Notes under the pieces: generated by a model
What the model was told of the DNA's origin: nothing
Seen by the model: the letters and a program-made list of their open reading frames with translations, nothing else
The model's database searches: none
Part shown: positions 1 through 64,000 of the stretch, piece after piece
How the letters are laid out: the number at the start of each line of letters is the position of its first letter
Position numbering within the stretch: the stretch's first letter is position 1
From: Oculina patagonica
Lineage: Eukaryota
Reading direction: 5' to 3'
DNA: 64,000 bases
Assembly: GCF_052425735.1 (NCBI RefSeq)
Contig: NC_135769.1
Span: 10,044,001-10,108,000, forward strand
Position numbers and translations under genes: made by a program

Positions 1-656
1 TCCTGGCAGTAATTTTCTGATAAAAAAATATTTGTTATCAGCAATGGGTTCTTGGTACCGTCATCTTCTCCCGGCCCATTTCCCCATCGCCATAAAAGCA
101 TACTGTCGTTTTCTTAACGAAAAATGAGTTTTAAGTTGCAAAACCCGTTCTGTTTCACACTGAGCAATATATTGCATTCATTCTTTCAAGAGCATACCTG
201 GGAAATGTAGCAGTGAAGTGTTCTTGGTATCAGTTCCCAAATACGATTTCCTGTTAGGCCAATGTCTTCCCCAACCAGTAAATACCAGCAGTATCACATC
301 ATCCGGGATCTTTCCGTTTTTCTCTTCCCATGCTTGGAAATCACTCATTGTCATCTGGTAGTCAGGATTCTTTGAAACAAAAATTGACAATAAAAAATAA
401 AGGTTCCGGGCCGTCTCTGGATATAAGGCTAAATTAGACCTAGTACAAGGCTGAATCGTAGCACTACTCCGCACAGAGTTTTCAGCTGTTAAACCCTAAA
501 ACTATACGTAACCCCCGATACGAAACTATGCAAGACGTTTGTGAAAGGTATGTAGAAAGCAGTCGATAACACAAATTTAGGCTGAGCTGATATACTGTGT
601 GGATAACAGTTATTAAATCTTTATGCAGCGACGGCGTACAAAACTTATATTGTCTG

Positions 657-1402
657 TTAGTATAATTTCCAGAGGTGAATTGAATTCTGATTGGTCGAGA
701 AGCTCGGACTATGTCGCAATATTCACCGCGCTAGGCGGTGAATATGGCATCCCAAGGTTTGGCTACTAAGCCATGCCTCGTTTGCCATCCAGGCCAGTGA
801 ACATGGCGGCATTTGCTGAATGAAAATTTCTCTCATTTAAAAGAAATCACTCCAAGTCCTGGATATTTAAAACATTGGGAATTTTGCAAATTGACTACCA
901 AGGCTTTTGGACCGAAAATATTTTCAAGAGATGGTTTTCAAGGCATTAGAATTGATCGTAAACATGGTGGTTTTGGAGTTCGTAAACGGCCATGTACTCA
1001 GTCAGATCGACTGGCAAAACATTGTTTGGTTCTCTTCTCACTGGAGCTAGTAATTTCGAGAGGATTCACACAATTGCTCAGCAGTCACCAAGGATTAAAC
1101 AAAGGTACCAGATATCTATCGTTTTCGTAGTGTTTGTTTTGTTCCGTTTTATTGCTAAAACTTGAGTGTAAATTACGATTTCAATCGATGAATTAAACTG
1201 ATTTACACGTATGCAAGCGAGAACTTGTGTTTGTTGTTTTCGTGTTTTTTTGTTGTTATTTGCAGTTTTTGATATTCACCTCTGAAAATTATACTAAAAC
1301 AATTATTCGCCTCAGGCTCAGTGATTATTGTTAAAATCCCCCCCACCTCCCCCCCGGGATTATTACAATAATCACTTCGCCTTCGGCGAATAATTGTTAA
1401 AT
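657..1402 (+). mobile_element. Non-autonomous element with asymmetric inverted repeat plus 3' hairpin (Crypton/Helentron-like) in the paralog 1 intron
   Basis: TTAGTATAATTTCCAGAGGTGAAT pairs with ATTCACCTCTGAAAATTATACTAA, then the AACAATTATTCGCC...GGCGAATAATTGTT hairpin. Absent from the homologous introns of paralogs 2 and 3. Confidence 0.7.
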
Positions 1403-1586
1403 ATTCCTAAAGTTTAAGAACAACAGACGTTTTTTATATAAAAATAACAGTTTTGGCGGGAACTGCGCGCTGTACACCGTTAATGGATGTGCAGGTGGAG
1501 AGAGTTCTGAAGACGGGAATGAGAAAGTTGTCTAAGCGTATATGTTCGCCTCAGTTTGCCAAAAACAGCTGCAATAATCCCCGTGC

Positions 1587-1643
1587 TAGCCTGCGTTGCA
1601 GACGAAAAAAACCCCGGGGTTTGTTCGTCTGTAATGCAGGCTA
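1587..1643. mobile_element. 57-bp hairpin MITE with 9-bp TSD
   Basis: TAGCCTGCGTTGCAGACGAA...TTCGTCTGTAATGCAGGCTA. TSD TCCC(C/A)GTGC. Empty site in paralog 3 at about 22353. Confidence 0.8.
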
Positions 1644-2283
1644 TCCCAGTGCTAACTAACAAGAAGATTAAAGGCTACTTCTAAAGTTAAATTGTTTTTT
1701 TTTATCTTCTTTTTAATGTTTCTTTTTTTTCTGCTTTTGGTTTGATTCCGTTTGGCTAATTACACTTGGTCTGTTTTTTTACTACTAAAGAAAATACATT
1801 TTACCTTGGCAGCTTTAGAGGATATATCTATCTTGATTGCAGGTCCAATGAGGCGATCAAGAGGAATTTGATCAGTTGTCCATTTCCCCGCAGAAACATG
1901 CCTCGGGGCATCAAGATGAGTGCCTCCGTGTTCAGGAGCGCTGATGGCATACATTAAGAGGTAATAACCATCAGCCGTATAATTGTCAAACAGTTTGATA
2001 TGTTTGAAATTCTCTGATATGGGCCATTAGATGGTTTCGTTGTTAAATGGGTAAGAGAGCTCAATCCATGGTGAGTCTAGCGACTCTCCTAGCAACGGAA
2101 ACCAAACAAGTGCACAGAACGCTAGTCGTACCACAATGGTGTTCATGTTTCCTGCTGAAAGAATACCAAAGAAAAATGTAGACGATCAATTAAAGGCGCT
2201 ATTTCACGCAATTTTAGGCAGTTTTGGCACTGACCAACTGGTAATATAGTTAACTGAAATATTACAAATAAGGGCTTTAATAA

Positions 2284-2757
2284 TGTAGTCGCAAACGCTT
2301 TCAAGCTACTGCAAAATCACACCTAGTCCATCTTGCAGTACACACATTAAATATCGAGATAGATACGATAACTGAAAATAACGAAATTACAAACACAGGA
2401 ATGAGCATAAAAAATAGCGTTAACTACAACGAACGACATGAGGAAAACAGGAAAGCGACAAAGCGAAATGAACAAGAAACTTACAAAGACGAATGTGACG
2501 ACAGGAAAACCAAAGACGAACCGTGAACTAGAACTTGACACAGTAGACTCGAAATAAACCGTTAACTCGATACTGGACTCAATACTCGCAAACAAAACTG
2601 ATTGAATAAATTACACGCAACAGAATATATACCAATATGCAAATAAAAGTAACATGTACAGAAATAGACTAAAAAATAAAGAAAACTAATTAACAAAAAA
2701 CTAACACGAAACTATGACACAAAAAAAATAAACGAAAATAAAATTCTGACGCCTACA
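2284..2757 (-). repeat. 3' LTR of the BEL/Pao element
   Basis: TGTAG...CTACA termini. Polypurine tract AGGGGCCGGAA immediately precedes TGT on the minus strand (2758-2768). Confidence 0.8.
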
Positions 2758-5700
2758 TTCCGGCCCCTAAATACGAGGGTGAAAACCTTGTATTTACTAA
2801 CAAATTGATTCAAGGCTCAGAATTACTTAAGTTACTGTCAATTAAAGTCATGATTGTCACTCAATGTTTCTGTCAGACACGCAATCCTGTGCTGTCACGC
2901 AAATAAAATAGTCACGACATCTCAGTTCTCAACATCCGTACTCTGCTCCTCAAGCAAACACAGTTTGCTGATAGGTCGTTCCAATGTAGATGTCTTCGTT
3001 TTAACTTTCACACGGCGGACAAGACCATATTTGTCAGAAAACACCTCCGTAAATCGACCGATCGACCAGACATTCCTAGGTGTACATTCATCGACGGCTA
3101 TAACTGCATCTCCAACGGCAAAATTCTTCTTTGGACGAAGCCACTTTTGGCGCGATTGTAGCAGGGGAAGATACTCCTTCTTCCAGCGAGACCAGAAAAC
3201 ATCAGATAAATATTACACCTGACGCCATCTTCTTCTTGAGTACAGGTCGTCCTTTTCAAACATACCAGAGGAAGAGCGTATGGGAGAGAAAAGAATTCTT
3301 AGGATCATCAGAAACGGTTGTAAGAGGTCTTCCGTTGATTATGCTCTGTGATTCGCATAGCAAGGTTTGAAGGCTCTCATCATCTAAATTCTGGTCTTTA
3401 CACAAGGCTCCCAGGACCTTACGTGTAGACCTGATGAGTCTCTCCCAGACACTACCATGGTGAGACGCTCCTGGTGCATTGAAGACCCATTTGATGCCTT
3501 TCTGCAAAAGGGCTTCGTGAATCTTTGCTTGATTCTACTCTTCAATCGAGGTACGCAACTCCTTTTAACCTCCTACGAAATTTGTGCCATTATCAGAGCG
3601 TATTTCTTTGACCTGTCCTCTGTGAGAGATGAAACGCCTCAAAGCAAGAATGAAAGAATCAGTGTCCAGCGTGTGAGATACTTTCAAATCCACAGCTCGC
3701 ACAGCCAGACAGGTGAAGATTACACCGTAACGTTTCACGAGACTTCTCTTCTGACGAACAAGGAACGGATCGAAATAGTCTACTCCCACGCATGTAAAAG
3801 GAGGTTGACCTGGAGTGACTTGAGGAGATGGCAGTTGCGCCATCTTTTGTTCTCCAGCAGAACTATGACGCCGTTTACACGCAAAGCAGGTCGAAAGCAC
3901 ACCACGTACACTTAAATTGGCACGAATCAACCAGAACCTTTCTCTCAACAGGGATAGGACATATTCTCTGCCTGAGTGGCCACTATTTTCATGAAAATGC
4001 ATGATAAGTAATCGAGCAAGGTGGAACCCTTTAGGAATGATAATCTGATGCTTTGAATCTTCAGGTAAAGGCGCTCTCTTGAGTCGTCCACCAACACGGA
4101 GAAGACCATCAATAAGGATCGGATCAAGACTTGCAAGTGCACTCGATTTCTTGACGCATTTCCCGCTTTTAACAGCTTCCATCTCTTCTGAGAAAGCGTC
4201 ATTCTAGTAAAACTTAAGAAATTATCGCTCTGCATTCTCCAATTCTTCTACATCAATTTTGTCATCTTGGTGGATATCTCGTTGTCGTCTCTCTTTCTTC
4301 CTTGTTAGGAATCTCGACTGACAGCGAAGACACAGCGCGATAAACTTCAGCAATTTGAACCAGTACGAGATCCGCTGGACGATAGAAGTGAAACCACAAT
4401 ACGCGTTATTCACATGAACAACCAAGTACTTCGGTTCTCGCTTCACCTCAGGCTCGTCTTCTTCTAATTCTGCACTGCATTGAGGAGATTTCTCCCATTC
4501 GGATTTCTGCTTCAAGAGGAACGCCGGCCCCTTTAACCAGCGGTCATTCTAAATGAAAGACTGCAGAAGCACCTCGGGACGCGTCATCAGCAGGATTAGA
4601 CTTTGTGTCGATGTATCTCCACTGTGAAGGGCTTGGATCATCTCTAATGAAGGCGACACGATTGGCAACATAAGTGTGGAAACTTTTGGATTCATTTCCA
4701 ATGTAACGCAACACAGTCATACTGTCAGAACAAAAGGTGATGTTATCGATAGGAATCTTTAATTCTTGTTTCAATACCATGTTTAGACGGATGGCTAAAG
4801 TGGCCGCTGCAAGCTCCAATCGCCTGATGGTCACTTGTTTTATAGGGGCGAGACGAGACTTGCCTAGCAGGAAAGAGTAGTGAGTCTGACCATTAGAATC
4901 AACCACGCGAAGATATGAAACAGCACCATAAGCAGACTGTGAGGCATCGCAGAAATGGTGGATCTCACTCGAAACAATTCTTCCGGCAACTCCACGCTTT
5001 AAGCAACGATCAACAGAGACCTCGAAAAGCTTCGGCAACCCGTTAAGCCATACTTGCCACCGAGATAAGTAATTACTGGGAATCTCGTCGACCCAACCCA
5101 GGCCCTTTCTGCACAAATCCAGGAGAAGCAGTTTCGCTGAAAGGACGAAAGGCGCTGCCATACCGAGAGGATCGTACACTGAACTCACAACAGATAAGAT
5201 TCCACGCCTCGTACAAGGTTTCTCATTAATTTTCACTTTAAAACCGAACGTATCTGACTCGACAAACCACGATACGCCTAAGGCTCTCTCTGTGGGAAGC
5301 GCGTCGTTATCGAGATCAGACTCTTTGACATCCTTTGCTCTAGCTTCCACTGGAATCGATTCCAAAACTTCTCGATCGTTGCTGGTCCATTTGGTTAAAT
5401 TTAAGGCCCCTTGCAGCATTAGGTCACATAATTTTTCGACATGTCTCACTGCAACAGCAGCTGAAGGAAGATACTTCAAACAATCGTCGACGTAAAAGTT
5501 CTTATAGACGGTACTAACCAAATTGGGAAAAAAATGCTTGTGGTCCTCAGCATTTCGCCGCATGGCAAAATTGGCGCAGCTCGGCGACGAAACCGCGCCA
5601 AACAGATGCACGGTCATTCGGTACTCTTCTAATTCCTTGGAAAAGTCACCCTTGGGCCACCAAAGGAAACGAAGTAGGTCTCGTTCTACCTCTGGGACAC

Positions 5701-6865
5701 GCACTTGATGGAACATAGCTTGTACGTCACCCATCACTGCAATTGGCTCCTGGCGAAAACGAATCAAGACACCCACCAGATTGTTTGTTAGGTCTGGACC
5801 TTGAAACAATTCATTGTTCAACGACGTGCCGTGAAACTGGGCGGGACAATCCATCCGATCTCTCAAGGACATCCGGGGGGACCTCTTCAGGAAAACCTTT
5901 ACTTATTACCTCTTCCAAAAAACCGACATAGTCCTCACGAACATTTACATCCTTGGCGAATTTACGTTTGAGGTAGAGTGTCCTGCGTTCTGCTTGACTC
6001 CTGTTTGCTGGCATCTGTAAGTTAGGATTCTTGAACGGTGGAGATACCTGGTAATGACCATCTTCACACTGTACAACTGAATCCTCCATAATGTTCATAA
6101 ACTTAAAGTCATCCCTTGACATACTTAAACCATTTGAAGGGCCGGGGATGCATCCGCAAAATCAGCACATGCTGCACACATAGGATGCGTCTCCGTACAC
6201 TTGATGAGGAAACTGGAGGAGGGTACATACTTCTGTTTCCTTCCTGTTGGACCATTGATGACCCAGCCAAGGTCAACTCTAGTTGCATAAGGACCACCAT
6301 GACAAGCAGGAATAACTTCTCTGGGCTGCAGGGCTTCAGGAACATTAGCTCCAATTAACAGATCCACTTCAGAATTCAACTCAGACAGGTACACATAACT
6401 TTGAAGGTGCGGCTATCGTTCCACATCCTCCTATGTAGGGATTTCGTCCTTCGCTACGGGCAAGGCTGGCCTGGAAAGAACTTCCGGTAAGGTAATGACA
6501 ACATTCTCGTCCAAATCAGTCACCTACAGGTCCGTAACAATGAAACTGTCCACATTTTTACTGCTATCCATGGTGGTTAGCTTGAGTCTCGTTTTCTTGC
6601 CATTGATTCCATGGCGTTCCAATTGCAAAAGGCTAGCCGAACAATAGGTGGCGTTAGATCCGTTATCCAACAAAGCATAAGTCTAGATGCATAGAGGACT
6701 TCCTACGACTCTTATCTTAACAGCAACAATGGGTAACGCAGTCACGGAGCCTTCTATAGTAGTCAGGGCACAAATGTGATCCGCGCTTCTCTGCCCAGTG
6801 TTGGACTGGTTGATATTACTCTGGGACCTATCTGTTCCACTCTCAGCTTCAACAACGACTTCCGG
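2284..6865 (-). mobile_element. Degenerate BEL/Pao LTR retrotransposon (5'-truncated; pro-RT-RNaseH-integrase plus 3' LTR)
   Basis: Protease ALLDNGS near 6660. RT ORF 4544-5872 (GPDLTNNL, FGAVSSP, FYVDD, HHFCDAS, KSRLAP). Integrase 3565-4182 (GVDYF, SDNGTNFVG) and 3256-3507 (WERLIRS). Several frameshifts. Confidence 0.92.
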
Positions 6866-9549
6866 GGTAGATCGGAAATGCGCGAGGGTTACCCCACTAT
6901 TTAAACAAGGCGATCGAAACGACCTTAACAACTATCGCCCAATTTCTGTGATCTCCATTGTGGCCAAGGTGTTTGAAAGAATTATTTATGACCAACTATA
7001 TGCTTATTTACAAGAACACGATATCATTTGTAAACACCAATCGGGTTTTCGTGCCATTCACCCAACTGTAACTGCTCTCCTCGAGGCCACAGACACTTGG
7101 GCATATTATATCCCCCCGGGGGGGGGGGGGGTACTCCCATATGTGGCCTATATAGGTATGTGCCGCCCGATAGGGTATGGTTTTTGAGGTTCTCGGTCTT
7201 TAAATAGGGTATCATTTTTGCTCCTTTTGGCAATGTGTTCCCGGTGTGATCCTTAGATAGGGTACCTAAATTCTATTAGCTAAAATAAACGCCCAGCTAA
7301 ACGAAAAAAAGATATCTTAAAACTGAAATTTCTGTTCAGGTATTAGAAAAGCGAATTTATAAAGATTTGTGTCTTGCCGTGCGCAGTTAGCCGTTATTTG
7401 GGTCGTCACGGAACGCTTCTCTTCCCCTTGAATAGGGTGTCATTTTTCGGTTTTGGGCCTTAAAAAGGGTATCAATTTTCGCTTTTTTATCCTTAAATAG
7501 GGTCAGGGTTTAAGAGTGTGCCCGTGAGAGAACAGGGCAGAACCATGCAACAGGTGATACAGCTCATGTCACCGATTTCGCCCAAACTTAGCATAAATGT
7601 TGGGTATGGTGAGCTATTTACTGTGGCAAAACATCAACTCAAATTATTTTATTCCCTTCAAGTTATGGCACCTTTTGCAAAAATGGCCATTTTTCACTAA
7701 TTTATGCATATTTAATTAGCTGACTTTGATTAACCAGTTCCACAAGAAAAAAAGACTTCTGAAAATAAAATTCACTGCATTATATTCTGTGGTTATTAGG
7801 CTTTAATTACAATAATCCACTTCAACCGTCTGATTTGATTTCTTCTCCTCAAACGGTCTTTTGAAAGATACACATTTCGTACTGTTGGAAATAGCCTTTA
7901 ACTAGTGCCCAATATCTCCCATGAGCAACAACTTATATACATTATTCTTACATGGGTAATGAAGTCCATCATTAAACTTCACAAAAATGCCACAAAATGT
8001 CTGGGGACTTCAATATTTTATTAGTATTGAGGAACTAAACACACGTGACTTAACGATTTCTTGCTATTTCATCAAAATTCACCGAAACACAGAAGCCATT
8101 TATTTGCCTCAATTTGGCACAAAATCGGTACGAAATAGCTAATCAAGCATAAATCTATAGATAACAATCAAAATATTGGCGAAGAAAAGGCAGTTGGGAC
8201 ATTTTTCGGAGCGTTTGCAGAGCCATATAATTCGGCAATGTTGTGATAGCAAATGTAAAAATAGCAGCGAAAGATTTTCTTCACAAGCTCGCTCAATTCA
8301 ACATGTAGGCACATCAAAGTTAAGAAACAAGAAAGTAATACTACATACATGCCACTTATCGACACACAGATGCTTTCTTTTGAAGAATTTGTTCTTCCTC
8401 GCTGCACTTCGATTCTTCGATCGATCTCAATTGACGTACTGTTGCTTTGAGGCGCGATGAACTTAGCCAATACATCGTGGTTCATCCTTCGTGAAAGGTG
8501 TAAACAGGTTGTCAATAAAGTCATTTAAAGGGCTGTTAAAAGTTCACGGAAGGACACTTGTCTCAGCCAGTTTGCATGAAATAAATTTAACTGGAAAATA
8601 AACAGCCGCCATGTTGTATTTGTACCTTTGAGCCTGCCGTTTCAGTCAGCGGTACGGCCGTTCACTGGGCATCACGCGTCCATCACGCGTGACCACACGC
8701 GCGATCATAAGTTTGTGATGAAAATGAGAATATTTTCAAATTGTCGCAGGGAAAACAATTTCCTCCGCTACAGCTTGACGTGTTTACCGCAATGTGATGC
8801 TGAACGAACTCTAGGGTGCTTACCATTTGTTGGAGAGAACCGGTTGGAATGACCACTGAAAAATGGAAAGGCTTCTTTCCAAAATTAGCAAACTAACCGA
8901 AATAGATGTCGCTTACCATTTGTAGCTCAGTTTCCTGTTATTTCTTTCCGTTGGTGGGAGACCTGAAGGATGGGAGACTAGAACTGGGAAACCTTACAAA
9001 TGGTAAGAAAATTTCTGACGTTCCGTCAATCTCCGAAGCGATTTTCCAGAAAAAATACTGTTCCATTTGATTTTCACCGAAACAGAGTTCTTGATTTTTC
9101 TGTTCAACGGTCGGCATGCACGGCAACCAAATCAAAATAATTGTTTATGTTCCAAAATGACGAACAAAAACCTTTATTTGAGTGTCAAAAACTAAAATAG
9201 CAGTAATAAAACCACTAAATGGGGACACTTTAAAATAAACATACTAGTTTGATATAAGATGGAAAAACTTGCTCTGATTATTTAATGGTTTCCGACATTT
9301 CAGAGCTCAATTTCAGAGCATCAAAACTGATTGCATCGCATACATTACACTGCATCCAGTGTATTTCTCTTCAACTATTTATCAAAAAAATTCAATGGAG
9401 AAGTTGAAAAAAATTCTCACTTTTACAAGAAACGCACACAACTTATAAGGCTAAGATCAAGCCCCGGTTGTTCAGAGGGTAGATAACACCATCCGCTACT
9501 TATTCCGACGAAAATAAACATTTGCCGAGGAAAAGCAAATGAACACGCG

Positions 9550-9628
9550 TGTGTATAGCTGTGTATAGCTGTGTATAGCTGTGTTGGGCTATGTATAGGC
9601 GTGTATAGCTGTGTAGGGCTAGGCTATG
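9550..9628. repeat. (GTGTATAGCT)n minisatellite
   Basis: About 7 degenerate 10-bp units. Confidence 0.8.
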
Positions 9629-9633
9629 TATCC

Positions 9634-10108
9634 CCACAGGTAACCACAGCGTACTATGAGAGTTTGTGTGGATGTACTAAGAAGGCTTGTACGGATTTGA
9701 AATAAAGTTGAGAAAAATATCCCTTTTTACCGGTGAAAAGTTATAATGAAACTTTAAACCTTACCTGGTGTTACGTTTTTGTATTTCTAGTGCTTTAGAA
9801 AGTCATACGCGCGATTTTCGTCTTAACCGTCTGTTGCGTACTAAAAGAAAGTCAACCGTCTGTTGCGTACTATAAAAGAAAGTCTTTCTTTTAGTACGCA
9901 ACAGGAGGGTTAAGACGAAAATCGCGCGTATGCATATGACTTTCTAAAGCACTAGAAATACAAAAACGTGACACCAGGTAAGGTTTAAAGTTTCATTATA
10001 ACTTTTCCCCGGTAAAAAGAGATATTTTTCTCAACTTTATTTCAAATCCATACAAGCTCTTATAGTACATCCATACAAACTCTCATAGTACGCTTTGGTT
10101 ACCTGTGG
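9634..10108. mobile_element. Fully palindromic MITE with 5-bp TSD
   Basis: CCACAGGTAACC...GGTTACCTGTGG with arms of about 220 bp. TATCC duplicated at 9629-9633 and 10109-10113. Confidence 0.8.
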
Positions 10109-12026
10109 TATCCCCTCTATGAATATCCCTATATAGGATTTAGTCAAACAACTATATGATGACTACACTACGTACTTGCTTAAGTGTACGGCTTTACCGC
10201 TGACTGAAACGGCAGGCTCAAAGGTACAAATACAACATGGCGGCTGTTTATTTTCCAGTTAAATTTATTTCATTCAAACTGGCTGAGACAAGTGTCCTTC
10301 CGTGAACTTTTAACAGCTCTTTGAATGACTTTATTGACAACCTGTTTACACCTTTCACGAAGAATGAACCACGATGTATTGGCTAAGTTCATCGCGCCTC
10401 AAAGCAACAGTACATGCCAATTGAGATCGATCGAAGGATCGAAGTGCAGCGAGGAAGAACAAATTCTTCAAAAGAAAGCATCTGTGTGTCGATAAGTGGC
10501 ATGTATGTAGTATTACTTTCTTGTTTCTTAACTTTGATGTGCCTACATGTTGAATTGAGCGAGCTTGTGAAGAAAATCTGTCGCTGCTATTTTTACATTT
10601 ACTATCACAACATTGCCGAATTATATGGCTCTGCAAACGCTCCGAAAAATGTCCTAATTGCCAATCTTCGCCAATATTTTGATTGTTATCTATAAATTTA
10701 TGCTTGATTAGCTATTTCGTACCGATTTTGTGCCAAATTGAGGCAAATAAATGGCTTCTGTGTTTCGGTGAATTTTGATGAAATAGCAAGAAATCGTTAA
10801 GTCACGTGTGTTTAGTTCCTCAATAATAATAGAATATGGAATTCCCCAGACATTTTGTGGCATTTTTGTGAAGTTTAATGATGGATTTCATTACCCATGT
10901 AAGAATAATGTATATAAGTTGTTGCTCATGGGAGATATTGGGCACTAGTTAAAGGCTATTTCCAACAGTACGAAATGTGTACCTTCCAAAAGACCGTTTG
11001 AGGAGAAGAAATCAAATCAGACGGTTGAAGTGAATTATTGTACTTAAAGCCTAATAACCACAGAATATAATGCAGTGAATTTTATTTTCAGAAGTCTTTT
11101 TTTCTTGTGGAACTGGTTAATCAAAGTCAGCTAATTAAATATGCATAAATTAGTGAAAAATGGCCATTTTTGCAAAAGGTGCCATAACTTGAAGGGAATA
11201 AAATAATTTGAGCTGATGTTTTGTCACAGTAAATAGCTCACCATACCCAACATTTATGCTAAGTTTGGGCGAAATCGGTGATATGAGCTGTATCACATGT
11301 TGCCTGGTCCTCTTATGGATACACTCTTAAGAACCTTGGCGGCACACCCCTATCCGAAATTTATGGGAGTACCACCCCTCTCGGGATAATATCGATCACG
11401 ACAAAATCAATGCTGTTGTTTTCCTAGACTTAAAAAGGCCTTCGACACAGTTGACCATGAGATCCTTTTGTCTAAATTAAGTCATTACGGTATATATGGT
11501 AATTCACACCAATGGTTTAAGTCATATTTAGAAAACCGCACACAGATGTGCTCTATCAATGGTTCGCTCTCCAATAGTTGTTTATTATGTTGCGGTGTCT
11601 CCCAGGGAACGATTTTAGGGCCACTACAATTTCTATTATATATAAACGATCTTCCGAATTGTCTCTCAAATTGTGAGCCAAGGATGTACGCAGATGACAC
11701 CCACCTTACATACGCGAGTGACAACACAGACAAATTGTAATATTTAGTTACGCCTAAACCAAGATCTAGAAAACGTTTACAACTGGCTGAGAGCAAGCAA
11801 ACTTACTCTAAATATGACTAAAACCGAGTTTATACTTATTGGATCTAGGCAGAGGCTTAGTAATCTTACAGGTTACCCGAAAGTTACAATAAATGATTTT
11901 CAAGTTACTTGGTCAAGTCTGCAAAATCACTTGGAGTCCTTGGAGTGATCATCGACGACAGACTTGATTGGAGTAGTCATATCGAGAAACTAACAAAGAA
12001 AATTGCTTCTGGGATTGGGGCCTTAA

Positions 12027-13670
12027 CTCTTTCAGTGCTTAATTATATAGCTGTCAGTAAATCCTATATTGTCAGCGCAGCTATTTTTCCTTAATTTCTG
12101 AGAACTGTCCAATTTGGGATTAAATTTGGATAGTTTCGATTAGGACTTTCAGGTAAAATGCTCAAACTGTCCAATTTAAGAAAAATTGGACAGTTTTGTC
12201 CCAGCCAATCAAATCAAAGGAAAAACGACATGTGACGGATATCAGCCAATTGGCATTAAGCATAACAAAGCGTCAGCCCGGTAAACTTGTCGCATTGTTA
12301 GTTGACAATGGCGGAAATTTTAAGGCAAGTTTGCTACGTTTTTCCATTCCTTTTGGGCTTTTCAGCAATAGTAACAACAAAGAGAAATTTTCTACGTTGT
12401 CAGAAGAGGAGCTAGCTACACTAAGAAGCAAAAACTAAGAGCAAAACGCCTCTAATAGTACAAAACTAGTGGGTGAACGTAAGTGCAGCGAAGCGAAGCA
12501 AGACATCTGTCAGATATTCATCGCCACGAGCTAGATGCAATTCTTTGTCGTTTATGCTGAAATTCGAAAAGAAAAGACGGCCATGAAGTATGAACGAAAT
12601 AGTGGAAAGGAGTATGTCAGATCCAAGAAGTTGTAAAGCTCTTCAGACACTTTGTTTACGACTTTCATTGATGGATGCAGTGTTTTCACCACTTTGTAGC
12701 AAGCTTCGCAAACTCAGGTGAATAAAATTGCACTGTTTTGTTTAAGTTTTATTTGTGAAGACAATGCTTTGAGTGAGTTGCATGTGCTGTGTTATGCCTA
12801 CTTGTTGAATGTTTTTTCCGTTCTGGACATATAAAAAAGTTTATTGTTTACGCTGGATTGACTCCAGAACTTCGGCGTATCAAATACGAACTTTCCAGTG
12901 TGGGATTAACTGACTACAAGCTATATAATTAATATGTAACCGGACTACATGCTTGTCCGATTTGGAAATAATTAGATTAAAAAAATTCCTCTGACAGCCA
13001 AATTGGACGCAGCCTACGGCCTCGTCCAATTTTGGCTGCCCTCGGAATTTTTTTCATCAAATTATTTCCAAATTGGACAGCATGTAGTCCAATTACGTAT
13101 ACAAAGTCGACTTTTGTCGACATTTGAAGGAGCAGTCAATGAACCACTTGTGACGTCATCAATTTGAAAGTCAGCAGATTTTGGCGATAAGCATCTGATA
13201 GAGCTAGGTTTGACCTTTTCAAAGAACTATTCATTTTGCGTATCGGTCTCATCCTGACAGAGCTAATCGAGAAAAAAAGTCAATCACTTTTTAGTGCAAA
13301 ATCGGTGCTTAAACAGGCCAAAACACCTGTAAAAGATCGAGGTCCACTTTTCAGGGTTTACCAGTGTTTTAATCAAAACTTTTTTGGTCTAAAGGAAGGA
13401 CGGATACAGTAGAAAGAAGCGGAAATAACAAAGCCGAAAAAAACGAAAGGAAAAGGAGCAAGAAAAAAAAAACGATTTTGCAAAATGGCTTATGCGCGTG
13501 CGTCAAAGTACAATTTTGTACATTTTCCATGGAATCTTCGTCAAAATCTTGCTGCATCGTGGAAAAGTGCTTTTTAAGCAAAGGTAAGGGAAATTCAGGA
13601 TCGTAGCATCAAAAATTCAGTTTAACGGTAAAAAACCCCTTGCTTTTGGAGAAATTTAGCACTGAAAGGG
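12027..13670. mobile_element. piggyBac-like non-autonomous element
   Basis: TTAA|CTCTTTCAGTGCT...AGCACTGAAAGGG|TTAA. Removing it restores the LINE codons GCC TTA AAA CGA. Confidence 0.85.
12041..13101 (+). mobile_element. Crypton-like (DUF3504/tyrosine-recombinase) deletion derivative nested in the piggyBac-like element
   Basis: Decayed coding FSTLSEEELATLRSKN...ELDAILCR(F)YAEIRK-KDG-EYE at about 12390-12595. Inverted repeat 12041-12064 with 12902-12930, followed by a terminal hairpin at about 12940-13090. Confidence 0.55.
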
Positions 13671-14119
13671 TTAAAACGAGTAACGCACCTGGTCCCTCAA
13701 GCAACCTTACACCTAATATATAGAGCTTTAATACAACCGCATTTTGACTACTGCAGTACTGTTTGGGGAAACTGTGGGATTACTTTGCAAAACAAGCTAC
13801 GCATCCATCGCATCCCCCCCCCCCCCCACCCTACGGGCCTGCGATGACCCCGAAATGTCGGTCAGCAATAAATCTTTCTTGGTGTTTTCATATACTCCAT
13901 TAGGATGAAGGGTATCGGGAATTGGTTTTAAAAGCACCATAAGCCGTGTTCGGGGGATGGCCGAAATTTCGCCATTTTTTTACCTCATAAGTCAAGTGAC
14001 ACTTCTTGACACTACCGTGAAATCTAAAAGGGATCACAGCCGCCTCTCCGCGGTTCATTTCGGGGACATTCATTTCCAGGTGACTCTTTTTAGAGAAATC
14101 GCCTCCCCTTGGCAGATGA

Positions 14120-14890
14120 TGAACTCCGATTGCGTGACACAATCATTTTATATGCGGTCTGCAGACGTATGTTTAGATATGGATTGATGCGTGAAGACAA
14201 ACCAAGCTCCTCCATCGGACGGAAATACATAAATTAAATCACCAACGCCTACATACATTTGCATGTCATTGGTGAAACACAACATGCACCCTCTCACGCA
14301 TCGAATAAATACGGTACTAAAGGTCCTAAAGCGTTTTCCTAGACTATGATCCGACCAAATCTGTCTTTAAACAACCTGATTATAAACAAACATCTTTACT
14401 TTTTTATAAAACACTTTCTCAGTTCGTATGGATAGTGGCATGGTAGTACCGCACTGGCCGTGTCCCATTCCCGGGTCTGTATCTCTCGAACATTGACCAT
14501 TGACAGGCAATGGATTTGTGCATTTCTGTAGACAATGAAGACAATGAAGGTCTGTCGCTTAAAACTATTTATGCGAGACGCCATGGATACACTTACATTT
14601 GTTAATAAATCACTCAAAATGAAATAAAATGAAAGTTTTCTCACCTTTAAGCGAAAGTGTAAACTGTACGTGTGCTCCACTTGTTCAACGGTAGCGTTAC
14701 TCACGCAACTCGGGAGTTGTTTTCCTTAAGACATGTTAAGACATGGACTAAATCATATTTTATCTGAATTTCCACTGACCTCAAGTAACGTAGACCAACC
14801 ATGCCAGTTTTCCATTCCAACCTTCCTGAATGAACTTGGAAAAACCGGAAAATATATCAAACGCCTTTGATTGATTCCATCCCAGATAAC
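14120..14890 (-). promoter_or_regulatory. Probable promoter and non-coding first exon of paralog 1 (donor at 14644); homologous to 25285-25990 (donor at 25790) of paralog 3
   Basis: Collinear conserved blocks (TTTCCACTGACCTCAAGTAACG, TATATCAAACGCCTTTGA, CGCTTAAAACTATTTAT). AAG|GTGAG and AAG|GTAAG donors at aligned positions. An AG acceptor lies just before each ATG. Confidence 0.55.
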
Positions 14891-14919
14891 TGACGTATTT
14901 ATTTTTTGTGACTACGCAT

Positions 14920-15104
14920 TTAGTAGAAACTCAGCTGTGTTCTAATGGAAATCCGCGAATCTGATTGGTTCTCCCACTGATTTTTTATTCGCCGATAGAA
15001 GACAGTCGCGCGCTCGCGTAGCTCTTTAAGCGGTAAATTTTCTTGATTTTTGTCTTCAAAGTGCACAATATTGTAGGTTTTGGACTGCAATCCTATAGAG
15101 TTTC

Positions 15105-15140
<36 letters not shown>

Positions 15141-15141
15141 T

Positions 15142-15177
<36 letters not shown>

Positions 15178-15218
15178 TTGCTCATAGAAAACTTGGGCTC
15201 GTAGTCTAATTGTTAAAT
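14920..15218 (+). mobile_element. Asymmetric-IR/hairpin element, copy A
   Basis: TTAGTAGAAACTC...GAGTTTCTACTAA, then a long hairpin with GGCTGCGCCTC loop. Near-identical inverted copy at 59236-59534. Confidence 0.8.
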
Positions 15219-16704
15219 AGAATATTACTTTGGAGCCAATCAGCGCAAAGAAATATAGACATGTGAGTCTCTTCGGTAACAGTTTGTATCAACGATGGCC
15301 TACCGATGGTCTACGATGACAAACGAACAACTTGGTACGGTTTTGTGAGCTTCTGTTGATCGATTGCGAGGTCTGTGTTTTATATTTCACAACATTTACT
15401 TCTCATAGCTTTCATATTTTGTTTCTAACCGAACAGATGAAAGGTTTCGTGAGTATTTTTCAGCTTTTAGGTCGATATATACGACGAATTTCTCGGCTGC
15501 TCTTCAAACGGATTGCTCGATCGCGAGGTATGTTTAACTGTTTTTATATTTTACAACATTACACAGCGTTCATGTTTTGCTTCTAACCGATCAGATAAAA
15601 TGTTTTGGGAGTACATTTAGGCCTTCAGCTCGACCTTTTATGAGTGTGCGACGAATATATATTGTATTTTTTAAACCTGATTTGACCACGCGTGATAAAC
15701 AACACGTGCGCTTGCCGAATACCCCTCTGTAGGAGAATTTAGCCACTGCGGATCGCGCCCAAGCTTTAGGGGAATACATGTCATGATCGTCTTTCCCACT
15801 ATGGTAATATAATATTGTGTCCGTTTACGTAACAAACAAATCTGAGAAAGTGCCTATTGACCTCTACTCTCGTATTAAATATTCTAGTGACAGTAGTGAT
15901 CGAGAAACTATCGATATGAAAGCTGTGGTGAATTATTTTAAAACAATTACTTCAGAACTGTGATTTGTTAGATGTATTAAAACATAATGATAGTAGACCG
16001 TCGTAGTTCGATCAAATATTAAAAGCCCAAATATTTACTGCAGCGTGTTTTAGTTTTCGTGAGCGAGAGGCCTTTCTGCCTCGTTTTCATACAAAATCGT
16101 TACCAGGTCTGCGCGCCGTCGGCCATTATGAAAGTCGTGTATGGAGGCTAATGCGGGTAATCTTTTCAAATGCAAATTGACATAAAGCTTTTTTTAAGAT
16201 ATCCCCCCCCCCCCCCTACACACACACACACACACACACACACATCATCCTCCATTGCAAGCTAGTTACAGTCCAATACCGAGAATACGAATATGGTATA
16301 TTAAGAACTTCCGGTTACACTGAAATGGTTGACTGACATTATTTCGGCGTGTAAAGTACTATGTTAAAGGGAGATTCGCTTTGAGTAAAAATTCCATACA
16401 CTAAATGCATAAGAGTCAAAATTAATCATCCATACAATAACTTTATTGGAATGGATATTTTGGTGCAAAGCTGTTAACGGCATTCATTTAATTTGTTGCA
16501 AGCGAATGGAAACCACGAGCGATACTCCTACGTTTAACAGTAGTTTAATAATGTTACACAAAACTAAATTCGTGGATGGATGACAATATCAACTGGAAAA
16601 GTCACTATCCAAAGGATTAAGGTTTAATGCAGTGGATCGCACTATCCATCCTTTTACTAGCCGGATCTTGTGTGCAAACTTGCGATGCTTACGTGTTTTC
16701 TAGT

Positions 16705-19005
16705 TTACAGAAATACGAACAACATGGGCAAAGCTATTCCCAATACCAAAACCTTGCTCTGGAACCTGACAGCAACACTCACAACGCAATCTTTCTTGTC
16801 GTTTTCATCCAAACGGGCAAATATTCTGCACGGCCCACCACTTCCGTCAGTGATGAACATCGGTGCCGCATACAATGTAAATCCTTTTGCAGGCAGCTTG
16901 TCCATGTGGGCGACATTTTCCAGGGCAGGGATGTTTTCTTTAAAGAGTACTTGATGAGTTTCATACATCGTTGACTGACCGTAATCGATGGATGCTGTGT
17001 CTATCCCCACTAGTTTAACTTTACGATTGTTGACCAACCAGCGGGAAGCGTTAGGGTGTATCCCTGTGAAGAGAAACAGCTCTCTATCAGAAATGAGTCG
17101 TAGAAACTCTTTTATATTTTATAATGTCCTGAGTCATGCCTGTAAAATAGGACTGAACCCAGTGGCGTTAAGTGGAGTCGACGAAAATGTAAACCGAGCA
17201 CCGTTCGCACCAATTTTCCCCAGTAAGACACTACCCCTCTGGAATCTCTATTTTCATTCGCCCGCCGTAAACACTACCTCTATTGTTATTCAGGGCTAGG
17301 AGCATTGTTGTCACCTGTTATCTATTGTTTTAAGAACCAATGAATTAACTCGTTCCGAAAGGAAGTGGGCGACCCTTTTTCCCTCTCGGCGTACTTCGCA
17401 TCGCACCGATTAACCGCCCTTTGGTCTCCTAGGATGGCCTCCTACCAGTTGGGATTCTTAAAATTAAGTAAAGTTTACTTTCGGGTTGTTGAGGCCTTCA
17501 GATTTGTTTTTAGTAAGCAATAAAGTTATCTATCTTATCTATTTTGAATAGTTTTAGGTTTGTTTACATTAACCCTGAAAAGACCCATTGAGAAGTGGTC
17601 AATAAAGATGATCCTTTACAAGGGAAACCGATCCTGATAATAATTTTCTGATAAAAAAAAATCTCTGTTCTCAGTAATATTTTCTTGGTACCGTCATTTT
17701 CCCCCGGCCCATTTTCCCATCGGGATACAAGTATACCGTCACTTTCTTAACAAAAAATGAGTTTAAAGTTGCGCAACCCGTTCTGTTTTATAATCAGCAA
17801 TCAATTGCATTTATTCTTTCAAGAGCATACCTGGGAAATGCAGCAGTGAAGTATTTTTCGTATCAGTACCAAGATACGTCTTCCGGTCAGGCCAGTGTTT
17901 CCCCCAGCCAGTAAATATCAGCAGTATCACATCATCCAGGATCTTTCCGTTTTTATCTTCCCATGCTTGGAAATCACTCATTGTCACCTGGTAGTCAGGA
18001 TTCTTTGAAAGAAAAAATGACAATAAAAATTAAGATTTAGGGCCGTCTCTGGATATAAGGCTAAATTAGACCTGGTACAAGTCTGAATCCTAGCACTACT
18101 CCACACAGAGTTTGAAGCAGTTAAACACAAAAATTATACGTAACCCCCCGGATACGAAACTATGCAAGACGTTTGTGAAAGGTGTGTAGAAAGCAGTCGA
18201 TGACTCAAATTTAGGCTGAGCTGATATACTGTGTGTATAACAGTTATTCAAATCTATATGCAGCGACGGCGTATAAAACATTTCTTTTCAGTATTTGTCT
18301 AATGTTTTAGCTAAAAAGATGAGGAATTTCAGCAGAATATCAGATTTTTTTTATATTCAAACAACAGCTAGTTGTGGCGGAAACTACGCGCTGTGTGCCG
18401 TTGATGGCTGTGCAGGTGAAGAGAGTTCTGAGGACCGGATGAGAAAAGTTGTCCAAGCGTATATTTGCCTCAGTTTGCCAAAAAATAGCTGCAATAGTCC
18501 CAGTGCTAACTAACGAGTAGTTTTAAGGCTACTTCTAAAGCTGAGATTGTTGTGGTTTTTTTTTATCTTCTTTTCAATGTTCCTTTTTCTGCTTTTGGTT
18601 TGACTCCGTTTGGTTTAATTACACTTGGTCTGTTTTTTACTACTTAAGAAAATACATTTTACCTTGGCAGCTTTAGAGGATATGTCTATCTTGATTGCGG
18701 GTCCAATGAGGCGATCAAGAGGAATTTGATCAGTTGTCCATTTCCCCGCGGCAAAATGCCTCGGCGCGTCAAGATGAGTGCCTCCGTGTTCAGAGGTGCT
18801 GATGCCATATAATGAGAAGTAATAACCGTCAGCTGTGTAATTTTCAAACTCTAAGATGTGTTTGAAGTTCTCTTCTGTGGGCCAGTAGATGGTTTCGTTG
18901 TTAAATGGGTAAGAGAGCTCAATCCATGGTGACTCGATTGCCTCATTTAGCAACGAAAAACCAAACGAGTGCAAAGAACGCTAGTCGCACCACAATGGTT
19001 GTCAT
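16705..19005 (-). CDS. Cyclase-family paralog 2 (signal peptide plus GPI-like tail); +1 frameshift in exon A, so pseudogene or sequencing error
   Basis: Exons 19005-18663 (343 nt versus 342 in paralogs; extra T at 18956-18960), 18002-17831 and 17063-16705. Canonical GT/AG junctions. Motifs EHGGTHLDAPRHF, GIDTASIDYG, HQVLFKENIPALEN, GSGGPCR. Confidence 0.85.
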
Positions 19006-19411
19006 GTTTCCTGCTGAAAGGTACAAAATATTTTGGACGATCAAGATCAAGTAAGTATAAGATCAATTTTTGTGCGATTCAAGTTTGGGTTGGGGTCTGC
19101 AAAAAGCCATGCAAGCTTTATTGTCACTCTGTAATTTTATATTATTTGACGAAATCGAAAATGGCTCATACATGCCAGGTTGTATACATAGAAATTTAGT
19201 CACGGATAAAATTGGATAAGACTGTTATAATTCTATTATATAAAATAAAAACCGTTACCATATCACAGAAACGGCTTAAATTTTTAGTTGGTTTTTTGTT
19301 GTATCAGGATCCCTTTTTGTTGGACCATTTCCTCAGACAAAATGTAGACTTCAAAATTATTTAATAACTATCCTTCGTACACACGAATGAGTTACCGCCA
19401 TGAGTGCCCTT

Positions 19412-19911
19412 NNNNNNNNNNNNNNNNNNNNNNNNNNNNNNNNNNNNNNNNNNNNNNNNNNNNNNNNNNNNNNNNNNNNNNNNNNNNNNNNNNNNNNNNN
19501 NNNNNNNNNNNNNNNNNNNNNNNNNNNNNNNNNNNNNNNNNNNNNNNNNNNNNNNNNNNNNNNNNNNNNNNNNNNNNNNNNNNNNNNNNNNNNNNNNNNN
19601 NNNNNNNNNNNNNNNNNNNNNNNNNNNNNNNNNNNNNNNNNNNNNNNNNNNNNNNNNNNNNNNNNNNNNNNNNNNNNNNNNNNNNNNNNNNNNNNNNNNN
19701 NNNNNNNNNNNNNNNNNNNNNNNNNNNNNNNNNNNNNNNNNNNNNNNNNNNNNNNNNNNNNNNNNNNNNNNNNNNNNNNNNNNNNNNNNNNNNNNNNNNN
19801 NNNNNNNNNNNNNNNNNNNNNNNNNNNNNNNNNNNNNNNNNNNNNNNNNNNNNNNNNNNNNNNNNNNNNNNNNNNNNNNNNNNNNNNNNNNNNNNNNNNN
19901 NNNNNNNNNNN
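19412..19911. other. Assembly gap (500 N)
   Basis: Run of N. Confidence 1.
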
Positions 19912-20641
19912 CTACACAGACTTCCTAAAGTGTATGTTTATTTTGCGACGTGTCGCGGGACATTGTGTCTTCAAAGTTTTTCTCTTAACAAGTGTGTCTG
20001 TCAGTGATTTGCCTCTTTTACAAGATATAATAGGAGGCTTTTTGAAAATGGTCCCAGCAATGGCTGATTTTGAATAAAACACCGTTCCTGCATCGTTATT
20101 TAATTTGTGTGTCGAATGTTGGCTATATTAAAAGCGTCGAGGAGTGAAATTCGGGACCTCCAAACACAAATCAATTTAGAGGCATACAGGAAGATTTATA
20201 CCCGGGACGTCAAGATTGCACTCAGTCTAGCACGTTAACTACTAGGCCACACTCGCTTCCATAATTTAGAACTTCTGGTTACCCTTAAATGTCGAACTGG
20301 CATTTTTTTCGATGTGTAAAGTACTGTGCGTGAGTAAAAGTTCCAATCAAAAATGAATAAAACTCGCAATTCCACATCCATATTGTGACTTTATTGCATG
20401 CAAAGTTGTTACATTCATTTGCTTTAAGCAAGTGATAACTATCAGCGATGCTCCTACGTTTAACAGTGGTTTAATAATGGTGCACAAAACTAAACAAAAA
20501 GCCCCAGTTGATTCATATATGGCCACCTATCCACTGGAAAACGCACTATGCAATGGATAGCGATTTATACGGTAGAAAGCGCTATCCACCTTTTTAACAG
20601 CCGGATCTAGTGTGCAAACTTGCGATGCTTACTTTGCTAGA

Positions 20642-22850
20642 CTACAGAAATACGAACAACATGGGCAAAGCTATTCCCAACAGCATAACCTTGCTTTGGA
20701 ACCTGACAGCAACGCTCTCGACGCAGTCTTTCTTGTCTTCTTCATCCAAACGGGCAAATATTCGGCACGGCCCACCACTTCCGTCAGTGATAAACATCGG
20801 TGCCGCATACAATGTAAACCCTTTTGCAGGCAGCTTGTCCATGTGGGCGACATTTTCCAGGGCAGGGATGTTTTCTTTGAAGAGAATTTGATGAGTTTCA
20901 AACAACGTCGATTGGCCGTAGTCGATGGATGCTGTGTCTATCCCCAATAGCTTAACCGTACGATTGTTGACCAACCAACGAGAAGCGTTAGGGTGTATCC
21001 CTGTGAACAGAAACGACTCTCTTTCAGAGATGAGTAGTAGAACCTCGTTTATCTTTTAAAGCGGTTTTCAATTGAGTGTTGAAAGTAATCCGGTAATTAC
21101 TCTGGGTCTAGTCTTACGACACGCATTTAAAAACCGCTCTATAATATAAATGTCCTGAACCATGCTTATAACATGGCCAACTGGTTTGCTTCGAACTTTT
21201 CTCGGAGACCCAGTGGCGTTAGGTGGACTCGACGAAAATGTAAACCAAGCTTCCGATTTCCCTCTTGGCTTACTTCGCATCCCATCGATTAACTCCCTTT
21301 GGTCTCCTAGGATGGCCTCCTAGCAGCTGGGATTCTTAAAATCAAGTTAAGTTTGTACTTTCGGGTTGTTGAGGCCTAATCAGCCTCATCAACCCGAGTT
21401 GAAATAAAGTTCTCTATCTCATCTCTTTTGAATAGTTTCAGGTTTGTTTACATTAACCCTGAAATGACCAGTGATAAGTAGTCAATAAAGATGATCCTCT
21501 ACAAGGGTAACTGATCCTGACAAGTATTTTCTGGTTTTAAGATCTTTTGTTCTCAGTAATAGTTTCTGAGTACCGTCATTTTTCCCCGGCCCAATTCCCC
21601 ATCGGGATAAAAGTATACCGTCACTTTCTTAACAAAAATGAGTTTTTAAGTTGCACAACCCGTTCTGTTTTATAATGAGCAATCAATTGCATTGATTATT
21701 TTAAGCGCATACCTGGGAAATGCAGCAATGAAGTATTTTTCGTATCAGTACCAAGATACGTCTTTCGGTCAGGCCAGTGTTTCCCCCAGCCAGTAAATAT
21801 CAGCAGTATCACATCATCCGGGATCTTCCCGTGTTTCTCTTCCCATGCTTGGAAATCACTCATTGTCATCTGGTAGTCAGGATTCTTTGAACAAAAAAAA
21901 TGACAATACACATTCAGGTTCAGGGCCGTCTCTGGATCTAAGGCTAAATTAGACCTGGTACAAGTCTGAATCCTAGCACTACTCCACACAGAGTTTGAAG
22001 CAGATAAACCCAAAAAATTATACGTAACCCCCGATACGAAACTATGCAAGACGTTTGTGAAAGGTAAGTAGAAAGCAGTCGATGACACAAATTTAGGCTG
22101 AGCTGATATACTGTGTGGATAACTGTTATTAAAATCTGTATGCAGCGACAGCGTACAAAATTTATCTTTTCAGTATTTGTCTAATGTTTTAACTAAAAAG
22201 TTGAGGAATTTCAGGAATATCAGACTTTTGGCGGGAACTGCGCGCTGTGCGCCGTTGATGGCTGTGCAGGTGAAAAGAGTTCTGAGGACGGGAATGAGTA
22301 AAGTTTCCTAAGCGAATATTCGCCTCAGTTTGCCAAAAAACAGCTGCAATAATCCCAGTGCTAACAAACAAGAAGTTTGAAGGCTACTTCTAAAGCTGAA
22401 ATTGTTTTTTTTCTTCTTTTTAATGTTCCTTTTTCTGCTTTTGTTCTGATTCAGTTTGGTTTAATTACACATGGCCTGTTTTTTACTACTAAAGAAAATA
22501 CATTTTACCTTGGCAGCTTTAGAGGATATATCTAACTTGATTGCAGGTCCAATGAGGCGATCAAGAGGAATTTGATCAGTTGTCCATTTCCCCGCAGCAA
22601 AATGCCTCGGCGCGTCAAGATGAGTGCCTCCGTGTTCAGAGGCGCTGATTTGATAAGAAGAGTAGTAATATCCGGCATCGGTAAAGTTTTCAAACTCTAA
22701 AATGTGTTTGAAATTCTCTGCTGTGGGCCAGTAGATGGTCTTATTGTTAAATGGGTAAGAGAGCTCAATCCATGGCGACTCTTTCGACTCTCCTAGCAAC
22801 GGAAACCAAACGAGGGCACAGAACGCTAGTCGCACCATAATGGTGTTCAT
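20642..22850 (-). CDS. Cyclase-family (KynB/isatin hydrolase-like) paralog 3, intact 290 aa, signal peptide plus hydrophobic C-terminal GPI-like signal
   Basis: Exons 22850-22509, 21884-21713 and 21000-20642 splice in frame (873 nt). HGGTHLDAPRH metal-binding motif present. Ends ...VRFQSKVMLLGIALPMLFVFL*. Confidence 0.92.
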
Positions 22851-23380
22851 GTTTCCTGCTGAATAAATAAAAAAATGTGGACGATTGATCAAAAGCAGTT
22901 TCTATACTACTATTTTGGGTTTTGGGTCTTCCGAAGGTTTGTTTTTTATTTGTGTTTTTACATTATTTGTGGCTTTATAGAAAAGTGTTCATTTATGCCA
23001 GTTTACGTAGAATTTTAGTTATTGAGTGTACTACTTTAAGTTTAACAACAACTGTAAAATTTCTCGCGCGTTCAAAGGGTGTTTTCGTGACCCGTGATCG
23101 GCCTTTTTTATTTCCCGTGAAATGTGAAATGGCAATTTTTTTCTCGTGTATCGTGATTTCCATACCAGCCGAGAACCGTGATTTTTCAAAACGCTCCCTT
23201 TGATTTTCCGTGAAGCGTGAAATGGCAATATTTTATTTTTCGTAAATTGTGACAGGTCCGTTTTATTTTTCGTGAAACGTAGTCTAGTATGCCCTCCCTT
23301 ACCACCATTCCCCCCCCCCCCCCCCTTACCACTCTTTTCATTAGCCCCGGCCGGAGCAATGGTCAAACTGGTCTTTACGA

Positions 23381-23722
23381 GAGGGTCTCAATGGGGTGGT
23401 GGCTTTTACGGTTAACGGTTAAAATTTTGGGTTTTTTACGGCTAACGGTTAATTTATTTCCATAACGGTTAACAGAAGTTAAAAGTTAATTTTCATTGTT
23501 TTAACAAGTTAAAAATTAATTTCCATTAATGAAAAACATATTTTAGGTCTCAGGGCCATTCTGGGACGATGAAGTGAACTAGTTTGGCTTATTAATAATT
23601 ACTGACCGATTTTTTACGGTTAACATATTTTACGGCTAACAGTTAAATTTTTCCATTTTTTACGCCTAACGGCTAACTTTTTGGCCGTTTTACGGCTAAC
23701 GGTTAACCCCATTGAGACCCTC
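23381..23722. mobile_element. MITE with GAGGGTCTCAATGGGG TIRs
   Basis: TIRs at both ends, flanking TTACGA duplicated, internal TTTTACGG(C/T)TAAC repeats. Confidence 0.75.
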
Positions 23723-23851
23723 TTACGAGGGCATAAAATGGAGTGACGTTACATCACGCCACAGAAACAGAGGCGATTGAAGAAATGCTCAGAGCAATAC
23801 GACAACGCATGTTTTGACGATTAATTTGTTTATATTTTTTGCCGAACCAAT

Positions 23852-24480
23852 GGCTGCGGTCACATCTAGACTGCTAACTATAGTTAAGACGAAGTTAACT
23901 ATAGTTAGCTATTTCGCTAATGTGACCGCCTCTTCGTTCACCCTAACTATGGTTAGAAAATTTACGCCTCGCTGATCCAAAACAATACAGAATAACTATA
24001 GTTATACCCAAGCAAGGTTCATGGGTTAGTCTTAAGTTTACAAACGAAAACCCAATCAGAATGCGACAATTCTTTTTGCACGTGCGAGATGAACATAAAT
24101 ATGCAAAACAAAGCGTGAAGGGAAGGAGAAAAATGAAAAACAACATGCCAAAACATTACATATCACCAATGTTAGCAAAAGTAAAGCTGGAATTCTTCGA
24201 CGTTTAGCATCCTTACTTCATTTTATTTTCTTCAACGCCGTGATGCCGTGCAAAAATAGAAAAAATAGAGGAACAATTAGACACAGATCAACAACAAGGG
24301 CTGTTATGAACTAATTTAAATTCGAAATTATTCAAAAGCTAATCAGAACTAACTATAGTTAACTGCATTGGTGTGACCGCAAAGACGACCGAAAGCACTA
24401 ACTAAAGTTAGGTATGACGTCACGTAACTTGAGACTAACTGTAGTTTAACTTTAGTTACGTCGTAGATGTGACCGCAGCC
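23852..24480. mobile_element. MITE with GGCTGCGGTCACATCTA TIRs (Harbinger-like)
   Basis: 17-bp perfect TIR, AAT flanks, internal TAACTATAGTTA motifs. Confidence 0.7.
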
Positions 24481-26276
24481 AATATCGTTTTGTGCAAACA
24501 ATGGCGGTATTTTCAACAACGCAAAGATAGATATTATCTTGAAAAAGGTTTATGCAAAACATAACAGAACCAGTTTTTTTTTTCATTTTTGTATAATAAG
24601 ACATCACGTAAGCAGTTTTTTTTTTCGTCCGTTGACATTGAACGGGGGAAGGGCATTCGTATTTGACACTGTTTCGACAATCTTGCGAGAGTTCTTTTGC
24701 TTTCTTTGGTAGCACCCAAACATTGCGTGATCTCCATGTGCTGCTGACCATAAAATGCATAGACGGTAATTAATTCTGTAGTAAATGCTGAATATTTGTT
24801 TCAAGCTGTTTTTCTATCACTATCATTAACAGGTTAGAGGATCTAGATTACAAAATATTTCCAGTTAAGAGAAACAAAATGTGAGCGAAATTGATCTTGA
24901 GCAGTAGAGTCGCCGAAAGAACGCTTGTCCCAGATGTTTTCTTTCTTTTACTGACGCGAGAAAGCCATCGCGATTGTCAAAGCGTCGCTTCGCGAGTCGT
25001 GTTCGCTTATTTGTAGCTCAAAATTTGACTAAGAAATAAAAAGAAAAACTTCTGGAACTAGTGTTCGAAAAAAGTCGATTTTGGTCCAATCCCGGGGGTC
25101 CAATGTCCACAAAACAAAGGGATTGATCATATCACATTTGGCCGATTTGGGGTTGTTATGTTAATCACGTGAAGTTAGAAGGCTGGTAATTCCGTTTGAG
25201 GGGAAATATCACCTAGGTTACATGCTTGTAGTCTAAAAAAGAATATACCTTTTTAGTGGACGTTTCTCAGAGCAAAGGGCTCTTTACGGCAGATGATGAA
25301 CTGTAATTGCGTGACACAGCATTTTATGGGCGGCCTGAAGTCTGTATTTATTTTAAACAGACCAATCAAACATCATTTTGTATAGATGTAAATCGATGTG
25401 TGAAAACAAAGCTAATTCAACACCTGCTTATACATATTTGCATCTTATTGGTAAAATACAGGCAACCGATCGCCCTTCGGATAAAATCATCACTTTCTAA
25501 TAGTATATATACCGTATCTATCTTTAACTAGCCTGATTAATTTTAAATTAAAAAGACCTTTTCTTGATTTCTACAAAACATACTGTACAACTGTGCATTA
25601 GTTCAAGTGGTTACGTCGGGGCTTATGCATACGCGTGCCACTGACCGTTCAAGCATGAATTTGTCCATTTCTCAGAGGCAGTGAAAGTCTAAGAGCTTTG
25701 TAGCGCTTAAAACTATTTATCCAAAAAGTATCGGATACACTTGCATGAATAACCCGTACAGGAAAACGGAAAAAAAGAACGTTTCCTTACCTTCTTAATC
25801 AGAAATGTCAACTGAACGGCTGACGGTGACTCAAAGGCAGTGTTATTCAAGCGTTACTCTGCATTTATCGTATTTCCACTGACCTCAAGTAACGCAGACC
25901 AACAAATTGTCCATTCCTACCTTTCTAAATGAACTCGGGAAAGCCGGATTAAAGTATATCAAACGCCTTTGAATGAATCCAGGCTAGGTCGACTAATTAG
26001 ACGAAGTTATTTTTCTAAGCGATGCAGACAAGTTGTTTTTTGAACCCGAGAAGTTTATTTGCCTCCGGTTCTGCTTTGAATGTGCATAAAGTAGCTCGTC
26101 TAATACCTACTATATTTTTTTCAAAAACATTTTAGAACTGCGTATGATTGTCAGCAAACTCCCCGAGTAACGATCCTAGCCGCCGACCGCGATCAGAAAG
26201 AAGCACCTGACATACTCAAACGACACAAGACTGGTAACGCCGTATCTCAAAGGAAATGTGTTACATACATAAGTCT

Positions 26277-26769
26277 CAGGGGCGTAGCCAACCCGTAGGG
26301 GCTGCTTTTCGAAGGAGGTTGGGGCTGAGGTGATCTACCGAGGTTGTTTCTTTCACTGGATCAAAACTCTGAAAAATGCATTCTCCTTTATTTTCTGCTG
26401 ATGTTATGTGTATTTCACAGCACCTAAGTTATAACATTTCATAAAAATGGAATTGTGTCCGTTTTTACTCACTGTCCAAAATAAACGCACTCTACTTATA
26501 CGCGCATACAATTGTGCGCTTGTCTGTCACCTGGATGATCTAGAAGGCTCCCGAGTTTGCACTTGCTAGATGAGCCTTGATCTCATCGCGAAAGGGTAGT
26601 TGAGAATTATATAATGCTAAGGTAGATTACAGATTGTTTCCATTTTATCTTGAAAGCGTTTCAGCCTGAAGTATCGTTATCGTACATTAAAAAATACACA
26701 AAAATTCTAAAAAAAATACGAAAATTTGTAAGCCCGGTCCTACGGGCCTCTAGTCTGGCTACGCCCCTG
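26277..26769. mobile_element. MITE with CAGGGGCGTAGCCA TIRs
   Basis: 14-bp perfect TIR; no clear TSD. Confidence 0.6.
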
Positions 26770-27590
26770 ATCTTTGTACCAGCTCCTTTCTGTGATATTT
26801 CCTGAAAACCCAAAATGAGTCCAAAATCCGTAATTTACAATACTAAGCGAGACGACAAGCATTCCCTTCCCCTTCATATGGGAGACCCCGGGGGGTAGGC
26901 TTAGCCACAATCCTTCGTGTCGCTGGCTAGTCTAATTAAAAGCGGTCACCCTAGCCTTGGAAGGAATGGGCAAGTAGCCGCTATATAGAGGTATACTACG
27001 ATTTTATAAGGGTCAGCTGAGTAGGCGAGCACGCGTGCCTGCGACAAAATAGCCTCGCGCGAAGTGTTTTTTCCGCGCACTCGCAATCTGGCCCTGTGAA
27101 AAAACGAGGGACTACTCGGGTCTTTTAAATAATAGGGGTTGGTCACTTGATTGACGTTTGTCAGTTATTAGCATTGGGTGTTATGAAAACGTCTTTTCAT
27201 TTAAGTATAAGTACAGACAATAACACATTGGGCCCTAGAACGAACTACAAACTATATTATTTTGAGTAAACAGTAAACAGAAACGAACTCAGTCTATTTT
27301 AATAGGGTTAACAAGTGCTTTTTCAATGGAAAGTGACATCGGTGCTTTATTATGATTGCAATCAACGTACAGTATAACAACAATACGGTAACGGTTTGAT
27401 GTATTTTGCCTGCCTAAGGGATGAAAAATACGATCGGCCTAGTTACCATATGAACTGCCATTAAAAAAACAACAACAAAGTTTTGCAAAAACTGACTCTT
27501 TCCAAGTTGTTGCCCGAAGGGAAAAAAGTTGCTCGAAAAATGAAAGTTGCCAAAACGCTTGTGAACAGCCCTTAACATACCATAAGAACA

Positions 27591-29183
27591 TCACGCACAG
27601 TCCAAAAGGGCAAACACCCTGCACGGTCCCCCACTTCCTCCGCGGATGAACATTGGTGCTGCATACACTGTAAAACCTTTTACGGGTAGCTGGTCCATGT
27701 TGGCGACATTTTCTAGGCCAGGGATGTTTTCTTTGTAGAGGATTTGATGGGATTCAAACATTTTTGATTGCCCATAATCAACTGATGTAGTGTCTATTCC
27801 CACTAGCTTAATCTTTCGATTTTTGACCAACCAGCGAGAGGCATCTGGGTGTATACCTGCAGACAAAAACATTATTGTTAGCTGTTTAAGAGCCATTACA
27901 CACAAAAATCGACATCTCGACAAGTTAAGCTACTTCTCATGAATGCAACCAAGAGTTACAACAAATCTATACCTATAACTATTTTGCGCGGTATGATTGG
28001 TCACTTCGTCTTCATTATATATAGCTCCATAATGCACGCGGCTTACGTCACGCGCATGCTTTACCGAGTTATAATGTACGCGGCTTACGGCACGCGTTTG
28101 AGCGGGCGTAATTTTTTAACATTTTACAAAAGAAATAAAAAACTTTCTCCTCGTGCATTGTTGAGTTAAATAAGCACTTGGGAATTTTTAAGAACACTTG
28201 GGAAGTTCGTTAAGCACTCGGCTGCGCCTAGTGCTTCTCTATGCACTTCTCTCGTGTTCATAAAACTCTCCGCGTGCTTATATAACTCAATTATGCACTC
28301 GGGTGCGTTTTTTTCAGCAGCCACAATAACAATAACAACAACAACGCATTTTTTTTAATCTCACACCTGGAAAATGCAACAAGCTAAGGTCATCTGTGTC
28401 AGTTCCGAGGTACTTTTTCTTGTCTGGCCAATGTCTTCCCCAATTAGTAAATACCAACAATATCACATCATCAGGGATCCTTCCGTGCTTTTTTTCCCAG
28501 GCCTCCAAATCACTTGTCATCAGCTGGGCATCAGGATTCTTGAAGAGAATCGAAAGAGTTTATGACAGTTACGTCAGAGGTAAAATGTACCACGTGACTG
28601 ACCGGCAAACTAAGGAAGTCATAAATAAATCCAGGTGATGGAGCAGATCTTATCTCACAACGCTCAACACCATTGCAGCTAACTTAAAGAAGGGAAGGAA
28701 GAAAGACGTGCAGCGTATCTTTAATATGCAATGTGAAGGAAAATATTTCTGGTCTATAAAGTCTCCTAAGTCAAAAAAATATAATCTTGGAAAGTCATCA
28801 CCTAACTAAATTGATTAACTTCCAAATAAAATTCATTTTACCTGGGCAGCTTTTGAAGATATATCTATCTTGATTGCAGGTCCAATGAGCTGATCAAGAG
28901 GAATTTCATGTGTTGTCCATTTGCCCTCAGCAAAATGACTCGGAGAGTCGAGATGAGTGCCTCCGTGTTCGGCGCCGCTAATGTCATTCACTGAGTAGTA
29001 ATAGCCATCATCAGTATAACCGTCAAACACTTTGGTATGCTTGAACTTGAGTGAGGTGGGCCAGTAAATGGTCTCATTGTCAAATGGATAAGAGAGCTCG
29101 ATCCACTCTTGTTTTAGTGGTCCTCCCAGGACTGGAAACCAAAACAGTGCGCTTAACGCTAGCTTTATAACAAGTGTTGTCAT
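27591..29183 (-). CDS. Cyclase-family paralog 4, intact 259 aa, secreted form without C-terminal tail
   Basis: Exons 29183-28842, 28538-28367 and 27856-27591 (780 nt). Signal-like MTTLVIKLALSALFWFPVLG; EHGGTHLDSPSHF; ends CRVFALLDCA*. Confidence 0.92.
28018..28312 (+). mobile_element. Hairpin element of the same class in the paralog 4 intron
   Basis: Long hairpin centred on GCACTCGGCTGCGCCTAGTGC. Absent from the paralog 5 intron. Confidence 0.6.
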
Positions 29184-29344
29184 TATTCCTGTCGAGACAG
29201 CAGAAAACAAGTTAGTCGACGCCACAGGTCTTATAAATGGTCGCAATGATGGTTTACAAATTATAACGCAAGTTGGGAACTATTGGAAAATCTGCTAGCT
29301 CGACTTAATAATCAAGTAGCCTGCGAGCAGGCTTCCAAATGGGG

Positions 29345-30578
29345 GAGGCTATTCTGCGAGCCTGCGAGCCCGAGCCTTTTTTTGCGAGCCGCGAGTCTCT
29401 TTTTGCGAGCCCCGAACGTTTACCGCCAAAAAATCCCAATATCCTATTATAGCCTTTATAAATGATCCTTCAACATGTTCAACCAGGTTCAAATGCGAGC
29501 CGAAATATTTCTGCCGTTCAGTATTTCTTTCCTGTCGGCGAAGAGATAGGGGCGAAGCGTCCGTGTGTAAACAATAGTCGCGCTAATGTAACAAATTGTC
29601 TCTCCAAACTCTTTGTACATTTCCTGTTGTTTTAAGGAACATACACCTTGAAGGACAACTTTAAGACAGCAGAGACGGCGTAGATAAAAAGTAAATAAGA
29701 ATCGTGGAGGGCTAAGGTTTAATTTATGGCCTCGCTTTTGTCATGTTTATTTGACCTTTCGTCGCGCTTTTTGTTAAAACGTCGCTCCCACAAATAGAGC
29801 TGGACCATTTCACGATTTAAGTCACCTATGCAATAGAAACAGAACCAGTAATATTGTCATAACGCTTTCAAAAGACTTGAATAATACACCGGCTGGCCTT
29901 GACAAACTGAACGAAGAATCGGTTCGTGACTGAATAACTGTAAATCTCAGCAAATCCCTTCGCAACTTAGGATGTCACGCGAATGAATTCTAACTTAATC
30001 AAGAAATCGAATAATATCAGAAAATGTAAAGCTATAACCTTTAATAAAGCTAAAACCAGCAATTTCAACCTACTCCTTCAAGAAAGTTAAAAACAACATG
30101 AAATAAAATGAAGGTCATTGACAAGTTGTTTTATACACACGCATTCGGCAGACTAGTTCGACGTACTCCAAGAAATATTTAATTAACTTTCTGAATCAAA
30201 AGCTGACTTTCTAGGGGTGCGGGCAGGCCTATGGCTTTAATCACCTCATTTCCTTTAGACATGTTTCTCGCTTTTGAAGTGAAAAAAAGAAGCCGCGACC
30301 CAGCTTGGTACCGATGATGCGACACTATTTACAAGGACTTCATCGTAGCATGTCACGCGATTCGGTTTCGCGGTAAATTGAAAGGACCTGCAAGGTGTAC
30401 TCGTATTTCAATCGTCGTATAATTTCAACGTAATACTTTGCTTGTTTATGGGGGAATTTGCGTTTAAATTCTGGTAAAAATGAAAAAATATGACAGAAAA
30501 AAAGTGGCTCGCAAAAAGAGGCTCGCGGCTCGTGGCTCGTGGCTCCGGCTCGCAGGCTCGCACATTAGTTACTCTCCT
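29345..30578. mobile_element. Non-autonomous DNA transposon with GCGAGCC subterminal repeats, nested in a small MITE
   Basis: Inverted GCGAGCC arrays at both ends. The paralogous site at about 44270 is empty. Confidence 0.7.
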
Positions 30579-32324
30579 TTGGGGCAGGGCAAAAAAGATC
30601 GACCGGAGAGCTAATTCACAGGCCAATGATCAAGTGATTGGTTTTCAAAGAAACTGTTTTGCTGCGTCAGCGTGCAGATCAGTGAAAGTTTTAGTTGATT
30701 CGACACTTGTAACGTCCGAATTTGACTCTCACTGAATTAAATGTTAATCTTATAAGTCATTAGAAGTTGAGAATAGGGAAGATATTTGTTTAATACAAAC
30801 ATTTTCTTTGTTATTTAAATGTACAACAAGTTAAACAAAATAACTCTTTGTTTCACTAGCCTATAGTTCTATGGTTGGCACATTAATAACAATAGATGAC
30901 GTCAACGATATCTTTGCTGTAATCAATCGATACTGTGCTGAATTTTCAAGTTACAAGTTGTTAGAAATGTATTTTCCGCTGGTATTCAGAGTAATTAGTT
31001 ATGCTAAATTCTTTTGCACTTGGTGTCGCACGTTTACGTGCGATACAAAACCTGTGATTGGTTAGTTCCTGATATTTATATTTTCTTCGACCGTTGAATA
31101 TTCACTCACGCTTACGATCCACGCAGTTTAATACTTCGCTATATAACCCACCCTCCCACCCAGCTTACTGCAGTCTTTGTTATTTTTGGTTTATAGACCG
31201 AATGGATGCTCGTTACGAAGGCTTCAAACGCCTCATATGTGTGAGATACAGCCACTGGGCCAAAGGTCGCTAATCTGCCTTCTGACCAGGATGCTACAGT
31301 TATCAGTCCAAAAGTAATCCTCCTTCCCAGGACCTTCCTACAATAAGTCAACAGGAATTCAGTAAAACCAGTCAGTTATTTAAAAGTGTTGAAGAGGACT
31401 AGCGCAGGTATAAGGAATTGTAGAAAAACTTTATTTAGTGGAAACTAAGTGCATGTTTCTAAAACGGGAATCTCAAATCTATCGGCGGTCCTTATTTTAT
31501 CTTGTGTATAATTGAAACCATTCGCCAGTTTACCTGAGCTCGTAACCTGAGACGCTATGCTGATTTCGAGGACCAAGCTAAGTGCATTGTTCTTAAATTC
31601 AACCGTGAGCTTGTTCTTTCTAGTCGTGTTTGTGAAGGGTCCCATCAAGCCTTGGTAGTTAACCCTAACCTTTATCAGTGTCAATACTACTATGTGGTAA
31701 TAAGTGGTTAATTTTTTACTTACGCACGCCACACAAGTAAGTGTCTTGTTAAGCAATGGTAAAATACGAAGACTGGAAGCTTGCTCTTGCTTATTTTTTC
31801 AAGGATTCTTACGTGTTTTCCTTCCATCTTAAACGGGTATCATAATGTTGAAATTTTACAGGAACATCAACTTTCCTGGGATTTTCCTAGCGAGCACCTG
31901 ATTCCGGGGTTTAGTATTTTATGTCTTTACCGTCCTTCCGTTTGGATTGTCAACCGTCTTTTTTGTATTCACAAAGCTCTTAAAAGCCTTCGAGATACAT
32001 TGGAGATTACAGGTTATTTTTATAGCCATTTTTATAGATGACAGTTAGGCCACAGTTCAAGAAGGACAGGGCTGTTGCATTACGACGTACGCTGTAAGAA
32101 AGGATTTGACCAGTGCAGGATTTATAAATCGGTATGGGAATCCACCCATAATTTAAACTTGTTAGGTATCACTCGGAATTCGGTTTTGGGCACTTGGAAA
32201 TCGTAGACAGTAAGATTACTAAGATTTTGACATCATTGATCAATTATCGACTCGGAGTTTTTGGTCTCTGCGAGAAGTTTGGCTTCCTTCATGGGGCAAA
32301 TTATTTTCACTTGACTTTTGGTTG

Positions 32325-32490
32325 NNNNNNNNNNNNNNNNNNNNNNNNNNNNNNNNNNNNNNNNNNNNNNNNNNNNNNNNNNNNNNNNNNNNNNNNNNNN
32401 NNNNNNNNNNNNNNNNNNNNNNNNNNNNNNNNNNNNNNNNNNNNNNNNNNNNNNNNNNNNNNNNNNNNNNNNNNNNNNNNNNNNNNNNNN
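32325..32490. other. Assembly gap (166 N)
   Basis: Run of N. Confidence 1.
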
Positions 32491-33521
32491 GTTCGCCTTG
32501 TGCAATGACCATTGGGATTTAGAATTTCGCCAAGATTATTACTGCAAGAAGGAATTGTATTTTTGGAAAAGTAATCTCATGAATATTAACAGCAGACACT
32601 GTTTTGTGAGTAATTGTGCTAGTTATTCTGTCGCGAGCGTTACCGGTTGCGGTTCTGTTATTGGTTTTATAGCGGTTACGTGTGCCAGATAATGTGAGCA
32701 GAGTTTAAAGGCTTGCTATGTAGAGGGAACTATATGCAATGGAATTTTCCTTACGATAATTTGCTCCAGTGCTTTTAAGGAAACACGTCAAACGATTTAT
32801 GATAATTAAGCCGCTGCCTCAACCGGTGAATTGGGCTGTATGGAATTAGAATTTCGCAGAATGGCGAGAAGTGTCTTCGATATTTGTATTCAGTCACGGA
32901 TCTACTTAGAAGTACAATGGGCTCTAATCAACAGGCCGTTTATACAAGGCGCTTATTGGACACTTATGATTGGTAGACTATCGATGATTTATTTTCTGTC
33001 TCTAGATGCACGTTAGGGACCGCATTCTGTAGACTGTTTCGCTAGTTATTAGAAACATAAGCTGCCCAGATTCTTTTCTTGGTTTTGGAATCCCAATACG
33101 CCGGGAGTTGACTTATTAATTCAACCTCACAGGGGAGAAACTTGTTAGGTTTTGGGTGGTCCCGACCGTTTCTATCATCCCGACGGTTCCACTTTACATG
33201 AAGTGTCTAAAGGCTGTTGGTTCTACCCTTTTTGGCCTTCGGCTCATTATTGGTCTCTTGTTACGAATAAGTATTCGCTAAAAGCATGTATGTTGGAAAA
33301 CAGTCTTTCACCCGTGGTAGGAATCTAAATTCCCTTTTGCATCCCAGCACTTTTAAAGGGGTATGTGCACGACATTGCCCTTAGAATAGACTTTCTTGAC
33401 TAAGCTTTACCTACGGAAGCAGGCACTTGCCACAACCGACGGTGACAGCATCCATACATTGTTTATATTTTGATTAGCATCCGTGTTTTGCTTCAATTGA
33501 CTAAGTAGCTTTTTCGTGTAA

Positions 33522-33955
33522 ATGGTGACTGCACCTGTTTATGATATCGTTTGGGCGTTGGTCTTACTGGAGAGTGACTGCACCCTTTTGAATGTACAGG
33601 ATTATCAGAGTTATGATCTCGTAGGCACAGGCCTTATTGTAAGGTGGCATTACTCGCCTTGCTTAAGCTTTAGGTGACTGCACCTGTTATTGTTATTGTT
33701 TGGGCGCTGGCCTTACTAGAGGGTGACTGCACCCGTTCGAATGTATGAGGTAATCAGTTCTTATCTTGCAAGCACAGGCTTTATAGTAAGGTAGCATTAC
33801 TCGTCTTGCTTTAGGTGACTGCACCTGTTATTGTTTTTGTTTGGGCGCTGGCCTTACTAGATTGAATGTATGAGGTTATCAGTTCTGATCTTGTAGGCAC
33901 TGGCTTTATCGAAAGGTGGCATTATTAGCGTTGTCATAGGTGACTGCACCTTCTT
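33522..33955 (+). repeat. Tandem repeat of about 125-150 bp (GGTGACTGCACC-anchored), about 3.2 units, inside the DIRS-like element
   Basis: Units start near 33523, 33672, 33814 and 33939. Confidence 0.8.
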
Positions 33956-34868
33956 ATTATGGGCGTTTAAATATTGAAATACGTGATCTTCTATTTATGT
34001 ACTGCACCAACCTTAAATTCCACCCCCCCCCCCCCCCTTTACTTTATAGTGTTTTGCTATTTTGTTTTTTCAGGTATTTAATTCAAGTAGAGCATTGGAG
34101 CCAGTCCTCTTTTGACCTTCTTCAAACTTTGATCAGATCATAAGGGTGATGGCACAGTCTCGATCCAACTCTAGTTATGGAAGTGAAGCCTTTTTCTCAG
34201 ATCATTAGACCATTTATTGATTCCTGCAACAAGGAAGGTTCTAATTTAAAGGACCTTAGGGAACTGCTTTATGTTCAGTTGCCTTCGCCGGATTTCTCTG
34301 TTGTATTTAGTTACGTAATATTGTTCCCAGCCATAATGAATTTTTTAGTGAGTACATAACGATGTTTGTGCCTCGTAGTAAGACCGAACTTTACAGGGAG
34401 GGTTGACTATGTCTATATCATTTAATCGGGATCTCGATACTGCCCCATTAGTGTTCTAAGAAGGTATATGAATTTAGTTGGTATTGATGCTAATAATAAT
34501 CTCCCTTTGTTTAGACCACTTGTTTTTCACAGGAGCAACGCAGTTATACGCTAAGAGATGGAAGAAATCTCCTATATTTCATGCAGGGAAATTCTTAGGT
34601 TTCAACCCGGACGACTACGGTATCCATAGTTTGAAGCTCCGTGGGGATAACACCCGTTCTTTGTAACAGCAAATCGGTTCTGAAATGCACTTGAAAGTAC
34701 ATGGCAAATGGAAGACGGACACTGCCAAAGATATGTACGTCGAAGAAAGCCTCGATAACAGGCAACAAGAAACAAAGTATTAAGGACTTTAATTATGTTA
34801 TTTTATCTAAGTTCTGATATTTCTACCAGTAATTTATACTGAAATGTAACCACTCATGATTTTTCTTA

Positions 34869-34899
<31 letters not shown>

Positions 34900-35639
34900 T
34901 TCTTTCTGCAACTTGTAAAACGTTTTAATAATGTATTAAACTGTCTGGATCCGCTTGCGAATCCTGCCATATTTCTTGTTTGCCTGATTGTTTACGGGAA
35001 TTTAAGGGTAAAATTATTTACGTTCGGTTGAGCGAAGCGAATTAGAACGTAAGTTCATTTCTTATCTGGCCTCTCTTCTCGCACCTCGCGCTTCTTGCTC
35101 GAACTCCCCTTCTCCTTCCCCTTTGAACGCCGGCCGGCCACGCAGGCTATCAGTACTGATAAGTTAAAATCTCCAACAGTTATTTAAAGTCCTAAGTTAA
35201 AAATGCAAATTCTTATTTTTTTATCGATGACGGTATCGTATGTCGCGTTGCGAATGTCACGCTATAATATAACGCAACTTTTGTCGAGCAACAAAAGTAG
35301 CTCCTGAAAAGTAGCTAAATTTTAACTCAGCTTTAGCAAAGAAGCTCCGTCAAGCTAGCTTATGTACTGCTGCCCCCCTCCCCTACACACAGGCTACGTC
35401 GAGCTCCTTGTTTGAAGAAGGTCAAGGAGAAACAAAGTTGTAATAACTCCGAATAGTCTGTAGTTTTTAAAATCAAAATCGTCTTTTAGAACAGCTATAG
35501 CGGATGGAAAGTAGAGAATTATCTCTAGGGAAATTTAGAAAGCTGTAAGATAACCAAGGAGTTTTCTTTTAAACGTTTACTGACGTTTGCCCTAGAAAGG
35601 AAATCGGGGACCACACCGTGACACGATGACACGAGGCTA

Positions 35640-35730
35640 AGAAAACTCCTTGACCTCGGGGGTATTCGAAACCAAGACCTCCGGATTACATCTGTTTACC
35701 TTTGCTCTACCGACTGAACTACTAGGCCAG
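35640..35730 (-). mobile_element. tRNA-derived SINE head (paralogous copy at about 48025-48120)
   Basis: TAGTTCAGTCGGTAGAGC (A box-like) and GGTTTCGAATACC (B box-like); no intact cloverleaf. Confidence 0.55.
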
Positions 35731-36479
35731 ATGTGACTTATTAAGGTGTCTAAGGTGGCAATTTGTGGCAAGGTAAAGCAGCCGCTTCGCCGTCCTGGTT
35801 CGCACTGCGCAATATTGTAGGTATGAGGTTCGAACAAATACACGTATTGTTTGAAGATTTTCTCAGCTATTCAAAACGTTTTTTAATTTACAGCCGAATG
35901 TTTTATTCCTCAGCATTTGGCCTGAGGCAAATTTGTTCCGGACTGCAATTCTAGTTCTAGATAGACCAACCATTTTACCAACAGAGCACCAGCACATCCG
36001 TGAGAACAAGTCCAGTCTCTAACTTACCGAACCGGCCGAGACCAGACTGAGACCTATCCGAGGGCGACAGCCGCACAGATAGAGTCACCGCTTCGAGTCG
36101 AGGCGCCCAAAAGTGCGTTCAGTTGAGGGTCGCAAGGACTTTAAGCAAATGAAAGCGGACGGCGACAGGGACGCAGAAGCTGAGGTGAGGGGGTTGGGGA
36201 GTGTGGGCAAGAGGCGGGGATTTGTGGTTATTGCTCATCGGAAAGATTTTTTTTCTGACACTTCAAACTGCGATTTAGGGTGCTTCTGCTCTCTTAGTTC
36301 TTCATGTGGTGCATAGAAGTTGTTTGTGTGATTGATGTTTGCCAGAAATTAGCACTGGGTGTGATGGAAACAGGCATAACCGAGCGCGGATTCTGATAGA
36401 GAGTCGCGAGTGGGAGGATTGGGAGCGAGTGCGTAGCATGAGTGGGAGGATTGGGAGCAAGCGCGAACGGTGGGTGATC

Positions 36480-37929
36480 CAATCTCGAGCCCAGAGTGAC
36501 CCCCGGCTCCGCGATCCGTCAGCGGTTGGTCAGCGGTAGGGTCGCCGGGACTCACTCTGGGAAACTGAATTTTAATTCAGTTGCCTACTGGTCCTAACAG
36601 AACAATAGAAATCAACACGGAAGTCTGAAAATCTTCCCCGGAACTAAACCAAACCGGAAACCCAGGAAAAACTTTTTTTTTTGTTTTCCATAGGCCGTTT
36701 TACGGATACGGCGGCCACAATGATTTTGCCCCCTTCGCATCCTATAATGCTCATTGAAATGATTTATTCTTTTATTGTGATAATTCTGCAATTACCATAA
36801 TAAAAGAAAAAATATATATTATAGGATGCGAAGGGGGCAAAGAGGATATCTGTAAAACGGCCTATGGTCAAATGTTCAGAAGTATCACCTTAATTTTGCA
36901 AAACACCTAAGAACTCGTGATATGGCGCTACATAAATGAAGCATTATCTAATTCTACCTTTCTTTTTGAACTCAAAAGATATCATGAACAAAAAAGGACT
37001 TCCTTTAAACGTCAATTCTGAACGGAGTTTTAAAACAACAACGACGGCGTCACCAAGGACAAGGTCAATTGAAAATTCAATTTATAGTTGACTTACAAAT
37101 CTCGCTAGAACTACTGTTTTCATTCAAATCTCCGTTTCGGTTGAAAAACTGATTATCGCAGACAGTGCTCGATTCAAAATAACAACTAATAACGCAGAAT
37201 TTGAATATTACGCGTTGTTGTTTTGCTGAAGATAAAAAAATGTACAATTGCGTGCACGTGAATTTTGTGCACGCGCTGAGTCGCCGAAATGCTAATTACA
37301 CCTTTTGAATAGCGTTGACCAGTGTGGCCTTTAACACCTTTATAAATATTACCGCCATTCGACGAAGAAAAAAATATTTGCTCAAAAACATGCATTCTAT
37401 CCTAAAAAGATGCGCTGTCAGCGAGAAGCCTCTGAAATATACGAAAGTTGCCAAACAAAAATTTTTATCAACGGAACAATAGCTTGTTCGTGCATTGTGC
37501 ATTATGTAAATTTCTTAGCCGTCGTCTGCAAAAAAAGACAGACACATACACGCAGTCTTCACAGACGGAATCCTGGAAGGTTAACAAGACAAATATAGCA
37601 GTATCCTCAAGAAAGAGACTAAAGGAAATCAAAACACCAGACGCTCTTTTGTTAACTCTCTCTTTTGTTAACTGCAGAACGTTTTTGTTACTTTTGTTGA
37701 TTCGACAAAAACCAGTTCTGTCGAAACTGTGTTAGAAATAGTTCAACTTTCTCGATTTACTTCCGTTCTGGGAAATTTACTTCCGCTTAGACCTAAGAGC
37801 ATGCGCAATAAAAACCGGAAGACCAAGGTTCTACCTGAAATCGACCTGAAATTGATCTGATCAATTCCAGTTTCCCAGAGTCCGTCCCGTACCGCTGACC
37901 GACATTGACGGACTCTGGGCTCGAGATTG
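36480..37929. mobile_element. 1.45-kb non-autonomous DNA transposon with 9-bp TSD (Mutator-like)
   Basis: TIR CAATCTCGAGCCCAGAGT...ACTCTGGGCTCGAGATTG. TGGGTGATC at 36471-36479 and 37930-37938. Contains a nested palindromic MITE at about 36689-36867. Confidence 0.8.
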
Positions 37930-38223
37930 TGGGTGATCCCCAAAGATCGCGAGCGACTGGGGACGAGGTAGAACGGAAGGTGGAAGATGGTTTTCCATGT
38001 TCTATATAAAAAGGTACCCGCTTAAACTCCATTCCATAAATACAGAGGGAATAATTATTCTTATTCAGTATACATGTAAGTACAGTCATATTCGGGACGT
38101 GCTTTTGACAATAAAATGGGTCAGCATGCAGCAAGTGCTTTTTTAATGGAAGGTGACATCAGTGTCTTAATATTGTAATTCCAATACACATACAGTATAT
38201 TAACAGCAATATGTAGAGGTTTG

Positions 38224-38439
38224 GTTTGTATCTGATTTAAAAATCGGTTTAAAAATGTTGGTAAAAAACATATAAAACTGAATTTTCGGTAGCTCTCTGC
38301 TACCTTCATCAGAGTTAAAATTTAAGAGAGCTACCGAAAATTCAGTTTTATACGTTTTTTACCAACATTTTTAAACCGATTTTTAAGATCAGATACAAAC
38401 CAAATTTTTATTATGTCAAACACTGATCGCCCTAATAAC
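38224..38439 (-). mobile_element. Miniature Penelope-like insertion (inverted pLTR fragments plus tail) with 13-bp TSD
   Basis: ATGTAGAGGTTTG at 38211-38223 and 38440-38452. Arms about 38220-38297 and 38326-38404. Empty site in paralog 4 at about 27385. Confidence 0.8.
38276..38316 (-). ncRNA. Minimal type I hammerhead ribozyme
   Basis: AACT-CTGATGA-A-GGTAGC-agaga-GCTACC-GAAA-AT-TC^AGTT. Stem I AACT/AGTT, 6-bp stem II, palindromic AAUU stem III. Confidence 0.8.
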
Positions 38440-38640
38440 ATGTAGAGGTTTGACTGTACTTTGCCTGCCTAAGGGATGAAAACTACGGGTGGACTCGTTT
38501 GAAAAGACATTAAAATATTGAAGTAAAAGAAACATTTTGTAACTGATTCGTTCCCTGTTGCCTTTATAATGAAAATCGTAATACGCCGTGTTCTGAAATG
38601 CTGCTTGTTTATGTGACTGGTTAACCATATCACGTGTATA

Positions 38641-41600
38641 TCACGCACAGTCCAAAAGGGCAAACACCCTGCACGGACCACCACTTCCTCCACGGATGGA
38701 CATTGGTGCTGCATACACTGTAAAACCCTTTACGGGCAGCTGTGCCATGTAGGCAAGATTTTCCAGGCCAGGGATGTTTTCTTTGCAGAGAATTTGATGG
38801 GTTTCAAACATTTTAGACTGCCCATAATCAATTGATGCTGTATCTATTCCAACCATCTTAATTTGTCTATTTTTGACCAACCAGCGAGAGGCATCTGGGT
38901 GTATACCTGCAGACAAAAACATTATTAGGTAATGAACGTTTATTCGTTTGTCTCACGATAGAATCGCTTTGAGATGTTGATCGCGACGTTTCGACTGCAA
39001 TACTGCTAGTCTTCATCAGGCGATGAGGTCGATTGTTTACGCGTCGCTATTTATGCACGTTGGTTCGCTGTGATTGGTGCATTTCGATCCTCATTATTAT
39101 TCCGACTAACAGATGGTGTTCCCTCATAGGTCCGCTTTGTAGTTGAACGGCTGTTATGCTTTCTGATCGTAGGTATCCATGCTTCAGGAATTTCAATTCC
39201 GCTATCTCTATTGATGTTATTAGAATGAAGTCTTATTTGGATAGCCTCTTTGACCCTGCGTGTGTATCGGTGAGGGTCACGATCGATAAACTTGACTTGA
39301 TTCCATAAAGGAATATGCCCCGTTTCGTTTGCGTGCTCCGAAACTGCGGAGGTTTGTGTATGAGCAAGCCTTATGTCTCTGTCGTGTTCTTTTATCCTGT
39401 CTTGCATCGCTCTCCCTGTTTCCCCTATATATACTTTGCCGCATTCACATGGAGTTTTGTATACAATACCTTCTTGTTTGCCTGGTTCTAGGGCGTCTTT
39501 CGGTCGTACTAAGTAAGACCGAAGAGTTGTGTCAGATTTAAAGACGGTGCGAACGCCTTGTTCTTGTAGGCAGCGGCGAAGAACCTCTGATACACCTTTA
39601 ATATAGGGTAAAACCGCAGTAGATTTAAATTCCTGCGTGGGTTCGTTGTTGGCTGTTGGTCTTGTGGTCTTAGTAAGTTTTCGTATGAACGAAGACGGAT
39701 AACCGTTAGAAACAAGTACCGACGATAAATGTTTCTTTTCTTGAGAGATAACTGATGGTTTTGTTATGAGGTGTTTGGCTCGGTCATATAGACACTTAAC
39801 AATACCACGCTTCACTGACTGAGGATGGTGTGAGTCATAGGCTAAGTACTGATCAGTGTGTGTGGGCTTTCTATATACACAGCTGGTAGTAAGAAGGCCG
39901 TTTGAGTCCCTTATAACTGACGTGTCGAGAAAGGGAATGCTGTTATCTTTCTCGGTTTCCATGGTAAAACGAATAGTGGGCTGTTGGCTATTAAGATGTT
40001 GTAAAAAGCCGTCGACTTGGTCTTGATCTAATATAGTAAAAGTGTCGTCTACATATCGCTTCCAGATCTTAGGTTTGTAGATCGCACTTGCTATCGCACG
40101 CTCCTCAAAATCTTCCATGAAGATGTTGGCTATAACCGCGGAGACAGGGCTCCCCATAGCGGCTCCGTCCTTTTGTTCGTAAATTGATCCATTGTATTGG
40201 AAATACGTGGATCGTAAAACAAAGTTTAAAAGGTCGGCAATTTGTGTAGGTGTTAGGCTTGTGCGGTCAGCAAGACCGGGATCGTTTTCTAGTTTGCGAA
40301 GTGCGGCCTTTACGGCGTCTTCGATTGGCACGTTCGTAAATAAAGATTCTACGTCAAATGATACCATGATTTCCTTTTCTTGTATTCTTTCATGGTGGAT
40401 GGTATTCACGAAATGAGTAGAGTTGGTAACTGCATACTCTGATTTGCCTGTCAGTGGGGACAGGATGTCAGCTAAATGAGCCGACAAGTCATAAGCAAAG
40501 GTGTTTATACACGATACAATAGGTCTCAATGGTATATTTGATTTGTGTATCTTAGGCTGACCGTAGATCCTAGGCGGCTGTTTGTGCTTGGGCCTGATCT
40601 TGTTGTAGATAGTTTCTGATAGATGTCCACTTCGTTTTAAGCTAAGAAACTTCTCAGTGAGTTTACGGCTGAGTCGATCCGTGGGGTCTTTATTAAGAAG
40701 TTGATATGGACCCGTTTCGATTAGTGCCTTCATTTTATCATGGTAGGTGTTAGTGTCTAAAACTACACTTGCGCGACCTTTGTCGGCTGGTAGTATCATA
40801 ATAGAATCGTCTTGTTTTAAGTTGTTAAGGGCTTCATGCATTTCCTTCGTGATGTTAGGCTTTGGTGGTTCAGCCTGTTGAAGGACGCTATTTACAACAT
40901 CTTAATAGCCAACAGCCCACTATTCGTTTTACCATGGAAACCGAGAAAGATAACAGCATTCCCTTTCTCGACACGTCAGTTATAAGGGACTCAAACGGCC
41001 TTCTTACTACCAGCTGTGTATATAGAAAGCCCACACACACTGATCAGTACTTAGCCTATGACTCACACCATCCTCAGTCAGTGAAGCGTGGTATTGTTAA
41101 GTGTCTATATGACCGAGCCAAACACCTCATAACAAAACCATCAGTTATCTCTCAAGAAAAGAAACATTTATCGTCGGTACTTGTTTCTAACGGTTATCCG
41201 TCTTCGTTCATACGAAAACTTACTAAGACCACAAGACCAACAGCCAACAACGAACCCACGCAGGAATTTAAATCTACTGCGGTTTTACCCTATATTAAAG
41301 GTGTATCAGAGGTTCTTCGCCGCTGCCTACAAGAACAAGGCGTTCGCACCGTCTTTAAATCTGACACAACTCTTCGGTCTTACTTAGTACGACCGAAAGA
41401 CGCCCTAGAACCAGGCAAACAAGAAGGTATTGTATACAAAACTCCATGTGAATGCGGCAAAGTATATATAGGGGAAACAGGGAGAGCGATGCAAGACAGG
41501 ATAAAAGAACACGACAGAGACATAAGGCTTGCTCATACACAAACCTCCGCAGTTTCGGAGCACGCAAACGAAACGGGGCATATTCCTTTATGGAATCAAG

Positions 41601-43658
41601 TCAAGTTTATCGATCGTGACCCTCACCGATACACACGCAGGGTCAAAGAGGCTATCCAAATAAGACTTCATTCTAATAACATCAATAGAGATAGCGGAAT
41701 TGAAATTCCTGATAAGATAAGATAAGATAAAAACTTTATTACCGTGTCTGTGTGTTTAGCCCTTTTGGACTAATTGGGGACAAAGCATGGATACCTACGA
41801 TCAGAAAGCATAACAGCCGTTCAACTACAAAGCGGACCTATGAGGGAACACCATCTGTTAGTCGGAATAATAATGAGGATCGAAATGCACCAATCACAGC
41901 GAACCAACGTGCATAAATAGCGACGCGTAAACAATCGACCTCATCGCCTGATGAAGACTAGCAGTATTGCAGTCGAAACGTCGCGATCAACATCTCAAAG
42001 CGATTCTATCGTGAGACAAACGAATAAACGTTCATTACCTATCTTACACCACGATGAACAATATTCACATCTTTAATGACAAAAACATTATTGTTAGCTG
42101 AGCAAAAGCCAGTACACACAACAATCGTCATCTCTACTAGAAACCTCTCATGAATGCAACCAAGAGTTACAGCCAATCTGCTAACATCAATTTGGATACG
42201 TTATTGCCAATACATTTTTGTCACAACATTAGACTGTGCACAGCCCTCTATTTTTTCGTATTTTTTCGATCGATGAGCGCGGGAAAAGAACGTCGAGAGA
42301 ATTGGACGCAACGCAAAACGGGAGGCGCAAGAGGGTGGCTGATTCTCTTCCTTTTCTGCGTTAAAAAAAGAGAGGCTGTGGACAGTCTATCACAACATCA
42401 GCAGCAACAGCAACAACAATAACAAAAAAAGCAACACCAACAAAAGCACCACCACCAACAAACGTTTTTTTTTTCTTATCTCACACCTGGAAAATGCAAC
42501 AAGCTAAGGTCATCTGTGTCAGTTCCGAGGTACTTTTTCTTGTCTGGCCAATGTCTTCCCCAATTAGTAAATACCAACAATATCACATCATCAGGGATCC
42601 TTCCGTGCTTTTTTTCCCAGGCCTCCAAATCACTTGTCATCAGCTGGGCATCAGGGCTCTTGAAGAGAATTGAAAGAGTTTATGACAGTTACGTAAACGT
42701 AAATGTACCTAACAGCTAGCTGATCGGCAAACTGAGGAAGTCATGAATGAATCCATCTTGAAAAGAGGGAAATCTTGTTCCACTCCCACTTTTGCTCAGC
42801 CTCATTCACGTTTATGTAAAGAAGGGAAGAAAAACAGACGGGTAGGGTGTGTTCAATATGCACGCGTGGGAAAATTTGATGGCCTACAAAGTACTTAAGG
42901 GGGGAGACCCTTAACAACAAAATGGTTGCTATGGATGACTTCTAACCATCATATCTTTCTTGGGCACCATTAGGATCCTGAGTTTAGTTTTTGGCCATGT
43001 TTGTCCTATTGGAGGTTGCCTTCATTTTCAGTAGTCATGACCATATTTGGTAAGTCACGTGACCAGAAAACAAAACCTCTTAAAACCCACAAAGTTTACA
43101 TTTTTCTTGGCTTAAATCAACACCACGGGTAGAGTGCATTGAGAAGCAAAATTTGTAGCATGGATTTGCTGAAATTTACATTATTTTTTAGGTTATGATG
43201 TCACAAAAACTTTATGACGTCATAGCTTTTCCAATATCGCGATTCAATGACTTTAACACAGGATACTAAGAGAAGCCAAGATATGACGGTTAGAAGTCAT
43301 CGATGTTATTGTGTCTAGAAGAACTAGCTAGAACTCTAAAACACTCCTTAACGGGACGAAATTTTGATTTCAATTCAAAGAAAAGCGCTATTCATCTCTT
43401 TTTATGCTCTTTTCATGCTTTTGCATCATCATGTCAACTAAATTAATTCACTTAGGAGGCAAATTCATCAAAGGCGTGATTTTTTTCTTCCATTAGGTAG
43501 GAGAAGTGTTGGAAGACCAAGAGCAACTTGGCTTAAAATGGCAGAAAAGGAAAGAAAGCAGGAAGAGCTGGGGTAAAAAGTTGGGAAGGAATCGGTCGAG
43601 TGTTGTAATGGCAAAGAATCACTGAAGCCCTGTATGCCACCAAGACACTGATTAGATA

Positions 43659-43692
<34 letters not shown>

Positions 43693-44111
43693 GGCATGAA
43701 TAAGGGAAAGATGTTTATACCGTACTCCGACGAGAAAGGAATATAATAATCACACGAATTACATTTTACCTGGGCAGCTTTGGAGGATATATCTATCTTG
43801 ATTGCAGGTCCAATGAGCCGATCAAGAGGAATTTCATGTGCTGTCCATTTGCCCTCAGCAAAGTGACTCGGCGCGTCGAGATGAGTTCCTCCATGTTCGG
43901 CGCCGCTTAGGTCATACTTTGAGTAGTAAAAACCATCATCAGTATAACCGTCAAACACTTTGGTATGCTTGAAGTTCAGTGAAGTGGGCCAGTAAATGGT
44001 CTCATTGTCAAAAGGATAAGAGAGCTCGATCCATTCTTGTTTCAGTGGTCCTCCCAGGACTGGAAACCAAAACAGTGCGCTGAACGCTAGCTTTATAACA
44101 AGAGTTGTCAT
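38641..44111 (-). CDS. Cyclase-family paralog 5, intact 259 aa, secreted form; Penelope insertion in coding intron 2
   Basis: Exons 44111-43770, 42658-42487 and 38906-38641. EHGGTHLDAPSHF; ends CRVFALLDCA*. Very similar to paralog 4. Confidence 0.9.
38980..39024 (-). ncRNA. Minimal type I hammerhead ribozyme (Penelope pLTR, left arm)
   Basis: ATCGC-CTGATGA-A-GACT(a)GCA-gtat-TGCAGTC-GAAA-CG-TC^GCGAT. Confidence 0.85.
39051..40841 (-). CDS. Penelope-like RT plus GIY-YIG endonuclease (N-terminally truncated)
   Basis: ADKGR, PKIHK..PLRPIVS, SFDVESLFTNVP, GAAMGSPVS, RYVDD, FLD, YRKPT, GIVYK.PCECGKVYIGETGR. Confidence 0.93.
   Translation of the reverse strand: MHEALNNLKQDDSIMILPADKGRASVVLDTNTYHDKMKALIETGPYQLLNKDPTDRLSRKLTEKFLSLKRSGHLSETIYNKIRPKHKQPPRIYGQPKIHKSNIPLRPIVSCINTFAYDLSAHLADILSPLTGKSEYAVTNSTHFVNTIHHERIQEKEIMVSFDVESLFTNVPIEDAVKAALRKLENDPGLADRTSLTPTQIADLLNFVLRSTYFQYNGSIYEQKDGAAMGSPVSAVIANIFMEDFEERAIASAIYKPKIWKRYVDDTFTILDQDQVDGFLQHLNSQQPTIRFTMETEKDNSIPFLDTSVIRDSNGLLTTSCVYRKPTHTDQYLAYDSHHPQSVKRGIVKCLYDRAKHLITKPSVISQEKKHLSSVLVSNGYPSSFIRKLTKTTRPTANNEPTQEFKSTAVLPYIKGVSEVLRRCLQEQGVRTVFKSDTTLRSYLVRPKDALEPGKQEGIVYKTPCECGKVYIGETGRAMQDRIKEHDRDIRLAHTQTSAVSEHANETGHIPLWNQVKFIDRDPHRYTRRVKEAIQIRLHSNNINRDSGIEIPEAWIPTIRKHNSRSTTKRTYEGTPSVSRNNNEDRNAPITANQRA
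41713..41783 (-). mobile_element. 71-bp LINE/SINE 3'-end fragment with AATAAA and (TCTTA)n tail, inserted in the right Penelope arm
   Basis: Absent from the left arm (CCTGA|AGCATGG). Similar TGTCCCCA..TAG...GACAC..AATAAA end at about 9170-9228. Confidence 0.7.
41943..41987 (+). ncRNA. Minimal type I hammerhead ribozyme (Penelope pLTR, right arm)
   Basis: Identical to the left-arm copy. Stem I ATCGC/GCGAT; predicted GUC cleavage after 41982. Confidence 0.85.
42230..42389. mobile_element. MITE TAGACTG...CAGTCTA with 9-bp TSD
   Basis: TCACAACAT at 42221-42229 and 42390-42398. Confidence 0.8.
43495..43692 (+). mobile_element. RTE-clade LINE 3' fragment with (GAT)n tail
   Basis: GRRSVGRPRATW..AEKER..LG.KSW...W....EAL followed by about 11 GAT repeats. 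Confidence 0.65.
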
Positions 44112-44249
44112 AATTCCTGTCGAGATAACAGAAAATCCTGTTAAACGCAGCCATAGGTCTTATGGATAGTCGCAGTAATGGTTTACAAATTATAATGCAA
44201 ATTGGGAACTATTGGAAATTCTGCTGAGTAGCTCCATTTAATAATCAAG

Positions 44250-44317
44250 TAGTCTGCGAGCAGGCTCCCAAGTGGGGCAGAGCGAAAACGATCGACCGAT
44301 AGCCTGTCCTCAGGCTA
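44250..44317. mobile_element. MITE TAGTCTG...CAGGCTA with 9-bp TSD, shared by paralogs 4 and 5
   Basis: ATAATCAAG at 44241-44249 and 44318-44326. The copy in paralog 4 (about 29317-30626) is split by a later insertion. Confidence 0.7.
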
Positions 44318-44845
44318 ATAATCAAGTGATTGGTTTCCAAAGAAACTGTTTTACTGCGTCAGCGTGCAGATCAGTGAAAGTTTTAGTTTATTTGATGAAG
44401 GTCTAACACTTGTAATATGCTCCAAATCCGTCCCAACAATGTCAATTTCATACTAAATTAAGTCCTAATCTTATAGTCATTAGTAGTCATCAACCGATAT
44501 ACTGACTTTTCAAGTAGCATGCTGTCAGAAGCACATTAAATGTTGTGATATTGTAAGCATAAAATAGATGTGTTAAGTGCAAAATTATCCAGGAAACTAG
44601 TTGAAACGTTCTTAAAGTCCAAACAGGAAACAACAACAATAACAGCAATCTCTAGCATTTTTTTCTAAAGGGCTATAAACAAGAGTGATATTGAAGCAAA
44701 GACCGATACAGCATAGAATGACTATAAATTTGGTCTACAATATCTGGCCAAACCAGTCTTCTTCAGGTACAACGAGAAATAATTTTCATTGGAAGAGGTG
44801 TACGTGATCACGGTATTCGTGTAATAAACGTAAAACTAATTTGTA

Positions 44846-45706
44846 ATGCACCAGTCATTTGAAACCCCCGCCCCCTCCCCCCCCCCCTCGGGCATGGGCG
44901 GGGCATTCACTTTTTTGGCAAGTGAAAGCAAGTGAAGTCCCCGGCCCTCGGGAGAAAAGTGAATGGTGAACTCCCCCGCCCCTTTATATGATCCACACAC
45001 ATGGTAATTCATGTAGAAAACTTGTTATAGCCAAGCACAACAAGGGATGACAGTAAGGGATGATAAAAACGTTGGTAGCCGTGAAATGAACACATTGATT
45101 TCAGAGCAGCTAGGAATACATTTGCAAAGGCTCCCCGATGGACAAGGAAGAAGACGACTATTATTTGAAATTTCCAACTCAACTTTATATGGAAATGCAG
45201 GATGATATTACAATATGCTCTGTGTTTTTTGAACAGCTGGCTCTCTGTTAATGGATCTCTAAAACTAGAAACTTCCTATTACCAGTACATTGTATTCTAA
45301 CTCCGGCAACTTAAACTATCATAAATGAATGTCTCCAGCGTCTTTAATTAATGCGCTATTATTGTCAAACTAACATTTAACGTAAAAGGAATTTCTCAAA
45401 TCTTGCGGACAGTTTTTAGTTGTATTTCACTCAGTATTAGTAATTTATTCATCTTGAGCGAGTGGACATAAATAATGTATGCGAAATTACCATGTGCGAA
45501 ATTACCATGTGATGTGCAAACCGCTGACCATGGAGTGAGTGCCCCGCTTATTCCACCGGTCTGGGATGCGAAGACCGTGATTTCTGGCGCATCCCCCGCA
45601 TAGTGGGGGACCAAAATGGAGTGAATCTGAAGTGAAAGCCCCGCTTTTGCCCTGCTCATGCCCGAGGGGGGGGGGGGTGGTTGGGGATTTCAAATGACTG
45701 GTGCAT
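44846..45706. mobile_element. MITE with ATGCACCAGTCATTTGAAA TIRs
   Basis: 19-bp TIR plus inverted CCC..CTCGGGCATG subterminal blocks. Confidence 0.75.
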
Positions 45707-47343
45707 AAGTGTGAAATTAAAGAGAACATAAAATAAAACCCTTTTTAGGGTTTAGAAAAAGGAGATTAACTAATATGTTTTTATTCCCTTTTTGAGTCTA
45801 ATGCTTGCGTGCGCTTTGCGCATGCGCATTAGACTCTTTGTTATATGAAAAAAGCTGTTAGCAATCCCAAGGGAATGGTTCGGGATCGATAATTGTTCGC
45901 TGTAATGTAGAAAACAATGATCAGCTGCAAGAACGGACTCCGTACGGACACGCACGATTAGTTTCAATTAAAAACAGCCAATCAGCGACACGTGTTCCCA
46001 CGCATAATTAAAAGTTCTTTCTCAAGTCACGATTATTCAACACTTGAACAGGACGAAATAATTTTCCAGTTAAGACATTTGTAAGCTTTTTGTGAAAATA
46101 AATCTTCGTTTTCAGTTCAGTTAAGCACTTGTGTTTTCGTCTTGCTTAAAAAGCAAGACGTCTTTGAGAAAAAATATTTCGACGGCGACTCGCGTTTATT
46201 TACACAATGCGACCAAATATTTATTTTGTTTTAAAAAATAGAAAACTTTACCTCGGTTTTTGTATTTAAGTCATTCGAATTTTGACCAATTTTTTCTTTA
46301 CAGTGCAAACAAAAACCTTCAAAAATAAAAGATGTACATGGATAAATGTAAATCAAGTTACGCGACTAAATCAAAATGCGTTTGTTTGGCCGCTTTGCAG
46401 TATTACTATTCACTATTACACTGTCCCGGCCTTTGCCATACACTGAAATCGAATTTCATGCTTTTACGACTCTCAGAGATCTTAAGTTCTTCTTACAGCT
46501 AGAAAAATCATAAAATGGTTACATTGATATGGAAGTGATGATTCGCGAAATTTGTACATCATGATAAACAGTCTTCGCTCCTGTGTATGGTAGCTCGATA
46601 ATAATTGCCTAGTTTCCAGCGTTCAAAAGGTCATCATTATATTGACGTGAGCATTTACACCCGTTTTTAGGAAAATCTGTCACTAAGTGCTTATAGTACA
46701 ATGGAGTAACAGTCACTATTTCAAGTGCTTTTATTGCAAAATCTGTTTCAAGAGTCATCATCAAAATGGTGAAAAATCTGAAAGAAAACGATGTGAACTT
46801 CTTCAACCCTTGTTGTAATGAACATGCTTTTTGTAAATCGTCACGCAATCTTGTCCAAATGTTTAATCGTTTCTGCTTTTACGGACAATACGGAAGAAGT
46901 AACATCAACTCCTGTTCATACTTTAAATTTTGTGAAGCATATAACATTTATGACTGTTTCGTTTTCATCCATAATCATCCACGATGCCCCTAGCTTGCTA
47001 TAAGCATTTTAAATTAAACTCCCGAACACAAACCTCTAACCAATTTTAACCGGCTTACGAAAACCGCGCAATCTGTATCACTATGCCATACGGCATTAGA
47101 CTCATGTCACCCTTGGTGACCTATTTTTTTTATTTTAAGCCGATTAGGTCACTATTGATCTAAGGTATACCAGCAGGATTATCGTCCGCGTTTGCTTGCT
47201 TTAACATTTTATAAACAAGACACCTTGTTCATACGTATCGTAATATCGTGTTACGAATGTCACGCTATAATTGTCGAGCAATTAACCAAAAAATTTTAAA
47301 TTTTTAAAACTTTGTTTTAGCAAAAAAGCTTCGTCGAGCTCCT

Positions 47344-47847
47344 TGTAGGTGGCCAGACTCGAACTGTGCCACGAGTAAAATCTTGCCACGGAAACTTGTT
47401 TTCTTAAACGCACACCATTATACCACCGAGGAAAATGGCCCAGTCTTTAATTTGTCACTATTTTTGGATTTATTTCCTTGTTTGATTTAAATACGATGTG
47501 GTCGACTGAAATTACAATTACATAAAGGTAAATTACTAACAGCGAGGAAAGCGGTTCTACACGCGAGACGCGAATAACAAAACTAGCTATGTACATCACA
47601 ATTTGGTGATCTAAGAAAACAAATAACTAAAACAATCGAAATTAATTGCTGATGAAATAAACTTACTCACCAACGTTTCCACGTTAAATCCTAACTTTGT
47701 CCTTATACAATTCTTGTTTTAGCGATTTCTGATTCTTCGATCTAGCTATAGCCTCTTCACACACGTAACTGATCTGATCTTATGGTGCTGTTACACTGGT
47801 TCTTGTAATGAAACATACCATCGCGCGCCTATATGGCAGCGGTTACA
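47344..47847. mobile_element. Solo LTR, 504 bp, 5-bp TSD
   Basis: CTCCT|TGTA...TACA|CTCCT. Empty paralogous site GAGCTCCTTGTTTGAAG at 35401. Confidence 0.85.
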
Positions 47848-50800
47848 CTCCTTGTTTGAAGAAGGTCAAGGATAAATTGATTTGTAATTACTCTGAATAG
47901 TCTGCAGCTGCAGTTTTTAAAATCAAAATTGTCTTTTAAAACAGGCGCTATAAATGGAAAGTAAAGAATTAACTCTGAGCGTTAGTCCTAGAAAGGAAAT
48001 AGGGGACCACAGACACCACACCGCAAAGAAAAATTCTTTGACCTCGATCGGTTGTTTTCGAACCCATTTCCTCCGAATTAGATTATCGTTCAGGCTCTCC
48101 TGATTAACCTACGAACCCAGACGTAAGTAAGTTAGGTGGCAATTCGTGGCAAAGTAAAGCAGCGGTTTATTTAACCCATTTCACCTCTAGTTCGTACTTG
48201 CGCAATATTGTGACACGTAAGTATGAGGGTCTATGAGGTTATTCAGGAGAAATATTCGGGAGTAACACGGCCAAAAAACACACATGTTGCTTGGCCGGTT
48301 ATTCTCAACTAAAACGTTTTTATATATAACGTTTTTATATTAAACAGCCGAATGTTAGCCTTGCTCATCAGTGAAAAAGCTCATCCATATCATATTCCAG
48401 TTCTTCTTAATAGACAAGAAAAACCAGCTAAACTAATTTTGCACGCTTAACCCGGGCGCTTTACAAAAAGACACAGCTTCACATAGTAATGAAATGTTGT
48501 TATGTTCTTATCTATCTAGTAAAGGAAAGGAAGACAGTTCTTAGCCTAAAATACTGGTTATGGCAATAAAACATTTGTACTTACCAAGCCGTGTGCTCTA
48601 AGACCGATGGAAATCTATCTTTAGGGTGACAGCTTGTCACGTCGGGCACGCAATGCTTACATGGTCACACAACGCTTACCGAGTCGCACAAGCAAAGGCT
48701 TTGGAAGGGTACGTTCTTTCCCAGTTTAGGCCTTTCGTCGCTCTCTCGTCTTTAAAGGAGCAATGTCACTGTATTTTAGGTCATTTTTTTGATTAATTTC
48801 AAATTGAAGAAAACCTCAAAATAATAGTCGCGTAATGTAGAAAAACAATAAAGGAGTAATAAAAACGTGAAAATAACCAAGAATGGTTTTAACTGACGAA
48901 GATTCAGACAGATTACAAACGACAAACTTGAAAAAACTAGAAAGTTTTTTTCAAGATGGGTTGTCCGTGACGTAGTCCCTTTAAGGATAACTGATAACTA
49001 CAATTTTTTTTTTGATAACTATCACTATCGTCACTAGCTTTGTCTCACACTACTATTCTGAAACTAGCCGAGGAGTGTTATTTTGCATAACCTATGCATG
49101 CACAAGTATTAGTCTCTAATAAAAAAGCAAAGGAGACGTTTTCAAATTCTGGCCTTTTGTCTTGCAAAAATCGCTAAACAATTGCTTACAATTTGCTCTC
49201 CCTTCAATATCGACTTCAACAAGATAGCAATATTATTACTAGAAATAGTTGACACTAACAACGCAGGCTAACACTTAAGTTTACTAATAGTGTTGAGATA
49301 CGGTTTCACTTTATTTCCACTTTAATTTTTGTGACATTGAAAAATTCGATTCTGGACACTGGTAAACAGACAGGTGCGAACAAAATTTACTTATTTCGAT
49401 ATTGTGTGAGTGAAAGAAAGAAAGAAAAAAAACCTCTGGAACAAGAAAGGCCCTAGACTTGCTCCAAGTTGCTCATTAGTTTCGCAGGAGACCGCTGGAT
49501 ACGGAAACGGAGGGCGCGCGCGGGCATGAGAAAAAAAATGGCGGAGGATTGTGGCGGAACGAACGACTTGTCTCACCTGCAGCGCGCCAATTCTGAAATG
49601 TGGCGTCACCGGTGGATTTTTCCACCGGTGACGCCATCGAGATTATGTCAATCATATTGTATTGCGCGCAAACTTACTGAGCGCGCTGTGCCCGCCAACT
49701 TAGCGCGTGCTGCTCGCGAGATAAGCTTGCGTTTAACTTCTTACCTCTTGAGCAGACTTGTTTCCTTCTGACATCGGCAGTTTAAACCAGTTTTGGAACA
49801 AACATTACAAATGTCTTCTTTTGTGCCTGTCTCTTTTAAATCTTACAGAAATGAGAGAGCCATCAAGGGCCTTGAGTATGACTTCCCACAAAAAAGGGAA
49901 GAAAATCGTAATTTTAACACACGCCACAGCTCGCTTCGGCTGCACACGGCACACGAAACTGACGTCAACACGATAAAAGAAACCAACTCAATGCACACGA
50001 AATGATGCAATATGTTCGTGGCAAAAAAACGTCAGCTAGAATCGATTTCCTGCAAGTGACACAAGTCGCTCGTTCCGAGCCATTCCTCGGCAAGTATCAT
50101 TTGTTTTCCTTCGCGCGCGCGTTCACAGAAATGAATCCCGCGTGATCTCTCGTGCGCGATTTCAAAGACGATTTTACTCAAGTGGTCTTTCGCGCTTGAT
50201 TTCAAAGCGATTCTATTTAAGTAACTATAGATGCAAAGAAAAACGAGCGACTTGGGGCAAGTCTAGAAAGGCCCTGATAGAGGGTGTTATGTTATCCCTT
50301 ACCTCAATGATTATTTCAACATTTATCCCTTATCCCTAAAAAAAGTGAGTAATTCATTATCACTAAAACCCATAACAAGGCCTTTCCAGAGTATCAGGAG
50401 AATTAACTAAGAGTACTACAACGAAGTTGTTAAAACTAGTTTTCTATAGATACCGTGGGAAATGTGGAGTGCCGTCCCGAAAGAGTGGAAGCGGGGACAC
50501 CCATATGAAACGCACGAGAATGCTCGTCCTCGCGCGAAGGTGTGTAATCTTCGGATTCTGGTCTCACGAATGGTGTTCTGGGCAAAATGCAAATCTCGTT
50601 TACAGTTGCACGCGATGAAATATAGAAATATACGGCTTAAAAAAAAAACGCACCCTCAGATAGGTCCGGGATTTAATTCAAAATTATCGAGGAGCATCCC
50701 TCTTTGTTTCATATGGTGCCGCCAAGGGGTGGGGGTGGGTTGGTGGTGCAGTTAGATAATAATAATTATAATAAGCATAGCACACCAAAGTAAGTGGTTA

Positions 50801-51165
50801 GTGACGGACCATTAATGTTTTGAGGGGGTGGGGTAATTACCAAAAAACTCCTGCGCAGAACTAAAAAGATCGTGTAAGGGGAGCCACGAGGAAAAACAAA
50901 TAAGAAAAATCTAAAAAAAAGATTGCTCATCCTGAAGGTCACAAAATAAATCTTGCCCAGAAAAAGTGCCCAACCCCCACCTCCCCCCCCCCCCTTCAAA
51001 ATAAAATAAAATAAAATAATCATCATAGACCATCATTGGTATCTCAGTATTTTATTTCCAAAGTGTCAGTGATACATCATTGACAATCTGACACTGAAAC
51101 AAGCATTAAAACCTAAAACAAGTATAATCAACAATAGAGTCTGTAAATGACTCAGTGAAACACGC

Positions 51166-54100
51166 TTATGCTGTGGGATAAGAGGTTAGAACCATTCCTT
51201 GATTGTGAAAGTTGATGGTTTTTATCATGACTGCTTTCCCATCAATATTGCAAGTGCAGTCACCCGGTTCTCCAAAGAAGCATGCCGTGTACAGCGCCAT
51301 CTCAAAAGCAGGGCTTGTTCCCACATAGAAACTGCTGCCTGGTGGCTTGTTTGCACCTTTCCACGAAAACGCTGCGTTGATGAATGTCGGCTGCGATAAA
51401 AAATGCAATTTTAGTTTTACTCTGTTGTTTCTCTCTCCAGGTGAGTAGTTACAAGAGATCATGCCCTTCCTCCCTACTTATCAGTCAGGTTAGGTCAGTA
51501 GGGAGTTTAAAGGCAATTCGCTAAACAAATGATTTACGAAAGTACAATAGCTTACTTCAAGAAAGAGTGGTGACTTAGGTCGAGAGTCTCGGCGCAAGCG
51601 CTGATGGGTTTCTTGGGGCAGGGAGGGAGTGGAGGGGGGGGGGGAGGCGTAGTGGGTGGAAACAAACAAGTATTGTGGCATGGTTCGCTGAGGGGCTCGT
51701 TAAATGCAATGGTGATTTCATGGTTTATTTTCAGTCAAACGAAATGTTCTTTTTCGCGTTACTTTGCATGCTAGCAGCGGAATGTTTCAATACTGCTCTT
51801 GCAATTTCTCGAGAAAAATGCCAAGCTCCTTGTGAGTTTTAAGGAGTTTCATAATATTAATATCAATTACTTTATTTCGAAATATTATGGATTTATATTT
51901 ATGTTTTATTCTCATCTATTTCGTCAATGTTTCCCGAAAATCTCATAAAAGAAATTAACTTTATTAGTCATCAAGCGTTACGTGTTTCATATCTTATTTC
52001 TGTAATCTTGTAGCACGCACACAACATCAACAACAACACAAATAAACAAACAAAAAAAATAAATGGAGAAGACAATTCGTCTTCTTGAATCAGTTTCTCG
52101 ATTATTCCTTAACATTTATACCAGGAGCACATGCAGTGTTACCTTTTTGGTTGTGTCAACAACATTCTTTGGGGGTGGTGCGTAAGTCAATCTTCCTGCT
52201 GTCTGCTCGATGTGGAACTGGTACCAATTGTGAAGACCCTTAACAACCACATTGCTGCCTTGAAGGCCAGTTTCACCTGTTGTGAAATTGTTAAATGTTT
52301 CATACGCGAGTTAACACTCCAGCCTTTCCAAAAGACGGAATACAGAGACAAAAATGCCTCACCTAGTATAGTTTCTTATAAACGCCTCCAAACTGTCCAG
52401 GGCTTGGTTTTTATTTATGTGAAACACGACTTTTTTACATTGTACATTGCTTTTTTATTATTTTACTACGGTCAATTTTGACCATATAAAATCAGCAGAT
52501 AAGAAATGGACGAAGCGTTTTAACATACACCTTATTCGATGGTTTACAGCGCGACGCACCATACCGGTACCGTGGCCACCCAACAAACTTTTTTACAAGC
52601 GTTTTATCGTAATATCATTATCAGTTTGACGAACACGCCGCCTTGCAATGTTGAATACGATCAAATGGATACTTTTTAAATCGTATTTATCAACAAAACA
52701 AAGTGAAAACGTAAAATATTGCAAGATGACACTTGTAAAAAAGTTTGTTGGGTGGCCACGGTAAGGCGCGTCGCACTGTAACATACCGCGGATATTTAGT
52801 GAGTTGCGTCTCTCTCTTATTTCCTTAACCCGAGTGGGGGGATAGGGCCGGTAGCGAATTGCGTAGTATTAGTAAAATCGAGTAAAGTACGAGTAATGAG
52901 CGCAATGTCCGCGTGTATTAAATGTTAAACCATCGAATAAGGGATTGATTATTCCACTATCATTTCAAGCCTACAGAACGCATACAAGTAGAAGTTTGGA
53001 TCGTTTCGTCCGACCATTTTGTTGCTCCGCTTTCCGCTCGTATTTTTGCCTTTTCTTCAGTGTATTTGCGGCTCATATTTTGCGCGTGCTTTTGACCTTA
53101 TATGGTAAAATGGCATTTTCGTATTCAATATTACTTTGCAGTGTCCTATATACTTGTGGTGCAAAATTTAGCCAGGTCGGCTTGTTAGGAAGGCTGTGGC
53201 CGGGTTTACTATTCTATACATACAGGGTATTTTACAAACGTCTACAAAATAGTCACGCAGAAATTAACAGTCAATAATATCTAATTAAAGCTCTATAAGT
53301 GACGGTAAGTTCTCTTTACCAACGAATGTGTGTTCAAATCCAGAGTAATGAGGTACGCCGCCTCCTTTGGCATATTTTGTGAACCACATGGTCTTCAGTA
53401 TTGCCTTGAATGCCGTTAAATCCTGGAAACATTCAGTAAAAAAAAAAATGAGAAAAAAAGGTAAAAAGGAAAACAGTATAACTAAAGAAGCAGTGCAGTG
53501 GAGAATTCTTAAAACACCACTGGACGAGTAGTTATTTATATATTAGTGTATCCCAAGGATATAAAATAACTGAGGTTAGTCTGGTCTATTTCTAACTCTT
53601 GCTTGGGCAGCTCTGTTTCTGACGCTAAGCCTGATTGAATTTCCTTTTTACAACTTACATCGACTCGACCGCGCAATCGAAGATGGAGAAGGTATGGGTA
53701 CCCTTTGTCAGGTAAGGATACCAGGCTGAACGGTTAACTAACATAACGAACATTTCTGTTAAATGTTTCGTTTTTCAGCAAAGCGTTCTTTGTGTAAACA
53801 GCTTTTAAATCCTTATTCTTACGTTTAACAACTCCCTTTAATGGATTCACTGCAATACCACTTCGTTTTTTAAAATTAAATAAATAAGAACATCCCACCT
53901 TGTCCGAAAATTAGACGTTCCCTGGCCGGGGTCAGTGTGTTTATGTTGTGTTCTGGGCAAGACACTTCACTCTCAAAGTGCCTATCTCCACCCAGGTGTA
54001 TAAATGGGTACCATCGAAATTATGCTGGGGGGTGGGGAGGGGGGTGTACCTTGCGATGGACAAGCATCCAATTCAGGGGGGAGCAGAAATATTTCCTAGC

Positions 54101-56221
54101 GGCTTTTTGCTACAGACACCAAAAAACTATAAAAGCTGCGGCAATATGGACCGCAAGGCTCGAGTCTTCCCTTTATTTATTTTTTTTAAAGTGTATCTTT
54201 TAGTTATTAACTTGCTAAGTGTTCTGTAACATCTTACCGCAGCTGCGGTTTTTCCGTTTGCCTTCAAGTACTGAAAGGCTTGATCTATAGGACCACCTGG
54301 GACGGCGATGGTGTTTATAAAATCATCTTCTTCGTTGATCTCCACTGGTTCGGTTACTTCCGGCTTCAGCTCGTCTGGAATGTAGTTATCTAAAAGAGCT
54401 TTTAAAGAAACAACCAAAGATTGAAAAGAAAGCAGTTACCGGCTTTAAGCCCTGGGCTTATACAGCTTTGCAAGGGGTTTTGGGTGGGCTTAATTATAAA
54501 CGGAGAGGCTTATATCCGGGGGAGGGGGGGGGGGGAGATATATCAACAAACTCAACACACATATTATGCTGGGTCCAGAGATCAAACGTTAAATTCTGGG
54601 CCACATTGGTGGAAGGTTATCCCCGCTCTTCCAACTTGGTTGATCTTGGTTGACCCTGTTGTTTTATCGACAGCGCTACGAGGCCGGATTGGACCTAGTC
54701 GCGGGTTATTTCAAAAAACTGGCATTTCGTTGCAGGGATACGGGGAGCGTGCAGTTTATTAAAACTGACTTTTACTAACAGTTAAATATTTTCATTTTAA
54801 ATCCATGGTAATTTAAAGTACTGAAGATAAATCCTCAAAAAAGATACTATAAACCGCATACCAACCAACGATGCTAAGAAAGGAAAAAAAAAACATAATT
54901 CTACATATTCTCTTACAATTAATCATCTTACCTTTGAACTTGGCGTACACCGGCTGGTTAAGTTTGGCCTGGCCTGTTGCAGTTAAAGTAAACAGCTGCG
55001 TCGCCGTGTTGGACGTGTCCACTGTTAAATCAGTTCCCATAACCATATTACTGCCAGCTGCATCCCACATGTTTTGGCAAACACCTCCTAAATCACGACG
55101 AACTCGAATTCCACTTTGTTTATGAAAACAAAAAAGTTACGCAGTGTCAATATAGTTTGAAATTTTGGCGATAACATTCCACAGCCAGGGTAAAAGTGAC
55201 GAAAACAATTTTGTCTAATGGTCATTTTCCAGTAAAATTTATTTCTCACTACAGCGCTAAAAATATATATTTCAGTTCCTACCATAACTTTATCTTTTGG
55301 GGAATTACCCCCTTACATCAATACCACCTTTTTTAACACCTCTGAAAATGAGTCAGATCTCTTAATCATCTAGTTGATGGTATCTGGCACAAATGTTTTC
55401 TAACCTAACTAACATCGGTCACATTACTGGTACCTGTAAAGAAGAATATGCTTATAACTGGTGTCTGGACACCTTAACACTGAGTTTCATTCATGTGCAA
55501 AACCTCTATAGCTATTGAAAAGAAAATTGGCTCAAGAAAAAGAAACTAAATCTTCGTAACCTATAGCTAGAAACCAACAACAGCCAATGGATCGATGCCT
55601 TTATCGTATGACTTTTATGTAAATTTATTTTTTTTTAAATTCGATGGACACACAGTCCAAACTAATATTGTCCTTTCCAAACAAACCATTCAGTATATAA
55701 TCAAACAAAGAAAGGGCCCTAAATGATATTCGCCAAAACAACATGGTTGCAAATATTCTGGTGTCATGTACCGGCAACTGGACACTAAAACGGACAAGAA
55801 AAAAACCAGCATCTGTAGAACTGTTCAGAATTTCTTCAAAATATCCACCTTTTTATATTGATTAAACTGTTCTTGAATTTGACATGAAAGCGACGAACAG
55901 TTAAGTTTAAGGAAACCTGTAGCTTCCGAGTTTTAGTAAAACCAGCCGGAAAAAGGAATTTAATTTTAACAGCTATAATGGAAGTCAATAAACGTGTTGG
56001 TCTTTATTGACAAAAAAGTAGATGCCTGGTCAAAATATCAGGGTGATTTTTTTCAATGCCTTGTCATGGAAGTGCATAAAACCTGACAAAGAGCGAAATT
56101 CAACGATTGTGGTTTATTCCATTCTAAAGAAAAAATATTTTAAGGAGGAAATCTGGAATACGTACCGTGCTTGAATCGATGATACGAACAGCAAACAAGC
56201 AATCAGTGACGTTGCCCACAT
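51166..56221 (-). CDS. ENDOU: Poly(U)-specific endoribonuclease (EndoU/XendoU family), 286 aa, signal peptide plus furin-type site
   Basis: Exons 56221-56166, 55113-54932, 54398-54238, 53422-53320, 52276-52143 and 51390-51166 (861 nt, phases compatible). Motifs LLDNY, MWFTKY, SGFEHTFVGE, GLHNW, WKGANKP, GTSPAFEMALYT, giving the His-His-Lys catalytic set. Confidence 0.9.
53915..54120 (+). mobile_element. SINE with conserved central domain, in an EndoU intron
   Basis: GGGCAAGACACTT...GTGCCT.TCTCCACCCAGGTGTATAAATGGGTACC core. Confidence 0.7.
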
Positions 56222-59126
56222 TTTGAATAGTCTTCTAGGCAGTAAAGCTCTGTTCCACTTTTGACAGTTATAACACGACTTCTCTTGGAAAATGTCAGCA
56301 TCAACTAAGGTTCAACAATTTACGGAAACTAAAGTACCATACCCGCCAGTTCTCCAATTGGCTGAATGGATATCTGACCAACAGCCAGAAAACAATACAC
56401 CACAATCTAACAAATATTTTACGCTACATAGAGTAATCATTGTAGCGTAAAACATCTTATCGATTGGCTGAATGGTTAGAAACCAATAGCCTAAACCTAA
56501 CACCCTGAAACCGTAATCTAACAATTACTTACAATTTTTTTTGCTAAAATGATTCTTTTTCATATCGCCCTATTATCACTTACCCCATCTAGACTTCTTC
56601 TGTAACTCGTGTTTTCTCAATTCCTATAATTAACGGACCATTCCAGTAAAGTAAATCACCTTTTTAATTTCGCCACCAAAAGCCCGGTGGAGTCCTGAAA
56701 AATTATGGTCGTCGCATTATAATTAACAAAGGTTGCCTACAGGGCAAAAAGTGGTAAACGTTTCTAGGTGGTTGCATAAACAAGGTGACTACAAGGGCGG
56801 GCTTTAGCCTGCACTGCATTTTTTAAAAAAGTGAACGTGCAATGATGGTTTAATTTACTTTTTAAGGTTTGGTTATCAAGCGCTAAGTGGAAGTATCAAA
56901 TATGAAAGTGCTGTCTATTAATTCAAGAAACTCGTGACAAAAACAACGACAACAAAACAACGACAACAACAACAGCAAAAGTGACCAAAAAATGTTTGCA
57001 AAGAGTGCTTTGTGCTAGAATAAATAACAGGAAACAAAATGTGCAAGTCTCTTAGTCTTTCATATATCACAGCATAAAAATAGGAATTTAGCCAGAAAAC
57101 AATACCATGATCTAAGAAATATTTTACGCTCGAATTATTACTTTATCATCCCTTGTATCTCATTCTTATGAACCCGGCGATTGTCTGAATGGTTAACAAG
57201 CAATAGCTTAAACCCAAACGGCCCGAAACCGTAATCTAACAAGTTTTTAATTTCGGTAAAATATTTTTTTCAACTAAGCCACTATTAGTATTTATTTTTT
57301 TCTATAACCTTTTTAATCCCGCCACCAACCGTCCAGTAAAGTGGACACCTGATGAAGTTAGGGTGGTCGTATTTATAAAGGTTGCTTACAGGGCAAAAAG
57401 TGATAAAAGTTACTAGGTGTTTGTAGTCTCTTAGTCTATTTTATATATCACAGCATGAAAATGGAGATTTAGCTTGAAAACAAAACACCATAATCTAAAA
57501 AATAATTTACGCCTGAATTATCACTCTATTAGCACTTACCTTTCATCAAATTTCATTCTTCTTGAACCCTGGCGATTTGCCTAATGATTAACACTGACAA
57601 CCGATAGCTTAAACGCAAAGGCCCGAAACCGTAATCTTACAACAGTTTCTTGCTTAAATGATTCTTTTCCAGGAAGCTTAAATTTTCTGTACCTCGTTCT
57701 TTTTTCAGTCGTTGCCTATAATTAAAACACATGTCCAGTTAAGTGGATCACCTTCTTAATCCTGCCACCAAACGCTTAGTAAAGTGGAGTCCTATTATAA
57801 GTTAGAGTGGTCGTATTAACAAAGGTTGCTTACAGGGCAAAAAGTGATAAAAGTGGCTAGGTGCTTTTATAAACTAGGTGGCTTAATGGTTAGCAACCTA
57901 GACGGCGCAGGCTTTCACTTCAATTTTACAAGAAGTAAACTTGCAATTATTGTATAGTTTATCTATAAAAGTTTGGTTATCAAGCTAAGTGAAAGTGTTA
58001 AATACGAAATCTACATTATTGCTGTCTTAAATTGTTTGTAAATAATGCTTTGAGCTGGAAGAAAAAACAAGGAACAACATATGACAGTCTCTTAGTCTCT
58101 TTCATATATCACAACGTGAAAATAGGGATTTAGATAGAAAACAGCTTACAAATATTTTACGCTAGAATTAATACTCTATGCCATTATTACCTTCTTAATC
58201 CTACCACCAACCGCCCAGTAAAATGGAGACTAAATTTACCTTAGGGTGGTCGTATTATAAAGGTTGCTTACAGGGCAAAATGTGGTAAAAGCTACTAGGT
58301 GATTGTATTAACTACGTGACTAGAAGGTGGGCTTCAACTTCATTTTTACAAGAAATGAACATGCAATGACGGTATAGTTTGTCTATAACGTTTGGCTATC
58401 AAGCTAAGCGAAAGAATCAAATACGAAACCCACATTATTGCTATCTACTGATTTGTGAAACTCGTAAAAAAATACAACAACAACAACAGCAAAAATGACC
58501 AAAACATATTTGTAAAGTGCTTTGTGCTGGAATAAATAACGAGGAACAAAACCTGCAATTCTCATGGTCTATTTCGACGATCACAGCATTAAAAAAGGGA
58601 TTTACTGAACTAGAAAATAAACATCCAACAAACATTTTACGCTGGCCGTTAATATTATATCAGCCGTTATCACCTTCTTATCCCTGTCAACAAATGATCA
58701 GTAAAGTGGAGACCTAACATTTGTTAGGGTGGTCGTATTAATAAATGTTGCTTACAAGGGAAAAAAGTTGTCAAAGTTACTGGTGGCTGTATAAACCAGG
58801 AGTGACTAGTAGACAGGCTGAATGGATATCTGACCAATAGCAAGAAAACACTACACCATAACCTAACAAATATTTACGCTAGAATTATTATTCCATTAGC
58901 ACTTATCTCTCTGTATATCTCATTCTTATTGGACCCGGCGATTGGCGGAATGTTAAAAAGCCGATAGCTTAAACCCAATAGCCTGAAAACGTAATCTAAC
59001 AATATAACTTTTCGATATAATGATTCTTGGGTCTATTAGTACTTATCCCAGTTTCTTTATTCTCGTTCTTTTTTCGTTACCTGTAATTAAAGGACCAGTC
59101 CAGTAAAGTGGACAATCTTCTTTTAA

Positions 59127-59276
59127 GGACGTTCGCGCTAATTGTTTATGCGCATCCTTACTGCGCACGTAATTCATGTCGCAACGTCATGCCACGCGAT
59201 ACATTGAGCGCGCGCGAGCCGAGAAAACTTTCTAATTAACAATTAGACTACAAGCCCGAGTTTTCTATGAGCAAAA

Positions 59277-59310
<34 letters not shown>

Positions 59311-59311
59311 A

Positions 59312-59347
<36 letters not shown>

Positions 59348-60089
59348 GAAACTCTACAGGATTAGTTCAGTCCAAAACCTACAATATTGTGCACTTTGAA
59401 GACAAAAATCAAGAAAATTTATCGCTTAAAGAGCTACGCGAGCGCGCGACTGTTTTCTATCGGCGAATAGAAATCAGTGGGAGAACCAATCAGATTCGCG
59501 GATTTCCAATAGAACACAGCTGAGTTTCTACTAAGCACATATAGGGTGGGTAGCCGTTCCGCTCACTTCGCTTGAAGTTTGCTCTCTTAAATGGTCGGTG
59601 ACCCCTACTTTTTTCTTAACCGATTGCTTTTGTAAATTAATATCTACGTTTTGCGACAAAATGAAAAAAAAATCTATCGAGTGGAAGTTTGTTTTTATTG
59701 TCCGACTTACGTTTGAATTAAGATTTTTGAGCTTTCCGTTTTACCGTACGACAGTTTTTAATGCCTTTTTTCAGGGTTAAGTCTTACAAAAAATATGTCA
59801 ACACTAGGAATTATTTACGTAACAAACGCCCTTCTACAAAATGTGACTAAGATCGTTTGCCTCTGTTTACTAATCTTCCATATTGTGAACTACAAGCCTT
59901 GCAAACACTGCTGAATTACGCGCGCTATTTTTTTTTTTAAATCAGGGTAGTTTTCCACACGCTTTATCTCTGAAACAAAGTCAGTGACCCCAATTTTTTT
60001 TACATTTCTGTAACAAGTTACTCATTATCTGGCCGCAGTAAAAATTTTAAAAAACTCTATCAAGTAAGAAATTTTTGGCGCGAACGTCC
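59127..60089. mobile_element. Kolobok-like non-autonomous element
   Basis: TTAA|GGACGTTCGCGC...GCGCGAACGTCC|TTAA. Confidence 0.8.
59236..59534 (-). mobile_element. Asymmetric-IR/hairpin element, copy B, nested in a TTAA element
   Basis: Reverse complement of 14920-15218. Confidence 0.8.
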
Positions 60090-61986
60090 TTAAGAAGAGA
60101 TTAAAATCCCGCCACCAAACGCCTGGTAAAGAGGAGACCTAATAAAAGTTAGGCAGTTTTAATAAATGTTGTTTACAGGTAAAAAGTGGCCGAAATTGCT
60201 AGGTGGTCATGTAAACGAGGTTACTATAAGCCCGTCAAGCTGTAATAGAGCTTATTTAAATTAAAAATTTGGTTATCAAGTTAAGCGGAAATTGTATACG
60301 AAACCCAGATTACTGTATATTAATTCATGAAACACGTAAAATTGTGACAATAAAGATCGCGGCATGTAATTTGCCACAAGAGATGATATAGCTTATTTCG
60401 TTATTATATATCGACAAAATGGTTATGGTTATCAAGGTAAGCGAAAACAGATCTTATATGAAATCAAAATTGCTGTGTATTCATTTCAAACGTATTGTGA
60501 ATTTCCTTGCATGCTTTTCGTGACAATAAAGATCACGACCAAACTGAGCACCGGGGTTTTCATACCATGTGCTAGTTATCAAACATGCTTATACAATGAC
60601 AACGGAGCAAAACTGCATTTTAAAATTACCTTGACTCAACAAAACACGGCAACGTTAAAAAGATTTTAAATTATTCGATCTTCAATTCTGATGAATTCGC
60701 GATGCCCGAAGACATGATTCAAACGCAAGTAACACAAAAAACGATCGACTTTCTGATTACAGTGACTTCTTTGAAACTTAATCAAAACGCTACCATCTTC
60801 AGACTGAAGGTGACACAGCTATTGTGATAATTTTATGAGAAAGGAAACAGGTTTTAAAGCCACCATGAAAACATAGTTTTCCTCTCTATTTTAAACAATT
60901 GTTCACTCGATACATTGGCGGCAGAGTAAGGGGCGGAAGCCGAAAATATCGCGAGCGCAGCGTAAAATTGGTTTGTCAAGATATTCCGTCTCGTGAGTAA
61001 GCTCAAACATCTTTCAAACTTCCTTGGAAGTCTTCGGGAAACTTCGCTTATCTTCTGAAAAGTTTGACAAACGATCGGAAACGCCCTTGAACAACAGTCG
61101 AAGAATCTTCGGAAATCTTCGGTCTAAAACTGCTCAGAAATCAAAAAGTTGCTAGAACGGAAAAAGTTGCTCCAAATATGAATACCTGCCGAGGGAAACC
61201 CCGAGAACTCGAATCCCCAATGACTCGAATTCTTTTCACTTTCCTTTTAATGTTTCAATTTTTCGGGAGTTTAACTGTAGTAGACTCTTTAGTCTTTAAA
61301 CACAATAACATGCTCTTCTGTCAAAGAAGATACCACCTACAAACGTTCGCGCGATTACGAACTCCTTTTACAAATTCAAAACCTGCGCAATTTACTAGAA
61401 GTTCCTGATGACACTATGGAACACTTGTAAAATTATCAAGGTTTTATTTTTAAACATCCATCCTTTTGTTCTTCACATACTTAGTGCAGAAATTATATAA
61501 AATACTACTTAAGTTATTATTCCATAAATTCCTGTCATTGTTGTCACACATTGCAGTTACTCGACTAAATAACCCTTACCCTGTATTCCCAATAGTTGAT
61601 CGTAATGTCGGACAAAATCGATATGTTACGGTCGTACTTGCTCAAAACAATTCGCGACAATTTTTTCCCCAAATTATAAGAATATTTCACCTGTTCCTTT
61701 TCCTCTTAAAAGCTTGGAGCAAAGTGTTTATATGATACATATTTCTTTATTTTATCCTGTTTTTTTCCTAGTTATTCATTTCATTCTAAGTGACACCTGG
61801 CAATTACCTGTGCCCGCACGTTATGTTTTCCTTGTCAGCGACTCTTTCGCATAATTTGCATATTTCGTGCATATTCAACAGTAATTCGTTCGGTTCGCGT
61901 GTTGAACTGGTTTCGTTGTCACCTGTGACTCTTTCGTTCATCTGCATACAATTTTCGCTGTTCTCACCCTTTCTAGTTTAAAGAAA

Positions 61987-62086
61987 ATGTTTGCGGCTCG
62001 ACTGAGAAGTGCAACACCTATTATAGCTGCAGGTTTTGCGGCTGGATCGGCGGCATTTTTGGTGTATCAAGGTCGTTTTTCCACAG
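61987..62086 (+). CDS. First coding exon of an unidentified, probably mitochondrion-targeted protein; continues beyond identifiable sequence
   Basis: MFAARLRSATPIIAAGFAAGSAAFLVYQGRFST followed by donor CAG|GTAAG. Preceded by a pyrimidine tract and AG acceptor ending at 61976. Arg/Ala-rich N-terminus with no acidic residues. Confidence 0.55.
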
Positions 62087-64000
62087 GTAAAGAAATCAAA
62101 TTTGTTCTGGTTTTTAAATGCATTCCTTACAGAATAGTTGCAACGATATGTTTTGGGGGCTTAATCAGGCCTTGTTCTTAATGTGTTTCTGACGGAGGGC
62201 GAACCAAAATAGATCGCCACTGCGGTAAAATTAAGTGTTTGTAATTTGCATGTGCTTTAGCATATAAAATCGATCACGCGTGTCATTATTCGCAAATGTA
62301 CATGTACAACAGCACGTACTATATTTAATACGCTACGAAGATCTACTAGGCTTCTCTTCCTATAGTTTTTTTCATAGTAATTTTAAGATGTTATATTTTA
62401 ATTTCATGTACTAGAATCGCGTTTCGCGGCCGGGCTGACCGTTTTGGTTTAATAAACTTTCCGTGACCTGTAATGACACCCGGTTGTAACACCTTGTTAT
62501 CGTTGATAGCCTTTGTCACGCAAAATGACATAATCTCCAGTTTAAGAGCATTTCGCAACAAATGATTCTCCTAGCTTTCAGTTTCACTGAATTTAATGGA
62601 AAAGAGGGGTTGTTCTACAATTGCAAATAATTTTTCAAGTGCAATATTTTTGGCTTCCTTTGAAGAAAGGCTAAATTTGCTTCACAACTTCGTTGTTGCC
62701 CGCCGTTCAAACACCTACATGATTTATTCAATACATGTATGCCGTTTGCCGGATTACCACAAACAACTTTCAGAGAAAAGCAAAAACGCAATATTAAAGT
62801 CTTTGTTACATTTTCAGTTACCGACAGTGTATAAGTTGGTAGAGGGATTCGAAACAAATTATTTAAACCAGTTACGATAATAAGGTACTTGACAGGTTAA
62901 ATTTACACGTGATATAGGACTAGCGACAATTTGGATTATGTAAACGATCTTCGCATGGCTTTGTACAAAATTATTCACCTTGAAAAAAAAATTATATTAG
63001 CATATTTCATCATCTTAGGTAAATATCATCACTTTGGTATATTTGAAACAGCACGGATAAGAGGTCCAACAATAGTTGTGCATTTATGTGTAGTAATAAA
63101 CGGGCCCCGATTAGTGACTAATACAGAACGCTTCTATGTTGTTTTTGTCGACAAAGAAAAACACATACAGGTATATGTTGGCACCAACACATGTTAGGCT
63201 TTCATGGCGTTACTGTGTCAAAAATCGGGGTCACGCAACACAACCCGCAAAAATGACCATAGCCTAGTTTTTTTTTCCAAGCTTTTCTTCCTTCTTTAAT
63301 TTTGCCAGAAGTTTATTACCCAATGATAACTGTTCTTATTAAAGATACGTTTGGTTACTCAGTTATTGTTTTCATTTAAATTGAAAATGTTTTAACCTTA
63401 CAAGAACTACTACATAAAATATCGCTTTCCACCAATCTTTGATTACTGTAAGTTTGAGGCCCTGTTAGGGGGGTTCAGTTATCCCTTATACCTTTAATTC
63501 GAAGCACAGTTATCCCTTATCCCGAAAAGTATCACCAGCGTTATCCCTAAAAGTATCTTTGGTGGAGTTAGTCACCGTACAGAAAAGTGAAATCGTATTT
63601 CTAATGATTATCAAGAGTGAAAAAGAAGTTTTCAGCTAAGACAGCCGTTATTACATCCCTTGCAGGCCATTCCCTAATTAAGATAACTAGAAATATTCAC
63701 GGTATTTGAAAGTAAAAGAAAAGATGTCGATGTCGTGGTTAACCTTAGCTGAGGAACGTGAAAAAAAGATGAACCATCAACGCTTCTTTGCGATCTGCCA
63801 GTGTCCATGAGATTTTTTTTTTTTTTGGGGGGGGGGGGGGGAAGTTGGGGGAATTGGGGGAGGGGGATCGAATGATGGTTAACAAAGAAAAAAGGTGACG
63901 GCCTAAGGAAACATTGACCACTTCTGTACGAGGCAGCTCGAAAGTCAAGGAATTCAATGTGGTCTCTCACCCCAGGCATATCCGGGACAAAAACGTTGCT

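Follow-up and report, generated by a model that had tools for sequence, protein, structure and literature searches.

The last intron (intron 2) of an isatin hydrolase-like gene of Oculina patagonica, which belongs to the cyclase family PF04199, lies on the minus strand and forms part of a tandem array of five paralogs (as paralog 5), carries just upstream of its final splice acceptor a 3151-bp insert that, judged from its sequence, very probably arose when a canonical Penelope-like element (PLE) with its own endonuclease inserted very recently, most likely in one event and with a neutral to mildly harmful outcome for the host. The architecture of the insert is a standard by-product of PLE integration, and the hammerheads, the AATAAA signal and the hairpin that it introduces into the host intron are parts of the element itself and not devices that evolved for the host. 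The locus is a clean natural record of PLE integration, in which the empty site is kept in a paralog and the two arms derive from two different start sites of reverse transcription. All positions are those of the window, i.e., the whole 64,000-nt stretch of DNA that was analysed, and the features are collected in Table 1.

Table 1. Features of the insert and of the surrounding host gene, in window coordinates.
Feature	Position	Strand	Remarks
Host exon 3 (last)	38641..38906	-	87 aa + stop; 100% match to XP_078347764/5 (P0001)
Host 3' splice site TGCAG	38907..38911	-	AG = 38908-38907; directly downstream of the acceptor-proximal repeat copy
Target-site duplication, acceptor-proximal	38912..38926	.	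Host sense AATAATGTTTTTGTC; T-rich tract of the acceptor
Longer 5'-truncated PLE copy, 1960 bp	38927..40886	- (host sense)	'Short' 3' terminus without tail; 95-99% identical copies genome-wide
AATAAA in host sense	38939..38944	-	13 nt before the PLE short end, then the U/GU-rich target repeat
Minimal type I hammerhead	38980..39024	- (host sense)	Helix I from 39024; core CUGAUGA 39019-39013; C17 38985
596-aa open reading frame	39051..40841	-	Reverse transcriptase (RT) domain, DKG motif, candidate GIY-YIG-type motifs
Inverted 5'-truncated PLE copy (right arm)	40887..42041	+	1085 nt of PLE sequence; antisense to host
Nested terminal fragment of another multi-copy repeat, 70 bp	41713..41782	-	AATAAA + (TCTTA)3 end on the minus strand
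Second intact copy of the same hammerhead	41943..41987	+	In host pre-mRNA, antisense partner of the sense ribozyme
PLE 'tail' extension, 36 nt	42042..42077	+	Right end only; without counterpart at 38927
Target-site duplication, distal	42078..42092	.	First 3-4 bases GAC(A) may equally continue the PLE tail
Original 5' part of host intron 2	42093..42486	-	GT donor 42486-42485; displaced CTAAC consensus 42097-42093
Host exon 2, 172 nt	42487..42658	-	Basis: gene-model match and paralog comparison

The insert (38927-42077) is bounded on both sides by an exact copy of GACAAAAACATTATT (38912-38926 and 42078-42092), and the two flanks, joined with a single copy of this repeat, are identical to the sequence of paralog 4 across the junction (CAGCTAACAATAATGTTTTTGTCTGCAG followed by GTATACACC), which proves both the insertion and its target. 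An earlier reading made from the letters of the window (hereafter, the sequence-only reading) had described a 3151-bp insert with a 15-bp target-site duplication, and the exact repeat together with the empty site in paralog 4 bear it out. The real duplication may be 12-15 bp long, because GAC(A) usually comes after the tail in other copies of the element. A joint connecting 38923 to 42146 in two DNA runs (X3, X9) was considered as a possible empty allele and rejected, since an empty allele would rejoin 38926 and 42093 directly; the 34-letter side of this joint (42146-42179) is a block shared with paralog 4, which is naturally without the insert.

The insert is composed of two 5'-truncated copies of one young PLE, arranged head to head and meeting at the joint 40886/40887. 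Its inverted arms pair over a total of 1084 nt with one mismatch and enclose a loop of 877 nt; specifically, the outer part (38926-39184 / 41783-42041, 259 nt) has 0 mismatches and the inner part (39184-40009 / 40887-41712, 826 nt) has the only one (40006/40890). The near-perfect hairpin of about 1.08 kb that had been proposed for the pre-mRNA is therefore present in its length and complementarity, but it is not uninterrupted, as the 70-nt block at 41713-41782 breaks the right arm. This block occurs in the right arm only, being found neither in the left arm nor in the other PLE copies examined, and it corresponds to the last 70 bp of a separate repeat, for which a first-look search of the genome gives at least 155 candidate matches. 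Two further origins of the block, a retained PLE intron and a piece copied from the host gene (to which it bears 15-16-nt resemblances), were considered and discarded: GT..AG ends are lacking, no other PLE copy examined contains the block, and it belongs to that separate repeat. The terminal repeats of the insert are inverted only, and a direct pseudo-LTR is not present.

That the insert is a Penelope-like element present as two partial copies in inverted orientation, as the sequence-only reading had also proposed, is supported by the RT domain, the DKG motif and the inverted arms. The open reading frame of the longer copy matches the RVT_1 domain (E=3.9e-10, residues 98-285), its N-terminus carries the PLE DKG motif (ILPADKGRA) and its translation shows candidate GIY-YIG/CCHH-type motifs (GIVYKTPCECGKVYIGETGR ... 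EHANETGH). The Pfam GIY-YIG model (PF01541) gives no match on the C-terminal part of the reading frame even at E<=5; the nearest Atlas clusters to the reading frame are animal RT / GIY-YIG proteins, with GIY-YIG in 26-47% of their members. The family is young and has many members (1250 candidates in a first-look search, copies 95-99% identical), 22 of 30 further family loci that were retrieved carry its 36-nt tail, and hundreds of similar palindromes are found in the Oculina patagonica genome. At least 9 other loci are head-to-head pairs whose 3' ends point outward, and each of them combines a tailed arm with a tailless one, like the insert.

These features can be accommodated in an integration mechanism. 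The GIY-YIG endonuclease of the element would cut both strands of an AT-rich target, corresponding here to the T-rich tract of the splice acceptor, and reverse transcription would be primed at both DNA ends, producing two 5'-truncated cDNAs (1960 and 1085 bp) that are placed head to head. The arms would have different starting points, namely the 'short' site for one and the 'tail' site for the other, and a target duplication of 12-15 bp would be left behind. The origin of both arms in a single event is most likely, as suggested by their near-identity and by the family-wide pattern.

As for the splice site, the exon boundaries given by the sequence-only reading, 42487 and 38906, are right, and the acceptor AG survives while the upstream branch point is displaced, just as had been anticipated. 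The acceptor window from -20 to +3 (20 intronic and 3 exonic bases) is the same as before the insertion, and CTAAC, the former branch point with its branch A at -22, has been moved 3.17 kb away. The PLE/target junction generates a new branch-point-like CTAAT with its branch A at -19, and a further branch-point-like site, TTCAT, lies at -27. With an unaltered acceptor window and replacement branch points at hand, normal splicing of paralog 5 is plausible. The RefSeq models (XP_078347764/5) splice across the insert and give an intact 259-aa protein; the model of the submitter for the same gene (KAL9955824) has 174 aa and ends in the intron right after exon 2 (GVR*), and this early stop may be due to a failure of splicing, but equally to the masking of repeats or to an intron-length limit of the gene predictor. 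In two coral metatranscriptomes (X16, X17) no reads fall on the host exons and only PLE sequence is covered, by reads that are 95-99% alike to the insert and therefore come from other PLE copies and not from the insert in paralog 5. Contigs that encode the 259-aa protein were not found by exact matching, and a scan of JGI metagenome contigs with a paralog-5-specific exon-3 string gave no match either; exon 3 departs from that of paralog 4 starting about 39 nt past the junction.

The sense hammerhead that had been placed about 75 nt upstream of the acceptor (39024-38980) has an intact core and a predicted cut at 38985/38984, 78 nt upstream of the AG (38908-38907), and it is a minimal type I motif that came with the element, as had also been supposed, with the traits of the published minimal hammerheads (min-HHRs) and the same sequence in the other family copies. 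The catalytic core is complete (CUGAUGA ... GAAA CG UC, with the cut after the last C; C3-A9, G12-A14, A15.1, U16.1, H17), and CUGAUGA is followed by an unpaired A, i.e., an extra base after A9. Helix I (AUCGC/GCGAU, 5 bp) is open, helix II (GACU(A)GCA/UGCAGUC, loop GUAU) is closed and consists of 7 bp with one bulged base and the G10.1-C11.1 pair, and helix III is the palindromic ACGU that follows GAAA and amounts to 1 bp. A descriptor scan of the window gives 3 hammerhead matches against 0.015 expected from shuffles; genome-wide, a core pattern from which the family's own helix II was excluded gives 710 matches against 6 for the reversed control. Among these genome-wide matches helix II differs wholly between families yet pairs, which amounts to covariation, and helix III is mostly palindromic (ACGT, AATT or ATAT); within the family of the insert no covariation of the hammerhead is found, the copies being too alike. 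The Rfam hammerhead models give no match at the gathering score or at E<=10, and this miss was rejected as evidence against a hammerhead: it is expected for min-HHR variants without a real helix III, an Rfam match does not define the class, and the motif is supported by the descriptor scan and the genome-wide search. Contig ends at 39000/39002 and 41967 lie in the variable loop of helix II and represent branch points of the assembly graph, not sites of cleavage.

Regarding the consequences for the host, paralog 5 most likely suffers no harm or mild harm from the insert, and with four further tandem paralogs beside it a cost may be tolerated. Any effect would more probably come from inefficient splicing of the intron, which bears the hairpin and is now 3.58 kb long, or from polyadenylation within the intron than from ribozyme cleavage. 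Harm that does not involve the ribozyme, through premature polyadenylation at 38944-38939, poor recognition of the acceptor or retention of the intron, each of which would give the truncated 174-aa product, is nonetheless rather unlikely. The insert contains five sense AATAAA/ATTAAA signals, one of which is followed by a GU-rich downstream element and lies about 20-31 nt before the acceptor AG (this is the AATAAA of the sequence-only reading, which is present but had been placed one base off, at 38945-38940); moreover, the original CTAAC is displaced, the submitter's model ends inside the intron and hammerhead retroelements are depleted from the introns of Xenopus. All this is consistent with such harm, but the acceptor is unchanged from -20 to +3, CTAAT and TTCAT are usable as branch points and the RefSeq models splice across the insert. 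Should an effect on splicing or polyadenylation be real, the locus would be a natural test of a sense PLE end placed beside an acceptor.

Alternatively, host transcription could yield the 1.08-kb hairpin as a substrate for dicing into small RNAs, which would act as an accidental trigger for silencing the PLE family. A near-perfect long inverted repeat within a transcription unit, in a family that seems young and possibly active, would be suited to this role, but the hundreds of similar palindromes in the genome mean that the locus is not special, and we regard this outcome as improbable. Similarly, it is improbable that the insert measurably alters the output of paralog 5, be it via its own AATAAA, via dicing or editing of the hairpin or via trans-dimerisation of the sense hammerhead with the abundant family transcripts; if it did, a fresh Penelope insertion would have created, in an enzyme gene with tandem duplicates, an allele that naturally attenuates it. 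The insert is a weak candidate for host gene regulation, because insertions of such shape are common in the coral and a single masked hammerhead is unlikely to cut.

The sequence-only reading had named a ribozyme route among several possible ones, in which the sense hammerhead could cut the pre-mRNA upstream of the acceptor and pairing of the arms would mask it, resulting in a fold-dependent switch that attenuates paralog 5. The intact core in host sense and the almost perfect complementarity of the arms fit this proposal, and the abundant family transcripts (or DNA carry-over) in RNA libraries could supply a second hammerhead in trans via ACGU. However, the pre-mRNA holds one sense copy of the ACGU motif, and the helix III of the other sense hammerhead, located in the 3'UTR, is AAUU and cannot pair with it. 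Single min-HHRs show no detectable cleavage in vitro and their dimers cleave weakly (PMC4209133), no RNA-seq reads start or end at the hammerhead site of an active Anolis PLE (PMC11167929), and one of nine dimeric retrozymes cleaves in a 2026 preprint, the other eight being inactive. Furthermore, the duplex with the other arm (-112.4 kcal/mol) outcompetes the ribozyme fold (about -13 kcal/mol), so that the motif would be masked essentially always, which is not the behaviour of a switch. A ribozyme adopted by the host would be conserved at its locus and would have a competitive stable active fold; here paralog 4 does not have the motif and the other family copies carry it in identical form, which leaves nothing locus-specific about it, and the active-like fold has -12.8 kcal/mol against -15 kcal/mol for the minimum-energy fold, in which core bases are paired, and against the still more stable duplex. 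Attenuation by self-cleavage or by a fold-dependent switch is therefore very improbable, and this part of the sequence-only reading is not supported. Lastly, it is exceedingly unlikely that the palindrome was created during assembly, for instance by a chimeric long read: assemblies can go wrong at inverted PLE structures (PMC8557442), but here the halves differ from each other (the 877-nt loop is unique, and the tail and the 70-bp block each occur on a single side), the flanking duplication is exact, the same pattern occurs at other loci and a contig from another public DNA run crosses the tail/host junction (42056-42267) with 0 differences.

As a product of PLE integration, the insert resembles the inversions generated by LINE-1 twin priming, with which it shares two opposite 5'-truncated segments within one target duplication. 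In twin priming, a single event gives rise to two opposite 5'-truncated cDNA segments enclosed in a single target duplication, with the poly(A) on a single 3' end and the inverted piece in an internal position. In contrast, both outward ends of the insert are 3' ends of the element, derived from the alternative start sites (short and tail), which is what priming by the PLE enzyme on each of the two cut strands would give. With respect to its hammerhead, the amniote intronic hammerheads HH9 and HH10 and the 3'UTR hammerhead of the rodent Clec2 genes are retroelement-type type I motifs in the sense strand of host genes; they are conserved across species and form stable monomers with tertiary contacts that cleave efficiently. 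The hammerhead of the insert is likewise a retroelement-type type I motif in the sense strand of a host gene, but it resides in a fresh transposon copy, has a 1-bp helix III and is without conservation at the locus, being missing from paralog 4.

The predicted motif also resembles the min-HHRs of metazoan PLEs (Cervera & De la Pena 2014, PMC4209133), with which it shares the core CUGAUGA...GAAA...UC, the unpaired base between positions 9 and 10.1, the G10.1-C11.1 pair, a long helix II (7 bp, with a bulged base), a short helix I (5 bp) and a helix III cut down to the palindromic ACGU, implying action as a dimer. It differs from them in that the host transcript has a single copy opposite its own perfect antisense and in that the Rfam hammerhead models miss it.

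The insert as a whole is comparable to the PLEs of a 2021 study (PMC8557442) and to the Anolis Poseidon element PAc of a 2024 study in Mobile DNA (PMC11167929), in which an inverted 5'-truncated copy and a tail confined to one end have been described. They have in common that the 5' truncation is heavy and that an inverted copy, itself 5'-truncated, lies next to the first; that only one of the ends bears a tail, of 30-40 bp; that the duplicated target is AT-rich and finishes with ATT; and that a hammerhead lies within the terminal repeat region. Unlike these elements, the insert is without a direct pseudo-LTR, both of its copies are truncated and its match to the Pfam GIY-YIG model is below significance; the likeness holds at the level of PLEs. 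The PLE enzyme cleaves and extends both DNA strands in vitro and uses two start sites of reverse transcription (PMC8557442; PMC11167929), and the rule of one tail and one short end, which recurs at the 8-9 further loci, agrees with this activity.

The sequence interrupting the last intron of paralog 5 is a new copy of a Penelope-like element (PLE) of known kind, and the most likely account is that a common coral PLE inserted there very recently, to neutral or mildly harmful effect, the gene being one of five redundant paralogs. The flanking repeat GACAAAAACATTATT is present at 38912-38926 and 42078-42092, and the in silico deletion of 38927-42092 restores a base-for-base match to paralog 4 that crosses the junction and continues into the exon. 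Together, these observations confirm the 3151-bp insert proposed by the sequence-only reading, with paralog 4 as the uninterrupted sequence, and its target, which in host sense is AATAATGTTTTTGTC, directly upstream of the TGCAG that adjoins the exon. The repeat had been called a 15-bp target duplication; the repeat itself stands, but its true length is 12-15 bp, since flank comparison among family copies indicates that GAC is usually element-derived, GACA directly following the 36-nt tail in 16 of 18 other family copies (ends of loci L005-L030, fetched from the same genome). The target at this locus also had GAC at the same position (42078-42081), and hence, judging from these flanks, microhomology at the insertion site is likely. 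Either the PLE tail would really be ~39 nt long, or the priming site would prefer GAC(A) microhomology. A DNA contig from X3, one of two public DNA runs, covers 42056-42267 with 0 differences and joins the tail to the host intron; thus, the insertion exists outside the assembly. A joint of 38923 to 42146 was considered as an empty allele and rejected, paralog 4 being its best explanation.

Features of paralog 5 and its PLE insert (window positions)
Feature	Position	Strand	Description
Paralog 5 exon 1	44111-43770	minus	
Paralog 5 exon 2	42658-42487	minus	
Paralog 5 exon 3	38906-38641	minus	
Long PLE copy	38927-40886	minus	1960 bp, 5'-truncated retroelement
Inverted PLE copy	40887-42041	plus	last 1084 nt of the long copy, opposite direction
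PLE tail	42042-42077		36 nt, right arm; left arm without it
Nested block	41713-41782		70 bp, right arm; seen in no other family copy
Left-arm hammerhead	39024-38980	minus (host sense)	found by descriptor scan

The long copy, whose end forms the acceptor-proximal left arm, holds a 596-aa open frame with a DKG motif and a reverse transcriptase (RT) domain (RVT_1, E=3.9e-10), together with a GIY-YIG-type motif, seen in the sequence, that includes C-x-C and H...H; among protein-language-model clusters, those of animal RT / GIY-YIG proteins lie nearest. Because the right copy repeats the end of the left one in the opposite direction, the two lie head to head with both 3' ends outward, and the ~1.08-kb near-perfect hairpin claimed earlier is indeed present, with 1084-nt arms, one mismatch (40006/40890) and a loop of 877 nt. 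The nested block comes from a different repeat, of which it forms the terminal 70 bp; a first-look genome search gave at least 155 candidate matches to that repeat, 95-99% alike and all ending at the same base. Its minus-strand end reads AATAAAGTTTTTA(TCTTA)3, the repeat copies all carrying AATAAA plus (TCTTA)n on that strand, and any target duplication around it is at most 1 nt long; in its sequence, it resembles a severely 5'-truncated non-LTR element.

The host gene belongs to a cyclase-family (PF04199, "isatin hydrolase-like") tandem array of at least five members on the minus strand of the window, within a chromosome-scale contig (C12) of the 529-Mb source genome; N runs occupy 19412-19911 (500 bases) and 32325-32490 (166 bases) of the array. 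The protein product of exons 1-3 (259 aa) is the same as RefSeq XP_078347764/5, and the last intron (42486-38907) measures 3580 nt, against ~510 nt for the equivalent paralog 4 intron. Public gene models for paralog 5 (38641-44111) conflict: RefSeq removes the intron across the PLE to give 259 aa, whereas the submitter model KAL9955824 (174 aa) reads exon 2 through into the PLE-bearing intron and stops at GVR*, and neither is evidence for cellular splicing. When contigs from two coral metatranscriptomes and two DNA runs were placed on the window, the RNA contigs fell only on PLE sequence, with none from either metatranscriptome on host exons, and they derive from other PLE copies because they differ by 1-4% from this insert. 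Beyond these runs, a spliced paralog 5 transcript was not found by exact look-up of the 259-aa protein among public contigs or by a paralog-5-specific exon-3 string in JGI metagenome contigs. Elsewhere in the gene, ~860 bp of intron 1 (42893-43756) are missing from paralog 4 and are a further repeat insertion, since their DNA-run depth is 10-50x the single-copy level. Exon 2 and its flanks (42432-42700) are 100% identical over ~200 bp to those of paralog 4 (28315-28580), while exon 3 identity is only ~90%, a contrast that suggests gene conversion inside the array.

Of the two repeat copies, the one next to the acceptor is the original sequence, which leaves the acceptor surroundings (20 bases of intron, 3 of exon) as they were, and the former CTAAC, with its branch A at -22, now lies 3.17 kb away, in agreement with the earlier view that the AG is kept and the upstream intron and likely branch point are displaced. 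CTAAT, with its A at -19, arises where the PLE end meets the repeat; TTCAT is present at -27. In host sense, the insert adds five signals, AATAAA three times and ATTAAA twice, among them the AATAAA anticipated near the acceptor, which is at 38944-38939 rather than 38945-38940 and is followed by the U/GU-rich target repeat. Should the insert harm the gene, polyadenylation or inefficient intron removal would be the more likely cause.

The left-arm motif comprises helix I AUCGC, the core CUGAUGA followed by an unpaired A, helix II GACU(A)GCA-GUAU-UGCAGUC followed by GAAA, a two-base loop CG between A15.1 and U16.1 that creates the palindrome ACGU, and C17 at 38985 before helix I GCGAU, matching what has been published for PLE minimal type I hammerheads (PMC4209133). 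Rfam models did not detect it. The descriptor scan of the window returned three matches (both arms and a different one at 38312-38280) versus 0.015 expected in shuffles, and a genome-wide search for the core pattern, with the helix II of this family excluded, gave 710 matches versus 6 for the reversed control. These matches belong to many families (at least eight by helix II), with helix II covarying, the extra A retained and helix III mostly ACGT, AATT or ATAT. Since both searches exceed their controls, the hammerhead is, on sequence grounds, genuine and the element's own; the exact sequence recurs in 17 of 24 descriptor hits among fetched family copies, the remainder being single substitutions. 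Many core-pattern matches form pairs on opposite strands, separated by 50-200 bp; one tandem array, with a spacing of ~1.4-2.7 kb, lies at C2:7113877-7133135. The 38312-38280 motif, also in host sense (helix II GGUAGC/GCUACC, helix III AAUU), is carried by a ~213-bp head-to-head mini-insertion between AA(T/C)ATGTAGAGGTTTG repeats in the 3'UTR (38208-38452).

The proposal that the ribozyme attenuates or regulates the host gene is unsupported and runs contrary to the known behaviour of minimal hammerheads. The left-arm motif is in host sense, 78 nt upstream of the acceptor AG, and is the only sense copy with ACGU in the transcript; its right-arm counterpart is its perfect antisense, and the AAUU of the 3'UTR motif is unable to pair with ACGU. 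Cleavage of single minimal hammerheads is undetectable and that of dimers only weak (PMC4209133), dimeric retrozymes were inactive in 8/9 cases (2026 preprint), and, in an active PLE, the hammerhead site coincides with no RNA-seq read start or end, and in vitro its cleavage is dispensable (PMC11167929). The suggested fold-dependent switch fares no better: the active-like fold is predicted at -12.8 kcal/mol and the minimum-energy fold, with core bases paired, at -15.0, versus -112.4 kcal/mol for the duplex of the same 56 nt with the other arm, so strong that a permanently masked motif, not a two-state device, would describe the arrangement.

What the sequence-only reading identified, a Penelope-like hairpin insertion with a sense hammerhead near the acceptor, stands. 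The family is abundant and young (1250 candidates in the first-look search, scored copies 95-99% identical), and nine other head-to-head pairs occur among the fetched loci, two of which look like mutual duplicates; at all nine, as in paralog 5, one arm has the short terminus, which lacks the tail, and the other the 36-nt tail, and several carry AT-rich 10-15-bp duplications. Published PLE insertions likewise show an inverted 5'-truncated copy and a tail at one end only (PMC8557442, PMC11167929). A purified PLE protein was found to cut the two DNA strands and extend each of them; its reverse transcription begins at two neighbouring internal sites, which define the tail, and it prefers ATT within AT-rich DNA (PMC11167929). 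The paralog 5 insert shares the published features and is a normal product of Penelope-like integration.
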